In this document: positions 1 to 64,000 of the stretch, piece after piece
How positions within the stretch are numbered: position 1 is the first letter of the stretch
Layout of the letters: every line of letters begins with the position of its first letter
NCBI RefSeq assembly: GCF_057098645.1
Contig: NZ_CM169472.1
Length of the DNA: 64,000 nt
Direction: 5' to 3' (one strand)
Program-made: the position numbers and the translations under genes
Notes under the pieces: model-generated
Databases searched by the model: none
Seen by the model: the letters and a program-made list of their open reading frames with translations, nothing else
Told to the model about the DNA's origin: nothing

Positions 1-544
1 TCTGGATGGCGGTTTTCAGTTTGATATTCTCGCCATCAACGACCCAAATCACGCTCTCTTTACCAATACCACTGATGTAAACGGTGTTCGTGGCATCATC
101 AGCTACCAGCTCACGCGGTTGCAGCGGGCGCACCTCTTCCGTGCGCTTACGATCATCCAGCACCAGACGTCCTTTCACCTCGCCAGTTTTGGCATCTATC
201 GCCGTGACCGCGCTGTTTACGGTGTTACCAAACCACAACGTCTGAGTCGTGTTATTGATGGTGGCACCAAACGGCTTGAGATCGTTATGGATCGCCTGCG
301 TCACTTCCAGAGTGACCGGATCAAGACGATAAACCACGCCACCTTTATCCAGTTTGCGGCTTTGCGAAGTGGCGAGCCACAGCGCGTTTTCTTGCTGGCT
401 ATAAGCCATTTCGTAGGCACCTTTACCTACCGCTTTACGCAGCATTTCTTCTGCGGCCTGCGTACTGAATGATGAAGCAACAAGCAATGAACCTAACAGT
501 AATGAACCACGCAGGCGCAATGAAAACAGATGACGTAAATGCAT
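1..544 (-). CDS. yncE: YncE, PQQ-like beta-propeller protein; N-terminal part only, gene continues beyond window start
   Basis: Reverse-strand ATG at 542-544 gives MHLRHLFSLRLRGSLLLGSLLVASSFSTQAAEE (signal peptide) and the frame stays open to position 1; position matches K-12 synteny next to yncD. Confidence 0.7.
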   Translation of the reverse strand, partial: MHLRHLFSLRLRGSLLLGSLLVASSFSTQAAEEMLRKAVGKGAYEMAYSQQENALWLATSQSRKLDKGGVVYRLDPVTLEVTQAIHNDLKPFGATINNTTQTLWFGNTVNSAVTAIDAKTGEVKGRLVLDDRKRTEEVRPLQPRELVADDATNTVYISGIGKESVIWVVDGENIKLKTAIQ

Positions 545-785
545 GACGACTCCCTTTGATGAACCGATATTTTTGCTGCTTCACAATGCTTCGCTAAGCG
601 TAATCATCGTTACGCTCTTGTTATAAATGGGAATGGTAATCATTATTTTCTCAAATGTGGAGCATTTCTTGCCGTTACGACTACAATTTTCTCAATTACT
701 TAACGTATTGTGCCGTTTCATTTTCCATAAATTTACAATTTCATTACCATGACGGCGTTTTCCCATTCTTAACCTGGCTTTTTTC

Positions 786-2888
786 ATGAAGATTTTTTCC
801 GTCCGACAGACCGTTTTGCCCGCACTGCTTGTCCTTTCCCCCGTTGTTTTTGCCGCTGATGAACAGACCATGATTGTCAGTGCCGCGCCGCAGGTGGTTT
901 CAGAACTGGATACCCCTGCAGCAGTAAGCGTGGTGGATGGCGAGGAGATGCGCCTGGCAACACCGCGCATTAACTTGTCCGAATCACTGACCGGCGTGCC
1001 TGGTTTGCAGGTACAAAACCGGCAGAACTATGCGCAAGATTTACAGCTGTCGATTCGCGGATTTGGCTCCCGTTCCACTTACGGAATTCGCGGTATTCGC
1101 CTGTATGTGGACGGTATTCCCGCCACCATGCCCGACGGGCAAGGGCAAACATCCAACATCGATTTAAGCAGTGTGCAAAATGTGGAAGTGCTGCGTGGCC
1201 CCTTCTCTGCCCTGTATGGCAACGCGTCTGGCGGTGTAATGAATGTCACCACCCAGACCGGACAACAGCCACCAACCATTGAAGCCAGTAGTTACTACGG
1301 CAGTTTTGACAGCTGGCGCTATGGGCTGAAAGCAACGGGTGCAACGGGAGACGGCACACAGCCCGGCGATGTTGATTACACCGTCTCAACCACGCGTTTT
1401 ACGACCCACGGCTATCGTGACCATAGTGGCGCACAGAAAAATTTAGCCAATGCCAAACTGGGCGTACGCATTGATGAAGCCAGCAAATTAAGCCTGATTT
1501 TCAATAGTGTGGATATCAAAGCAGATGACCCAGGTGGGCTAACCAAAGCAGAATGGAAGGCGAATCCACAACAAGCGCCTCGTGCAGAACAGTACGACAC
1601 GCGAAAAACCATCAAGCAAACTCAGGCTGGGTTGCGCTATGAACGTAGCCTGAGTTCGCGGGATGATATGAGTGTGATGATGTATGCCGGAGAGCGAGAA
1701 ACGACCCAGTACCAGTCAATACCCATGGCACCACAACTTAACCCGTCACATGCGGGCGGCGTGATTACCCTGCAACGCCATTACCAGGGAATAGACAGCC
1801 GCTGGACACACCGTGGTGAACTGGGCGTTCCGGTCACGTTCACTACCGGCCTGAACTACGAAAACATGAGTGAAAACCGCAAGGGCTACAATAACTTCCG
1901 CCTGAATAGCGGCATGCCGGAGTACGGGCAAAAAGGTGAGTTGCGTCGCGACGAACGCAATCTGATGTGGAACATCGATCCCTATTTACAGACGCAGTGG
2001 CAGCTGAGCGAAAAACTGTCGCTGGATGCTGGCGTGCGCTACAGCTCCGTGTGGTTTGATTCCAACGACCATTACATTACTCCGGGTAACGGCGATGACA
2101 GCGGTGATGCCAGTTATCACAAATGGCTACCAGCCGGATCGTTAAAATATGCAATGACCGATGCCTGGAATATCTATCTGGCAGCCGGGCGTGGTTTTGA
2201 AACGCCGACGATTAATGAGCTGTCTTATCGCGCTGATGGGCAAAGCGGTATGAACTTTGGTTTAAAACCATCCACCAACGATACAATTGAGATCGGCAGT
2301 AAAACGCGTATTGGTGATGGGCTGCTTAGTCTCGCATTGTTCCAGACCGACACCGATGATGAAATTGTTGTCGATAGCAGTAGCGGTGGGCGTACGACTT
2401 ACAAAAATGCTGGAAAGACCCGTCGTCAAGGCGCTGAACTGGCATGGGATCAACGTTTCGCGGGAGATTTTCGCGTAAACGCGTCCTGGACCTGGCTTGA
2501 TGCGACCTATCGCAGCAATGTTTGCAATGAACAGGATTGTAACGGTAATCGGATGCCAGGGATCGCCCGTAATATGGGCTTTGCGTCGATAGGTTATGTA
2601 CCGGAAGATGGTTGGTATGCAGGCACGGAAGCGCGTTATATGGGCGATATTATGGCAGATGATGAAAATACGGCAAAAGCGCCGTCTTATACTCTCGTCG
2701 GCTTATTCACCGGGTATAAATACAATTACCACAATTTAACTGTGGATTTATTTGGTCGTGTTGATAATTTATTCGATAAAGAATACGTTGGTTCTGTCAT
2801 TGTCAATGAGTCAAACGGGCGATATTACGAACCTGCGCCCGGACGAAATTATGGTGTCGGCGTGAATATCGCATGGCGATTTGAGTAA
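786..2888 (+). CDS. yncD: TonB-dependent outer-membrane receptor
   Basis: 700-aa ORF with signal peptide, TonB-box-like N-terminus, plug region and C-terminal aromatic residue (…AWRFE); expected length. Confidence 0.9.
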   Translation: MKIFSVRQTVLPALLVLSPVVFAADEQTMIVSAAPQVVSELDTPAAVSVVDGEEMRLATPRINLSESLTGVPGLQVQNRQNYAQDLQLSIRGFGSRSTYGIRGIRLYVDGIPATMPDGQGQTSNIDLSSVQNVEVLRGPFSALYGNASGGVMNVTTQTGQQPPTIEASSYYGSFDSWRYGLKATGATGDGTQPGDVDYTVSTTRFTTHGYRDHSGAQKNLANAKLGVRIDEASKLSLIFNSVDIKADDPGGLTKAEWKANPQQAPRAEQYDTRKTIKQTQAGLRYERSLSSRDDMSVMMYAGERETTQYQSIPMAPQLNPSHAGGVITLQRHYQGIDSRWTHRGELGVPVTFTTGLNYENMSENRKGYNNFRLNSGMPEYGQKGELRRDERNLMWNIDPYLQTQWQLSEKLSLDAGVRYSSVWFDSNDHYITPGNGDDSGDASYHKWLPAGSLKYAMTDAWNIYLAAGRGFETPTINELSYRADGQSGMNFGLKPSTNDTIEIGSKTRIGDGLLSLALFQTDTDDEIVVDSSSGGRTTYKNAGKTRRQGAELAWDQRFAGDFRVNASWTWLDATYRSNVCNEQDCNGNRMPGIARNMGFASIGYVPEDGWYAGTEARYMGDIMADDENTAKAPSYTLVGLFTGYKYNYHNLTVDLFGRVDNLFDKEYVGSVIVNESNGRYYEPAPGRNYGVGVNIAWRFE

Positions 2889-2896
2889 TTACCTTG

Positions 2897-2918
2897 ATGC
2901 CCGGTATTTGCCGGGCAT
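2897..2918. terminator. Bidirectional intrinsic terminator hairpin between convergent yncD and mcbR
   Basis: Perfect 8-bp stem ATGCCCGG / CCGGGCAT with 6-nt loop, flanked by T/A-rich sequence. Confidence 0.6.
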
Positions 2919-2923
2919 TTAAT

Positions 2924-3589
2924 TTAACGATTGTATTGCTGGTATAAAATAGCAATATTTTGTTGCATAATTTCAGCAAGACAATGTTTGCATCCCTCTT
3001 TGTCTTTTGCTTTTAACGCGGCGAGTAATAGACGATAGTTTTCTATACGCTCCCGTAATTCCGCTGGATTAATCGCTTCATAGAGATAATGTAAACCAGG
3101 TCCCATCCTGACCCACAGTTGCTCAATCATCTCACACAGGATGGGCATATTTGAGCGATGATAAATCGCTAAGCGAAATAGCCTGTTTACATTAATGATT
3201 TGTTCCATGTCGCCCTTTTCTTGCGCCTGCTGTAATTTCTCGAGCAATTCCTGGAGTTCCGCCAGGTCTTGCGGGGTGAGGTTTTCAACAGCCAGAGCAA
3301 CTGCCATTAATTCCAGTTCGTAGCGGATCCGATTGATTTCGTCTAATTGACGTTTCCCCACTTCCGGAACTGTAAATGCTTGCGCTGGTGCGACAGAAAG
3401 CGCATTCACCGAAACCAGACGTAATAATGCTTCACGCACAGGTGTAATACTCATACCTAATTGCTCCGCTAGATTTTTAGTAATCAGGCGTGCGCCAGGT
3501 TTTAATGCGCCAATACTAAGCTGATGTTTCAGGTCGTTCTCAACCTGCAGAGTCAAACTGACATGTTTCATTTTTCCCGTTCCAGGCAT
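2924..3589 (-). CDS. mcbR: GntR/FadR-family transcriptional regulator McbR (YncC)
   Basis: ORF with N-terminal winged-HTH and FCD domain; 221 aa from the MPGTGK start, the length I recall for K-12. Confidence 0.85.
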   Translation of the reverse strand: MPGTGKMKHVSLTLQVENDLKHQLSIGALKPGARLITKNLAEQLGMSITPVREALLRLVSVNALSVAPAQAFTVPEVGKRQLDEINRIRYELELMAVALAVENLTPQDLAELQELLEKLQQAQEKGDMEQIINVNRLFRLAIYHRSNMPILCEMIEQLWVRMGPGLHYLYEAINPAELRERIENYRLLLAALKAKDKEGCKHCLAEIMQQNIAILYQQYNR

Positions 3590-3786
3590 TTTAATTCCTT
3601 CGCGTGTTTTCTGTCCAACCCTGCCTGCATGGCAGAAGGAGTTCACCTGGTGTATTAAAGTGAATAATCATAAACCACTCACCTTTGTTGTTATTAGCAG
3701 CAGAACAATGACGTGGTTAGTTAATTAAAGCTGAAAATAAGCTTTTTGCCTGGATTTTTATGGCGGCTTACGCCGCCGTTGAAACT

Positions 3787-4824
3787 TTAATCATCACCCG
3801 CCACGCGGATCACCACTTTGCCGAAGTTTTTACCCTTCAGCAGGCCGATAAACGTCTGTGGCGCATTCTCTAAACCGTCAGTAATTTCTTCGCGGTAGTG
3901 GATTTTATCCTCTTTCACCCATTGCCCCATCTCCTTCTGAAACTCATGGATGCGGTGACCATAATCCTGAGCGATAATAAACCCTTGCAAGCGAATACGT
4001 TTTTTCAGCACCGTTGCCATCAACAGGGGTAAACGATCCGGACCGGGTGGTAGCTCTGTAGCGTTATAGCTGCTCACTAAGCCACAAACGGGAATGCGCG
4101 CAGATGTATTAAGTAATGGTAGCACTGCATCAAATACCTTACCGCCCACGTTTTCATAATAGATATCAATACCTTTTGGGCACGCTTTCGCCAGTTGTTC
4201 GGCAAAATCGTCCGCGTGGTGATCAAGGCAAACATCGAAGCCTAACACCTCGGTAGCATGGCGGCATTTTTCCGCGCCACCGGCTACCCCCACCACTCTG
4301 CAACCTTTAAGTTTGCCGATTTGCCCCACCGTCGCCCCCACTGGTCCTGTCGCCGCAGCTACCACCAACGTTTCGCCCTCTTTAGGCTGACCGATATCCA
4401 GCAGCCCCATATAAGCGGTAAAGCCTGGCATCCCCAGCACACCCAGCGACCACGATGGATTTTGCGGATGATCGCCAAGTTTCACCAGATCATCACCACT
4501 GGATATGTCATAGTCCTGCCATCCACTGTAGCCCAGCACCCAGTCGCCAGGCTGATAATCAGGATGATTCGACTTCACGACACGGCTCACCGTACCGCCG
4601 ACCATCACGCCGCCAATATCAACCGGCGGTGAATAAGATGGCTCATCGCTCATACGTCCACGCATATACGGGTCCAGGGACAAATAAACTGTGCGCAGTA
4701 ACACCTGTCCTTCACCCGGTGTGGCGACATCATCTTCTTCAAGACGGAAATTCTCCGGAACCGGTGCGCCATGTGGACGCGAGGCCAGAACCCAACGTCG
4801 ATTACGCTGCTTTTGTTGCCCCAT
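3787..4824 (-). CDS. curA: NADPH-dependent curcumin/dihydrocurcumin reductase (MDR superfamily)
   Basis: 345 aa from MGQQKQRNRRW; zinc-free medium-chain dehydrogenase Rossmann motif AAATGPVGATVGQ. Confidence 0.9.
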   Translation of the reverse strand: MGQQKQRNRRWVLASRPHGAPVPENFRLEEDDVATPGEGQVLLRTVYLSLDPYMRGRMSDEPSYSPPVDIGGVMVGGTVSRVVKSNHPDYQPGDWVLGYSGWQDYDISSGDDLVKLGDHPQNPSWSLGVLGMPGFTAYMGLLDIGQPKEGETLVVAAATGPVGATVGQIGKLKGCRVVGVAGGAEKCRHATEVLGFDVCLDHHADDFAEQLAKACPKGIDIYYENVGGKVFDAVLPLLNTSARIPVCGLVSSYNATELPPGPDRLPLLMATVLKKRIRLQGFIIAQDYGHRIHEFQKEMGQWVKEDKIHYREEITDGLENAPQTFIGLLKGKNFGKVVIRVAGDD

Positions 4825-5004
4825 AATGCTCTCCTGTGCTTTTGGCATGAATCCATCAATAGTAGCAGGCTCACGGGATTGGTTTTGTTTGCAGCCGTCA
4901 CATCCCCTCTGCAACACGCAATAATTTCATCGAGGAATCCGTTGCTTCGGGCTGTTTTCGATAGTATTGATAACATCATCATCATTATTTTATTGAGGCC
5001 AGAC

Positions 5005-5523
5005 ATGTCCATCCGTTTTGCCCGCAAAGCCGACTGTGCTGCCATTGCGGAAATTTATAACCACGCCGTGTTGTATACGGCGGCTATCTGGAATGACCAA
5101 ACGGTGGATGCAGATAACCGCATTGCCTGGTTTGAAGCGCGGACCATAGCAGGTTATCCGGTGCTGGTAAGTGAAGAAGATGGCGTAGTGACGGGATATG
5201 CCTCGTTTGGCGACTGGCGTAGTTTCGATGGTTTTCGCCATACCGTGGAACATTCGGTTTATGTCCATCCCGATCATCAGGGCAAAGGTCTGGGGCGTAA
5301 ATTGTTAAGCCGATTGATTGATGAAGCGCGGGATTGCGGGAAGCATGTCATGGTCGCCGGGATCGAATCGCAAAATCAGGCCTCGCTGCATCTGCACCAG
5401 TCGCTGGGATTTGTCGTCACCGCACAAATGCCGCAGGTGGGCACTAAATTTGGGCGCTGGCTGGATCTGACATTTATGCAGTTGCAACTCGACGAACGCA
5501 CTGAACCGGACGCGATTGGATGA
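5005..5523 (+). CDS. mnaT: GNAT L-amino acid N-acyltransferase MnaT (YncA)
   Basis: 172 aa from MSIRFARKADCAAIAEIYNH; GNAT fold motifs. Confidence 0.85.
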   Translation: MSIRFARKADCAAIAEIYNHAVLYTAAIWNDQTVDADNRIAWFEARTIAGYPVLVSEEDGVVTGYASFGDWRSFDGFRHTVEHSVYVHPDHQGKGLGRKLLSRLIDEARDCGKHVMVAGIESQNQASLHLHQSLGFVVTAQMPQVGTKFGRWLDLTFMQLQLDERTEPDAIG

Positions 5524-5969
5524 ATCAGTCGCTCACCCTTGCCTTTTTGATTGCCGCCGGAATTGGTCTGGTAGTCCAGAACACGCTGATGGTGCGCATC
5601 ACCCAGACCTCCTCTACCATTCTCATCGCCATGTTGCTGAACTCACTGGTGGGGATTGTGCTCTTTGTTTCTATTTTATGGTTTAAACAAGGTATGGCGG
5701 GGTTTGGCGAACTGGTGTCCAGCGTGCGCTGGTGGACACTTATACCTGGCTTGCTGGGATCGTTTTTTGTCTTCGCCAGTATCAGCGGATATCAGAATGT
5801 GGGAGCGGCGACAACTATTGCAGTACTGGTCGCCAGCCAGCTGATTGGCGGTCTGGTTCTGGATATCTTCCGCAGTCATGGCGTACCACTACGGGCGTTG
5901 TTCGGCCCAATTTGTGGCGCAATTTTACTTGTGGTTGGCGCCTGGTTGGTAGCCAGACGCTCATTTTAA
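5520..5969 (+). CDS. ydcZ: Inner-membrane protein YdcZ (DMT-like, DUF606)
   Basis: 149-aa hydrophobic ORF whose start overlaps the mnaT stop (ATGA). Confidence 0.8.
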   Translation: MNQSLTLAFLIAAGIGLVVQNTLMVRITQTSSTILIAMLLNSLVGIVLFVSILWFKQGMAGFGELVSSVRWWTLIPGLLGSFFVFASISGYQNVGAATTIAVLVASQLIGGLVLDIFRSHGVPLRALFGPICGAILLVVGAWLVARRSF

Positions 5970-6203
5970 TCACAGGATGGTGCCGCCTTTGGTTAACTGT
6001 TCATGGCGCGCTTCCATATCTTCTTTATGCTTGCGACCGTGATGAGCAATAGCGGTGCGCAAACGCTGCTGCTGGGTGTAGCGATCTTCCCGACTTAACT
6101 CCGCGTCATCGCTCAGGGCGATTAATAATTCGTTCATATGGGCAATGACGCTCTCTTCAATCGCGGCATCCACGCGCGCGATGACTTCATCCAGATGCGA
6201 CAT
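5970..6203 (-). CDS. ydcY: Small uncharacterized protein YdcY
   Basis: 77-aa ORF in the conserved syntenic position. Confidence 0.7.
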   Translation of the reverse strand: MSHLDEVIARVDAAIEESVIAHMNELLIALSDDAELSREDRYTQQQRLRTAIAHHGRKHKEDMEARHEQLTKGGTIL

Positions 6204-6288
6204 ACTTTCTCCTTAGCCACTTGTGAAATTTATCGATTCATCCAAATGATATAAGTCTGCGTGGTGCCGTCAAGCCAGTGAGTAAGAT

Positions 6289-6462
6289 TTAAAACAGTGA
6301 AAACAACAGCGCCACCGGGAAACTCATCGGCCATGTTGCCCCCACCAGAAAGGCGCTTAAGAAACGGATGCGTTTCTTATCGTGAGAAAGAAACCAGGTG
6401 ATAAGAAATGCGATTGCTGCCATAACCGCATAAAAAACAAGCATGTGTTGATAGAGAGACAT
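6289..6462 (-). CDS. ortT: Orphan membrane toxin OrtT (YdcX), GhoT-like
   Basis: 57-aa hydrophobic peptide MSLYQHMLVFYAVMAAIAFLITWFLSHDKKRIRFLSAFLVGATWPMSFPVALLFSLF; the ORF track shows a longer upstream-extended version. Confidence 0.75.
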   Translation of the reverse strand: MSLYQHMLVFYAVMAAIAFLITWFLSHDKKRIRFLSAFLVGATWPMSFPVALLFSLF

Positions 6463-6656
6463 GTACGGGCGTCCAGCCAGATGAATAAAACGCGCGCAAA
6501 TATGCGTCATTTTTTGACGTGCATCAAGTTTTTTAACCGGTTTGAGAAAAAAACATCAAACAGCAACTTGCCCTTATCCATCTTCAGAATGAGTATTATT
6601 GCGGATTTTCTTAACCCGTACTATACACATAGGGGCAATGATAAAAGGTGGCAAAA

Positions 6657-6752
6657 ATGAATGTTTCCAGTAGAACTGTAGTACTGATAAATGTCTTTGC
6701 TGCTGTTGGTTTGTTTACTCTTATCTCTATGAGATTTGGCTGGTTTATTTGA
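6657..6752 (+). CDS. yncL: Small membrane protein YncL (31 aa)
   Basis: Not in ORF track (under 60 aa). ATG at 6657 preceded by AAAGGTGG RBS; translates MNVSSRTVVLINVFAAVGLFTLISMRFGWFI*. Confidence 0.75.
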   Translation: MNVSSRTVVLINVFAAVGLFTLISMRFGWFI

Positions 6753-6774
6753 TGTAGTGATTTTGCACGCAGCA

Positions 6775-6809
6775 CGTACTGTCAGAGAAATCAGTGCTCT
6801 GACAGTACG
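6775..6809. terminator. Bidirectional intrinsic terminator between yncL and patD
   Basis: Perfect 13-bp stem CGTACTGTCAGAG / CTCTGACAGTACG with 9-nt loop. Confidence 0.65.
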
Positions 6810-6848
6810 CAAGATCATCTCATACTCTTACGATCTGCAATATTATCC

Positions 6849-8273
6849 TTAATGTTTAACCATGACGTGGCGGACGACGGTGTAATCCTCCAGCCCATAA
6901 AGTGACATATCCTTGCCGTAACCAGAAAGTTTCTGCCCACCGTGCGGCATTTCACTTACCAGCATGAAATGGGTATTGACCCAGGTACAACCATATTGCA
7001 GCCGTGCGCTGATGCGATGCGCCCTGCCCACATCTTTCGTCCATACCGAAGATGCAAGTCCGTACTGGCTGTCATTCGCCCAGTTTACCACCTGTTCTTC
7101 GTTGTCGAAGAGCGTAACACTCACTACTGGACCAAATACCTCTTTTTGCACGATGGCATCGTCCTGTAATGCGCCAGCCAGCAGCGTCGGCGCATAGTAA
7201 TAGCCATTACCCTTGCGCTTTTCACCGCCAGTGATCACTTTGATGTGCCCTGTCGCTTTCGCCTCTTCTACTGCCTTGCTGACGCGTTCGAGATGCGCCA
7301 GCGAGCTTAAAGGTCCAAGCTCCGTAGACTCGTCATCCGGCGCACCAGATTTTAACGTTGCCACTGCAGCACCGAGTTTTTCCACCAGCGTATCGTAAAT
7401 GCCTTTTTGCGCGTAGATCCGACAAGCCGCAGTACAATCCTGTCCGGCATTGTAATAGCCAAATGTACGTACACCTTCGACCACTGCTTCAATATCCGCA
7501 TCATCAAAAACAATCACTGGCGCTTTGCCACCAAGTTCCATATGAGTACGCTTAATGGACGGCGCAGTATGGCTGATGATGTGTTCCCCAGTGGCGATAG
7601 AGCCCGTCAGCGACACCATCCGCACTTTGGGATGACCGGTCAGCGGATCGCCCACCGTTTTGCCTCTGCCAAACAGCACATTAATCACGCCTGCCGGGAA
7701 GATATCTTTCGCCAGCTCTGCCAACTTCAACGCGGTCAGCGGGGTAATTTCTGATGGTTTAAGCACTACGCAGTTCCCTGCCGCCAGCGCCGGAGCCAGT
7801 TTCCACGCTGCCATCATCAGCGGATAATTCCACGGTGCGATAGAAGCCACGCCCCCCAACGGATCGCGACGGATCATCGAAGTATGACCTTCAAGATATT
7901 CACCTGCCGCCAGACCATTCAGACAGCGCGCCGCACCCGCGAAAAAGCGAAAAACATCGACAATCGCCGGGATTTCATCATTGAACGCACTATGCAGCGG
8001 TTTGCCACAATTACGGGACTCCAGTTCGGCAAAAACCTGACCATTTTCTTCGATAACATCAGCCAGTTTCAGCAGACATTCCGCACGCACTTTCGGCGTG
8101 GTTTGCCCCCATTCGGCAAATGCTGCATCTGCCGCGCGCACAGCAGCATCGACCTGCTCTGCGGATGCCTCGGCAATCTCCAGTAAAACGTCCCCCGTTG
8201 CCGGATTATAGACAGGCTGTTTTTCCCCTTCGCCACTAACCAGTTCTCCGTTAATCAGTAAATTATGTTGCAT
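6849..8273 (-). CDS. patD: Gamma-aminobutyraldehyde dehydrogenase PatD (YdcW)
   Basis: 474-aa aldehyde dehydrogenase with catalytic Cys context (GQDCTAACR) and conserved ELGGK motif. Confidence 0.9.
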
Positions 8274-8294
8274 AGCATTTTCCTGTATCAGTGG

Positions 8295-9089
8295 TTATTG
8301 ACCATTGTCGCCTTCGCGGGTTAGCCACCAGGCCCCCAGGATCGGCAAGGTTGTTACCAACATAACCAGCAGTGCCACCACGTTGGTTACCGATACATCA
8401 CGCGGTCGCCCAAGCTGATTGAGCAACCACAACGGTAACGTTCGTTCATGACCTGCCGTAAAGGTCGTAACGATGATTTCATCGAACGACAAGGCAAACG
8501 CCAGCATTCCTCCTGCCAGTAACGCCGAACTGAGATTCGGCAACACTACGTAGCGGAAGGTTTGCCAGCCATTGGCCCCAAGATCCATTGACGCCTCAAC
8601 CAGACTCCATGAGGTGCGGCGAAAACGGGCGATGACATTGTTAAACACCACAACTACACAAAAAGTCGCATGACCGACCACGATGGTGAAAAATCCCGGC
8701 TCCAGATTGATGGTTTTAAAGGCGGTTAATAACGCCAGACCAGTGACAATGCCCGGCAGCGCAATGGGCAGCAGCAGTAACAGCGAAATGGCGTTTTTGC
8801 CGAAAAAGTCTCGTCGCCACAGCGCGGCAGCTGCCAGCGTCCCTAACACCAGCGCCATTAATGTCGCCAGCGCCGCCACTTTAAGTGACAGTGTCACGGC
8901 ATCAAGAATATCACTACGCTGTGCTGCCACGCTAAACCAGCGCAGCGTCAGGCCCTGCGGTGGAAAACTAAACGCCGCATCTTCAGTGTTAAACGCATAG
9001 GCGGCGATTATCAGGATGGGAAAATGTAGGAAAACAACGCCGCCCCAGGCCGCCAGTTTGAGGAAAAACGGTGCGCGTTCAGAGTGCAT
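8295..9089 (-). CDS. ydcV: ABC transporter permease (polyamine-type)
   Basis: 264-aa multi-pass membrane protein; overlaps ydcU by 11 nt. Confidence 0.85.
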
Positions 9090-10020
9090 CGAACGCTCCC
9101 AGACGTTTCACGAACGCCAGGTACAGTGCGATAAGAACAATCGGCACCAGGGTGAATGCCGCCGCCATCGGCATATTGCCAATCGCCCCCTGCTGGGAAT
9201 AAACCATATTGCCGATAAAATATCCTGGCGGGCCAACCAGCTGCGGGACGATAAAATCGCCCAGTGTGAGTGAGAAGGTAAAGATAGAGCCAGCGGCAAT
9301 ACCCGGGATCGCCAGCGGCAACACCACATAGCGAAAGGTTTGTCGTGGACGTGCGCCGAGATCAGCCGACGCCTGCAACAATGACGGCGGCAAACGCTCA
9401 AGCGCCGCCTGCACGGGCAGGATCATGAACGGCAGCCAGATATAGAGAAACACCAGAAAGCGCCCCAGCCCGGAAGTTGACAGCGTATTGCCGCCCACCG
9501 CAGGTAATGTAAGGAACGCAGTCAGCAGTGGTTCCAGCCCAAGATGTTGTAAAAACCACTGAGCCACGCCATCTTTTGCCAGTAATAACGTCCAGGCATA
9601 GGCTTTAACAATGTAGCTCGCCCACATCGGCAACATTACCGCGATATAAAAAAACGCTTTCATTTTTCCGCTGGTATAGCGCGCCATATGCCATGCCATT
9701 GGAAAAGCCAGAATGGCGCTGGCGATAGTGACTGCCACTGCCATAGTCAGCGTGCGGAGAATGATGTCGTAATTCGCCGGATTAAACAGCGCACGGATAT
9801 TCTCCAGCGTCAGTTCCGGCGTTACCGACATAGTGAAATCGTCAAAAGTATAAAATCCCTGCCATAACAGTGTCAGCAGCGAGCCGAAATAGACAATGCC
9901 AAACCACATTAGCGGGCCAAGCAGCAGTAAAAACAGCCCCAGCCCCGGATTACGCCAGAAGAAACCGGACACCTTACCCAGACCTGGACGTGAAGGTGAT
10001 TGCAATACGTTCATCGCCAT
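9079..10020 (-). CDS. ydcU: ABC transporter permease (polyamine-type)
   Basis: 313-aa membrane ORF, abuts ydcT. Confidence 0.85.
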
Positions 10021-11034
10021 TCACCTCTCCTCAACCAGAGGCACCATCACATCACGCGACCAGGAAACCATCACCTGTTGTCCGGGCGTGAGCGTGGCAG
10101 GCAGTTCTTCACCTGTCATATTGGCCTGACTCACCAGCAGTTTTTCACCGCCGCTCAGTGTCAGTTCAAAACGGGTCGCTGCGCCCTGATATTGCACCGC
10201 CTGGATCGTGCCATTAGCCTGCATTTCGCCGGAGGTATTGAGACGGATATGTTCCGGCCGCAGGGCGAAGCTTCCCGTCATGCCACAAAGTTTCTCTGCC
10301 ATCAGTCCATCAAAAACATTCGATGTACCAACGAACCCGGCAACAAACGGCGTGCGCGGGCGCATATAGAGATCGCGCGGGGAATCGACCTGCTCAATGC
10401 GTCCATTATTGAAAACCGCCACACGATCGGACATCGATAACGCTTCGCCCTGATCGTGGGTAACGAAGATAAAAGTGATACCGAGAGACTGTTGCAGCTT
10501 TTTCAGTTCCAGCTGCATCTGCTCACGCAATTTGAGATCCAGTGCGCCGAGCGGTTCATCCAACAGCAATACGCGCGGTTCATTCACCAATGCTCTGGCG
10601 ATAGCAACCCGCTGGCGCTGACCACCAGAAAGTTGTGACGGTTTGCGTTGCTGAACAAAACCCAGCGCCACTTTCTCCAGCGCCTCTTGCGCCATTGCGT
10701 GCCGCTGCTTTTTATTCACGCCTTTGACCATCAGCCCATAGGCGACATTGTCAAGAATCGACATATGCGGAAATAGCGCGTAGTCCTGAAAGACAGTATT
10801 CACGTCCCGCTCCCACGGTGGCAGATTGCTGGCGGGTTTACCAAAGATAGAGATAGCCCCGCCAGAAAGCTGTTCGAAGCCAGCAATCAGGCGCAGGCAG
10901 GTGGTTTTGCCGGAGCCGGACGGCCCCAGCATAGAGAAGAACTCACCATCTTTTATCGCAATACTGACGCCATCTACTGCGCGCACGTCACCGTACAACC
11001 GCGAGACGTTGTCAAACTCCACTGCGTACGTCAT
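10021..11034 (-). CDS. ydcT: ABC transporter ATP-binding protein
   Basis: Walker A GPSGSGKTT, ABC signature LSGGQRQR, Walker B LLLDEP. Confidence 0.9.
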   Translation of the reverse strand: MTYAVEFDNVSRLYGDVRAVDGVSIAIKDGEFFSMLGPSGSGKTTCLRLIAGFEQLSGGAISIFGKPASNLPPWERDVNTVFQDYALFPHMSILDNVAYGLMVKGVNKKQRHAMAQEALEKVALGFVQQRKPSQLSGGQRQRVAIARALVNEPRVLLLDEPLGALDLKLREQMQLELKKLQQSLGITFIFVTHDQGEALSMSDRVAVFNNGRIEQVDSPRDLYMRPRTPFVAGFVGTSNVFDGLMAEKLCGMTGSFALRPEHIRLNTSGEMQANGTIQAVQYQGAATRFELTLSGGEKLLVSQANMTGEELPATLTPGQQVMVSWSRDVMVPLVEER

Positions 11035-11051
11035 AAAGCACCCCAGCGAAG

Positions 11052-12197
11052 TTAGCGACCGCCCATAATGGCAATGTAATCCTGCGTCCAGCGACTGTAG
11101 GGAACAAACTTGCCCCCTTCTGCTATAGGCGTTTTCCAGAAGGCTATTTTATCGAAATAGTTAAAACCGTTGGTTTCACAACCTTTTTCGCCTAATAACG
11201 GACTGGCTTTACACCCTTGCGGCACTACCGGTAACGAGCCAAACCAGGCCGCCACATCGCCCTGCACTTTTGGCGTTAATGACCAGTTCATCCATTTGTA
11301 GGCGCAAACCGGATGTTTCGCTTCGCTATGTAGCATGGTGGTGTCAGCCCAACCGGTAACGCCCTCCTTCGGGAAAACGGTAGCGACAGGCTGGCCTTCG
11401 GCTTTCAAGGCGTTGGCCTGATAGGGCCATGCACTGGAAGCAACCACACCCTCGTTTTTGAAATCGCTCATTTGCACGGTAGTGTCATGCCAGTAGCGAT
11501 GGATCAAACTATGTTGAGCGCGCAGCACTTTCAGCACCGCCTGGTACTGTTCTTCGGTGAGTTGATACGGATCGCTGATGCCCAACTGCGGCTGAGTGGC
11601 TTTAACGAACAACGCAGCGTCCGCAATGTAGATAGGGCCATCATAAGCCTGAACGCGGCCTTTATTGCTCTTGCCGTCCGGCAGATTTTGCTCAACAAAA
11701 ACCACTTGCCAGCTATCCGGCGGCGTCGGGAAGGTTTTAGTGTTGTACATCAGCAGGTTCGGACCCCATTGATATGGCGTGCCATAGACTTTGCCGCCCA
11801 CGTTAAACCAGTCGCCTTTAACCACGCGCGGATCGAGCGTTTTCCAGTTGGGAATCAATGCGGTATTAATCGGCTGCACGCGTTTACCCATAATCAAACG
11901 CAGCGAGGCATCGCCGGATGCCGTAACCAGATCGTAACCCCCTTTGGTCATCAGACTGACCATTTCATCGGAAGTCGCGGCGGTTTTAACATTCACCGCG
12001 CAGCCTGTCTCTTTTTCGAATTGCGTTACCCAGTCGTATTGTTTATCAGTTTGTCCGCGTTCGATATATCCCGGCCAGGCGATAATATCCAGTCTCCCTT
12101 CCGGTTTATCTAAATTGGTAGGTGGTTCGGCGGCGTGAGCGGTCATTATTGTCATGCTGAGCGCACACAGGCTGCTGCGGGCAAATGTCTTGCACAT
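11052..12197 (-). CDS. ydcS: Periplasmic polyamine-type substrate-binding protein YdcS
   Basis: 381-aa ORF with signal peptide and PotD/PotF-like binding-protein fold. Confidence 0.85.
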   Translation of the reverse strand: MCKTFARSSLCALSMTIMTAHAAEPPTNLDKPEGRLDIIAWPGYIERGQTDKQYDWVTQFEKETGCAVNVKTAATSDEMVSLMTKGGYDLVTASGDASLRLIMGKRVQPINTALIPNWKTLDPRVVKGDWFNVGGKVYGTPYQWGPNLLMYNTKTFPTPPDSWQVVFVEQNLPDGKSNKGRVQAYDGPIYIADAALFVKATQPQLGISDPYQLTEEQYQAVLKVLRAQHSLIHRYWHDTTVQMSDFKNEGVVASSAWPYQANALKAEGQPVATVFPKEGVTGWADTTMLHSEAKHPVCAYKWMNWSLTPKVQGDVAAWFGSLPVVPQGCKASPLLGEKGCETNGFNYFDKIAFWKTPIAEGGKFVPYSRWTQDYIAIMGGR

Positions 12198-12442
12198 AAG
12201 GTTCTTACTCCTGTCGTAATTAATTGTTCAGCCGCCGTGCCGTAAAAATATCTCCTTGTTTAACCATAGACGGCGGCTTGCAGGCACACCTTCGCCCCTG
12301 AGAAAATTTAATCAGGTTGTGAGCTACCGCGCATTATGCCGTCTGTAAGGTTATCTTCTGGAGTATAGACAAGGAGTTAGGAAATATGACTGCTATTCGA
12401 AATTCATATTACCCAACCTAAGAGGAATTAAATTAAACGCTA

Positions 12443-13849
12443 TTACAGCCGTTCTTGAATAAGTTTGCCTAATTGTTTTACCGCCTGTTCTTCACGTTCT
12501 CCCCACTGCCACGCGGTATTAAAACGAAAAAAACGTGACCAGTTTTCACCGGTAGAAAACATTTTACCCGGCGCAATACTGATATGATGCGTCAGTGCCG
12601 CCAGGCTCAATTCGCCGGCATCTAACGGCTCGGGGAGCTCCAGCCAGAGAAAATAACCGCTGTCATTATGATGAATTTTCACTTCCGCAGGCAGATAACG
12701 CAGCAGTGCCTGCCAGGCACGTTGTTTACGTTCCGCAAGCTGGCGACGCAGGCGACGAAGATGGGCGTCGTATCGGCGCGTGGAAAGGTAATCCACCAGC
12801 GCAAGCTGCATCGGTGAGCTGGTGGAAAGCGTACTCATCAACTGCAATCGTTGAATTTTACGTGCATGTTTTCCGGCGGCGACCCAACCAATACGAAAAC
12901 CAGGCACCAGACATTTCGAAAACGAAGAGCAATGCAAAACGCCATCGTGGCGATCCCACGCTTTCGCAGGCAGCGGTTTTTCCCGTCCAAAATAAAGTTC
13001 GCTGTAAACGTCATCTTCAATCAGCGTTACGTTGTACTGATTGAGCAACGCCACCAGTTGTGCTTTTTTTTGCGGCGTTAAGGTAAATCCGAGTGGATTC
13101 TGGCTATTAGTCATCAGCCAGCACGCTTTCACCGGATACTCCTGCAACGCCAGTTCCAGCGCCTGAAGATCTATCCCTTCTTTAACATCCGTCGCTACCG
13201 ATAACGCTTTCAGCCGTAGCCGTTCCAGCGCCTGCAACGCGCCATAGAAACAAGGATTCTCTACTATCACCCAATCGCCCGGTTCAGTTACCGCTTGCAA
13301 ACTGAGGTTTAATGCTTCTAACGCCCCGGCAGTGATGACAATTTCATCAGGAGAAATGGTGATGCCCTGTAAGGCATAGCGACGGGCAATAGCCTGACGC
13401 AGTTCTGCGTTTCCTGGCGGCAAGTTTTCAATCACGCTCATCGCCGTGGCGGTTTTGCTTACCTGCGCCAGCGAGCGGTTTAGTTGTTGGAGGGGGAAAA
13501 GTCGCGGGTCGGGAAAGGCCGAGGCAAACGGAACGACCGACGGATCGCGACTGGCCTGCAACATATCAAAAATATAAGTGTTGATATCGACTGCTTCATC
13601 TCGAGTGACTGGAATGACTGGCGCTTTCGGCATTTTTATTGCCTGTGGCGCAACGTAATAACCCGACTGCGGTCGTGCGATAATATATCCCTGACTTTCG
13701 AGCAACTGATAGGCATGGCTGACAGTCATAAAGCTCATGCCAGAAAGCGCCACCTGGTCACGCAACGAAGGCAAACGATCGCCGGGTTGCCAGATACCCG
13801 TCACAATCTGCTCGCGTAATTGTTCTGCAAGCTGCTGGTATTTTTTCAT
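12443..13849 (-). CDS. ydcR: MocR-family regulator (GntR HTH fused to aminotransferase-like domain)
   Basis: 468-aa ORF with N-terminal HTH and PLP-fold C-terminal domain. Confidence 0.85.
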   Translation of the reverse strand: MKKYQQLAEQLREQIVTGIWQPGDRLPSLRDQVALSGMSFMTVSHAYQLLESQGYIIARPQSGYYVAPQAIKMPKAPVIPVTRDEAVDINTYIFDMLQASRDPSVVPFASAFPDPRLFPLQQLNRSLAQVSKTATAMSVIENLPPGNAELRQAIARRYALQGITISPDEIVITAGALEALNLSLQAVTEPGDWVIVENPCFYGALQALERLRLKALSVATDVKEGIDLQALELALQEYPVKACWLMTNSQNPLGFTLTPQKKAQLVALLNQYNVTLIEDDVYSELYFGREKPLPAKAWDRHDGVLHCSSFSKCLVPGFRIGWVAAGKHARKIQRLQLMSTLSTSSPMQLALVDYLSTRRYDAHLRRLRRQLAERKQRAWQALLRYLPAEVKIHHNDSGYFLWLELPEPLDAGELSLAALTHHISIAPGKMFSTGENWSRFFRFNTAWQWGEREEQAVKQLGKLIQERL

Positions 13850-13927
13850 TATCGAATCGTAATTATGTGCAGATGATTCGGCAATCTATATCAGTTGTTA
13901 AAAATGACAACTTTTCATTAACTGTTA

Positions 13928-14365
<438 letters not shown>

Positions 14366-14389
14366 GTCATTAACCTTTTTAATTGGCGA

Positions 14390-14566
14390 TTAACTCAAAC
14401 CGAGTTGTTTCAGGATTGCTTTACGCAATGGTTCTTTAATCTCATCGCAGGGGTGACGCGGCATGACACTGCGCCTCCCATGAAACCTGAGTTTCAAATG
14501 GTTGCTGCCATTCGCTACATCGACGCCCTGAGATTCGAGCCAACGTCTGAACTCGCTTTGTTTCAC
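14390..14566 (-). CDS. hicA: HicA mRNA-interferase toxin (type II TA)
   Basis: Not in ORF track (58 aa). GTG start; translation begins (V/M)KQSEFRRWLESQG… and ends …LKQLGLS*. Confidence 0.8.
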   Translation of the reverse strand: MKQSEFRRWLESQGVDVANGSNHLKLRFHGRRSVMPRHPCDEIKEPLRKAILKQLGLS

Positions 14567-14787
14567 ATCGCCTCCCTGCCGCTGAGTATATCAACAAAGT
14601 AAACATTAGTGTTTACCTCCGTGTGTAATTTGCTCGAAAATAGCACTAAATCGCCGCAACGGCAGAATGCAATGCAAAATCAGGAAGGAAGATTCCAGAA
14701 TTTCTTTGCGCTAATTTGCAAAACTGAATAATAACCTCAAGAAACGATCGGCATCATAGCGGCAAAAGGTAAGAAAAAGGTGGCAGG

Positions 14788-15018
14788 ATGTTTACGAAGG
14801 CGTTATCGGTTGTCTTATTAACGTGTGCGCTGTTCTCAGGACAACTCATGGCAGGGCACAAAGGACATGAATTTGTGTGGGTAAAGAATGTGGATCATCA
14901 GCTGCGTCATGAAGCGGACAGCGATGAATTGCGTGCTGTGGCGGAAGAGTCGGCGGAAGGTTTGCGCGAGCATTTTTACTGGCAAAAATCGCGCAAACCA
15001 GAAGCGGGACAACGTTGA
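14788..15018 (+). CDS. yncJ: Small secreted protein YncJ (DUF2554)
   Basis: 76-aa ORF with signal peptide, RBS AAGGTGG upstream. Confidence 0.75.
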   Translation: MFTKALSVVLLTCALFSGQLMAGHKGHEFVWVKNVDHQLRHEADSDELRAVAEESAEGLREHFYWQKSRKPEAGQR

Positions 15019-15025
15019 GTCGTTT

Positions 15026-15060
15026 GATGCCGGATGCGGCGTAACGCCTTACCCGGCAGG
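15026..15060. repeat. REP (repetitive extragenic palindromic) element
   Basis: TGCCGGATGCGGCGTAACGCCTTACCCGGCAGG matches the E. coli REP consensus GCCGGATGCGGCG…GCCTTATCCGGC; lies between convergent yncJ and rlhA. Confidence 0.65.
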
Positions 15061-15109
15061 CAATATCATGCAGATTCAATAAGTTGTGAGTAACCAGAAA
15101 ACTGGCGTT

Positions 15110-17071
15110 TTACCCTTTTCGCTTCGGCAATGTTTTCAGCAGCTCATCCGGACTTACGGATGCCACTACGCTTCCCGGTAACGGCATTTTCAGTATGTGA
15201 TTTTTGATTTTGCCAATGACGTGCATCTCGCATGGGCGGCAATCAAACTTTAGCGTTAATACTTCATCGCCGTTAACCAGTTGCATTGGCGTAGCCTTCC
15301 AGCTTTTGATATTGCCTTTCGCCTGTTTCGGGCACAGATTAAAGGCAAAGCGCAGACAATGCTTGGTGATCATCACCGGGACTTCGCCCTTCTCTTCATG
15401 TGCCTCATACGCCGCGTCAATCAGCTGCACACCATAGCGATGATAAAATTCACGCGCTTTCTGGTTGTAAACGTTCGCGAGGAAACTCAGATGTGTTTGC
15501 GGATAAACCGGCGCAGGATCAGCAACCGGTTTACGGCTGCCGCGCTGGTAACTGGCAAGACGCGCAGCATCCAGCATGTCGGCAGCTTCACGGCGGAACT
15601 GGTTTAACAGACTGTTTGGTACAAACAGCGCCCCCGGCAAATTAATTTGCACATCGCGGGCGTAATAGATGGTTTGCCCCAGTTTTGCCAGACCATCCTT
15701 CAGATTGTTCATTGCTTTTTCGGCGTTATTGGCTTCGTCGAACTGCCCATCCAGCGTATGCGTTATGCTGACCCCCTCTTCACTGGTGAGAGTCAGAATC
15801 AATTGCTCCTGCCAACCGCCCAGTTCAATGTCTACCGCCACCCGACGTTCGCTGGAGGTTTTTGTCAGTGCCTGCTGCCAGTTATGATCAAGATTACGGT
15901 TTAGTGGGTGATGCGGGCGAATTTTGTGCAAATCTGCTGGCATTTCATTGGGCCAGACGCGGTACTGATTTTCTCCGGTTTTCTCGACCGTATTGGCACG
16001 AAAACCGACGACTTCACGTTTAATCATCACGTTCAGGCCATCACCATTTGCCAGTGGCTCGGTGACGGCAACATCGAGATGATCTTTCGCCACTTTCACT
16101 ACTTCGCCTACCGGCAGGCCGATAAATTTCGGCGAATCGAACGCGCCAATATCGCCTTTACGGGCATTCACAAAATAATCTGTGCTACCACGGTGGAAAG
16201 TCTTTTCCGTCGATGGAACAAAGAAATGTTCAGTACGACCTGATGAAGCGCGCGCCAGATCGCCACGTTCTTCAATAATGGCATCAAGCATCTGGCGATA
16301 ATGGGCGGTGATATTCTTCACGTAGCTCATATCTTTGTAACGCCCCTCAATCTTGAAGGAGCGTACACCAGCATCAATCAGCGCGCCGAGGTTGGCAGTC
16401 TGATCGTTATCTTTCATCGACAGCAGATGTTTTTCATAGGAAACCACCCGCCCCTGATCGTCTTTCAATGTGTATGGCAAACGGCACGCCTGCGAGCAAT
16501 CGCCACGGTTGGCACTACGCCCTGTTTGCGCATGAGAAATGTAGCACTGACCCGAATAGGCCACGCACAGTGCCCCATGAATAAAGAATTCAATGGTCGC
16601 GTCCGTAGCCTGGTGAATCGCGCGGATCTGATCAAGATTCAGCTCTCGCGCCAGCACAATCTGCGTGAAGCCAACATCAGAGAGGAACTTCGCTTTTTCT
16701 ACTGTACGAATGTCGCACTGCGTACTGGCGTGCAGTTCAATCGGCGGAATATCAAGTTCCAGAATCCCCATATCCTGAACAATCAGCGCATCGACACCGG
16801 TCTGGTAGAGGTCAGTAATCAGCCGTTGCGCGGGTTCCAGCTCATCATCATGCAAAATGGTGTTAAGCGTGACGAAAATTTTTGCACCATAACGATGGGC
16901 AAACGGCACCAGCTCGGCAATATCTTTCAGGCTATTACTGGCATTATGACGGGCACCAAAACCTGGGCCGCCGATATAAACAGCATCGGCACCGTGCAAA
17001 ATAGCTTCGCGGGCAATGGCGGCATCGCGTGCCGGGCTTAACAGTTCAAGTCGATGAGAAGATACGGTCAC
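15110..17071 (-). CDS. rlhA: U32-peptidase-family protein RlhA (YdcP), 23S rRNA C2501 hydroxylation factor
   Basis: 653-aa ORF, peptidase U32 family signature region, expected length. Confidence 0.85.
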   Translation of the reverse strand: MTVSSHRLELLSPARDAAIAREAILHGADAVYIGGPGFGARHNASNSLKDIAELVPFAHRYGAKIFVTLNTILHDDELEPAQRLITDLYQTGVDALIVQDMGILELDIPPIELHASTQCDIRTVEKAKFLSDVGFTQIVLARELNLDQIRAIHQATDATIEFFIHGALCVAYSGQCYISHAQTGRSANRGDCSQACRLPYTLKDDQGRVVSYEKHLLSMKDNDQTANLGALIDAGVRSFKIEGRYKDMSYVKNITAHYRQMLDAIIEERGDLARASSGRTEHFFVPSTEKTFHRGSTDYFVNARKGDIGAFDSPKFIGLPVGEVVKVAKDHLDVAVTEPLANGDGLNVMIKREVVGFRANTVEKTGENQYRVWPNEMPADLHKIRPHHPLNRNLDHNWQQALTKTSSERRVAVDIELGGWQEQLILTLTSEEGVSITHTLDGQFDEANNAEKAMNNLKDGLAKLGQTIYYARDVQINLPGALFVPNSLLNQFRREAADMLDAARLASYQRGSRKPVADPAPVYPQTHLSFLANVYNQKAREFYHRYGVQLIDAAYEAHEEKGEVPVMITKHCLRFAFNLCPKQAKGNIKSWKATPMQLVNGDEVLTLKFDCRPCEMHVIGKIKNHILKMPLPGSVVASVSPDELLKTLPKRKG

Positions 17072-17143
17072 ATTCTTATCCAGTAGCTAAAAAATGGCGG
17101 CTATTTTAGCCACAAGCGCGACGTTGCGAAATAGTTTTCCCGC

Positions 17144-17680
17144 TTAACTGCGCGGGTAATGGATGAGGGAATGAAAATGTACGATTTGCTCCCCACCATT
17201 ACGATAGATATGCGTGACGTCTGCAGCAAATCGAGCGCCTTCCCCACAATTAAGGCTCTGCCATTCTCCATCAACGCACAGATCAAGTTGTCCATCAATG
17301 ACGACGACATGTTCGATTACCCCCTTCTCATGGGGCGTCGATTCGCTTATTGCACCGGGTGCCATCTGAATCGAGAAGTGTTCAAAGCAGAGTTGTGGAT
17401 CATAAGGAAACAGCGAAGTGATCACCATTGCCTGCTGTTGTGGATCATAAACTGAAGGCGTAGCGGACTGTGGCGGAGAAATAAATGTCGAAAATGGCAC
17501 GTTCAACCCAGTGGCAATTTTCCATAATGTCGCGACCGTCGGGCTGGACTCATTACGCTCAATCTGTCCTAACATTGCTTTAGAAACGCCCGTCGCTTCT
17601 GCCAGTCGCGAAAGACTCCAGCCGCGCTGCTGACGTAGTTGTTTAAGTGTGGTGGATAAAAAGCGAGCAAGATTTTCCAT
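17144..17680 (-). CDS. sutR: HTH-XRE / cupin-domain transcriptional regulator SutR (YdcN)
   Basis: 178 aa; N-terminal XRE HTH (LKQLRQQRGWSLSRLAEATGVSKAMLGQIE) plus C-terminal cupin. Confidence 0.85.
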   Translation of the reverse strand: MENLARFLSTTLKQLRQQRGWSLSRLAEATGVSKAMLGQIERNESSPTVATLWKIATGLNVPFSTFISPPQSATPSVYDPQQQAMVITSLFPYDPQLCFEHFSIQMAPGAISESTPHEKGVIEHVVVIDGQLDLCVDGEWQSLNCGEGARFAADVTHIYRNGGEQIVHFHSLIHYPRS

Positions 17681-17771
17681 GCGACTCCTCCGGCAAAACG
17701 GAAGTTTATCACTTGTGCGTTATAACGGACAAATGCTACGGTGCCTGTACGCTATAACGCACGAGGTGACT

Positions 17772-18944
17772 ATGCGTCTGTTTTCTGTTCCTCCACCCAC
17801 GCTACTGGCGGGGTTTCTGGCGGTATTAATTGGCTACGCCAGTTCAGCGGCAATAATCTGGCAAGCAGCGATTGTCGCCGGAGCCACCACTGCACAAATC
17901 TCTGGCTGGATGACGGCGCTGGGGCTGGCAATGGGCGTCAGTACGCTGACTCTGACATTATGGTATCGCGTACCTGTTCTCACCGCATGGTCAACGCCTG
18001 GCGCAGCTTTGTTGGTCACCGGATTGCAGGGACTAACACTTAACGAAGCCATCGGCGTTTTTATTGTCACTAACGCGTTAATAGTCCTCTGCGGCATAAC
18101 GGGACTCTTTGCTCGTCTGATGCGCATTATTCCGCACTCGCTTGCGGCGGCAATGCTTGCCGGGATTTTATTACGCTTTGGTTTACAGGCGTTTGCCAGT
18201 CTGGACGGTCAATTTACGTTGTGTGGAAGTATGTTGCTGGTATGGCTGGCAACCAAGGCCGTTGCGCCGCGCTATGCGGTAATTGCCGCGATGATTATTG
18301 GGCTCGTGATCGTTATCGCGCAAGGTGACGTTGTCACAACTGATGTTGTCTTTAAACCCGTTCTCCCCTCTTATATTACCCCTGATTTTTCGTTTGCTCA
18401 CAGCCTGAGCGTTGCACTCCCCCTTTTTCTGGTGACGATGGCATCGCAAAACGCACCGGGTATCGCAGCAATGAAAGCAGCCGGATATTCAGCTCCTGTT
18501 TCGCCATTAATTGTATTTACTGGATTGCTGGCACTGGTTTTTTCCCCTTTCGGCGTTTATTCCGTCGGTATTGCGGCAATCACCGCGGCTATTTGCCAAA
18601 GCCCGGAAGCGCATCCGGATAAAGATCAACGTTGGCTGGCAGCTGCCGTTGCAGGCATTTTCTATTTGCTCGCAGGTCTGTTTGGTAGTGCCATTACCGG
18701 GATGATGGCTGCCCTGCCCGTAAGTTGGATCCAGATGCTGGCAGGTCTGGCGCTGTTAAGTACCATTGGCGGCAGTTTGTATCAGGCGCTGCATAATGAG
18801 CGTGAGCGCGACGCGGCGGTGGTGGCATTTCTGGTAACGGCAAGTGGATTGACGCTGGTCGGGATTGGTTCTGCGTTTTGGGGATTAATTGCCGGAGGTG
18901 TTTGTTACGTGGTGTTGAATTTAATCGCTGACAGAAACCGATAA
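17772..18944 (+). CDS. ydcO: BenE-family (benzoate-like) membrane transporter YdcO
   Basis: Polytopic membrane ORF; ATG at 17772 (MRLFSVPPP) chosen over the longer track ORF that would overlap sutR. Confidence 0.8.
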   Translation: MRLFSVPPPTLLAGFLAVLIGYASSAAIIWQAAIVAGATTAQISGWMTALGLAMGVSTLTLTLWYRVPVLTAWSTPGAALLVTGLQGLTLNEAIGVFIVTNALIVLCGITGLFARLMRIIPHSLAAAMLAGILLRFGLQAFASLDGQFTLCGSMLLVWLATKAVAPRYAVIAAMIIGLVIVIAQGDVVTTDVVFKPVLPSYITPDFSFAHSLSVALPLFLVTMASQNAPGIAAMKAAGYSAPVSPLIVFTGLLALVFSPFGVYSVGIAAITAAICQSPEAHPDKDQRWLAAAVAGIFYLLAGLFGSAITGMMAALPVSWIQMLAGLALLSTIGGSLYQALHNERERDAAVVAFLVTASGLTLVGIGSAFWGLIAGGVCYVVLNLIADRNR

Positions 18945-18950
18945 TAAAAA

Positions 18951-18970
18951 GCGCCATCTAACGATGGCGC
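18951..18970. terminator. Bidirectional terminator shared by ydcO and ydcL
   Basis: GCGCCATC-TAAC-GATGGCGC hairpin with A-tract upstream and T-rich sequence downstream. Confidence 0.6.
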
Positions 18971-18978
18971 GTCTGGAA

Positions 18979-19647
18979 CTACTTTTTGTTAACGTCAAAC
19001 ATGGTGGCATCGGTCGCCATGTCATCAATAACTTGTTTAATATTTTCGAAAGCCATTGGCGTACTTTCGTTATTCAGGTCTTTACCTTCGCCCTGACGAA
19101 CGACTTTGATAACCGGTTTATTAGTCGCTGCATCAATCAGCTCACCTTCAAAATACAAGCGAGTATCCATGGTTCGGTGGCCTGTAGCCATTTGCGTCCC
19201 CGCAACCACTAATGCAACAGGAACCACTTCATAGAATTGCAGCCCTTCTTTGCTGGTATCTACACCGGTAATGGCCCCACGGAAAATCAGACTACGCGGC
19301 CCCGCGGTGGTAACCAGTGGTTTACGCTGCGCTATCGCTTCTTTCATTTCGGTGTTGGTATAGTTCAAAATTTTATCCAGAACTTTCTGCCCTACCTGGG
19401 TCGAAGGTTTTGGCACCGGATAATAAGTGATTGGGTTCCAGACGATGCTGTCATATTTGCTTTGATCAAAACTCGGGTCTACCCAACGTAAAACCGGTTT
19501 ACCTGTAGCCGAGGTTGTTTCTTTTAAATCAGAGTAATTGTTTAAAAAACCAGAATATTTATCTGGCTGGGTGATTTTAGAGGCACAACCAGACAGAGCC
19601 AACAAGCCGCATAAAGCTGCAACTTTCGCAAATGATGTGGTACGCAT
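18979..19647 (-). CDS. ydcL: Lipoprotein YdcL (DUF3313)
   Basis: 222 aa with lipobox LALSGC after signal peptide. Confidence 0.85.
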   Translation of the reverse strand: MRTTSFAKVAALCGLLALSGCASKITQPDKYSGFLNNYSDLKETTSATGKPVLRWVDPSFDQSKYDSIVWNPITYYPVPKPSTQVGQKVLDKILNYTNTEMKEAIAQRKPLVTTAGPRSLIFRGAITGVDTSKEGLQFYEVVPVALVVAGTQMATGHRTMDTRLYFEGELIDAATNKPVIKVVRQGEGKDLNNESTPMAFENIKQVIDDMATDATMFDVNKK

Positions 19648-19745
19648 GAATAGTTTCCTGAGATGATTATATTACTTTTTAAGTTATAGCAAAAAGCGCC
19701 GCTTCGTGTTGTGGCAAAAAAAGTGTTGGTGAAAATAAATTTTTT

Positions 19746-19789
19746 TAGCCCCTTTTCAGACGACATAGTCAATGCCGCAAAAGGGGCTA
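19746..19789. terminator. Putative tehAB terminator hairpin
   Basis: 11-bp inverted repeat TAGCCCCTTTT … AAAAGGGGCTA downstream of the tehB stop. Confidence 0.4.
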
Positions 19790-19950
19790 AGTCAATCATC
19801 AGTAGTTAAATTTCAGTAAGTTAAGCTGCTAAAAAACTTCGACTACTGTGATTAATTTCACATCCCTTCGATAAAAAATATGCTTACCGAAAAGAAGGAC
19901 AGTAAACCATCTCAGCGTGGGGAATTTTCACCCGCTTTGTTCTTACCGGG

Positions 19951-20544
19951 TCATTTTTTACGTGCCAGCATCGTGGCGAAACGCAGTTTAATACGATTAC
20001 CGTTGGCGTCGGTGCGGTGCAGCTCGCCGACGTCTTCATTGTATTTCACCATCTCCCAGCCTTCGTAATATCGACGTAATTCTCCCTCTTTGAAGGCAAA
20101 CGGGAAGCCGACGGTACATGGATAATCAGCGGTATCCATCGCCGCCACAATCAGGTTGTAACCGCCAGGTTTAGTGCAACGTTGCATATTGGCAATCAGC
20201 CCTGGGATGGTTTTAGCCTCAAGGAACATCAGCACCACAGTCGAAAGAATAAAATCGTACTGTCCAGCAAATGTGAGGTTATTCAGATCAACGACCCGAG
20301 TGTGTAAATTATCCAGATTTTCAATAGATTTAATGCGCTCGACGTTGGCGATACTCATGGCATTTTTATCCCATGCGTCAACATCATAACCATTGGCTGC
20401 CAGGTAAAGACTGTTACGACCATTGCCACAGCCCAGATCCAGCGTTTTACCCGGTTTAACCACTTTCACCGCTTCCAGTACTTCAGAGTGTGTGCGGGTT
20501 AATTCATATTTATCAGTAAAATAGTTTTCGTCACGAATGATCAT
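19951..20544 (-). CDS. tehB: Tellurite methyltransferase TehB
   Basis: 197 aa, SAM-MTase motif [11 protein letters not shown]. Confidence 0.9.
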
Positions 20545-21533
20545 TCTTTGTCCTCTGCTTTCATTAAAACGGCGCGCTCGGTTCTGACTAACAATTTTCC
20601 CTGCATCAGAAGCGCAAAAGTACGGATGAGCAGTATTGCAATAATAAAATTGGTAAAGATAAACAGCGGCACCGCCAGCGTATGGAAAAATCCATTATCG
20701 CTGCCACTCCCCAGATGCAAACCGGTGGTTGCCAGTGCAGATACGCCGAACGAGAAACTCCAGAATGAAGCATTAAATGGCTGGGAGAGATACCATGGCA
20801 TCAGACGTAGCATAAACAGCAGTTGCAGTAGTCCATAACCGAAAAGCATTTTCGCCAGCGTGTCACCCTCGCCGCCGTTGACGCTCAGCCAGGCACTACA
20901 GGCCACCAGCGCAGGAGCGAGTTGAATGCCGAGAGATGTCCGCAGTGCCGTGGGTAATTCTCCCGAACTGCGCAGACGCTGCAAGATCACCGGTTCAAGG
21001 CTTAGCCATGAGAAAACGCCTGCGCCTAAAAACACCAGACCGGCGTCGGTGTAGCCCAACGCACCACAGGCCATTGCGCTGATAAAGTTGTTGGCAACTG
21101 TCGGCAGATACAGTCCAGGCGTGGTAGCTTCTTCAGGGTGAGATCCGCGCCATAATCCCGCCGTTTGCCAGGCGGCATAAGCCAACTGAACCACGACACC
21201 AAAACTGAACAGGCACACCGCCAGTGGGCGAAACCACGGAACAAAACCAATCGCCACCAGCATCGTCGTTGCCGGAAACAAACTCACAAAACTGCTCAGC
21301 ACTGGATGGCGAACTTCCGCCAGCACGCTATGCGGAAAGCGTATGAGTCGGGTAATAAATGCGCTAGTCAATAATCCCCAGATGATCATCGCCAGAATCA
21401 CCAGCCCATCCCCTAACCAGTGGCTGACCTGCCAAACCTGACTGGCATAGCGCCAGGCAAATCCCATCCCTATCGTCCCCAACACAATACCAAAGTAGCC
21501 TGCCGGCAAATTGAGCACTTTATCACTCTGCAT
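20541..21533 (-). CDS. tehA: Tellurite resistance / dicarboxylate-exporter-family membrane protein TehA
   Basis: 330 aa from [14 protein letters not shown]; stop overlaps tehB start. Confidence 0.85.
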
Positions 21534-21656
21534 CTTCTTACTCATTTTGTTTAATTTATAAAGTATATTTGAAATGCATTTTATGGAATTTTCTCGAGCA
21601 TAGCCAGAGCCGCAGAATTTGCTACGGTTATAGTAAGTCACCTGTGGGAAAACGCT

Positions 21657-22637
21657 ATGCGCAAATATCGTCTAAGTGAAGAACAGCGAGCCTTTAGTTA
21701 TCAGGAAGATGGCACTAATAAAAATGTGTTATTACGGCAGATTATCGCCATTAGCGATTTTAACGATGTGATAGCAGGAACCGCTGGCGGCTGGATCGAT
21801 CGCGAAACGGTGTTAGCACAGGAAGGAAATTGCTGGATTTACGACCAGAATGCTATTGCGTTCGGCGGAACGGTGATTTCCGGTAATACGCGCATCACCG
21901 GCATCAGCGTGCTGTGGGGAGAGGTTTACGCAACGGATAACGTCTGGATCGATAATAGTGAAATCAGCCAGGGTGCACATATAAGTGACAGTGTCACCAT
22001 TCATGACTCATTAGTTTGCGGGCAATGTAGAATATTTGGTCACGCCTTAATTGACCAACATTCTATGATCGTCGCCGCACAAGGCTTAACGCCCGACCAT
22101 CAACTCCTGCTACAAATTTATGATCGCGCAAGGGTTAGCGCCTCGCGTATTGTTCACCAGGCACAAATTTATGGCGATGCCGTCATCCGGTATGCTTTTA
22201 TTGAACATCGCGCCGAAGTTTTTGATTTTGCCAGTATTGAAGGTAATGAAGAGAACAACGTCTGGCTATGCGATTGCGCTAAAGTCTACGGTCACGCGCA
22301 GGTGAAAGCTGGCATAGAAGAAGATGCCATTCCGACGATTCATTACAGTTCGCAGGTGGCGGAATATGCCATTGTGGAAGGTGATTGTGTGTTAAAACAT
22401 CATGTCTTGATTGGCGGAAATGCCGTGGTACGTGGTGGACCGATTCTGCTCGACGAGCACGTTGTAATACAAGGTGAGAGCCGTATTACAGGTGCGGTGA
22501 TAATTGAAAACCATGTGGAGTTAACCGACCACGCCGTCGTTGAAGCCTTTGATGGCGACACGGTTCATGTCCGTGGTCCAAAAGTCATTAACGGCGAGGA
22601 GCGCATTACGCGAACGCCGCTGGCAGGGTTATTATGA
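21657..22637 (+). CDS. ydcK: Uncharacterized hexapeptide-repeat (left-handed beta-helix) protein YdcK
   Basis: 326-aa ORF with repetitive V/I-x-G-x-x hexapeptide pattern. Confidence 0.8.
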
Positions 22638-23168
22638 ATCGATAATACGCGCGTATAAGTTCACATCATCATAGGCATCATTCAGGAACTCAGCCTGTTT
22701 CAGGCAACCTTCAAGGATAAAACTATTGCGCAAAGCGACCTGGTTGCTTTGCGGATTGTCCACCCGACATTTGATCACGAAGCGTCTAAGTTCACCAGAC
22801 TGGGCGTAATGATGAATCAATGCCTGCAGCGCCTGAGAAATGATCCCCTGCCCCTGATGAGATTCATCCAGCCAGTAGCCGATTTCAGCGGTTTTATTCA
22901 GTGGTTCAATACGATTAAACGAGATAACGCCGATAAGTTCATCTTCTTTGAAAATCATGAACATTTTGGCATAGCCGCGTTGATGCAACATCACATTACC
23001 CTGCACCGTTTTTCGCGTGTCCTCTTCACTCTGAACGAACTGCGGCCAGTTTAGCGACTGCTGTAACCAGGTTTTATTTTTACAGATTAACTGATAAAGA
23101 GGAGTGACGTGATTTTCTGCAACAGCATGTAATTCAAGTGATTCGCTTACTTTTATCGTTTCAGTCAT
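22632..23168 (-). CDS. rimL: Ribosomal protein L7/L12 serine N-acetyltransferase RimL
   Basis: GNAT ORF of about 179 aa; exact start uncertain (track ORF 22632..23183). Confidence 0.8.
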
Positions 23169-23230
23169 CTTATCTCCAGTCAATCCATGCAGTTGTTAAA
23201 AAAGCCGCCTGGCTGGCGGCTTAGGAAAGT

Positions 23231-23455
23231 TTACACCTCTTTGACGCTCTCCTGCTGCAGGATTTTGAGCATCTCATCTTTTAACTGTAGCTTTTGTTTT
23301 TTCATGCGGACCACTTCCGCATTGTACCCTCGACCGTCGGAACCTTCCTTTCTGGCAATTTCATGATCAAGTTTATTGTGTTTATCGAACAAGGACATAA
23401 AGCGAGGATTTTCGTTTTTCAGACGGGATATTAAATCTCGGTATTCTGGAAACAT
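23231..23455 (-). CDS. ydcH: Small coiled-coil protein YdcH (DUF465)
   Basis: 74-76-aa ORF MFPEYRDLISRLKNENPRF…. Confidence 0.75.
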   Translation of the reverse strand: MFPEYRDLISRLKNENPRFMSLFDKHNKLDHEIARKEGSDGRGYNAEVVRMKKQKLQLKDEMLKILQQESVKEV

Positions 23456-23594
23456 ACGCACTCCCTGTTAGTGGCTGACAAGGTATATCTGAAATACACA
23501 CCATCAGATTACTCATTTAACTTAGGGAAAAATGCGAGCGGGATCGTGTTTAACCAGACGGCACCTCCCGAAGAAGGTGCCGAAGAAAAAACAA

Positions 23595-25250
23595 TTAACT
23601 CATCACGCGGTCGTCAACATACTGACGTTTATCGGGCGCTGGCGGGAAATACTGATACAGCCATGTTTCACTGATAGCGTCGCCCTGACAACGCAGATAC
23701 ATCCGCATATCGACCGGATCAGTGGAGTCCGACGTCGGATACCAGTCAAACTGAATACGATAACCATCAATGGGTTCAATATAGAGAATTTCGATTTGCT
23801 TCGCTTCCCCACTGGAAAGCGTAATCACCGGCTCAATGCCTTTTGGCGCGGCAGCTTTCAGATCACCACCAACGAAATCGACGGCAAAACGACGCGCCCA
23901 TTTTTCGGGATAGTGTTCACCTGGCGCCCAACCTTCCGGGAAACCGCCCATGCCGGTACGCGTCGCCATAACGCGCGCTAATGGGCAATGAACAGGCGGT
24001 TGCGCACTCCAGTACAGACGATACTGGAATGCAAACTCATCACCCGCTTTTACAGCTTTTTCTGGCTGCCAGAAGCAGACAATGTTATCCAGCGTTTCGC
24101 CCGTTGTTGGGATTTCCATCAGGCCGATGGTGCCCTTACCCCACTTGTTACGCGGTTCCACCCACAGACTTGGGCGTTTGTTATACCAGCCCATAATGTC
24201 CTGATAATGGGAGAAGTCACGATCCAGTTGCAATAAACCAAACCCTTTCGGGTTGTTGTCGGTGTAAGCATTGAACTGCAATTTTTGCGGATTATTCAGC
24301 GGACGGCAAATCCACTCGCCGTTGCCCCGCCACATGGACAGACGATCAGAGTCATGAATTTGCGGATGAATGGTGTCGCACATCCGACGTTCATTAGTAC
24401 CGCAGCTGAACATGCTGGTCATCGGCGCAATGCCCAGCTGTTTAATGTCTTTGCGCGCATACAGGTGATTTTCCACATCCATAATCACCTGACTTTTCTC
24501 ACAATGGATAGTGAACTTATAGGCACCAGTAATGCTGGCGCTATCGAGCAACGCATAAACGGTAAAGGTAGTTGCCCCCGGTTTTACCGTATCAAACCAG
24601 AAGGCGGTAAAGTCGGGGAACTCTTCTTTACTGTCGGTGTAAGTGTCGATCGCCAGGCCGCGGGCCGACAAACCGTATTGATATGTATCATCAACGGCGC
24701 GGAAATAACTCGCTCCGAGGAATGATACTACATCACGGCGCGCCAGTTCGGGGGCTTTAAACACGCGAAAACCGGCAAAGCCGAGATCGCTTTGCCCTTC
24801 TAATTGTTTGGTATCAACACCTGCATCGTTGTATTTGAACAACTCCGGGCGAAAGTGAATTTCACGCGCCAGATGTGTTGCTGGATCTACAGAAAACATA
24901 CGAACGCGGCGACGGAATCCCATTCCCATATGGAAGAACTGAGCGTCCAGTTGACGGTTCTCAACGTTATGCCAGAGCGATTTTTCGGCGTCGTATTGAA
25001 TACTGTTATAAGCCTGCGGCGTCATTGTCGCCAGCGTGTCAGGTAACGGACGAGGCGCACCACGCCACGCTGTTTGCGCTAAATCATGCGCCATTGACTG
25101 TAGAATGGAGAAGTCAAAACGCTGGGTTTGCCCATCGGCAATATCAGAATCTGCCGCGAATGCCGCCTGAGAAAAAAGAGAAGCAATGCCGCTGGTACCG
25201 CACACGGCGGCCATAGCCATTGAACCTTTAATAAATCGTCTACGATCCAT
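23595..25250 (-). CDS. opgD: Osmoregulated periplasmic glucan biosynthesis protein OpgD (MdoD)
   Basis: 551 aa with Tat-type signal ([14 protein letters not shown]), OpgG/OpgD family. Confidence 0.9.
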
Positions 25251-25474
25251 ACCTGAAAGTGAGTCCTTCTGGTGTTGTGAATGGTCCCGCGCTGGTCGTT
25301 TTCAGCGGCAAGAAAGTGCTTATTTATGACCGCTCACTCTAGACAATATTTATTAATAATCCAATTGTTGAACTCAGAGAATATGCATAAATCGGCAATT
25401 TTTTTATGTCGATGGGATGAGCCTGATTCGTTTGTAAAATCAGGCAAATTTTTGCAAAGGCGGATGGTCAGAAT

Positions 25475-26818
25475 TTAAAGCAAACCACAGTGACGTTTAC
25501 TGCGTTCTTCCGCTTCCTGATAAAGCTGGAACTCATCCAAAACCGGACAACCCAACGCCTGCTCAAATGCTTCGCGACTGGCATTACCGTGGCTGCGTGC
25601 CTGCGTTTCATTACCCAGATTTGACTGGAAGATCCCCGCCGCGCTAACGGGCAAGAAATCTTCATAGGTAATGGGTTGCGCCACTACCCAACCACGTTCA
25701 ATTAAGGGTTGTGGATCGTCTCCGGGATGAATCGCCTGACGATGCGCCTCACCCGAAGGCGTCAGACGGTACCGGAACCATGCCAGCCCTTGCTGACGCA
25801 TTAAAAACTCACTGTCAGGAAAAGTGCGGAAGGTTTCCTGTAAATGCATTTGGTGAGTGAGATTATCCTGCCCGGTTCCAGCGTTACGCAGAAGATCATC
25901 ATACAGTTGTCGCCCTTTCGGCGTTAATGCCACGCCACGCTGCTCAATTTCACCAAAGCGCGCAGTATGCGTGCCCTGTTTCTGCCCCGCAAACAACACC
26001 GTCTCTTCCAGTGCTTTAAAGCTGGTCTGGCGTAGTAAAATCGGTACCTCGCGGCGCGGCGGCCCTTCGATCAGAATTTTTGGTTCAATTCCGCATTCAG
26101 GCATCATCGACTGCACCCGGTCAATATCCAGCGTACGTGGCGTCAGATGGTTGATATGGCATCCAGGAAAACAGACCACATCAGCAATCAACCGATGTTC
26201 GTTGTGCAAGGCGCGATAGGTTTCTTCATCTACCGTTGCTGACTGGTGCCAGCGAAACGTTTCCAGGGCCTCCTGCACAAACTCCTGTGCCTGTGTTTCG
26301 TTAAAACCGCCCTGCTGCTCATATTCCTCTAACAGTTGTCGACAACGTGGGGTGAATATATCGCGCTGACGCAGAATCTCCGCCGCTTTCTGGCGCAAAA
26401 TTTCGTTCTCGATAAGCTCAAGGCGGAGTAAGGAGGTAAAAACGCGGAAGGGATTACGCGCCAGAGAAGCATCATCAATGGGCCGAAATGCTGTCGAATG
26501 TACCGGCACCCCTGCCTGCGAGAGATCGTAATAGCTCACCGGGTACATCCCCATAATGGCAAACATCCGCCGAAGAGTAGCAAGCTCTTGTGCAGTCCCA
26601 ACGCGAATCGCCCCATGACGTTCAACATTCAGTCGCGCCAGCTCGTCTGCATTTACCATTTTTTCGTGCAGTTGAGGATTGTTTTCCAGCACAGCCAGAT
26701 TCACATCAGCTACCAGTTCCAGCAGCGTGCCGTACTGCGGAACTTCTTGCTGGTACATGGCTGACATTGCCTGCGAAAACTGTTCCCGAATCTCATCCGC
26801 CGTGATGCTGTTCGCCAT
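25475..26818 (-). CDS. ydcJ: DUF1338 protein YdcJ (HglS-like 2-oxoadipate dioxygenase/decarboxylase homologue)
   Basis: 447-aa ORF of expected length in syntenic position. Confidence 0.8.
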   Translation of the reverse strand: MANSITADEIREQFSQAMSAMYQQEVPQYGTLLELVADVNLAVLENNPQLHEKMVNADELARLNVERHGAIRVGTAQELATLRRMFAIMGMYPVSYYDLSQAGVPVHSTAFRPIDDASLARNPFRVFTSLLRLELIENEILRQKAAEILRQRDIFTPRCRQLLEEYEQQGGFNETQAQEFVQEALETFRWHQSATVDEETYRALHNEHRLIADVVCFPGCHINHLTPRTLDIDRVQSMMPECGIEPKILIEGPPRREVPILLRQTSFKALEETVLFAGQKQGTHTARFGEIEQRGVALTPKGRQLYDDLLRNAGTGQDNLTHQMHLQETFRTFPDSEFLMRQQGLAWFRYRLTPSGEAHRQAIHPGDDPQPLIERGWVVAQPITYEDFLPVSAAGIFQSNLGNETQARSHGNASREAFEQALGCPVLDEFQLYQEAEERSKRHCGLL

Positions 26819-27034
26819 AGTGTCTGCCTCCAGTGGTCAGTAATCTGGAGTGTAGGTAACCGCATTCACTCTGGCGGGAAGAATTTACAAACTGTGATCT
26901 CGCCGCGAAAACATCAATATTATCTATTTTGCTGTAACATAATTACTTTAATTGTTAATAATATTTTGCAATCAAGTTATCATAATCAAACAACTTCACT
27001 TGTCAGCGACACCGCTTCGTTTTTAACATCGCTT

Positions 27035-27958
27035 ATGGAAAAAAATAGTCTGTTTAGTCAGCGCATCCGTTTGCGCCACCTTCATACATTCGTAGCTGTC
27101 GCACAACAAGGAACTTTGGGGCGCGCGGCTGAAACCCTTAATTTGAGTCAACCTGCGCTCTCTAAGACATTGAATGAACTGGAGCAGCTGACGGGCGCTC
27201 GCTTGTTTGAGCGTGGTCGTCAGGGGGCGCAACTTACCTTACCCGGCGAACAATTTTTAACGCATGCAGTCAGAGTTCTTGACGCCATCAACACTGCTGG
27301 ACAGTCGCTTAATCGTAAAGAAGGTCCTAATAATGATGTCGTCAGGGTTGGTGCACTACCTACTGCGGCACTGGGGATATTACCTTCGGTTATAGGTCAG
27401 TTTCATCAGCAACAAAAAGAGACGACCTTGCAAGTTGCGACAATGAGTAACCCTATGATTCTGGCGGGTTTGAAAACCGGGGAAATCGATATCGGCATTG
27501 GTCGGATGTCAGATCCTGAACTGATGACCGGGCTTAATTACGAACTGCTGTTTCTTGAATCGCTGAAGCTGGTTGTCCGCCCTAATCACCCGCTACTTCA
27601 GGAGAACGTAACGCTAAGCCGGGTGCTGGAATGGCCGGTCGTTGTATCACCAGAAGGCACTGCGCCACGCCAGCATTCAGATGCATTAGTACAGAGCCAG
27701 GGATGTAAAATTCCTTCGGGTTGTATCGAAACGCTGTCTGCTTCGCTATCTCGTCAACTTACGGTTGAATACGACTACGTGTGGTTTGTCCCTTCTGGCG
27801 CGGTAAAAGACGACCTGCGTCATGCCACGCTGGTGGCCCTGCCTGTTCCGGGACATGGTGCAGGCGAACCGATTGGAATACTGACCCGCGTAGATGCGAC
27901 GTTCTCTTCTGGTTGCCAGTTGATGATTAACGCTATTCGAAAATCAATGCCGTTCTGA
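27035..27958 (+). CDS. ydcI: LysR-type transcriptional regulator YdcI
   Basis: 307 aa from MEKNSLFSQRIRLRHLHTF; LysR HTH near N-terminus. Confidence 0.85.
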   Translation: MEKNSLFSQRIRLRHLHTFVAVAQQGTLGRAAETLNLSQPALSKTLNELEQLTGARLFERGRQGAQLTLPGEQFLTHAVRVLDAINTAGQSLNRKEGPNNDVVRVGALPTAALGILPSVIGQFHQQQKETTLQVATMSNPMILAGLKTGEIDIGIGRMSDPELMTGLNYELLFLESLKLVVRPNHPLLQENVTLSRVLEWPVVVSPEGTAPRQHSDALVQSQGCKIPSGCIETLSASLSRQLTVEYDYVWFVPSGAVKDDLRHATLVALPVPGHGAGEPIGILTRVDATFSSGCQLMINAIRKSMPF

Positions 27959-27995
27959 AAGGTGAAGGGATCTGTCGATCCCTCCTTGAACATTT

Positions 27996-29636
27996 TCACA
28001 CCGTAGCGAAACTAACTTGTTCACCCGCTCCGCGAGGTTCTGCCGACACAGAATGTTTGTTCAGACGGAATACGTCCACCGCCTCAGTTAATCGTGCCGC
28101 CTGTTCTTCAAGGGACACCGCCGCTGCTGAGGCCTCTTCTACCAGAGAAGCATTCTGTTGCGTCACCTTATCCATTTCAGAAATCGCCTGGCTAACCTGA
28201 GTTATACCTCTACTTTGTTCATCCGAGGCGGCGGCGATTTCCTGCATGATATGTGTGACACTCGCGACGGCATCAACAATAGTGCTCATGGTTTTCCCTG
28301 CCGTTGCCACCTCATCCGACCCCAGGTCAATTAACCTGACTGATTCACTGATCAAGCCTTCAATCTCTTTCGCCGCCTGAGCGCTGCGGCTTGCGAGTGT
28401 CCGTACTTCGCTGGCGACAACGGCAAATCCACGCCCTTGCTCACCCGCTCGCGCGGCTTCAACGGCAGCATTCAGTGCCAGAATATTCGTCTGGAAAGCA
28501 ATACTGTTGATGACGGCGGTGATCTCAGAAATTTTCTTCGAACTCATAGAGATAGCGCCCATCGTTTTTACTACACCGGAAACCGTTTGCCCGCCATCGC
28601 TGGCTTTAATAGAAGCCTCTTGCGCCAGTTTGCTGGCATGATGCGCGTTATCCGCATTCTGTTTCACCGTCGCAGTGAGTTGCTCCATGCTGGCGGCAGT
28701 TTGTTCGATAGCCGCCGCTTGTTCTTCGGTGCGAGATGAAAGGTCCGCATTGCCAGCGGAAATTTCGCTGGTGCCACGATAAATCTCTTCCGCGCCCTGT
28801 CGAACAGTCCCTACTGTCATCCCCAGTGAATGCTGCATTTGCTGTAAATGACGACTTAAGCGACCGATTTCATTACGACCCGCCGGTTCATCATTCATCG
28901 TCAGATCGCCACTGGCGATTTTTTCAATCCGTTGTGCGGCATGTTGCAGTGGACGAATGACGATCTGACGTAGCACCATAAATGTTATCAGCGTCATGAC
29001 CAGGGCAAGCACAAACGCGCCAATCATGAACATCCCACCCACGCGGGTGCGCTGATGGGCCAGTTCCGCCAGTTGGTTGGCTCTGGTGCTACGTATCTTA
29101 ACGGCTTTGTTCAAAATATCGGTATAAGCATTATCCAGCGTTCGGATCTGCTCACTTTCATGATTGATAATCGCTTCAAACATGCCATTTTTGGCATATT
29201 TCAACATAGGTTGCATACCCGTGATATAAGCCTGGAAGCGTTGATTTAATTCAGTGTCGAGGGCTTCATCAGCAGGTGTTTTCACCGGCCGATTCTGATA
29301 AGCACGATAACCTTGCTGCGACTGTTTAATCTCCGATTCGGCTTGCGCAATATTTCGCTTCATTGCTTCCATTTCCGCAATACGACTCGCAGCCCCGGCC
29401 TGAATCATATTGATCCGGGCTGAACGCAAAAAATCTGAACTGTTCGCTAACCCGGTCCGAATCTCAATCTCCGCAGTAACATCACGCTGATCGCGATCGG
29501 CCTGCCAGAGGAAATAGCCGGCAAGGGATGAACTTAATGCGAATAGAACTAAGATACCGCCAAGAATGCAGGCAAATAACGGAACCAGCCTGATGTGATG
29601 CAAAAAACCTAATCGCTGTGAGGGAGTTGTATTCAT
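27996..29636 (-). CDS. trg: Methyl-accepting chemotaxis protein III (ribose/galactose sensor) Trg
   Basis: 546 aa; two TM segments, HAMP, conserved MCP signalling domain. Confidence 0.9.
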
Positions 29637-29676
29637 TACCGTTGTCTCTCGTCCAGGTTTACTCCTGATAGAAAGT

Positions 29677-29703
29677 CATCGGCATTTGACGGTAATTACT
29701 TAC
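29677..29703 (-). promoter_or_regulatory. Candidate sigma-28 (FliA) promoter for trg
   Basis: On the reverse strand: TAAGTAAT – 11 nt – GCCGATGA, against the sigma-28 consensus TAAAGTTT-N11-GCCGATAA, about 40-65 nt upstream of the trg start. Confidence 0.5.
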
Positions 29704-29899
29704 GACCAAAAACCTCTTTGCGTCACATTTTTACAACAATTATTACAGAAGAGATTAATGCCATTGGAATGAAGAGAGTAACGAATGGCTAAACCGAATG
29801 ACGAAAAATTCTGGAAAACAGCACGCAATTTCGTGAAGTGATTATTTTCGTCCCTAAGGAAACCTCATAGGATGCCTGCGGATGCCTGAGACTTTCTGT

Positions 29900-29967
29900 T
29901 TTCAGGCTAACCGGGAATCAGAAAGACGAAGGCCCCGACCGATATTTCTATCAACCGAGGCCAACGA

Positions 29968-29990
<23 letters not shown>
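29900..29990 (-). ncRNA. sokB: Expected position of SokB antisense RNA of the hokB/mokB/sokB type I TA locus (approximate)
   Basis: Inferred only from hok/sok locus architecture (antisense over the mok translation-initiation region); boundaries not determined from sequence. Confidence 0.25.
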
Positions 29991-30175
<185 letters not shown>

Positions 30176-30246
30176 GGGCAAGCGCGGGGATTTTCCCCGT
30201 GCATCTGACTAGCAGATTCATTTTCTCATGGCACCCCTTTTACACT

Positions 30247-30420
30247 TCAGTTAGTGCATGTTTTTTTCGAGGCACTAATAGAACCATCATTACAGACAAA
30301 TTTGCCGCCTGCCGTACAGTGTGAGATCCCCCCTTTCGAACCAGAACAAGGTTTGCGCCCGGCATCGGCATAAAAGGAAACAAGCGTTCCCATAAACAAA
30401 ATAAGTGCCAGTTTTTTCAT
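30247..30420 (-). CDS. ydcA: Small secreted protein YdcA
   Basis: Not in ORF track. 57 aa MKKLALILFMGTLVSFYADAGRKPCSGSKGGISHCTAGGKFVCNDGSISASKKTCTN*; RBS GGAGG upstream. Confidence 0.7.
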   Translation of the reverse strand: MKKLALILFMGTLVSFYADAGRKPCSGSKGGISHCTAGGKFVCNDGSISASKKTCTN

Positions 30421-30590
30421 ATAACCTCCATGGTTTATCGAATCTTATGTTCGATTTGAACGTTATACGCTGGTTTATTTTGATACCGTTGATGAGATCA
30501 AAGATCGGGTGAATTGATTAAAAATAAGCCAGATGGACGTATGGGCAAGGATTATGGTTTTATTTGTCACACAAATAAATATAATAGGCG

Positions 30591-30654
30591 CTTCCGATGT
30601 AGACCCGTACTCTTCGCCTGTACCACGGGTCGGTTTTAGTACAGGCGTTTTCTT
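30591..30654 (+). ncRNA. rydC: RydC small regulatory RNA (Hfq-dependent, pseudoknot)
   Basis: CTTCCGATGTAGACCCGT…GGTCGGTTTTAGTACAGGCGTTTTCTT matches the RydC sequence as I recall it; TATAAT -10 element at 30580-30585; location beside cybB as in K-12. Confidence 0.7.
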
Positions 30655-30664
30655 TAAATATCCT

Positions 30665-31195
30665 TCAGGAACGTTTACGCGGCATCATGCGTAGAAGTGT
30701 GTTGTCCTTCCAGAAATAGTGGTGTGCCAGTGCAGCCGCAGCGTGCAACCCGATGACAAAATATCCCAGATTCGCCAGCGTTTCATGCCACGACTTTAAG
30801 CTATCTACCCGTTCGAAATTGGCCTCTGAAGCGTAAGGCATCGTCAAACCAAACGCAAACCACGGGTTGCCCCGGTTATACATCATCACCAAACCAATCA
30901 CTGGCAGCGCAATAAACAGGAGATAAATCACCAAATGTCCCAAATGCGCCAGTCCCGTCATCATCGGTTTCGGCTTAGGTATAATCGGCGGGGTTGGGTA
31001 TTTCAGTCTTAACAAAAGACGAACCACCATCAGCACGAGAATTGAGATGCCACAGGAAACATGAATCATGTTGATGAGCGGCCGATCGCTACGTGGGAAG
31101 AAACCCCGAAACTCCATTGCGCAATACGCTGCGATAACCAGCAAAAAGACCAGCCAGTGAATGCTGATTTGTAACCTTGAGTATTTATTTTCCAT
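30665..31195 (-). CDS. cybB: Cytochrome b561
   Basis: 176 aa from MENKYSRLQISIHWLVF; haem-ligand His residues in TM helices. Confidence 0.9.
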   Translation of the reverse strand: MENKYSRLQISIHWLVFLLVIAAYCAMEFRGFFPRSDRPLINMIHVSCGISILVLMVVRLLLRLKYPTPPIIPKPKPMMTGLAHLGHLVIYLLFIALPVIGLVMMYNRGNPWFAFGLTMPYASEANFERVDSLKSWHETLANLGYFVIGLHAAAALAHHYFWKDNTLLRMMPRKRS

Positions 31196-31383
31196 AACAT
31201 TTCCTGCTTTAACATAATTTTCCGTTAACATAACGGGCTTTTCTCAAAATTTCATTAAATATTGTTCACCCGTTTTCAGTACGTTACGTTTCACTGTAAG
31301 AATGGAGATTGCCCATCCCGCCATCCTGGTCTAAGCCTGGAAAGGATCAATTTTCATCCGAACGTTCCTGACAGGAGAAAACC

Positions 31384-32385
31384 ATGAGTAAAGTTGGTAT
31401 TAACGGTTTTGGTCGTATCGGTCGACTGGTGTTGCGTCGATTACTTGAAGTCAAAAGCAACATAGACGTTGTCGCTATTAATGATCTCACTTCTCCAAAA
31501 ATTCTCGCCTACCTGCTGAAACATGATTCAAACTACGGACCGTTCCCCTGGAGCGTTGATTTTACGGAAGATTCACTTATCGTTAATGGGAAAAGTATCG
31601 CGGTTTACGCCGAAAAAGAGGCTAAAAATATTCCGTGGAAAGCGAAAGGTGCAGAAATCATTGTCGAATGTACTGGCTTTTATACCTCCGCCGAGAAATC
31701 GCAGGCGCATCTTGATGCTGGTGCGAAGAAGGTGTTGATTTCCGCTCCTGCCGGTGAAATGAAAACCATCGTTTATAACGTTAATGACGACACTCTGGAT
31801 GGCAACGACACCATTGTTTCCGTGGCGTCATGCACCACTAACTGCCTTGCGCCGATGGCCAAAGCCTTGCATGACAGTTTCGGGATAGAAGTCGGCACGA
31901 TGACGACCATTCATGCCTATACTGGCACCCAGTCACTGGTGGATGGCCCGCGTGGTAAAGATTTACGTGCTTCACGCGCAGCGGCAGAAAATATCATTCC
32001 CCACACTACGGGCGCGGCAAAAGCCATTGGTCTGGTGATCCCGGAACTGAGCGGCAAACTGAAAGGTCATGCGCAACGCGTGCCGGTGAAAACAGGTTCG
32101 GTCACTGAACTGGTATCGATTCTCGGAAAAAAAGTGACTGCCGAAGAGGTGAATAACGCACTTAAACAAGCAACCACCAATAACGAGTCATTTGGTTATA
32201 CCGATGAAGAAATAGTCTCTTCCGATATCATTGGCAGCCATTTCGGTTCGGTGTTTGATGCCACGCAAACGGAAATTACCGCCGTGGGCGATTTACAACT
32301 GGTGAAAACGGTCGCCTGGTACGATAACGAATATGGCTTCGTCACGCAGCTTATTCGCACCCTCGAAAAATTCGCTAAACTCTGA
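31384..32385 (+). CDS. gapC: Glyceraldehyde-3-phosphate dehydrogenase GapC, intact
   Basis: Uninterrupted 333-aa ORF with NAD-binding [10 protein letters not shown] and catalytic-Cys motif [13 protein letters not shown]. Confidence 0.9.
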
Positions 32386-32393
32386 CGCGCACA

Positions 32394-32415
32394 GGCGGAG
32401 GAAAAAACCTCCGCC
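32394..32415. terminator. Bidirectional terminator between gapC and aldA
   Basis: GGCGGAGG-AAAAAA-CCTCCGCC hairpin followed by T-tract. Confidence 0.65.
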
Positions 32416-32426
32416 TCTTTCACTCA

Positions 32427-33866
32427 TTAAGACTGTAAATAAACCACCTGGGTCTGCAGATATTCATGCAGACCATGTTTACCATCTGCGCCGCCAATAC
32501 CGGATTTACGCCATCCGGCGTGAAAGCCTTGCATAGCTTCGAAGTTTTCACGGTTGATGTAAGTTTCACCAAACTTCAGCCCTTTAATGGCTTTCATCGC
32601 GACGTTCAGATTTTGGGTATAGATTGATGAGGTCAGGCCGTAATCACTGTCATTAGCCATTGAGATAGCATCTTCCAGCGTGTCAAATGCGACAACTGGC
32701 AGCACCGGGCCAAAGGTTTCCTCATGCATAATCGACATTTCCTGGCGAACATCCAGCAGCAATGTCGGCGGATAATAATATCCTTTCCCCTCTACCGCTT
32801 TGCCACCCAATGCCACTCTCGCCCCATCTTCTACTGCGCGCGCTACTTTTTGCTCAACCCTTTCCAGCGCCGCGGCGTTAATCAACGGTCCCATCGCAAT
32901 GTCGTTGCGTTCAGCGGGGTTACCAAATTGAACCGCCTGCAACGTTTCACCCAGCCGATTGACGAACTGATCATAAATGCCTTTCTGTACATAAACACGT
33001 TCTGCACAGTTACACACTTGCCCACTATTAATGACGCGTGAATCAACGATGGCTTTGACTGCCAGTTCAAGATCGGCATCGTCCATTACGATAGCCGGTG
33101 CTTTACCCCCCAGTTCCAGGCACACTTTGGTGATGTTTTTCGCCGCAGTCGCCATAATCTTTTCACCTGCAGAGACGCTGCCTGTCATACTGACCATTGC
33201 GACCTTTGGGTTACCCGCCAGTTCTTGCCCAACGGTTTCACCACGCCCCAGTACAAGGTTAAACACGCCGCGCGGAAGGCCTATTTCATCGACGATTTTG
33301 GCGAATGCAATCGCATTGTTTGGCGTAAATTCACTGGGTTTAATGACAATGGTATTACCAGTCAAAAGAGCGGGAGCCATTTTGCGGGCAATGAGGAAGA
33401 ACGGGAAGTTCCACGGCAGAATGCCGGTAGTCACACCAAGCGCACGTTTAAACAGAAGAATATTTTCTCCTGGACGATCGCTTTGAATAATCTCGCCCTC
33501 GTAACGCCGTGCCCACTCCGCCATGTAATCGATATAGTCGGCAGTAAAAGCCACTTCGACTTCAGCCAGCTGCTGGATCTTGCCCCCTTCTTCAACAATC
33601 AGCGCACTGATTTCACTGGCGCGTTCGCGGATCCCGGCGGAGATTTTGCGCAACCAACTGGCGCGTTCAATAGCAGGCAACGCTTCCCATTCTGGTTGTG
33701 CACGTTCTGCTGCATCGATTGCCTTACGGGCATCCTCGGCCTGACCATCGGGTATGCGGGAAATGACAGCCTCTGTAGCAGGGTTTACCACATCAATCCA
33801 TGCGTCTCCACGCCAGGTAACAAACTGTCCATCGATATACATAGGATGTTGAACGGGTACTGACAT
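32427..33866 (-). CDS. aldA: Lactaldehyde dehydrogenase AldA
   Basis: 479-aa aldehyde dehydrogenase; catalytic Cys region GQVCNCAER. Confidence 0.9.
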   Translation of the reverse strand: MSVPVQHPMYIDGQFVTWRGDAWIDVVNPATEAVISRIPDGQAEDARKAIDAAERAQPEWEALPAIERASWLRKISAGIRERASEISALIVEEGGKIQQLAEVEVAFTADYIDYMAEWARRYEGEIIQSDRPGENILLFKRALGVTTGILPWNFPFFLIARKMAPALLTGNTIVIKPSEFTPNNAIAFAKIVDEIGLPRGVFNLVLGRGETVGQELAGNPKVAMVSMTGSVSAGEKIMATAAKNITKVCLELGGKAPAIVMDDADLELAVKAIVDSRVINSGQVCNCAERVYVQKGIYDQFVNRLGETLQAVQFGNPAERNDIAMGPLINAAALERVEQKVARAVEDGARVALGGKAVEGKGYYYPPTLLLDVRQEMSIMHEETFGPVLPVVAFDTLEDAISMANDSDYGLTSSIYTQNLNVAMKAIKGLKFGETYINRENFEAMQGFHAGWRKSGIGGADGKHGLHEYLQTQVVYLQS

Positions 33867-34062
33867 GGGCGACTCCTGTGATTTATATGTTTGTTTTCGG
33901 TGAATACATTGTTAATTAACATCAATCATCAGAGAGACGGCATCGTGAAAGGACAATTCTGTGAAGGGCTTCATAAAAACAAGTGTAAAAGGAATAAAAG
34001 GCAGAAATAAAAGTCAGGAGTCATGCCCGTTTGCAAACAAGTGGTTCACAAACGGGCAATTT

Positions 34063-34863
34063 TTAACGTAACGAGCGACTTTCCATCGCCTCGATGAGCA
34101 CCGCATCGTGTTTCAGCGTTTGCCATGCATGGATGACTTCTGCCGGAAAATCAACGTGAACGATAAAATCTCGCCCGCGGGGACCATAGCCATCGCTATC
34201 ATCGCGTAAACGCGGCAGCTCGCCATTGAGTAGTGAGAGATAACGCTCAACCGGCCATAATCCTTGTAACTGATTAATAAAGATTACACTGTCTGCGTTA
34301 TTTCCTAACTGAGGAACGAATCCGGGATAACTTAACCAGCGTGGTGCATCGGGATTGTCCCCGGTCATACGGCGGAACGTTGCCATCGTGCGCCGCTGCA
34401 TGGTGGGGTCCTGTACAACGATAGCCGTATGAACTCGTTCTACGGCCTGATTCAATAGCGCGATGCTAAAGCGTGCGTTTTCACCGCAGTTTGTTGACTG
34501 GTCTTCAATCCAGATTTTTTCATGCGGAATATGCCAGAACTGATGAGCGATATCCGCCAGGATGGTCGCTTCTGCTCTGCCAGTGGTGCGGATAGTATTG
34601 TAGTGCGGATGCTGTGCGATGGCGCTATACAAAAAAGTGGTCGAGTGACCGATACCACCACTAATCAGTAAAGGAGTTTGCTGATCGCGAGCAATCTTAC
34701 ATGCCGCATCGATAGTCGGCATAACCGCATTTCCTGCAAGTATGACGCAATCAGCCTGATACGGCACCTCACCGGAGAAATCATCCTGCGCCAGCCACTG
34801 TCCGATAACATTTATGGCATCTATAGTTGCCGTCGAAAGCGTCGGAAACGGGGTAATGTTCAT
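34063..34863 (-). CDS. ydcF: DUF218-domain protein YdcF
   Basis: 266-aa ORF, expected length and position. Confidence 0.8.
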
Positions 34864-35134
34864 GGTTCCTCCTTATCGTTCCCTTCAGAATACTGCGTGA
34901 GATAATAGTGAGAAGCGGAGCACTCTGAAAGGAGGAAGTCGTATGTCCTTAACCGCCACTCCGCAAGCCTGACATATCTTTTAAGGAAATGCTGTAGATA
35001 AACATTATTCATCTTGCAGCAGAGAATTGTATTTTTCTGAATTCCTGAATTTTTGCCCTTACCGTTTTAGAATTAATAAAAAACCCGGCGCTAAATGCTT
35101 ACCGGGTTTTAGATTTATCAGGCAAATAGCAGGG

Positions 35135-38100
35135 TTAACCGCTAATCTGCTCCATCGCCTGCAAAATACGCTTATCTGAAATCGGATAAGGCGTACCAAG
35201 TTGTTGAGCGAAGTAACTAACGCGCAGCTCTTCTATCATCCAACGGATCTCTTTCACGTCTTCATCCTCACGACGTGCAGGCGGGAGTTTGTTGAACCAT
35301 TGCTGCCACGCCTGCTGGACTTTTTCGACTTTCAGCATCTGTGCACGGTCGCGATGTGGATCAACCGCCAGTTTTTCCAGTCGTTTTTCAATTGCCTGCA
35401 AATATCGCAGCGTGTCGCCCAGTCGTTTGAAGCCGTTAGCAGTAACAAAACCGCGATACACCAGCCCGCCCATCTGCGCTTTAATGTCAGAAAGCCCCAG
35501 CGCCATGGTCATATCCACCCGCCCTTTCAGACGTTTGTTGATATTGAACACTGCCGTAAGAATTTGCTCGACCTGCTTCGCAATATCTACCACCGTGTCG
35601 TTCAGTTCGGCACGCACTTTCTCATGCAGCGCAGCAAAGCCTTCTTCCGTCCAGACCGGGCCACCATTGGCGTCGATCAATTTATCCACACCGCATGAGA
35701 TACAGTCGTCGATCAGCTCCAGCACTTTGCCATACGGGTTAAAGTACAGTCCCAGCTTGGCTTTGTTTGGTAACTTCTCATGCAAGTACTTGATCGGCGA
35801 TGGAATATTCAGCAACAGTAAACGGCGAAGGCCGTTCCACATTGCCTGCTTTTGCTCGAGCGGGTTATCAAACAGTTTGATCGCCACGCTGTCGCGTTCA
35901 TCCACCAGTGCCGGCCACGCCTTCACTTTGTAGTTACCGCGCTTCTGCTCGTAGCTTTCCGGCAGTTGTCCAAAGCTCCAGATATGCAGTCCGCTCTGCT
36001 CGATACCGTCATCCGCCACCGCAGACAGCGTTTCCTGCACTTTGCCTTTCAGCGCATCTTTCAGATCTTGTAGCGAGCGCCCTTCTTTTAGCTTCTTGTT
36101 TTTGTCATCCACCACGCGGAAGGTGATTTTCAGGTGATCGGGCACTTGATCCCAGTGCCAGTCTTCGCGGTCAACGGTAACGCCGGTCATCCGCCGTAAC
36201 TCGCGCTCAAGGCTGTCGAGCAACGGTAACTCCAGCGGTGTGACGCGGCCTAAAAACGCTTCGGCGTAGTTTGGCGCGGGCACAAAATTACGGCGTACCG
36301 GTTTCGGCAACGATTTAATCAGAGCAATCACCAGTTCGCGGCGCAGACCAGGGATCTGCCACTCAAACCCACTCTCCTCAACCTGGTTAAGTAACGGCAG
36401 CGGAATATGTACGGTCACGCCGTCAGCATCTGCCCCCGGCTCAAACTGATAGCTCAAACGCAGCTTGAGATTGCCCTGATGCCAGAAGTTCGGGTAATCC
36501 AGCTTGCTGATTTTTTCCGCCCCTTCTTTGATCAACATGCTCTTTTCAAAGTTGAGCAAATCAGGCGTTTCGCGGCTGACTTTTTTCCACCAGCTGTCGA
36601 AGTGACGAGCGGAGATTACATCGTGGCTGATGCGCTGGTCGTAGAACTCAAACAACGTTTCGTCATCAACCAGAATATCGCGGCGACGTGATTTGTGTTC
36701 AAGCTCTTCCACTTCGGCCCGCAGTTTCAGGTTTTCACGGAAGAATGCGTGACGCGTCTGCCAGTCACCTTCCACCAGCGCGTGGCGAATAAAGAGTTCA
36801 CGACATAACGCCGGATCGATCTGGCTGTAGTTGACCTTGCGCGCAGCAACAATCGGCAAACCATAAACAGTGACTTTTTCCGTTGCCATCACCGCGCCCT
36901 GCGCCCGTTCCCAGTGCGGTTCGCTATAGGTGCGTTTAATCAAATGCTGAGCAACGGGTTCTACCCATTCCGGGTCGATACGCGCAGCAATGCGCCCCCA
37001 CAGGCGGCTGGTTTCTACCAGTTCCGCCACCATTACCCATTTCGGCGGCTTTTTGAATAAACCGGAACCAGGGAAGATGGAGAAACGCGCGTTACGTGCG
37101 CCAGTATATTCCTGTTTATCGGCATCTTTCATCCCGATATGGGAAAGCAAACCCGTCAGCAACGCAATGTGAATTTCTCGGTATTCCGCCGGTTCGCTGT
37201 TGACCGGAATGCCAAGTTCTTTCACCACCTGGCGCAACTGGGTGTAGATATCCTGCCATTCGCGCACGCGCAGATAGTTGAGATAATCGGTACGACACAG
37301 GCGACGGAAAGCGTTTGAAGAGAGCGCCTTTTGCTGCTCGCCAAGATAATTCCACAGATTTACAAACGCGAGGAAATCGGATTCTTTGTCGTGGAAGCGG
37401 CGATGTTTTTCGTCCGATGCCTGCTGTTTATCCATCGGACGTTCGCGCGGATCCTGAATGGAGAGCGCGGACGTGATAATCATCGCCTCACGCACACAGC
37501 CGTGTTTCTGCGCTTCAAGCACCATACGCGCAAGTCGAGGATCGACCGGCAGTTGCGAAAGCTGACGCCCGAGCGGCGTCAGTTTATAGGCGCTGGCCTG
37601 TTCATCCGTGGTGATCGCGCCCAATTCTTCGAGCAGACGCACGCCATCCTGGATATTGCGTTTATCCGGTGCTTCTACAAACGGGAACGCGGCGATATCG
37701 CCCAACCCCAGCGCGGTCATCTGCAAAATAACCGAGGCCAGGTTAGTACGCAGAATTTCCGGGTCGGTAAACTCCGGGCGCGAGAGGAAATCGTCTTCGG
37801 AATAGAGACGAATACAGATCCCTTCGGACACACGACCACAACGGCCTTTACGCTGATTGGCAGACGCCTGCGAAATCGGCTCAATCGGCAAACGCTGCAC
37901 TTTGGTGCGATAGCTGTAGCGGCTGATACGCGCTGTACCGGGGTCGATAACGTGTTTAATCCCCGGTACGGTCAGCGACGTTTCCGCGACGTTGGTCGCC
38001 AGCACAATGCGCCGTCCGCTATGCGACTGGAACACCCTATTCTGTTCGCTGTTCGAAAGCCGCGCATAAAGCGGCAAGATTTCCGTATGTCGTAAGTTCA

Positions 38101-39037
38101 GTTTGTTCAGTGCATCAGCGGTATCGCGAATTTCCCGCTCGCCGCTCATAAAGATCAGAATGTCGCCGGGGCTTTCCTGGCTCAGTTCGTCTACGGCGTC
38201 AAAAATCGCCTGCAATTGATCGCGCTCGGTGTCATCGGCTTCTTCAACAATCGGGCGATAGCGCACTTCCACCGGATAGGTCCGACCGGAGACTTCGATA
38301 ATCGGCGCATTATTAAAGTGGCGCGAAAAGCGTTCCGGGTCGATAGTCGCGGAAGTGATAATGATTTTTAGGTCAGGACGCCGCGGCAGCAACTCTTTCA
38401 AATAGCCGAGCAGAAAATCGATATTCAGGCTACGTTCGTGCGCTTCATCGATAATGATGGTGTCGTACTGCATCAGCAGGCGGTCTTGCTGGATCTCCGC
38501 CAGCAGGATACCGTCGGTCATCAGCTTGACCATCGTGTTATCGCTTACGTGATCGCTGAAACGCACTTTGTAACCGATGCAACCGCCCGGCTCCGTTTTC
38601 AGCTCTTCCGCAATACGGTTCGCCACCGTTCGTGCCGCCAGGCGACGCGGCTGGGTATGACCGATCAGCCCTTTAATACCGCGCCCCAACTCCATACAGA
38701 TTTTCGGTAGCTGAGTCGTTTTACCGGAACCGGTTTCCCCGGAGACGATCACCACCTGGTGATCACGAATCGCTTCGAGAATGTCCTGCTTTTTCTGACT
38801 AACCGGCAAATTGTCCGGGTAAGTAATTTCCGGTCGTGCCGCTTCACGCAGCAGGACTTTCCCTGCCGCCTGGTCAATCTCTTTCGCCATCTCCTGGAAA
38901 ATGGCCTGTTGTGCATCAGGATTTTTAACCTTCTTCACACCATGCAGACGGCGAGAAAAACGCAGTCTGTCACGCAGCATCAGCGAATCCAGCCGCTGCT
39001 GCAAAGCAGTAAAGGTCAATTTTTGTTGTTCTGTCAT
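35135..39037 (-). CDS. hrpA: DEAH-box ATP-dependent RNA helicase HrpA
   Basis: 1300 aa; Walker A GETGSGKTTQ, DEAH box, helicase C-terminal and HA2/OB domains. Confidence 0.95.
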   Translation of the reverse strand: MTEQQKLTFTALQQRLDSLMLRDRLRFSRRLHGVKKVKNPDAQQAIFQEMAKEIDQAAGKVLLREAARPEITYPDNLPVSQKKQDILEAIRDHQVVIVSGETGSGKTTQLPKICMELGRGIKGLIGHTQPRRLAARTVANRIAEELKTEPGGCIGYKVRFSDHVSDNTMVKLMTDGILLAEIQQDRLLMQYDTIIIDEAHERSLNIDFLLGYLKELLPRRPDLKIIITSATIDPERFSRHFNNAPIIEVSGRTYPVEVRYRPIVEEADDTERDQLQAIFDAVDELSQESPGDILIFMSGEREIRDTADALNKLNLRHTEILPLYARLSNSEQNRVFQSHSGRRIVLATNVAETSLTVPGIKHVIDPGTARISRYSYRTKVQRLPIEPISQASANQRKGRCGRVSEGICIRLYSEDDFLSRPEFTDPEILRTNLASVILQMTALGLGDIAAFPFVEAPDKRNIQDGVRLLEELGAITTDEQASAYKLTPLGRQLSQLPVDPRLARMVLEAQKHGCVREAMIITSALSIQDPRERPMDKQQASDEKHRRFHDKESDFLAFVNLWNYLGEQQKALSSNAFRRLCRTDYLNYLRVREWQDIYTQLRQVVKELGIPVNSEPAEYREIHIALLTGLLSHIGMKDADKQEYTGARNARFSIFPGSGLFKKPPKWVMVAELVETSRLWGRIAARIDPEWVEPVAQHLIKRTYSEPHWERAQGAVMATEKVTVYGLPIVAARKVNYSQIDPALCRELFIRHALVEGDWQTRHAFFRENLKLRAEVEELEHKSRRRDILVDDETLFEFYDQRISHDVISARHFDSWWKKVSRETPDLLNFEKSMLIKEGAEKISKLDYPNFWHQGNLKLRLSYQFEPGADADGVTVHIPLPLLNQVEESGFEWQIPGLRRELVIALIKSLPKPVRRNFVPAPNYAEAFLGRVTPLELPLLDSLERELRRMTGVTVDREDWHWDQVPDHLKITFRVVDDKNKKLKEGRSLQDLKDALKGKVQETLSAVADDGIEQSGLHIWSFGQLPESYEQKRGNYKVKAWPALVDERDSVAIKLFDNPLEQKQAMWNGLRRLLLLNIPSPIKYLHEKLPNKAKLGLYFNPYGKVLELIDDCISCGVDKLIDANGGPVWTEEGFAALHEKVRAELNDTVVDIAKQVEQILTAVFNINKRLKGRVDMTMALGLSDIKAQMGGLVYRGFVTANGFKRLGDTLRYLQAIEKRLEKLAVDPHRDRAQMLKVEKVQQAWQQWFNKLPPARREDEDVKEIRWMIEELRVSYFAQQLGTPYPISDKRILQAMEQISG

Positions 39038-39228
39038 AACGTTAGAGGGCAGTAGTCTGCCTGATTAATTTTCTTTTAAATGATAGATATAGAGTACCAC
39101 ATCGCGGCTTTCTATGCGTTGTTCAATAAATTCGAACATAGGCTTCGATTTATTGCGCTATCTCTGTGGCAGGATTGTGAATAAAGTGTCAGCAAGCAAC
39201 GGGGCATCGCCCATTCAAACATCTATAA

Positions 39229-39843
<615 letters not shown>

Positions 39844-39857
39844 CCGGACACGGTCTT

Positions 39858-39887
39858 GATGTGGACTGTAGATATTCAGTCCACATC
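39858..39887. terminator. Bidirectional terminator between azoR and ynbD
   Basis: Perfect 11-bp stem GATGTGGACTG / CAGTCCACATC with 8-nt loop. Confidence 0.65.
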
Positions 39888-39896
39888 TCAATCCAC

Positions 39897-41732
<1,836 letters not shown>

Positions 41733-41736
<4 letters not shown>

Positions 41737-42059
41737 TTTTTCCAGAGGCGGTCGAACTCCGCCTTCGCAAAATAAGCGGAAGCCTGGCGAAGGATATCGT
41801 TACTGCGGCGCAGTTCACGATTTTCACGCTCCAGCTCTTTCAGACGCTGACGTTCAGCGGTGGTGAGCCCTCCATCACCGCCCCCGGTATCCCGCTCATG
41901 CTGGCGAACCCAGACACGCAGAGTCTCCGGCGTACAGCCAATCTTTGGAGCAATGGAACAAATTGTCGCCCATTGTGAGTCATATTCGCCCTGACTTTCC
42001 AGAACCATACGGACTGCCCGTTGACGGACTTCAGGGGAAAAACGAGTATTTTTAGTCAT
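41733..42059 (-). CDS. IS629 transposase OrfA (HTH DNA-binding)
   Basis: 108 aa [19 protein letters not shown]…; A-run GAAAAAATG at the orfA/orfB overlap is a likely -1 frameshift site. Confidence 0.9.
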
Positions 42060-42067
42060 CCTGTTTA

Positions 42068-44273
<2,206 letters not shown>

Positions 44274-44288
44274 TTTCTCTATTTTCCT

Positions 44289-45185
44289 TCAGTAACAGCA
44301 GTAGCGAATAAAATAAAAAAATACCGGAGCGGTGAAAATTAATGAGTCAATCCTGTCAAGGAGTCCGCCATGTCCTGGTAATAGTTTTCCGCTATCTTTA
44401 ACACCCACATCTCGTTTGACGGCTGACATCACTACATCGCCGCAAAAACCACTAATACCAATTAACAAACCCGCTAATAATGCCTGTAATGTATTTAGCG
44501 GTGTCAGCAACGGTCCAATAATCAGTGACGCAATCATGGTGGTGATGACGCCCCCCACCAGACCTTCCAGCGTTTTTCCCGGGCTGACTTTGGGGACCAC
44601 TTTTCTTCTGCCGCAGGATTTCCCCCATAAATACTGTGCAATATCGTTTGACTCTGTTAACGCCAAAAGAAATAACACCAGTAACGCCCCGCCCTGGGTA
44701 TTTGTGGTTGGCAACATTAATAACCAGGCGGCATGACTCAAGGCAAAAACGGTCATTATCCAGCCCCAAAAAATGGCGCTCACGGTATGCAGAAAACCGG
44801 AGGGATCACCCACAAAAACTCGCCAGGTGGTTAATATCAGAAACCCAGCCAAAGGTATAAATAACAGAAACAGCTCAAAGCAATTAAAACCGATAAGCAA
44901 ATAGTTAAGAGGAATAACCCAATATAACCAACGCGGAAAATGTACGGATATAAGCGTACAATATTCTTTCAATGCCAGAAAACTTATCAGCGCAAAAAAC
45001 GTCAACGTCATCCAGCGTGGACCTGAAATCACCAGTGAAAAACAAATGACGATACCCCACCAGGTACGAATACGTAATGTAACTTCATCCCCTTTTCTCT
45101 CCGGTAACCGCCATACCCGAAAACGGTTTATCAGCGTTGCTAAAATTAACAACGCGAAAAGTGTTGCCAGAGATTTTTCCAGCAT
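44289..45185 (-). CDS. ynbB: YnbB, CdsA-like phosphatidate cytidylyltransferase paralogue
   Basis: 298-aa polytopic membrane ORF, CTP-transferase-1 family features. Confidence 0.8.
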   Translation of the reverse strand: MLEKSLATLFALLILATLINRFRVWRLPERKGDEVTLRIRTWWGIVICFSLVISGPRWMTLTFFALISFLALKEYCTLISVHFPRWLYWVIPLNYLLIGFNCFELFLLFIPLAGFLILTTWRVFVGDPSGFLHTVSAIFWGWIMTVFALSHAAWLLMLPTTNTQGGALLVLFLLALTESNDIAQYLWGKSCGRRKVVPKVSPGKTLEGLVGGVITTMIASLIIGPLLTPLNTLQALLAGLLIGISGFCGDVVMSAVKRDVGVKDSGKLLPGHGGLLDRIDSLIFTAPVFFYFIRYCCY

Positions 45186-45790
45186 TATCTTTCAGCACTC
45201 ATCAGGAGCACACTCCGACAACGATTAATCGCAGTCCAGATAAGCAGAATTGAAGCAATGCCCCATAAAAGATTATTCCATTGCATCCACTGTGGATAAA
45301 TGGCAACGGCCAGCCCCCACAACCCAAATATTAACGCACGATCGCTTTTGCCGAATGGACCGGCATAACTGCGAATACCGTTAATCGTCTGCGCGAGTAA
45401 ACCGCAAAACTCAGTCAATATGGTGCAAAATAACATGAGTATTACGAGTGATGCGTTACTTTCCGGTAAAAATAAAAACGGTAAATAGAGCGCAATATCG
45501 GAAATAACATCGCCAGTTTCATTCAAAATCGCCCCCAGACGTGTTTGCTGATTGCACTCACGCGCCAACATGCCATCCAGCGCATTGAGTGCCATACGGA
45601 TAAAAAGCACGATGGGCAATAGCAAAAAGAGGATGGGTTGTGCGACCAACATCAACAGCAATCCGGTAATAAGAGAAAGCGCCAGTGCAGCAAGAGTGAT
45701 GTGATTCGCTGTAACATGGTGCTTATAAAGCCAAAACATCGTCGGCCTTAACAGCGACTGAAAGAGCGGTTTTATCTGGTAGAGCGTCAT
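45185..45790 (-). CDS. ynbA: YnbA, CDP-alcohol phosphatidyltransferase family
   Basis: Motif DGMLAR…G…D…D present (LNALDGMLARECNQQTRLGAILNETGDVISD). Confidence 0.85.
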   Translation of the reverse strand: MTLYQIKPLFQSLLRPTMFWLYKHHVTANHITLAALALSLITGLLLMLVAQPILFLLLPIVLFIRMALNALDGMLARECNQQTRLGAILNETGDVISDIALYLPFLFLPESNASLVILMLFCTILTEFCGLLAQTINGIRSYAGPFGKSDRALIFGLWGLAVAIYPQWMQWNNLLWGIASILLIWTAINRCRSVLLMSAER

Positions 45791-45959
45791 TATCAATCCT
45801 TGATAATTCGGTTTGCGCTATGGTGCATCAATTCCCCTGACGGAGATATCGCAACACGACGCTTCATTAAAAATTCAGAATATATCAAGGTATTGGGGAC
45901 TCACTGTCAGGAATGATTATCCCAATAAATCAAGTGGTTAAAAATTATTACGCTGTTAT

Positions 45960-48266
45960 TCAATACAACTCATCAAGTTTTCTCATCGCTTGTTCCCGTA
46001 TTGCGCGCGTCTTACCGTTAAGCGCCAGCTGGCGAACTAAATCCAGTTCAGGGTTAACAAGCTCTAACGCCAGCAAAGGATCACGTTTCAGCCTCGCCTT
46101 TAATACATCAACTGGAAAACGGGGATTATTCATCGCCACAATCCACCACTCGGGATCAATTTCTGCCGCCAGTACTGCAGGCGGTGTGTGGCGGTTGTTA
46201 AGTGCGCCGAACTTGAAAAATGTGAGATTGCTTTTCGCCAGTGTACTCCACCATATACGATCCGGTTGTTTTGCCAGTACATCCAGTTGTGCTAACGCAT
46301 CGGGGTCTAGTGCATAATAAACACGTAACGCTTCGTTAACCTGCGCACGGGAACTGTTTTCCTGCCTCAGAAAAAACTTCGCCCAAATATCATTGCGTGG
46401 CGTGTTTTGCTGTAATTCCTTGAGAACAACAGCGGGTAAATTATCCCAACTAATTAATGCACTCTCTAAAAAGTCCCAGTCGTCCGAACGTATCAGAGAG
46501 GTGGCATTTAATAGCATCTGGTCATCAACTTCACCGTAGCTGATAAGCTCAGACAAAATCATATCAGCGCTGGTTTCATATGCATCTGAATCTGCTTTGG
46601 GATTATTTTTCCGATGCGATAAAGCACGTTGCCAAATTTTTTGTTTCATCGACGTGCTCAGATACTGATTTTTCGCCAGATTACTCCACCCCTCAGGATC
46701 GTTGAAACGTGTCAATAACCGTTGTAAAGCAGCGTCAGAGTGAATTATCTGCATATCCCGACAGCAAAAGTAGGCAGGGGATTTTTTCTCCATCCTTTTA
46801 ACAAAATTAAACTGTAAGTTATCTGGCAACGCTAAAAATAACGCACCTATTAGATCATCGTCATTCTCGAATTTTTGGTATAAATATACTGCTATTTTGT
46901 CACTCTCTTGTGGCGTCATCCGCAACAATTGACCATGGTGTTTCATCTCTGCCAGCTTTAACGCTAAGCTTGTGACAACATCGTTTGATGAATCGTTCGC
47001 CAACTGCATTGCCTGATTGTAGGTGAGTTGTCCTCCAGCACCGACCTGACGAATAGAGGAATCATCACTGCGGATATAGCCATCAATAATGGATTCGGGC
47101 AATAACCACGCATCTTTATAAAGCTCCTGAATGATCATATCCCAATCTCTTTTCGCCAGAGTCATGACGATATCCAGAGGGAGATTTTCACGTAGCGCAA
47201 GATTCAACGGACCGACACCATCAGGTAGATGACTCATTCGCGTCATTATTTCGACAGAGAGCGGTTCACGGTCGAGCAACCCCAGAACAACAGGCTGGTA
47301 ACCCAATTGCTGATCGGTCAACTCCAGAATCTCATTGTCAGGCATATATCTCGCCATACTTGCAATCGTTTGTCCATCATTGCTATTAATAAGTTGTTTG
47401 CGTAGGTTAGCTGAAATTCCTTTAAGCCTTGGGAGAGTTCGCATTATGGCAAGATCAAATGTCGCAATATCTCGTCCTTCAAATGCAGCAACGTTGCCTT
47501 CATCCAGCATTTGCAATTCCTGCACTAACTCAGGAGAAGGCTTAGGGCGAAACAGCGCTTCTTTTTTCATCTGATTACAGACATTCCCTGCCATGCGAAT
47601 ATTGCTTCGCTTAAAAATTTCTTTCAGAGCATCTTCATTATTTATTAGACCCCAATAATATGCATCAGGATTTATTATCATCAGCGCTTTTTTGACATTT
47701 TCAGTGTCATTTTTGTCACTCGCACGGACCATGAATTCACTATTTGTCGAAGACGCAACAACAGGTGCAATTATGTCATTGATAAATATCCCACGCGCAT
47801 TAATACTCCCCTTAATCGTAGACGGATTATCGTAATATGAGTCGATAAATACCAGTCCACTTGCATTTATCGAACCGGTAATTAACAGTGGTGAATCCGT
47901 AACTATATTCGTTGCCGTCACGTTACCGAGAATAACCCATGGATTAGAAAGAGAGAAAGTGGAAATATTACCTTTGACTGTCAAATTGCCAAGAACAATC
48001 AATTTTTGATTACTCTCTATATTACCTTCTACCACTAAATCGCCACGATGCACTTTCCAGTCCGATGCAGATAAACCGAAGGGGACAAGATTCACGCTAC
48101 TGTTGATAGCTTGTTCAACTTGTTGTTTATCTTCAGCGGTAGCCGCAGAAAAAAATGGTTCAATATCAACTGCATTTGCAACACATCGAAGTTCCGCCTG
48201 TACTGGAAGACTCAGCATAAACAGGGGAAGTAAACCTATCCAGCTGCAAATCCTGGGCTTAAACAT
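45960..48266 (-). CDS. ydbD: Large uncharacterized secreted protein YdbD
   Basis: About 768-aa ORF with N-terminal signal peptide; function unknown. Confidence 0.8.
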   Translation of the reverse strand: MFKPRICSWIGLLPLFMLSLPVQAELRCVANAVDIEPFFSAATAEDKQQVEQAINSSVNLVPFGLSASDWKVHRGDLVVEGNIESNQKLIVLGNLTVKGNISTFSLSNPWVILGNVTATNIVTDSPLLITGSINASGLVFIDSYYDNPSTIKGSINARGIFINDIIAPVVASSTNSEFMVRASDKNDTENVKKALMIINPDAYYWGLINNEDALKEIFKRSNIRMAGNVCNQMKKEALFRPKPSPELVQELQMLDEGNVAAFEGRDIATFDLAIMRTLPRLKGISANLRKQLINSNDGQTIASMARYMPDNEILELTDQQLGYQPVVLGLLDREPLSVEIMTRMSHLPDGVGPLNLALRENLPLDIVMTLAKRDWDMIIQELYKDAWLLPESIIDGYIRSDDSSIRQVGAGGQLTYNQAMQLANDSSNDVVTSLALKLAEMKHHGQLLRMTPQESDKIAVYLYQKFENDDDLIGALFLALPDNLQFNFVKRMEKKSPAYFCCRDMQIIHSDAALQRLLTRFNDPEGWSNLAKNQYLSTSMKQKIWQRALSHRKNNPKADSDAYETSADMILSELISYGEVDDQMLLNATSLIRSDDWDFLESALISWDNLPAVVLKELQQNTPRNDIWAKFFLRQENSSRAQVNEALRVYYALDPDALAQLDVLAKQPDRIWWSTLAKSNLTFFKFGALNNRHTPPAVLAAEIDPEWWIVAMNNPRFPVDVLKARLKRDPLLALELVNPELDLVRQLALNGKTRAIREQAMRKLDELY

Positions 48267-48329
48267 ATGCACTCCATGCCATTAAAAAAGAAACAAAAGG
48301 GAAATGCATCTTTCCCTTTTGTATATTCG

Positions 48330-49190
48330 TTATTCTCGCGAAATACCATCCAACGTAGACAACACTTCCTCAGAAAGATGCAATTTTTCAGCAGCCATAT
48401 TCTCCCGTAAATGCGCTACAGAAGACGTCCCTGGGATCAGCAAAATATTCGGTGAACGTTGTAACAGCCACGCCAGCGCCACCTGCATTGGTGTTGCACC
48501 CAGGCTCGCAGCAACATCGGAAAGCGTGGAAGATTGCAGCGGCGTAAAGCCCCCGAGCGGGAAGAACGGCACATAGGCAATGCCTTCGCGGGCCAAAGCA
48601 TCAATCATTGCGTCATCAGCACGATGAGCAATGTTGTATTCGTTTTGCACACAGACGATTTCGGTAATCTTACGCGCCTCTGCAACCTGCGTCGGTGTGA
48701 CGTTGCTCAGGCCAATATGTTTTACCAGGCCTTGTTGTTGCATCTCTGCCAGCACGGTCAGGCTGGCTTCAATCGATCCTTCCGCCGGGCCATGACCATC
48801 CCCCATCATCACGCGCAGGTTAACCACATCCAGTACGTCCAGGCCGAGATTACGTAGATTATCGTGTACCGCTTTTTGCAGCTCTGCCGGAGAAAAGGCG
48901 GGCAACCAGGAAGCGTCTTCTCCACGCCGCGCACCAATTTTAGTGACAATTGTCAGGTCGTCAGAGTAAGGATAAAGCGCTTCGCGGATAATCTGATTGG
49001 TGACGTGCGGACCATAAAAATCGCTGGTATCAATATGATTGACGCCCAATGCCAGCGCCTCGCGCAGCACGGTAATAGCGACATGGCGATCTCTGGGGGG
49101 GCCGAAAACCCCAGGACCTGCCAGTTGCATCGCGCCATAACCAAGACGGTTAACGGATTTTGTACCGAGAGTAAATGTATTGCTGCTCAT
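48330..49190 (-). CDS. ydbC: Aldo-keto reductase YdbC
   Basis: 286 aa from MSSNTFTLG; AKR fold. Confidence 0.85.
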   Translation of the reverse strand: MSSNTFTLGTKSVNRLGYGAMQLAGPGVFGPPRDRHVAITVLREALALGVNHIDTSDFYGPHVTNQIIREALYPYSDDLTIVTKIGARRGEDASWLPAFSPAELQKAVHDNLRNLGLDVLDVVNLRVMMGDGHGPAEGSIEASLTVLAEMQQQGLVKHIGLSNVTPTQVAEARKITEIVCVQNEYNIAHRADDAMIDALAREGIAYVPFFPLGGFTPLQSSTLSDVAASLGATPMQVALAWLLQRSPNILLIPGTSSVAHLRENMAAEKLHLSEEVLSTLDGISRE

Positions 49191-49421
49191 CGATACAGGT
49201 TGCGGTTTTTTTATTGCCAGATGCGGCGCTTGACGCGTTTTGTTTTGGTGTCTTTCAGGATAACAGAGCAACCCATCCAGTAATCTTGTTTACGCCCTCG
49301 CATTATTTATCTCTATTCATTTCTATACTGATTTTTCTTAATCCGTTTTATTACAGGGCAGGGTGCAGCGTTGCGGTTTAGGTATCACCTGCTAAAAATT
49401 AGAACGTTCAGCATCAGGACG

Positions 49422-50012
49422 TTACTGTTTCGGTCGCAGATTCTCATCAAATACCAGGCGCTGCCGGCCAGGTTCAACTTCCCGCAATGGCTCGACTTGA
49501 TGCAACGTCTGCTTACAGCGTGTCACCAGCACCTGATACTCATGCGTGCCCTGCTTTTTCCATGCCAGTTCCTGCTCACTAAGTTCACGAATCGCTTTGG
49601 CCGGGCTGCCGACAATCAGGTAATTAGCAGGCATTTCTGCTTTGGCTTTCACAAATGCGGATGCGCTAACAATGCTGTTCTCGCCAATCACCGCACCGTC
49701 CATCACTACCGCGTTCATTCCCACTAATGCATTGCGGCGGATAATGCAGCCGTGAAGGATAGCGCTATGACCAATATGTCCATCTTCTTCCACGACAGTA
49801 TCCTGCTCGGGAAAACCGTGCATAACGCAATTATCCTGAATGTTCGCACCATCTTTCACCACGATACGACCAAAATCGCCACGCAAGCTGGCATTTGGCC
49901 CAACGTAAACGCCCTTGCCGAGAATAACATCGCCGATCAATACCGCTGTCGGATGGACAAAGCTCTCTTCTGGCACAACCGGAGTCAGACCATCTATCTG
50001 GTAAATTGGCAT
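49422..50012 (-). CDS. paaY: PaaY, hexapeptide-repeat thioesterase / regulatory protein of phenylacetate catabolism
   Basis: 196-aa gamma-carbonic-anhydrase-like hexapeptide ORF; overlaps paaX 3' end. Confidence 0.85.
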
Positions 50013-50944
50013 AACGCCTCCTGTTCAATATTTAAGCCGCCAAAACGTTGAAAATACAGGCTTCCCGGCGCAGGCAGTTCACCGACCGAGGTTTCACCTT
50101 TTTCACTAACGAACGCTAAAGCAGCAGGCGCTACGCGCTGATAAATGTTGATACACAGCTGACGTGCCGTATGCCCTGCCCAGTGTGCCGGAAGCAACTC
50201 CTCCGGCAACAATGGGTCTTTAAGGACGACACGGCGATAAAAATGGATCAGTAAAAGCTGAATATGAAATGCACGCTCCGGGGTTAACTCGTCTGCCGTC
50301 TCTTTTAACAGCGGCACCAGCGGGCGGAATGACTGAATAAAGGTTTCGTACATGGCATTTTGTTCAGTTAAATGCCAGCACTCTTCCACTCTGGCACGCA
50401 GTGCTGCACGAGAAAGCGCCAGTGGTATTTGCGCTTCAAAACAAATCACGTTATCCGCCACACCCGCTTCATGCAAAAGTGTCTGTACATCCGCCAGTTT
50501 TTGCGACGGCGATGCCATCAGGCTGGGCGCCAGTGCACCAAAACCTTGCCAGATCAACTGCTTTTTGACATCAGCCAGCGTCGCTTTATCTAAACCTTCC
50601 GAGAGCAACAGGAGCCATTTACCATCCCATGCAGGTTGCTCTGCGCGATAAATTTTACTTTCTGCCCGTCGCGTCAGGCGCAAGCCTTTATCACTGAGGC
50701 TATAGAAACTGCGTCGCCCGATGCGGGAAACATCCAGCCAGCCTTCTTTATTAAGACGAAACAAAGCGGTGCGCACGAAACGCTCACCAAATCCCAGCCC
50801 TTCCAGCAAAGCAGCCAGACTACCCAGCCAGATTTCACCACCACGATGGGAAAGCGAATCACCATACAGAGAGGAGATCAAAGATGTGCCACTGACCGGA
50901 ACAGCGTTTACAGCATGTTGGATAAAAGTATCAAGTTTACTCAT
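49994..50944 (-). CDS. paaX: PaaX, phenylacetyl-CoA-responsive repressor of the paa operon
   Basis: 316-aa ORF of expected length. Confidence 0.85.
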
Positions 50945-51003
50945 TCGATTCAGTCTGTTGTTATTGTTGTGATTTATGAATCATAGCACAGGTCGTATCG
51001 ACT

Positions 51004-51037
51004 TCTGGCCCTGGCGCTTTACCCCACCAGGGCCAGA
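51004..51037. terminator. Terminator hairpin downstream of the paaK remnant
   Basis: 11-bp stem TCTGGCCCTGG / CCAGGGCCAGA with 12-nt loop. Confidence 0.5.
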
Positions 51038-51044
51038 CGACACA

Positions 51045-64000: not shown

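Follow-up and report, generated by a model that had tools for sequence, protein, structure and literature searches.

Four perfect hairpins between convergent genes in a 64,000-nt stretch of Escherichia coli DNA (referred to below as the window) are best explained as 3'-terminal stem-loops of mRNAs, which mark and protect the transcript ends while termination itself is carried out by Rho. We give this reading a probability of about 0.65. An earlier note on the same DNA had described the hairpins as bidirectional terminators, each shared by both genes of a convergent pair and probably insulating the neighbouring transcription units.

The window is a segment of an E. coli O145:H28-type chromosome extending from yncE to ydbH. 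It is nearly identical to a segment of E. coli O145 strain RM9872 (NZ_CP028379.1, positions 1899784-1963783), from which it differs by (i) 17 substitutions and two 1-nt indels, (ii) an extra 1.3-kb IS3-family insertion in ynbD, and (iii) the inversion of a 175-bp segment. All four hairpins are untouched by these differences. Three of them (6775, 39858 and 32393) are identical in E. coli K-12 MG1655, and the feaR/ydbL hairpin departs from its K-12 counterpart at a single compensated pair and a single base of the loop. Owing to this sequence identity, published K-12 transcript maps can be transferred to the window by coordinate; the transcript data used below all come from K-12 and none from an O145 strain, and the feaR/ydbL hairpin is the one site that is not identical.

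The window was scanned exhaustively for perfect stem-loops (stem of at least 9 bp, loop of 3-12 nt), which gave 14 matches. The 13-bp and 11-bp stems at 6775 and 39858 were found exactly as the earlier note had claimed. Its other two hairpins, given as a 16-bp stem at 63149-63187 and an 8-bp stem at 32394-32415, are also present, each being one base pair longer than described (Table 1), and two perfect hairpins, at 60465-60491 and 48293-48322, had been omitted from it. RefSeq annotation of the near-identical genome and the ORF lists place all four hairpins between convergent gene pairs, as had been stated. The patD stop codon is followed by the 6775 hairpin at a distance of 40 nt, and the first three bases of the 63148 stem are the feaR stop codon, with 134 nt separating this palindrome from the ydbL stop.

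Table 1. Features of the window and of the corresponding K-12 loci; Rho regions are given in K-12 coordinates with their strand, all other features in window coordinates.
Feature	Coordinates	Strand	Left arm / loop / right arm	Stem and loop	Genes	Remarks
Hairpin	6775-6809		CGTACTGTCAGAG / AAATCAGTG / CTCTGACAGTACG	13 bp, loop 9 nt	yncL+/patD-	
Hairpin	39858-39887		GATGTGGACTG / TAGATATT / CAGTCCACATC	11 bp, loop 8 nt	azoR+/ynbD-	
Hairpin	63148-63188		TAACTAATTCGCGTTGC / ATGTACA / GCAACGCGAATTAGTTA	17-bp palindrome, loop 7 nt	feaR+/ydbL-	
Hairpin	32393-32416		GGCGGAGG / AAAAAA / CCTCCGCC	9 bp (8 G/C-rich pairs and one A-T), loop 6 nt	gap (gapC)+/aldA-	
Hairpin	60465-60491		AAAAAACGGCAC / CAG / GTGCCGTTTTTT	12 bp, A6...T6	tynA+/feaB-	Canonical two-way intrinsic terminator; positive control for the U-tract
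Hairpin (perfect)	48293-48322				pdxI-/ydbD-	Same-strand genes
yncL	6657..6752	+				31-aa stress-response membrane protein; annotation and ORF
patD	6849..8273	-				Convergent neighbour of yncL
Candidate Rho-loading region	6813..6912	+				25 C and 17 G in the 100 nt from 6810 onwards; antisense to the 3' end of patD
Rho region, yncL	1516753	-				Score 16.6; downstream/upstream coverage 4%, rising to 68% with BCM
Rho region, azoR	1482190	-				Score 4.9; downstream/upstream coverage 35%, rising to 172% with BCM
Rho region, gapC	1489650	-				Score 6.6; downstream/upstream coverage 9%, rising to 61% with BCM
Rho region, aldA	1490128	+				Score 5.6; downstream/upstream coverage 17%, rising to 97% with BCM
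Rho region, ydbL	1446501	+				Score 4.0; downstream/upstream coverage 26%, rising to 105% with BCM

The folding free energies, a check proposed in the earlier note, confirm that the hairpins are stable (-16 to -25.5 kcal/mol, on either strand), and together with their flanks they reach z-scores of -2.5 to -5.7 relative to shuffled sequences. Perfect stems of at least 11 bp are enriched approximately 80-fold in the window (6 observed vs. 0.075 expected per shuffle, from 40 dinucleotide shuffles of the window), and stems of at least 12 bp did not occur in any of the 40 shuffles. Four of the six stems of at least 11 bp are located in convergent spacers, which by our estimate constitute roughly 1% of the window. 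Every stem pair in the window copies is of the Watson-Crick type, with zero G-U pairs. Such a palindrome can fold in the RNA whichever strand is transcribed, and one structure can therefore serve both convergent genes.

The four sites are not peculiar in this respect, as the region generally has a single hairpin for each convergent pair: folding revealed one shared hairpin in each of the remaining convergent spacers pqqU/mcbR, ydcO/ydcL and ydcI/trg. The convergent spacer yncJ/rlhA (window 15015-15115) contains a REP-like palindrome (GCCGGATGCGGCGTAACGCCTTACCCGGC), recognized by eye, and a second hairpin. Four pairs of the region, rlhA-yncJ, trg-ydcI, rimL-ydcK and patD-yncL, are listed as convergent overlapping transcript pairs according to ExcludonFinder (PMC12288877).

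REP/BIME elements, which are 3'-UTR stabilizers and partial Rho-dependent terminators (bioRxiv 10.64898/2026.03.23.713779), resemble the hairpins analyzed here in being palindromes without a U-tract that are found in 3' UTRs, often between convergent genes, and in their dual role of termination site and barrier to decay. REPs, however, form a multi-copy family with a consensus, whereas the spacers of yncL, azoR and feaR occur at a median of one place per genome, and their hairpins are single-copy and of unrelated sequence (the palindromic feaR/ydbL query gives two places per record because both strands match). Membership in REP/BIME or another repeat family was therefore rejected for these three hairpins. 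In Rfam, no family reached the gathering threshold at any of these hairpins, and a permissive threshold produced only sub-threshold generic miRNA-precursor matches.

RNA 3' ends mapped in K-12 fall 3 to 8 nt after the stems for yncL, azoR, gapC and aldA. The yncL end at 1517039(-), equivalent to window position 6812(+) and thus 3 nt past the stem, was recorded under three growth conditions (Adams et al., 2021, eLife, PMC7815308, supplementary file 1), with 75,265 reads in LB at OD 0.4 and 536,300 reads in LB at OD 2.0, in the context ...CTCTGACAGTACGCAA. It is the end of the yncL mRNA, despite the label "antisense patD" assigned by the pipeline of that study. Independently, in the TRS study (Nat Commun 2023, PMC10687069), the primary 3' termini are 1517034(-) for yncL (range 1517026-1517042), 1482204(-) for azoR (about window position 39894(+), ~7 nt past the stem) and 1489676(-) for gapC, and the same hairpins are printed for all three genes. 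The gapC end at 1489677(-), window position 32421(+), has the terminal sequence ...CCUCUUUC; the primary aldA end, found under three conditions, is at 1489709(+), window position 32389(-), 4 nt past the stem. These two ends thus lie on opposite strands of one hairpin, 32 nt apart.

Ends on both strands are documented for gap/aldA only, yncL/patD and azoR/ynbD having ends on one strand each. The two datasets searched contain no 3' ends of patD, ynbD, ydbL, feaR, feaB or tynA, which would fit low expression of these genes in the media used. An 11-bp perfect hairpin elsewhere in the window (51004-51037, TCTGGCCCTGG...CCAGGGCCAGA, loop of 12 nt) coincides with two K-12 Term-seq ends on the minus strand, 1463435 and 1463441, which are antisense to the paaK terminus, and may be another 3'-end hairpin of the U-less kind.

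On neither strand are the hairpins at 6775, 39858 and 63148 followed by a U-tract, and at most three U residues occur in the 8 nt adjoining the stem. Their tail T-scores (d'Aubenton-Carafa-type) range from 0.04 to 1.25 over both strands, compared with values of 4.5 and 4.9 for the tynA/feaB terminator and 4.5 for ydcL. The 32393 hairpin scores 2.3 on the gapC side (+), where a partial tail (CUUUC) is present, and 1.4 on the aldA side (-), where there is no tail. Lacking a U-tract, the three long hairpins cannot release RNA polymerase alone.

What does so at these loci is indicated by the data of Adams et al. (2021), who defined 1,078 Rho termination regions genome-wide from RNA coverage with and without bicyclomycin (BCM), an inhibitor of Rho. 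A Rho region is situated just downstream of the hairpin in five of the eight hairpin directions (PMC7815308, supplementary file 2; Table 1), so that each of the four hairpins has one in at least one direction, with scores of 4.0-16.6; the other three directions have no entry in that file. By our own Poisson estimate, approximately 0.4 Rho regions would be expected by chance within 450 nt of the eight directions. Because the scores were calculated in 800-nt windows, they show dependence of the locus on Rho rather than the exact site of release, and BCM may act indirectly. Near-complete readthrough would not be brought back by inhibition of Rho if the hairpins released polymerase on their own. 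The sequence downstream of the hairpin has a C/G ratio of 1.47 for yncL, 1.67 for azoR, 1.88 for gapC and 1.18 for ydbL, and of 0.75 (G-rich) for aldA, values that describe composition only.

In the proposed mechanism, the hairpin would be transcribed at the end of the gene and fold in the RNA. Rho would load on C-rich untranslated RNA just downstream, which is antisense to the facing gene, and terminate transcription there; the transcript would then be trimmed back to the hairpin, and the folded structure, by blocking 3'-to-5' exonucleases, would leave a sharp and stable 3' end a few nucleotides downstream of the stem. The hairpin may also pause the polymerase. At 32393 the same mode would operate in both directions, and the CUUUC tail on the gapC side would add a weak intrinsic component. 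A similar function may be expected at feaR/ydbL, as well as in the patD, ynbD and feaR directions.

A class of transcript ends with these properties has been described. According to Dar and Sorek (Nucleic Acids Res 2018, PMC6061677), the steady-state ends of Rho-dependent transcripts fall precisely just after stable stem-loops without a U-tail; these structures shield the RNA from PNPase and RNase II, and rut sites lie directly behind them. Adams et al. argue along similar general lines for processed ends (PMC7815308). The hairpins of the window share with this class the stable stem-loop, the absence of a U-rich tail, the precise end (at the distances given above for yncL, aldA and azoR) and readthrough that increases when Rho is inhibited (in the five directions named above). 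As to a rut-like downstream sequence, C exceeds G in four of these five directions and G exceeds C in the aldA direction. They differ from the class as described there in their unusually long perfect stems (11-17 bp) and in having a complementary strand that can be used by a convergent gene.

Among the alternatives, the one that fares best, although we regard it as unlikely, attributes the ends to collisions. Overlapping two-way terminators of this kind are hairpins that pause polymerases arriving from both sides, and head-on or trailing collisions then cause release that requires neither Rho nor a U-tract (Ju et al., Nat Microbiol 2019; Wang et al., 2022, bioRxiv 10.1101/2022.10.23.513370). 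As characterized by Wang et al., the sites of Ju et al. are Rho-independent hairpins between convergent genes, and several features named there, i.e., the convergent setting, palindromes folding on both strands and a lack of resemblance to intrinsic terminators, are found in the window as well. The gap/aldA ends, which overlap on both strands, and the listing of patD-yncL as a convergent overlapping transcript pair are also in keeping with collisions. Yet independence from Rho belongs to the definition of the class as relayed by Wang et al., whereas the loci analyzed here show BCM-sensitive readthrough. Moreover, three of the four loci have no second-strand 3' end in the maps, and the dense two-sided traffic needed for collisions contrasts with the lack of detectable 3' ends for patD, ynbD and feaR. 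The yncL hairpin, in addition, persists at a distance of 400 nt from the nearest convergent gene in many E. coli genomes (see below).

Self-sufficient two-way intrinsic termination, in which the hairpin alone would release polymerase in both directions, was implied by the earlier note and is now quite improbable. The high stability of the G/C-rich stem-loops, the 3' ends located right after them and the partial U-rich tail on the gapC side are what such terminators would show; however, the 3' U-rich tract is lacking in the three long hairpins, and BCM raises readthrough to 61-172%, where insensitivity to inhibition of Rho would be expected, so that this reading is largely refuted. The consensus terminator scan did not call the 6775 hairpin, whose 9-nt loop exceeds the allowed 3-8 nt. 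The true two-way intrinsic terminator of the window (60465-60491) looks quite different: it is likewise one palindromic hairpin shared by convergent genes (tynA/feaB), but has a short G/C core between an A-tract and a T-tract, which gives a U-tail in both directions, and the three long hairpins have neither.

The proposals of the earlier note thus have to be divided. RNA 3' ends, which it had suggested as a check, do map to three of the four hairpins (yncL, azoR and gapC/aldA), and the structures do separate neighbouring units as transcript-end elements acting together with Rho; as two-way terminators, however, they are not autonomous, and only one of the four is seen to be used on both strands. 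The idea that one hairpin is common to both genes is borne out at gap/aldA, where both strands have ends; at 6775 the hairpin is primarily that of yncL.

The assignment to yncL is based on comparison of genomes. The stems of the 6775 hairpin are invariant within E. coli, apart from the divergent lineage described below, and the last three loop bases vary (GTG or ACT). Identity of the yncL-patD spacer drops to 80-95% in about 1,170 of 5,411 genomes. In the one strain of this kind examined at scale (L010), the divergence is explained by a catB-like acetyltransferase gene between yncL and patD, and two other sampled strains have the same diverged downstream sequence. The hairpin is still found 22 nt after the yncL stop codon in the strain with the catB-like gene, in which patD has a terminator-like hairpin of its own (AGTGGCTG...CGGCCACT, then ATCGTTTTAGG), resembling the patD terminators of other genera. 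The yncL hairpin persists unchanged in the approximately 1,170 genomes with a diverged spacer, the nearest convergent gene being 400 nt away as judged from the one strain in which gene order was examined. As the hairpin stays with yncL apart from patD, it is to be regarded as the yncL 3' hairpin, and its sharing with patD in the window strain comes from the adjacency of the two genes.

A scan of 100,044 species genomes seeded with PatD yielded 80 loci, among which yncL adjoins patD in E. coli only; the two genes are ~1.1 kb apart in Superficieibacter. In other genera patD has its own terminator hairpins, unrelated to that at 6775. Downstream of a yncL homologue in Superficieibacter electus lies a perfect 10-bp G/C hairpin of unrelated sequence, whose tail is rich in C and poor in U. 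In a divergent E. coli lineage (L011), the stem is kept by a double change from T-A to C-G, while the loop and the downstream flank are completely different. The Superficieibacter and L011 findings both favour the assignment to yncL; the covariation evidence for the 6775 hairpin comes from within E. coli. A lower helix of 10 bp, predicted to extend the yncL hairpin, was dropped, as only about 7 of its 10 pairs are kept in the divergent lineage (alignment by eye).

The inserted DNA of strain L010 (positions 4060-5440, equivalent to window 6810-6850) is a 1.3-kb cassette encoding the CatB-related acetyltransferase and flanked by imperfect direct repeats of ~20 nt, AACATTATCCTTAATATTTAC and AACATCTAACTTAATGTTTAAC. 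The K-12-type and O157 TR01-type spacers look like different products of crossover between these repeats.

Seven of the sampled E. coli sequences retain the azoR/ynbD hairpin; among them the stems are invariant, the loop contains a 3-nt indel and the flanks are variable. At feaR/ydbL the stem itself varies at pair 10, with C-G in the window copy, G-C in that of K-12 and A-T in that of strain 201609, and the change is compensated each time. A 57-nt query covering this hairpin was surveyed in 4,196 genomes, whose matches fall into classes of 100%, 96.5%, 94.7%, 93.0% and 91.2% identity. The window-identical C-G allele is present in 880 genomes; 552 genomes in the 95-99% band correspond to the A-T allele with two mismatches, and 2,753 genomes in the 90-95% band correspond to the G-C forms. 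No uncompensated single-mismatch class was seen among sixty evenly spaced entries of the 4,196 genomes. At the apex, a common change from C-G to U-G leaves the pair intact in the feaR-sense RNA only. The compensated pair, a small and tidy case of covariation within one species, supports selection for pairing. Template switching can make compensated changes in a palindrome in one step, and the three alleles could therefore also reflect such correction of the DNA palindrome.

A G-U pair in one transcript corresponds to an A-C mismatch in the other, so wobble-free stems are expected only where both transcripts need the structure. The long Watson-Crick hairpins might on this basis form a selected dual-strand sub-class, the three feaR/ydbL alleles reflecting either selection on both strands or homogenization by template switching; we consider this idea doubtful.

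The remaining explanation, to which we give the smallest chance of those considered, is that the palindromes function or arise at the DNA level with no role in RNA, as protein-binding or cruciform sites or as by-products of template-switch (quasipalindrome) correction: the Watson-Crick-only stems of the window copies, the three compensated feaR/ydbL alleles with no sampled intermediates and the lack of a mapped RNA end at this locus would agree with it, but three of the four hairpins have RNA 3' ends at the stem base, selection for folding in both transcripts also yields Watson-Crick-only pairing, and the common apex variant pairs only in the feaR-sense RNA. A purely DNA-level role is unlikely at the three sites with mapped ends and would be more conceivable at feaR/ydbL. 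A protein operator at the feaR palindrome was specifically rejected, since one position tolerates three different base pairs, which argues against sequence-specific recognition by a protein.

Elements of the kind favoured here, i.e., 3'-terminal stem-loops coupled to Rho-dependent termination, have been described before, as have three of the four individual 3' ends. The set of hairpins has little importance of its own and is a clean local illustration of how convergent units of E. coli end: some spacers of the region contain true two-way intrinsic terminators, others U-less Rho-dependent stem-loops. In genome scans, a hairpin found between convergent genes should be named a terminator only if it has a U-tract or has been shown to act independently of Rho.

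Several other features of the window were recorded. The IS3-family element in ynbD (40800-42117), absent from RM9872, has 29-nt terminal inverted repeats and contains an ALIL frameshift pseudoknot (41662-41778); because of this insertion, the window strain has a disrupted copy of ynbD opposite the azoR hairpin. The 175-bp segment at 49192-49366, part of the pdxI-paaY spacer, is inverted with respect to RM9872. Among 5,201 matching complete E. coli genomes, not one spans at least 80% of positions 49060-49500 in one place and on one strand, and among the matches listed the flanks and the inner segment fall in separate places. No inverted repeats of at least 10 nt were found flanking the inversion, which could be a real strain-specific event, an artefact of assembly or an edit.

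In the window lineage, the phenylethylamine/phenylacetate pathway is undergoing decay: (i) tynA carries a G-to-A nonsense change at 60184, (ii) feaR has an internal stop that leaves only a 219-aa ORF (62491-63150), and (iii) paaG to paaK are missing in comparison with K-12 (window 50000-53000). Conversely, three genes present as pseudogenes in RM9872, paaC, feaB and ydcY, appear to be intact in the window owing to single-base differences at 53824, 61559 and 5972, respectively. Rfam matches in the window include the sok antitoxin RNA of the hokB locus (29880-30031) and the small RNA RydC (30591-30654), both expected for a K-12-like region.

Follow-up and report, generated by a model that had tools for sequence, protein, structure and literature searches.

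In the 64,000-nucleotide stretch of DNA analysed here, hereafter the window, the ydcO-ydcL junction corresponds exactly, as the empty allele, to the site that carries the insertion sequence IS609 in E. coli K-12. Very probably this junction is native and has never been interrupted, with one ancient IS609 insertion having taken place in a K-12-type ancestor and the window lineage having kept the empty state. As such, the empty ydcO-ydcL site is an ordinary, already annotated insertion-sequence polymorphism and is already known. It matters little beyond bookkeeping, since IS609 at ydcL/ydcO is annotated in K-12 and the presence or absence of IS elements between E. coli lineages is routine. What has been gained are refinements, namely an insertion point within a stop codon together with a one-residue change in YdcO, a TTAT target rule, population frequencies and the hot-spot behaviour of the site.

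The two flanking genes, one on each strand, converge 3'-to-3', with the ydcO stop codon TAA at 18942-18944:

Positions 17772-18944, plus strand: ydcO, encoding a BenE-family transporter of 390 aa that ends in ...DRNR (open reading frame list; Pfam BenE, E = 1.4e-161).
Positions 18979-19647, minus strand: ydcL, encoding a DUF3313 lipoprotein of 222 aa (open reading frame list; Pfam DUF3313, E = 4e-63).
Positions 18945-18978, no strand assigned: the ydcO-ydcL intergenic spacer of 34 bp, with equal spacing in loci L011-L013.

In the list of open reading frames, that of ydcO starts 41 codons further upstream at a GTG (431 aa; additional stretch at 17649-17771), and the start in K-12 and RefSeq is the ATG at 17772 (390 aa). 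The stretch upstream of this ATG overlaps the start region of the divergent gene sutR.

In K-12 MG1655 (NC_000913.3), ydcL (b1431) and ydcO (b1433) lie on either side of a feature annotated as "insertion sequence:IS609" at 1503161-1504908 (1748 bp), which contains the tnpA pseudogene yncK and insQ/ydcM (tnpB, b1432), the latter annotated as a "putative RNA-guided DNA endonuclease". When the flanks were extended by exact matching, the ydcO-side match between window and K-12 ran up to 18943 and the ydcL-side match began at 18944, the number of bases shared, duplicated or missing being zero:

Between positions 18943 and 18944, no strand assigned: the IS609 insertion point of K-12, splitting the ydcO stop codon as TA|A (exact flank extension against NC_000913.3).

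Base-by-base comparison with the window revealed neither target duplication nor junction ambiguity at the K-12 IS609, and the junctions of strain M15 are the same as those of K-12. A blastn search of the window with IS609 returned no IS609 sequence. The K-12 protein ends in ...DRNRY, carrying one extra C-terminal Tyr, because the insertion splits the ydcO stop codon and the right end of IS609 supplies T plus TGA. For the same reason, namely an insertion inside the stop codon with the right end completing ydcO, the annotated IS609 and ydcO overlap by 4 bases in K-12.

These results bear on most of what the original prediction had claimed. The distance of 34 bp between the two genes was exact, as the ydcO TAA ends at 18944 and ydcL ends at 18979, and the IS200/IS605-family element (insQ/ydcM) that had been placed between ydcL and ydcO in K-12 is indeed the IS609 annotated there. 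An insertion elsewhere in K-12, which had been named as the observation that would speak against the claim, was looked for by flank alignment, and the IS609 boundary coincides with 18943|18944. The interval 18945-18978 had been put forward as the empty site; the site is empty, but the insertion point falls one base outside that interval, in the ydcO stop codon. The proposed non-K-12 background agrees with the strain comparison, in which several O145:H28 genomes (RM12761, RM13516 and RM13514 among them) matched the window at 100.0% identity over 20 kb and K-12 matched it at 98.6% over tehA-ydcL.

The base pairs next to the insertion point carry the target motif of the element:

Positions 18944-18947, minus strand: TTAT, the IS609 target motif (TAM), immediately 5' of the would-be IS609 left end.

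This TTAT forms the last four bases of a minus-strand TTTTTAT in the ydcL terminator tail described below. We oriented five independent chromosomal IS609 sites from left end to right end (ydcL/ydcO; a TetR-family gene by ytfB; yedK; yeaR-yeaQ; and a DUF3251 gene by nrdR). At all five the left flank ends in TTAT, the element starts with CCGGTGCGCC and ends with GGATGTCAA, and no flank duplication was seen at any of them. A TTAT flank combined with the absence of duplication is the signature of the single-strand "peel-and-paste" transposition of the IS200/IS605 family, and in a survey of TnpB-carrying elements the cleavage motifs most often listed were TTAT for the left end and TCAA for the right end (PMC9956272). 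The protein domains point to the same family, with Y1_Tnp found by Pfam in the O157 tnpA product and OrfB_IS605, Cas12f1-like_TNB and HTH_OrfB_IS605 in InsQ. The left-end and right-end hairpins of IS609 fold at -11.1 and -14.6 kcal/mol, respectively (DNA parameters). IS609 thus has a Y1 (HUH) TnpA, a TnpB and subterminal imperfect palindromes and is devoid of terminal inverted repeats, as expected of a member of this family. The top strand of the K-12 element is the plus strand at 1.503 Mb; with oriC at ~3.93 Mb and dif at ~1.59 Mb, it would occupy the template for the lagging strand in the clockwise replichore, in keeping with the family rule.

The 34-bp spacer holds one hairpin, GCGCCATC-TAAC-GATGGCGC, followed on the minus strand by a T-rich tail:

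Positions 18951-18970, minus strand: predicted intrinsic terminator hairpin of ydcL, with an 8-bp stem and a 4-nt loop (folding; terminator scan).
Positions 18941-18950, minus strand: T-rich tail of the predicted ydcL terminator, TTTTTATTAT, sharing bases with the ydcO stop codon and including the TTAT target (scan and direct reading).

The hairpin has a centroid energy of -15.3 kcal/mol and a z-score of -3.4 against dinucleotide shuffles, 1 of 200 shuffles being equally stable. A scan for terminator patterns found it on the minus strand only (8 pairs, 6 of them G-C, with the tail TTTTTATTAT) and gave no site at 18951-18970 on the plus strand, the direction of ydcO, where GTCTGGAAC comes directly after the stem and a T-run begins only 13 nt later. 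A GC-rich stem-loop directly followed by a T/U tract, by which intrinsic terminators are recognised, is accordingly present for the ydcL strand and absent for the ydcO strand. A strong hairpin (<= -8 kcal/mol, within 60 nt after the ydcL stop) was also found in 80 of 80 loci of other Enterobacteriaceae, its stem sequence varying from genus to genus; in E. albertii the stem shows a compensatory double change, from CATC/GATG to CGTC/GACG. The hairpin is therefore real and tied to ydcL. By its sequence pattern it would be a canonical intrinsic terminator for this gene, and for ydcO it would be a stabilising stem-loop or a weak terminator at best. Of the "single shared terminator hairpin" originally predicted, the single hairpin and its role as ydcL terminator were upheld; the word "shared" found only partial support, because the plus-strand stem has no directly adjoining T-run and the U-tract rule does not hold for ydcO. 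It could also be imagined that the hairpin is the relic of a mobile element, either REP-like or a subterminal palindrome of the IS200/IS605 type, rather than a terminator, in which case the site would not be truly clean. Both REPs and the ends of IS200/IS605 elements are imperfect GC-rich palindromes, and elements of this family have inserted recurrently at the site. Yet the stem is perfect and then runs into the T-run of a terminator pattern on the ydcL strand, a hairpin occupies the same place after ydcL in all 80 loci from many genera with differing stems, and the hairpin bears no similarity to the IS609 ends. We regard such a relic as extremely improbable, and the hairpin is treated below as the predicted ydcL terminator.

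The state of the junction outside E. coli was inspected in the same 80 loci, obtained by taking one genome per species with YdcL, and insQ was next to ydcL in none of them (0/80), whatever the genus. In three Escherichia lineages, which share about 89% identity with the window over tehA-ydcL, ydcL and ydcO flank a 34-bp spacer that holds the same hairpin, and insQ is absent. GGAT or TGAT (the latter in L012) replaces the TTAT of E. coli in two of the three, which therefore could not have hosted IS609. In E. albertii NBRC 107761 (L014, 4170-4260) the junction is likewise empty; ydcO has been lost there and a short remnant of its 3' end follows the ydcL terminator. In the same genome, tblastn matches residues 24-222 of YdcL only. 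Because the divergent Escherichia lineages and E. albertii are empty, the uninterrupted arrangement is, by these comparisons, ancestral for Escherichia; the ancestral status claimed at the outset is supported by the three divergent lineages and by the E. albertii junction remnant. Outside Escherichia, a distance of ~2 kb between ydcL and ydcO is usual, as in most loci of Citrobacter, Enterobacter and Klebsiella, and the 34-bp junction of the Escherichia loci is therefore not common to most of those genera. In Citrobacter sp. wls619 (L015, 4208-6170), a gene for an EamA-family transporter and one for an AraC-family regulator lie between ydcL and ydcO.

Within E. coli both alleles are frequent. 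Among 5426 complete genomes, the empty junction (an 80-bp query matched contiguously) was found in 2019 and the junction between the IS609 right end and ydcO (80 bp) in 3265 (~60%), while IS609 was present anywhere in the genome in 5015. A 1034-bp query across the junction was bridged in 2135 genomes; 2135 bridged against 2019 contiguous therefore leaves ~116 genomes with a short insertion. Among the matches listed, empty strains included O157:H7, O145, UM146, O25b:H4-ST131 and O2:K1:H4, and filled strains included K-12 derivatives, W, O111:NM, O103:H2, O8:H8 and O6:H16. The empty and filled groups would correspond to phylogroups B2/E and A/B1, respectively, the phylogroup of each genome being judged from strain names and general knowledge. 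Strains can thus be told apart simply by this site, which is empty in O145:H28, O157:H7 and ST131-type strains and filled in K-12, W and O111/O103-type strains.

IS609 is not the only element of its family to have reached this junction. The one case examined out of the ~116 short insertions, strain AR_0372, carries an IS200C copy 2-5 nt from the IS609 point, an element that is absent from the window:

Positions 18946-18948, no strand assigned: IS200C insertion point of strain AR_0372, in the A-run, with a 709-bp insert (L003, 2005-2710) and a 3-nt ambiguity.

Moreover, Escherichia sp. MOD1-EC7003, which falls outside typical E. coli and is 94-97% identical to the window, has a 46-bp IS609-like relic (L010, 4199-4244) at the identical TTAT, so that the history of the site comprises more than one event. 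In this relic, CCAGTGCGCCTTATATCCCCGTCCTTCAGTGCGTGGAGGATGCCAA, the beginning of an IS609-like left end is joined to the hairpin and terminus of the right end; most of ydcO and sutR has been deleted beside it. Its left-end variant, with TTATAT in place of GTAAAA, recurs at 95.6% identity on ~60-kb mcr-type or IncI2-like plasmids in 162 genomes. In pMCR-H9 (NZ_CP029184.1; L090, 1500-1545) and 161 others, each plasmid has a single copy of the 45-46-bp unit, located between repA and the hok/gef region; in pMCR-H9 its left flank does not end in TTAT. The plasmid unit is either a tiny mobile unit or a recurrent product of deletion between left end and right end. We considered the MOD1-EC7003 relic as proof that the insertion predates E. 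coli and rejected this as the main reading, given that its left end is the TTATAT variant that is also plasmid-borne; by the sequence of this end, it is probably a separate event and not the K-12 insertion. In E. coli HH45 (L004, 341-382), the junction contains 42 extra bases, in which the terminal 21 nt of the IS609 right end are followed by a long poly-C run; this may reflect an imprecise IS609 deletion or, considering the poly-C, an assembly artefact. Altogether, the 7 nt directly following the terminator stem have received insertions from three different elements of the IS200/IS605 family, which is the behaviour of a local hot spot.

How the two alleles arose can be proposed as follows. 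In the O145:H28 chromosome the junction would be native and never interrupted, running from the ydcO stop codon through an A/T-rich stretch to the intrinsic terminator of ydcL. The T-tail of this terminator, TTTTTAT, would offer IS609 the short single-strand TTAT at which it is targeted. A single IS609 would then have inserted 3' of this TTAT by peel-and-paste, leaving no duplication, in an ancestor from which K-12 and other E. coli lineages descend. The insertion would have split the ydcO stop codon, its right end giving the T plus TGA that add the Tyr to K-12 YdcO, and the window lineage would have retained the empty state. We infer both that the insertion was a single ancient event and that the window lineage was never occupied. 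The IS609 copies at ydcO in K-12 and M15 are ~1% apart (18 substitutions and a 5-bp deletion in 1748 bp) and their tnpA lesions differ, with a stop codon in K-12 and the 5-bp deletion in M15; this divergence and the different lesions fit old orthologous copies that would have been inherited vertically. The M15 copy at the ydcO site (L002), with its 5-bp tnpA deletion, is almost identical (3 substitutions) to the copy at the yedK site of GN4741 (L006), and apparently this tnpA-defective IS609 has either moved with TnpA acting in trans or been converted.

Alternatively, the window lineage may once have been occupied, its empty state being the scarless donor joint left after TnpA-mediated excision of IS609. 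IS200/IS605 elements were reported to excise precisely, with the original sequence restored (Meers et al. 2023), so that an excised site is indistinguishable by sequence from one that was never occupied. IS609 copies with intact tnpA (O157 allele WP_000604943.1) exist at other sites in the related O157 lineage, and a transposase able to excise the element has therefore been available; the presence of IS609 somewhere in 5015 of the 5426 genomes and the IS609-like relic at the identical TTAT in MOD1-EC7003, a lineage near E. coli, point in the same direction. Against excision, however, the divergent Escherichia outgroups are empty, two of them lacking the TTAT needed for either insertion or excision, and the O157:H7, O145, ST131 and UM146 strains among the matches listed are all empty. 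One gain is also more parsimonious than one gain followed by several precise losses. The relic of MOD1-EC7003, being a different left-end variant, suggests a separate insertion rather than a remnant of the K-12 one. On balance, we consider a past occupation of the window lineage improbable and retain a native junction with one insertion in the K-12-type ancestor.

The persistence of IS609 at this site also raises the question of its TnpB. InsQ has an intact 402-aa open reading frame with all three TnpB domains in 6 of 7 IS609 copies, and insQ shows a pN/pS of ~0.2-0.4 between copies; tnpA is defective in 5 of 7. The IS609 TnpB was listed among the TnpBs that retain critical residues (PMC12781874). 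A literature search on insQ/ydcO and on IS609/TnpB returned nothing on this locus. Scanning the K-12 IS609 against Rfam gave no match above any gathering threshold. Three sub-threshold matches (HgcC, 22.2 bits with a cut-off of 50; RAGATH-18, 25.4 with a cut-off of 44.9; sot0042, 15.5) cluster at the 3' end of insQ and the right end, where an omega-RNA would be encoded, and are hints at best. On the minus strand of the window, TTAT is followed by TATCGGTTTCTGTCAGCGAT..., identical to the flank of the K-12 right end for 44 nt by the junction:

Positions 18924-18943, minus strand: putative guide-matching segment of the InsQ omega-RNA, identical to the K-12 IS609 right-end flank (role by analogy with Meers et al.).

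Because the minus strand matches the K-12 right-end flank next to TTAT, the window carries the TAM and a perfect-match target for a putative K-12-type InsQ/omega-RNA, a layout like that of the donor joints that are cut by TnpB in other elements of the IS605 type (Meers et al. 2023). Perhaps, then, the window junction is a substrate for RNA-guided homing by InsQ and its omega-RNA, although we regard this as speculative and rather unlikely, the activity of InsQ being putative. If it were true, the InsQ/omega-RNA of a filled chromosome would cut the empty allele whenever the two meet, e.g. by conjugation or transduction, and IS609 would be copied into the break by recombinational repair. A homing drive of this kind could explain the occupation of this single site by IS609 in ~60% of E. 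coli genomes, the maintenance of an intact insQ while tnpA decays independently by lineage, and the hits of three different IS200/IS605-family elements in the terminator-adjacent TTTTTAT. The filled and empty alleles form a natural pair in which homing by TnpB (InsQ) could be assayed in E. coli itself.

Compared with known systems, the window junction resembles the donor joint described for IS200/IS605 elements such as IS608, ISDra2 and the ISGst elements (Meers et al. 2023), in that the TAM TTAT abuts the right-end-flank sequence with neither duplication nor scar; it differs in most likely being the original, never-occupied target rather than the outcome of an excision. It also shares with the Rho-independent terminators of convergent genes a GC-rich 8-bp stem and a 4-nt loop between the two genes, flanked by an A-tract and, on the opposite side, a T-tract, yet here the U-tract rule holds for ydcL alone and bidirectional function is putative. 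With the IS609 locus of K-12 it has the location and the flanks in common, the window being the unoccupied allele that retains the TTAT target; unlike K-12, it is free of IS609 sequence, and its ydcO keeps the native TAA beside the ydcL terminator hairpin.

Follow-up and report, generated by a model that had tools for sequence, protein, structure and literature searches.

A RydC small RNA sequence beside cybB in an O145:H28-type Escherichia coli chromosome, with a candidate YieP operator in its promoter

The segment at positions 30591-30654 (+) of the 64-kb stretch of DNA that was analysed (hereafter the window) is almost certainly the gene rydC, on an E. coli chromosome of the O145:H28 type. 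Based on a cmscan search with Rfam 15 we found that the RydC family, RF00505, matches exactly these 64 nt (CUUCCGAUGUAGACCCGUACUCUUCGCCUGUACCACGGGUCGGUUUUAGUACAGGCGUUUUCUU) over model positions 1-64 of 64. The match scored 89.3 bits, where the gathering score is 48, and its E-value of 3.3e-16 spans the whole window and all 4227 Rfam families. A preliminary description of this DNA, made from the sequence, had proposed the pseudoknot small RNA RydC at this place. The covariance-model check was passed at almost twice the gathering score, and the coordinates proved exact. The closest known system is RydC of E. coli K-12 (b4597) and Salmonella, and the window is identical to the K-12 gene at 63 of 64 nt, with the same locus, -10 box, seed, helices and Hfq-contact uridines. 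The K-12 annotation is one U longer, corresponding to 30655. The window differs from K-12 RydC by a U20 to C change in loop 1 and by two changes in the promoter spacer (30566 and 30570). As far as can be read from the sequence, all functional parts of RydC are intact, namely the seed, both helices, the U-U steps, the U tail and the terminator. The identity and anatomy of the RNA, its covariation and synteny, the complementarity of its seed to the target and the match of its promoter to an operator motif were established in the present analysis.

Knowledge of RydC goes back to 2005 and includes a crystal structure with Hfq, and therefore the finding has little weight as a discovery; RydC at this locus is already known and its presence here is ordinary.

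Locus, neighbours and annotation

Over the aligning stretches the window and the chromosome of strain RM9872 (E. coli O145) share approximately 99.97% identity. The local order is trg (27996-29636, minus strand), sokB/mokB/hokB, a 22-aa yncP-like ORF, ydcA, the RydC RNA, cybB, gapC and aldA. The same gene order is found in K-12 MG1655, where 'ncRNA rydC b4597, small regulatory RNA RydC' is annotated at the homologous place. The convergent neighbour cybB (cytochrome b561 / superoxide oxidase; 30665-31195, minus strand) was assigned as annotated in K-12 and in the near-identical O145 record. Its stop codon (30665-30667, minus strand) lies 10 nt beyond the 3' end of the RNA, and the divergent neighbour ydcA, encoding a 57-aa periplasmic protein (30247-30420, minus strand), lies on the other side, in agreement with the cybB–ydcA interval named previously. 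In the homologue loci described below cybB was found nearby on the converging strand in 9 out of 9, at a distance of about 1.6 kb in Citrobacter amalonaticus, and ydcA in just two, both from E. coli (L004 and L005). In Citrobacter koseri NCTC10786 (L007, 8765-9295) cybB was recovered as three tblastn pieces in different frames, and to judge from these pieces the gene looks frameshifted or decayed.

On the minus strand at 30654-30667, cybB runs into rydC without first reaching a U-tract terminator of its own; the helix-2 hairpin of RydC is there followed by AAGAG. Read-through transcripts of cybB would therefore be antisense to RydC.

PGAP left rydC without a feature in the near-identical O145 record, and in all of the approximately 70 other E. 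coli RefSeq records among the matches listed rydC was unannotated ('none' under the match). The curated K-12 record was the only one among the records listed that names the gene. The missing PGAP feature is an annotation gap and not evidence of absence. A reader relying on annotation would see an empty gap at rydC, though 5415 of the 5426 complete E. coli genomes carry the sequence, in one copy.

Two neighbouring features were also recorded. The gene gapC (type I glyceraldehyde-3-phosphate dehydrogenase, 333 aa; 31384-32385, +) is an intact ORF in the window and an annotated pseudogene in K-12. The hokB/mokB/sokB type I toxin-antitoxin locus (29880-30175, +) was delimited by an Rfam sok match (29880-30031, 97.5 bits) and by the ORFs of mokB (29968-30135, 55 aa) and hokB (30026-30175, 49 aa). 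Base 29882, which corresponds to position 3 of the Rfam sok model (consensus G), is A in the window and G in RM9872.

Pseudoknot, homologues and the seed

The RNA can form the two helices of an H-type pseudoknot. Helix 1 is formed by nt 12-18 (GACCCGU; 30602-30608, +) and nt 35-41 (ACGGGUC; 30625-30631, +), with seven Watson-Crick pairs and -10.5 kcal/mol when evaluated alone. Helix 2 is formed by nt 25-33 (CGCCUGUAC; 30615-30623, +) and nt 49-57 (GUACAGGCG; 30639-30647, +), with nine Watson-Crick pairs and -13.8 kcal/mol alone, and its two arms make up the terminator hairpin. The published helix 1 comprises nt 11/12-18 with 35-41/42; A11 and G42 are unpaired in E. coli. ViennaRNA cannot represent a pseudoknot, and the helices were evaluated separately and tested by covariation. 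The nested-only fold of the 64-mer was no better than that of shuffled sequences (z = -1.06), a weak score that is expected because RydC is a pseudoknot. A terminator scan gave a hairpin at 30616-30630, which was rejected as spurious. The real terminator stem is helix 2, which the scan missed because its 15-nt 'loop' exceeds the limit of the scanner.

Homologues were collected by scanning one genome per species (GTDB representatives) with the pattern CTTCCGATGTNGACCCGT, in which nt 1-10 and 12-18, and thus the 5' arm of helix 1, were fixed. The scan gave 13 loci. Nine of them, from Escherichia, Salmonella enterica subsp. arizonae and five Citrobacter, had a full-length Rfam RydC match of 65-90 bits, all above the threshold, and a tenth (L013) was truncated where its locus ends. 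Three loci from metagenome-assembled genomes of unrelated phyla (L006, from a Clostridia MAG, L009 and L015) were set aside as chance matches because they had neither an Rfam RydC match nor cybB.

The homologues were put into one alignment with the window and K-12. When the published pseudoknot was counted on this alignment, 98.5% of the cells were paired over 8 distinct homologue sequences, as compared to 27-43% when the 3' partners were slid by 1-3 columns. In helix 2 all cells (100%) were paired and no pair was broken, and four of its nine pairs had compensatory double changes (G-C/A-U, U-A/C-G, A-U/G-C and C-G/U-A). Helix 1 was invariant across the homologues, which was partly imposed by the search pattern. 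As it never varies, covariation is silent on helix 1, neither for nor against it; it is out of reach of covariation here because the pattern missed the Klebsiella and Enterobacter homologues. The homologues were 63, 64 or 66 nt long owing to 1-nt indels in the loops.

The predicted Hfq-binding elements (the 3' U tail and the U23/U24 and U46/U47 steps) are present. The 3' tail UUUUCUU (30648-30654, +), of which T59-T61 are invariant in the homologues, would serve as the U-tract of the terminator and as the ligand of the Hfq proximal face, a role taken from the structural work (PMC4337610). The U23/U24 step (30613-30614, +), invariant in the homologue alignment, and the U46/U47 step (30636-30637, +) correspond to the uridines that touch the Hfq rim in the RydC-Hfq crystal structure (PMC4337610). 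Mutation of these U-U steps decreased the half-life of RydC from approximately 32 min to 2-11 min, and the G37C/G39C mutations destabilised RydC in vivo (PMC4337610); it is this mutagenesis that supports helix 1.

The single-stranded 5' seed (nt 1-13, CUUCCGAUGUAGA; 30591-30603, +) is identical to that of K-12. It begins with the conserved CUUCCGAUGU, and the identity to K-12 extends over nt 1-19. Nucleotides 2-18 were invariant in 10/10 alignment rows, where the K-12 row begins at nt 2 and the search pattern itself required nt 1-10 and 12-18. With RNAduplex, RydC nt 3-13 paired with positions -109 to -99 of the K-12 cfa 5'UTR (UCUACGUCGGA) in 11 bp, one of them G-U. The duplex had an energy of -17.7 kcal/mol, which was matched by 4 of 2000 shuffled seeds. 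This pairing was computed with the K-12 cfa leader; cfa, like yieP, lies outside the window. The 70 nt around the cfa site are found in 5424 of 5426 E. coli genomes and are 100% identical in 4306. RNase E cuts the leader between G-100 and A-99, within the pairing site, and RydC is reported to mask this cut (PMC6755755). A chimera of RydC nt 1-13 with the 3' end of MicA suffices for cfa regulation (PMC4337610). RydC counters both RNase E cleavage and Rho-dependent termination in the cfa leader, and yejABEF, csgD, pheA and trpE are repressed as weaker targets (PMC11340327, PMC6755755).

Two other kinds of small RNA resemble RydC in part. ArrS, the other cfa-activating small RNA, pairs with the long cfa 5'UTR at a site overlapping that of RydC and likewise protects the RNase E site (PMC6755755). 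It differs in being an antisense RNA that comes from the gadE region, is unrelated to RydC in sequence and lacks a pseudoknot, and it stands outside the RydC family. Hfq-dependent small RNAs with a 5' seed, such as MicA, share with RydC the modular arrangement of a 5' seed and a 3' Hfq-binding terminator, and the 3' part of MicA can replace that of RydC (PMC4337610). In contrast to these, the body of RydC is a pseudoknot and not a set of simple hairpins, and RydC activates rather than represses its main target.

Promoter, candidate YieP operator and proposed regulation

The -10 hexamer TATAAT of a sigma-70 promoter for rydC was read at 30580-30585 (+), separated by five nucleotides (AGGCG) from the start at C30591, just as it had been described. 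We aligned the 45 nt upstream of +1 from ten sequences. TATAAT stood at the same distance in nine of the ten homologue promoters, and C. koseri had TATACT. A consensus promoter scan gave no two-hexamer promoter and no -35 element at rydC; the scan came back empty because of the lack of a -35. The K-12 rydC promoter likewise has a perfect -10 and no obvious -35 (PMC11340327).

Deletion of yieP, a gene of the GntR family, increased rydC transcription 20-fold in K-12, and RydC was seen on Northern blots upon this deletion (PMC11340327). That 2024 study of rydC transcription mapped no operator, and described an earlier YieP ChIP-exo regulon as not including rydC (PMC11340327), a point against the reading of YieP control. 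The YieP ChIP-exo study names rydC and ydcA among the candidate target operons of YieP, and gives the YieP motif as atTTGTaTGAcaAAT (PMC7642389).

In the promoter alignment we found a conserved palindrome, ATTTGT-CAT-ACAAAT, at -29 to -15, directly upstream of the -10 hexamer. The block ATTTGTCATACAAAT was kept in eight of the ten aligned promoters, and the window and K-12 were each one base off. On its reverse strand the palindrome reads ATTTGTATGACAAAT, which is identical to the YieP motif. In the window the palindrome is ATTTGT-CAC-ACAAAT (30562-30576), and has one mismatch to the YieP motif, at a central position of low information. It was the only match to this motif with at most one mismatch in the 64 kb, and 100 shuffles gave 0 matches. 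We propose that this palindrome is probably the operator of YieP, a GntR/FadR-type repressor, as a repressor at -29 to -15, between the missing -35 and the -10, would occlude RNA polymerase. The match to the motif was computed, and binding at the site is inferred from it. The palindrome in the promoter spacer thus provides a concrete candidate operator for YieP.

The two promoter differences between the window and K-12 both fall in this palindrome. At 30566 the window has G, giving a TTGT half-site, and K-12 has A, giving TTAT; all other species have TTGT. At 30570, within the 3-bp centre of the palindrome, the window has C and K-12 has T. Because of its TTAT half-site, the laboratory strain would carry the less perfect YieP-like operator. 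K-12 is the strain in which YieP repression was measured.

Taken together with the published work, the following sequence of events may be proposed. YieP bound to the palindrome at -29 to -15 would probably repress sigma-70 transcription of rydC. The transcript would end at its own hairpin and U-tract after 64 nt and would fold into an H-type pseudoknot (nt 12-18 with 35-41, and nt 25-33 with 49-57) that leaves approximately the first 10 nt single-stranded. Hfq would hold the RNA through the 3' U tail and the two U-U steps. The free 5' seed would then pair with the long cfa leader, covering the RNase E cleavage site and counteracting Rho-dependent termination there, by which cyclopropane fatty acid synthase would increase and the membrane would become more acid-tolerant. 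As weaker targets, yejABEF, csgD, pheA and trpE would be repressed. Expression as a stable transcript of about 64 nt, Hfq dependence and the effects on cfa are carried over from the K-12 and Salmonella literature, and would by analogy be expected to hold for the RydC of this chromosome.

The C20 allele, alternative readings and other features of the window

In the 200 nt centred on the RNA, the window and K-12 differ at three positions (30610, 30566 and 30570), and the sole difference within RydC is C20 (30610, +; U20 in K-12), located in loop 1. The exact C20 64-mer was found in 28 of the 5415 E. coli genomes, nearly all of them O145:H28 or O145:NM, and C20 can thus be regarded as a clean marker allele of the O145:H28 lineage. 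Position 20 is part of neither the seed nor the two helices nor the Hfq-contact steps. The change creates a third GUAC, by which nt 17-21 (GUACU) can pair fully with nt 48-52 (AGUAC). With the one added Watson-Crick pair, this competing helix goes from +0.5 kcal/mol (U20) to -1.8 kcal/mol (C20), and the nested minimum free energy structure switches from the helix-2 hairpin (-14.4 kcal/mol) to an alternative fold (-15.9 kcal/mol). We nevertheless expect U20C to be without functional consequence according to the folding model, since the pseudoknot helices are worth -10.5 and -13.8 kcal/mol alone. There is a small chance that U20C, together with the restored TTGT half-site and the changed operator centre, could shift the strength or stability of RydC in O145:H28. 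If this were true, the control of cyclopropane lipids and acid tolerance would be shifted in this Shiga-toxin-producing lineage.

Three other readings of the segment were weighed against that of an intact rydC gene, and even jointly they are very unlikely. The one to be taken most seriously, although very improbable by itself, is that the segment is RydC by descent and that U20C impairs it, through a non-pseudoknot fold or through weaker binding of Hfq beside U23/U24, leaving an unstable or inactive RNA. The gain of the competing helix, the switch of the nested fold and the rarity of C20 speak for this reading. However, position 20 is naturally variable between species and is C also in C. amalonaticus and S. 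arizonae; the two pseudoknot helices far exceed the 2.3 kcal/mol gained by the competitor; and the seed, both helices and the Hfq-contact uridines are unchanged. The Rfam score is also essentially equal to that of the E. coli/Escherichia sp. homologues (89.3 vs 89.9 bits).

Still less probable is that the segment is a mere transcription terminator or 3' flank of cybB and not an independent gene. The closeness of the end of cybB on the opposite strand, 10 nt away, and the possibility of a helix-2 hairpin in an antisense transcript are compatible with this, but AAGAG, and no U-tract, comes after the hairpin on the cybB strand; the U-tract is on the plus strand. The conserved TATAAT at a fixed distance and the invariant 5' end mark a plus-strand transcript, and K-12 has a curated ncRNA here that Northern blots detect (PMC11340327). 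That the conservation reflects a small protein is the least probable reading and close to negligible. Two mechanical ORFs, both beginning upstream of the RydC transcription start, do span the segment, one of 53 aa with an ATG start (30533-30694) and one of 41 aa with a TTG start (30514-30639). The preliminary description had stated that no ORF accounts for the segment; this holds in the sense that neither is coding, but not in the sense that ORFs do not overlap it. Neither of the two had a Pfam match. The 53-aa frame contains stops in S. arizonae and in four of the five Citrobacter homologues. Each frame on the RNA strand is closed in at least one of the ten sequences compared. Both ORFs were therefore ruled out as coding by the lack of a Pfam match and by frames that are not open in the homologues. 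Further, the homologues differ by 1-nt indels, and substitutions are compensatory in helix 2 and not codon-periodic. With the compensatory changes in helix 2, the indels in the loops, the absence of a shared open frame and the absence of a Pfam match, the conservation pattern, as it appears in the alignment, is that of a structured RNA. The reading as the rydC gene is thus the one retained here.

Some other differences between the window and RM9872 were noted. An IS629/IS1203-type element of the IS3 family (1.31 kb; 40806-42112, minus strand) interrupts ynbD; RM9872 lacks this element. It carries orfA (41733-42059, minus strand, 108 aa) and orfB (40846-41736, minus strand, 296 aa). Where the two ORFs overlap, Rfam gave a match to the ALIL frameshift pseudoknot (41662-41778, 120 bits), which BLAST attributed to IS629. 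In E. coli the element occurs in several copies: the median is 3 places per genome and the maximum 51.

Between pdxI (ydbC) and paaY, an intergenic segment of 175 bp (49192-49366) is inverted in comparison to RM9872, with 100% identity. The orientation of the window was found in 0 of the 5205 complete E. coli genomes that have the region (0 places covered at least 80% of the 561-nt query), and no inverted repeats flank the segment. At one breakpoint, 1-2 nt upstream of the pdxI ATG, the AGGG ribosome-binding site of pdxI is lost. The other splits an apparent terminator hairpin of paaY (AAACCGCAAC...GTTGCGGTTT, then T-rich). The inversion could be genuine and specific to the strain, or it could stem from an error of assembly or from an edit. 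In the paa region of the window, the 252-aa ORF of paaC (53617-54375) is free of interruptions. In RM9872, where the A at window position 53824 is missing, paaC carries a frameshift annotation. The feaB and feaR genes of RM9872 are annotated with internal stops.

Follow-up and report, generated by a model that had tools for sequence, protein, structure and literature searches.

The gapC locus

The stretch of DNA analysed here (the window) comprises 64,000 nucleotides of contig NZ_CM169472.1 from NCBI RefSeq assembly GCF_057098645.1. It carries a gene for a glyceraldehyde-3-phosphate dehydrogenase (GAPDH), gapC, lying between cybB and aldA, with the following features.

30665–31195, minus strand: cybB (cytochrome b561 / superoxide oxidase), the divergent left neighbour of gapC, which defines the conserved locus
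31196–31383, no strand assigned: divergent cybB–gapC intergenic region of 188 bp, the presumed promoter region, with 2 SNPs relative to K-12
31373–31377, plus strand: Shine-Dalgarno sequence AGGAG, 6 nt 5′ of the gapC ATG, read directly from the sequence
31384–32385, plus strand: gapC coding sequence of 333 codons plus TGA, with an ATG start and no internal stops; predicted type I NAD-dependent GAPDH
31498–31500, plus strand: gapC codon 39, AAA (Lys) in the window and a TAA stop in K-12
31585–31587, plus strand: gapC codon 68, AAT (Asn) in the window and GAT (Asp) in K-12 and PDB 7C5F
31828–31845, plus strand: active-site motif SCTTNC of gapC, residues 149–154, including the catalytic Cys150
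32127–32133, plus strand: A7 run in gapC codons 248–250; A6 in K-12, causing a frameshift
32393–32416, no strand assigned: hairpin AGGCGGAGG-AAAAAA-CCTCCGCCT, with a GC-rich 9-bp stem and an A6 loop (fold −18.1 kcal/mol)
32427–33866, minus strand: aldA (aldehyde dehydrogenase A), the convergent right neighbour of gapC

The uninterrupted 333-codon frame and the good ribosome-binding site claimed in the preliminary description are thus both present, and the coding sequence is identical to the ‘gap’ coding sequence (WP_000048684.1) of E. coli O145 RM9872. The gene order cybB–gapC–aldA is the same in the window, RM9872, TOP10 and MG1655, and identifies the gene as the E. coli gapC orthologue. The terminator hairpin that had also been proposed exists as a GC-rich stem-loop beginning 7 nt past the gapC stop codon, between the convergent gapC and aldA genes, although its role is less secure than its structure: the 3′ tail (CTTTCACTC) is T-poor, and the hairpin is therefore missing from the list produced by a consensus terminator scan. 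It is a probable terminator common to gapC and aldA. In the cybB–gapC intergenic region, a sigma-70 consensus scan gave sites no more numerous than in shuffled sequences, and no promoter was mapped. Just upstream of cybB, Rfam searches of 29880–30031 and 30591–30654 detected both sok, the antitoxin RNA of the hokB/sokB module, and the small RNA RydC, an ordinary arrangement that is also found in K-12.

Identity of the gene product

The predicted GapC protein has both motifs attributed to it in the preliminary description, i.e., the catalytic-cysteine motif SCTTNC and an NAD-binding motif, GFGRIGR (residues 8–14), which corresponds to the Rossmann GxGxxG signature. All the catalytic and cofactor-binding residues checked (Cys150, His177, Asp34, Arg11, Ile12, Ser120) are in place; His177 sits about 27 residues past Cys150, and Asp34 is the acidic residue that selects NAD over NADP. 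The protein matched the Pfam domains Gp_dh_N (PF00044; 124.0 bits, cut-off 31.7) and Gp_dh_C (PF02800; 195.1 bits, cut-off 24.4), and exceeded the cut-off of the type I GAPDH equivalog TIGR01534 over residues 3–325 (447.7 bits against 367.2). Its score with the GapA equivalog model PRK15425 was 302.8 bits, below the cut-off of 662, which leaves it outside the GapA family proper. The closest structural match was near-exact: 332 of 333 residues (99.7%) are identical to those of PDB 7C5F, the sole difference being Asn68 in the window protein and Asp68 in 7C5F. A chance open reading frame is excluded because the open 1-kb frame has this level of protein identity to a solved GAPDH. On these grounds the gapC product is very probably a type I phosphorylating, NAD-dependent GAPDH and a paralogue of GapA and Epd, a judgement graded jointly with the rest of the explanation set out below.

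The similarity to other members of the superfamily raises the alternative that GapC has the GAPDH fold but a different main substrate or role, acting as an Epd-like erythrose-4-phosphate dehydrogenase, an arsenate-detoxifying GAPDH, or an aldehyde-handling partner of AldA. E. coli Epd (GapB) has already diverged in this way, gapC adjoins aldA, and there are sub-threshold matches to the models for Epd and for the ArsJ-associated GAPDH. These scores, however, fall far under the respective cut-offs: 280 bits for the Epd model NF010058 (cut-off 539), 277.5 for the Epd model TIGR01532 (530.55) and 306.5 for the ArsJ-associated model NF033735 (450). Nor was an arsJ gene found nearby, the neighbours of gapC being cybB and aldA; and because gapC and aldA are convergent they do not form an operon, which counts against a partnership with AldA. 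Most directly, the near-identical Asp68 enzyme turns over glyceraldehyde 3-phosphate (G3P) efficiently with NAD+: PMC8615399 describes purified E. coli ‘EcGAPDH1’ as NAD+-dependent and as turning over rapidly, with a KM of 0.73 mM for G3P, and reports its crystal structures. In the same account, the C150A mutation abolished activity and H177A nearly abolished it. As the protein with Asp68 has been measured to be active, the biochemical function of a near-identical protein is established by experiment. A main role other than that of a phosphorylating GAPDH is accordingly very unlikely.

Comparison with the K-12 pseudogene

That gapC is a pseudogene in K-12, as the preliminary description had it, is confirmed by the annotation of MG1655, in which gapC (b4493) is a 1001-bp pseudogene, and of TOP10, in which it is flagged ‘frameshifted; internal stop’. 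The alignment with K-12 that was proposed for placing the lesion revealed 12 differences in 1002 nt, two of which are inactivating. The first is an A-to-T change at window position 31498 that converts codon 39 from AAA to TAA; the second shortens the A7 run by one A. The remaining 10 substitutions comprise 2 missense changes (R18G, N68D) and 8 synonymous ones, and repairing both lesions in silico brings back the 333-codon frame. A frameshift or stop in the window gene, or an intact gene in K-12, would contradict the preliminary description; both were looked for by alignment and neither was found.

One of the K-12 lesions lies in a homopolymer, a classic site of sequencing error, so that the intactness of the window gene might be suspected to be an artefact of sequencing or assembly, such as a miscount of the A7 run. 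We consider this extremely unlikely. A 1301-bp query around gapC has 100% identity to RM9872, the 61-nt segment that includes the A7 run is matched exactly in 1427 genomes, and the difference at codon 39 is an independent substitution outside any homopolymer.

Distribution of intact and null alleles

The gapC locus is present in 5417 of 5426 complete E. coli genomes. Alleles were counted with queries built so that any 28-mer seed used by megablast must cross the lesion site. By this measure the codon 39 AAA allele occurs in 3881 of the 5426 genomes and the K-12 stop allele (TAA) in 1155, while the K-12 A6 frameshift allele occurs in 1050; the intact A7 query spanning the second lesion gave no match, which is attributed to low-complexity masking, given the 1427 exact matches of the 61-nt segment, and makes the intact count at that site indirect. 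The stop and frameshift counts differ by about 105 genomes. A stop-only intermediate was sought among three K-12-like full-length haplotypes (D5, KFu015 and TC24) and none was found, all three being fully intact. Exact 61-nt window segments were also tried as allele counters and dropped, being confounded by nearby SNPs (the T at window position 31494 is rare).

The K-12 lesions are thus carried by about 19–21% of the 5426 complete genomes. Smaller samples give a similar picture. A K-12-type gapC length of 1001 bp was present in 12 of 60 genomes taken as an even sample down the ranking, and all 14 genomes sampled with a full-length gene, O157:H7 and uropathogenic strains among them, are annotated as intact, with 95.7% to 100% identity over the gapC region. 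We estimate from these sequences that gapC is intact in roughly 78–80% of sequenced E. coli.

The null alleles are not confined to laboratory strains. About three quarters of the stop-allele carriers listed come from people, pigs, poultry, dogs, flies, sediment or seawater, and in the chicken isolate W409 both K-12 lesions are annotated. More than 1000 genomes, including many natural isolates, carry the K-12 lesions. The lesions are best regarded as a lineage trait older than domestication, rather than as changes acquired in laboratory culture. Other lesions are rare and independent: an IS1-associated truncation removes the 3′ parts of gapC and aldA in SCPM-O-B-7615, and strain ST648 lacks a single base pair at gapC nt 418, although this deletion might be an assembly error. 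Separately, aldA is annotated as a pseudogene in some strains with an intact gapC, through a frameshift in eco-241 and an internal stop in TC24.

Codon 68 and selective constraint

The residue that distinguishes the window protein from 7C5F is a minority polymorphism. The AAT (Asn68) allele was found in 221 of 5426 genomes, and all 10 other intact alleles compared have GAT (Asp68). The exact window protein is nevertheless on record in at least 1000 public contigs, and the 90% identity cluster to which GapC belongs includes a member from Citrobacter freundii. At the position aligned to GapC residue 68, GapA has Asn.

Comparison of 11 intact alleles showed synonymous variation only at 63 codons and amino acid replacement at 7, and pairwise pN/pS is 0.02–0.04 between lineages up to about 4% divergent. 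Purifying selection on the intact gene is strong throughout E. coli, and the pattern of constraint indicates a gene that is probably in use, not a cryptic remnant.

This bears on the possibility that gapC in the window is intact yet physiologically silent, i.e., cryptic and not usefully expressed, with the decay seen in K-12 still to come. Such a state would fit the tolerance of a null allele by roughly 20% of complete genomes, the existence of independent lesions (the IS1-associated truncation and the ST648 deletion), and the failure of any sigma-70 promoter to stand out in the consensus scan. Against it, besides the strong purifying selection, are the good Shine-Dalgarno sequence and evidence that the upstream region is active even in K-12: promoter activity of the gapC region is reported there (PMC2949598), and PMC4447067 records a ChIP-seq peak for sigma-S RNA polymerase in the K-12 gapC_1/cybB intergenic region. 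We therefore regard a silent gene as unlikely and favour a gapC allele that is functional in its host lineage.

Source lineage of the window

The whole window is collinear with the RM9872 genome at 99.97% identity, save for two structural differences. The window, with its intact gapC, is not K-12, and its identity to RM9872 assigns it to an O145:H28-type Shiga-toxin-producing E. coli lineage. The preliminary description had taken the intact gene itself to mark a non-K-12 lineage. The window is indeed not K-12, but the marker is a poor one, for the intact gene is the majority state and the K-12 lesions also occur outside K-12. With only about a fifth of the complete genomes bearing those lesions (19–21%), intact gapC is a weak lineage marker that rules out K-12 and tells little else.

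The allele distances are of some interest in this connection. Between the window gapC and the allele of O157:H7 strain 1130 there are 18 nt differences, against only 9 for the allele of Ecol_517, which is itself just 3 nt from the repaired K-12 sequence. If O145:H28 and O157:H7 are closely related, these distances hint at recombination at the gapC locus.

Other features of the window

The phenylethylamine/phenylacetate catabolic pathway is decaying in the window. A deletion running between the 3′ end of paaF and nt 1058 of paaK (junction 51297–51300) and a stop at codon 60 of feaR (62245–63150) are common to the window and RM9872. A stop at codon 669 of tynA (58178–60451; A at 60184) occurs in the window and not in RM9872; conversely, feaB (stop) and paaC (frameshift) are broken in RM9872 only and are intact in the window. 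In K-12 all these phenylethylamine/phenylacetate genes are intact, the opposite of the gapC case.

Compared with RM9872 and K-12, the window has an inversion of a 175-bp segment (49192–49366) that lies just 1 nt upstream of the start codon of pdxI. No collinear match across this inversion was found among the 5426 complete E. coli genomes, and no inverted repeats flank it. Its right junction falls within the loop of a terminator (hairpin plus T7) downstream of paaY, the folding energy of which is −25.0 kcal/mol in RM9872 and −8.8 kcal/mol in the window. The inversion destroys this terminator and strips pdxI of its conserved leader and an SD-like AGGG. It may be specific to this strain, or it may reflect an assembly artefact or an edit. 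Around it, the spacing between paaY and pdxI is 231 bp in the window (49190–49422), which lacks the ~9-kb K-12 paaY–pdxI stretch (NC_000913 1465062–1474220) containing ynbG together with the autotransporter pseudogene ydbA, which carries insertions of IS2 and IS30.

A complete IS3-family (IS629-type) element of 1310 bp lies inside ynbD at 40804–42113. It carries orfA (41733–42059, minus strand) and orfB (40846–41736, minus strand), an ALIL frameshift pseudoknot (Rfam, 120 bits) and terminal repeats that start TGAACCGCCCCGGG, and is bordered by a 3-bp target duplication, GAC. The ynbD site is empty in the O145 genomes listed, and the insertion is therefore strain-specific.

Proposed role of GapC

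The explanation that we favour, with a probability of about 0.9, is that the window gene is a functional gapC allele of the O145:H28 lineage encoding an accessory type I GAPDH, which the K-12 clade carries in a form made null by two lesions. GapC would oxidise glyceraldehyde 3-phosphate to 1,3-bisphosphoglycerate in an NAD-dependent reaction via a thioacyl intermediate on Cys150, with His177 acting as the base. To judge from the literature, it may serve as an accessory isoenzyme beside GapA that is useful outside the host, and the gene may be transcribed from the cybB–gapC intergenic region chiefly in stationary phase, under sigma-S, at low temperature or in fresh water; transcription would end at the hairpin shared with aldA. 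K-12 and a large related clade would have lost GapC through the codon 39 nonsense mutation and the 1-bp deletion in the A7 run.

PMC2949598, citing Espinosa-Urgel and Kolter (1998), describes the gene as intact in isolates from the environment but mutated in laboratory strains, and as expressed preferentially in fresh water; an adaptive reading in terms of aquatic survival is repeated in PMC1796617. The physiological role rests on that one 1998 study, as cited in later papers. That gapC is intact outside K-12 has been known since the 1990s (PMC2949598, PMC8615399). What is new here, a small refinement, is that the K-12 gapC lesions are a lineage trait present in more than 1000 genomes.

A bolder step would be to view intact and null gapC as a natural, ecologically meaningful polymorphism and not a by-product of laboratory domestication, with GapC having a role in life outside the host (in the cold or in fresh water) that one large clade has given up. 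We put this forward tentatively, and rate it as possible but doubtful; if it is true, the description in print of laboratory strains as ones that ‘accumulate mutations’ in gapC would need to be corrected. In either event it is K-12 that is atypical at gapC: most E. coli, the O145:H28-type pathogen included, would keep a second working GAPDH. Caution is thus in order when metabolic models of K-12 or data on the essentiality of gapA are carried over to wild or pathogenic strains. Beyond correct annotation, the significance of the finding is slight.

Relationship to known enzymes

The closest known counterpart of the window protein is the crystallised E. coli GapC/‘EcGAPDH1’ (PDB 7C5F and sister entries; PMC8615399), which is of equal length and has the same Cys150, His177 and NAD-contact residues; it differs in having Asp in place of Asn at residue 68. 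The accessible text of PMC8615399 gives neither the gene name gapC nor a strain for EcGAPDH1. The orthologous locus in K-12 is the gapC pseudogene (b4493; formerly gapC_1/gapC_2, b1417/b1416), likewise situated between cybB and aldA; it has the K39-to-stop change, the A7-to-A6 frameshift and the missense change R18G, whereas the window allele is open throughout. The K-12 housekeeping enzyme GapA (b1779) shares with the window GapC its fold, domains, SCTTNC and GFGRIGR motifs and reaction, but is only 48% identical and is encoded at another locus. More distant still, at 41% identity, is the erythrose-4-phosphate dehydrogenase Epd (GapB, b2927) of E. coli, which has the superfamily and the active-site cysteine motif in common with the window GapC and whose gene lies in the epd–pgk–fbaA operon.
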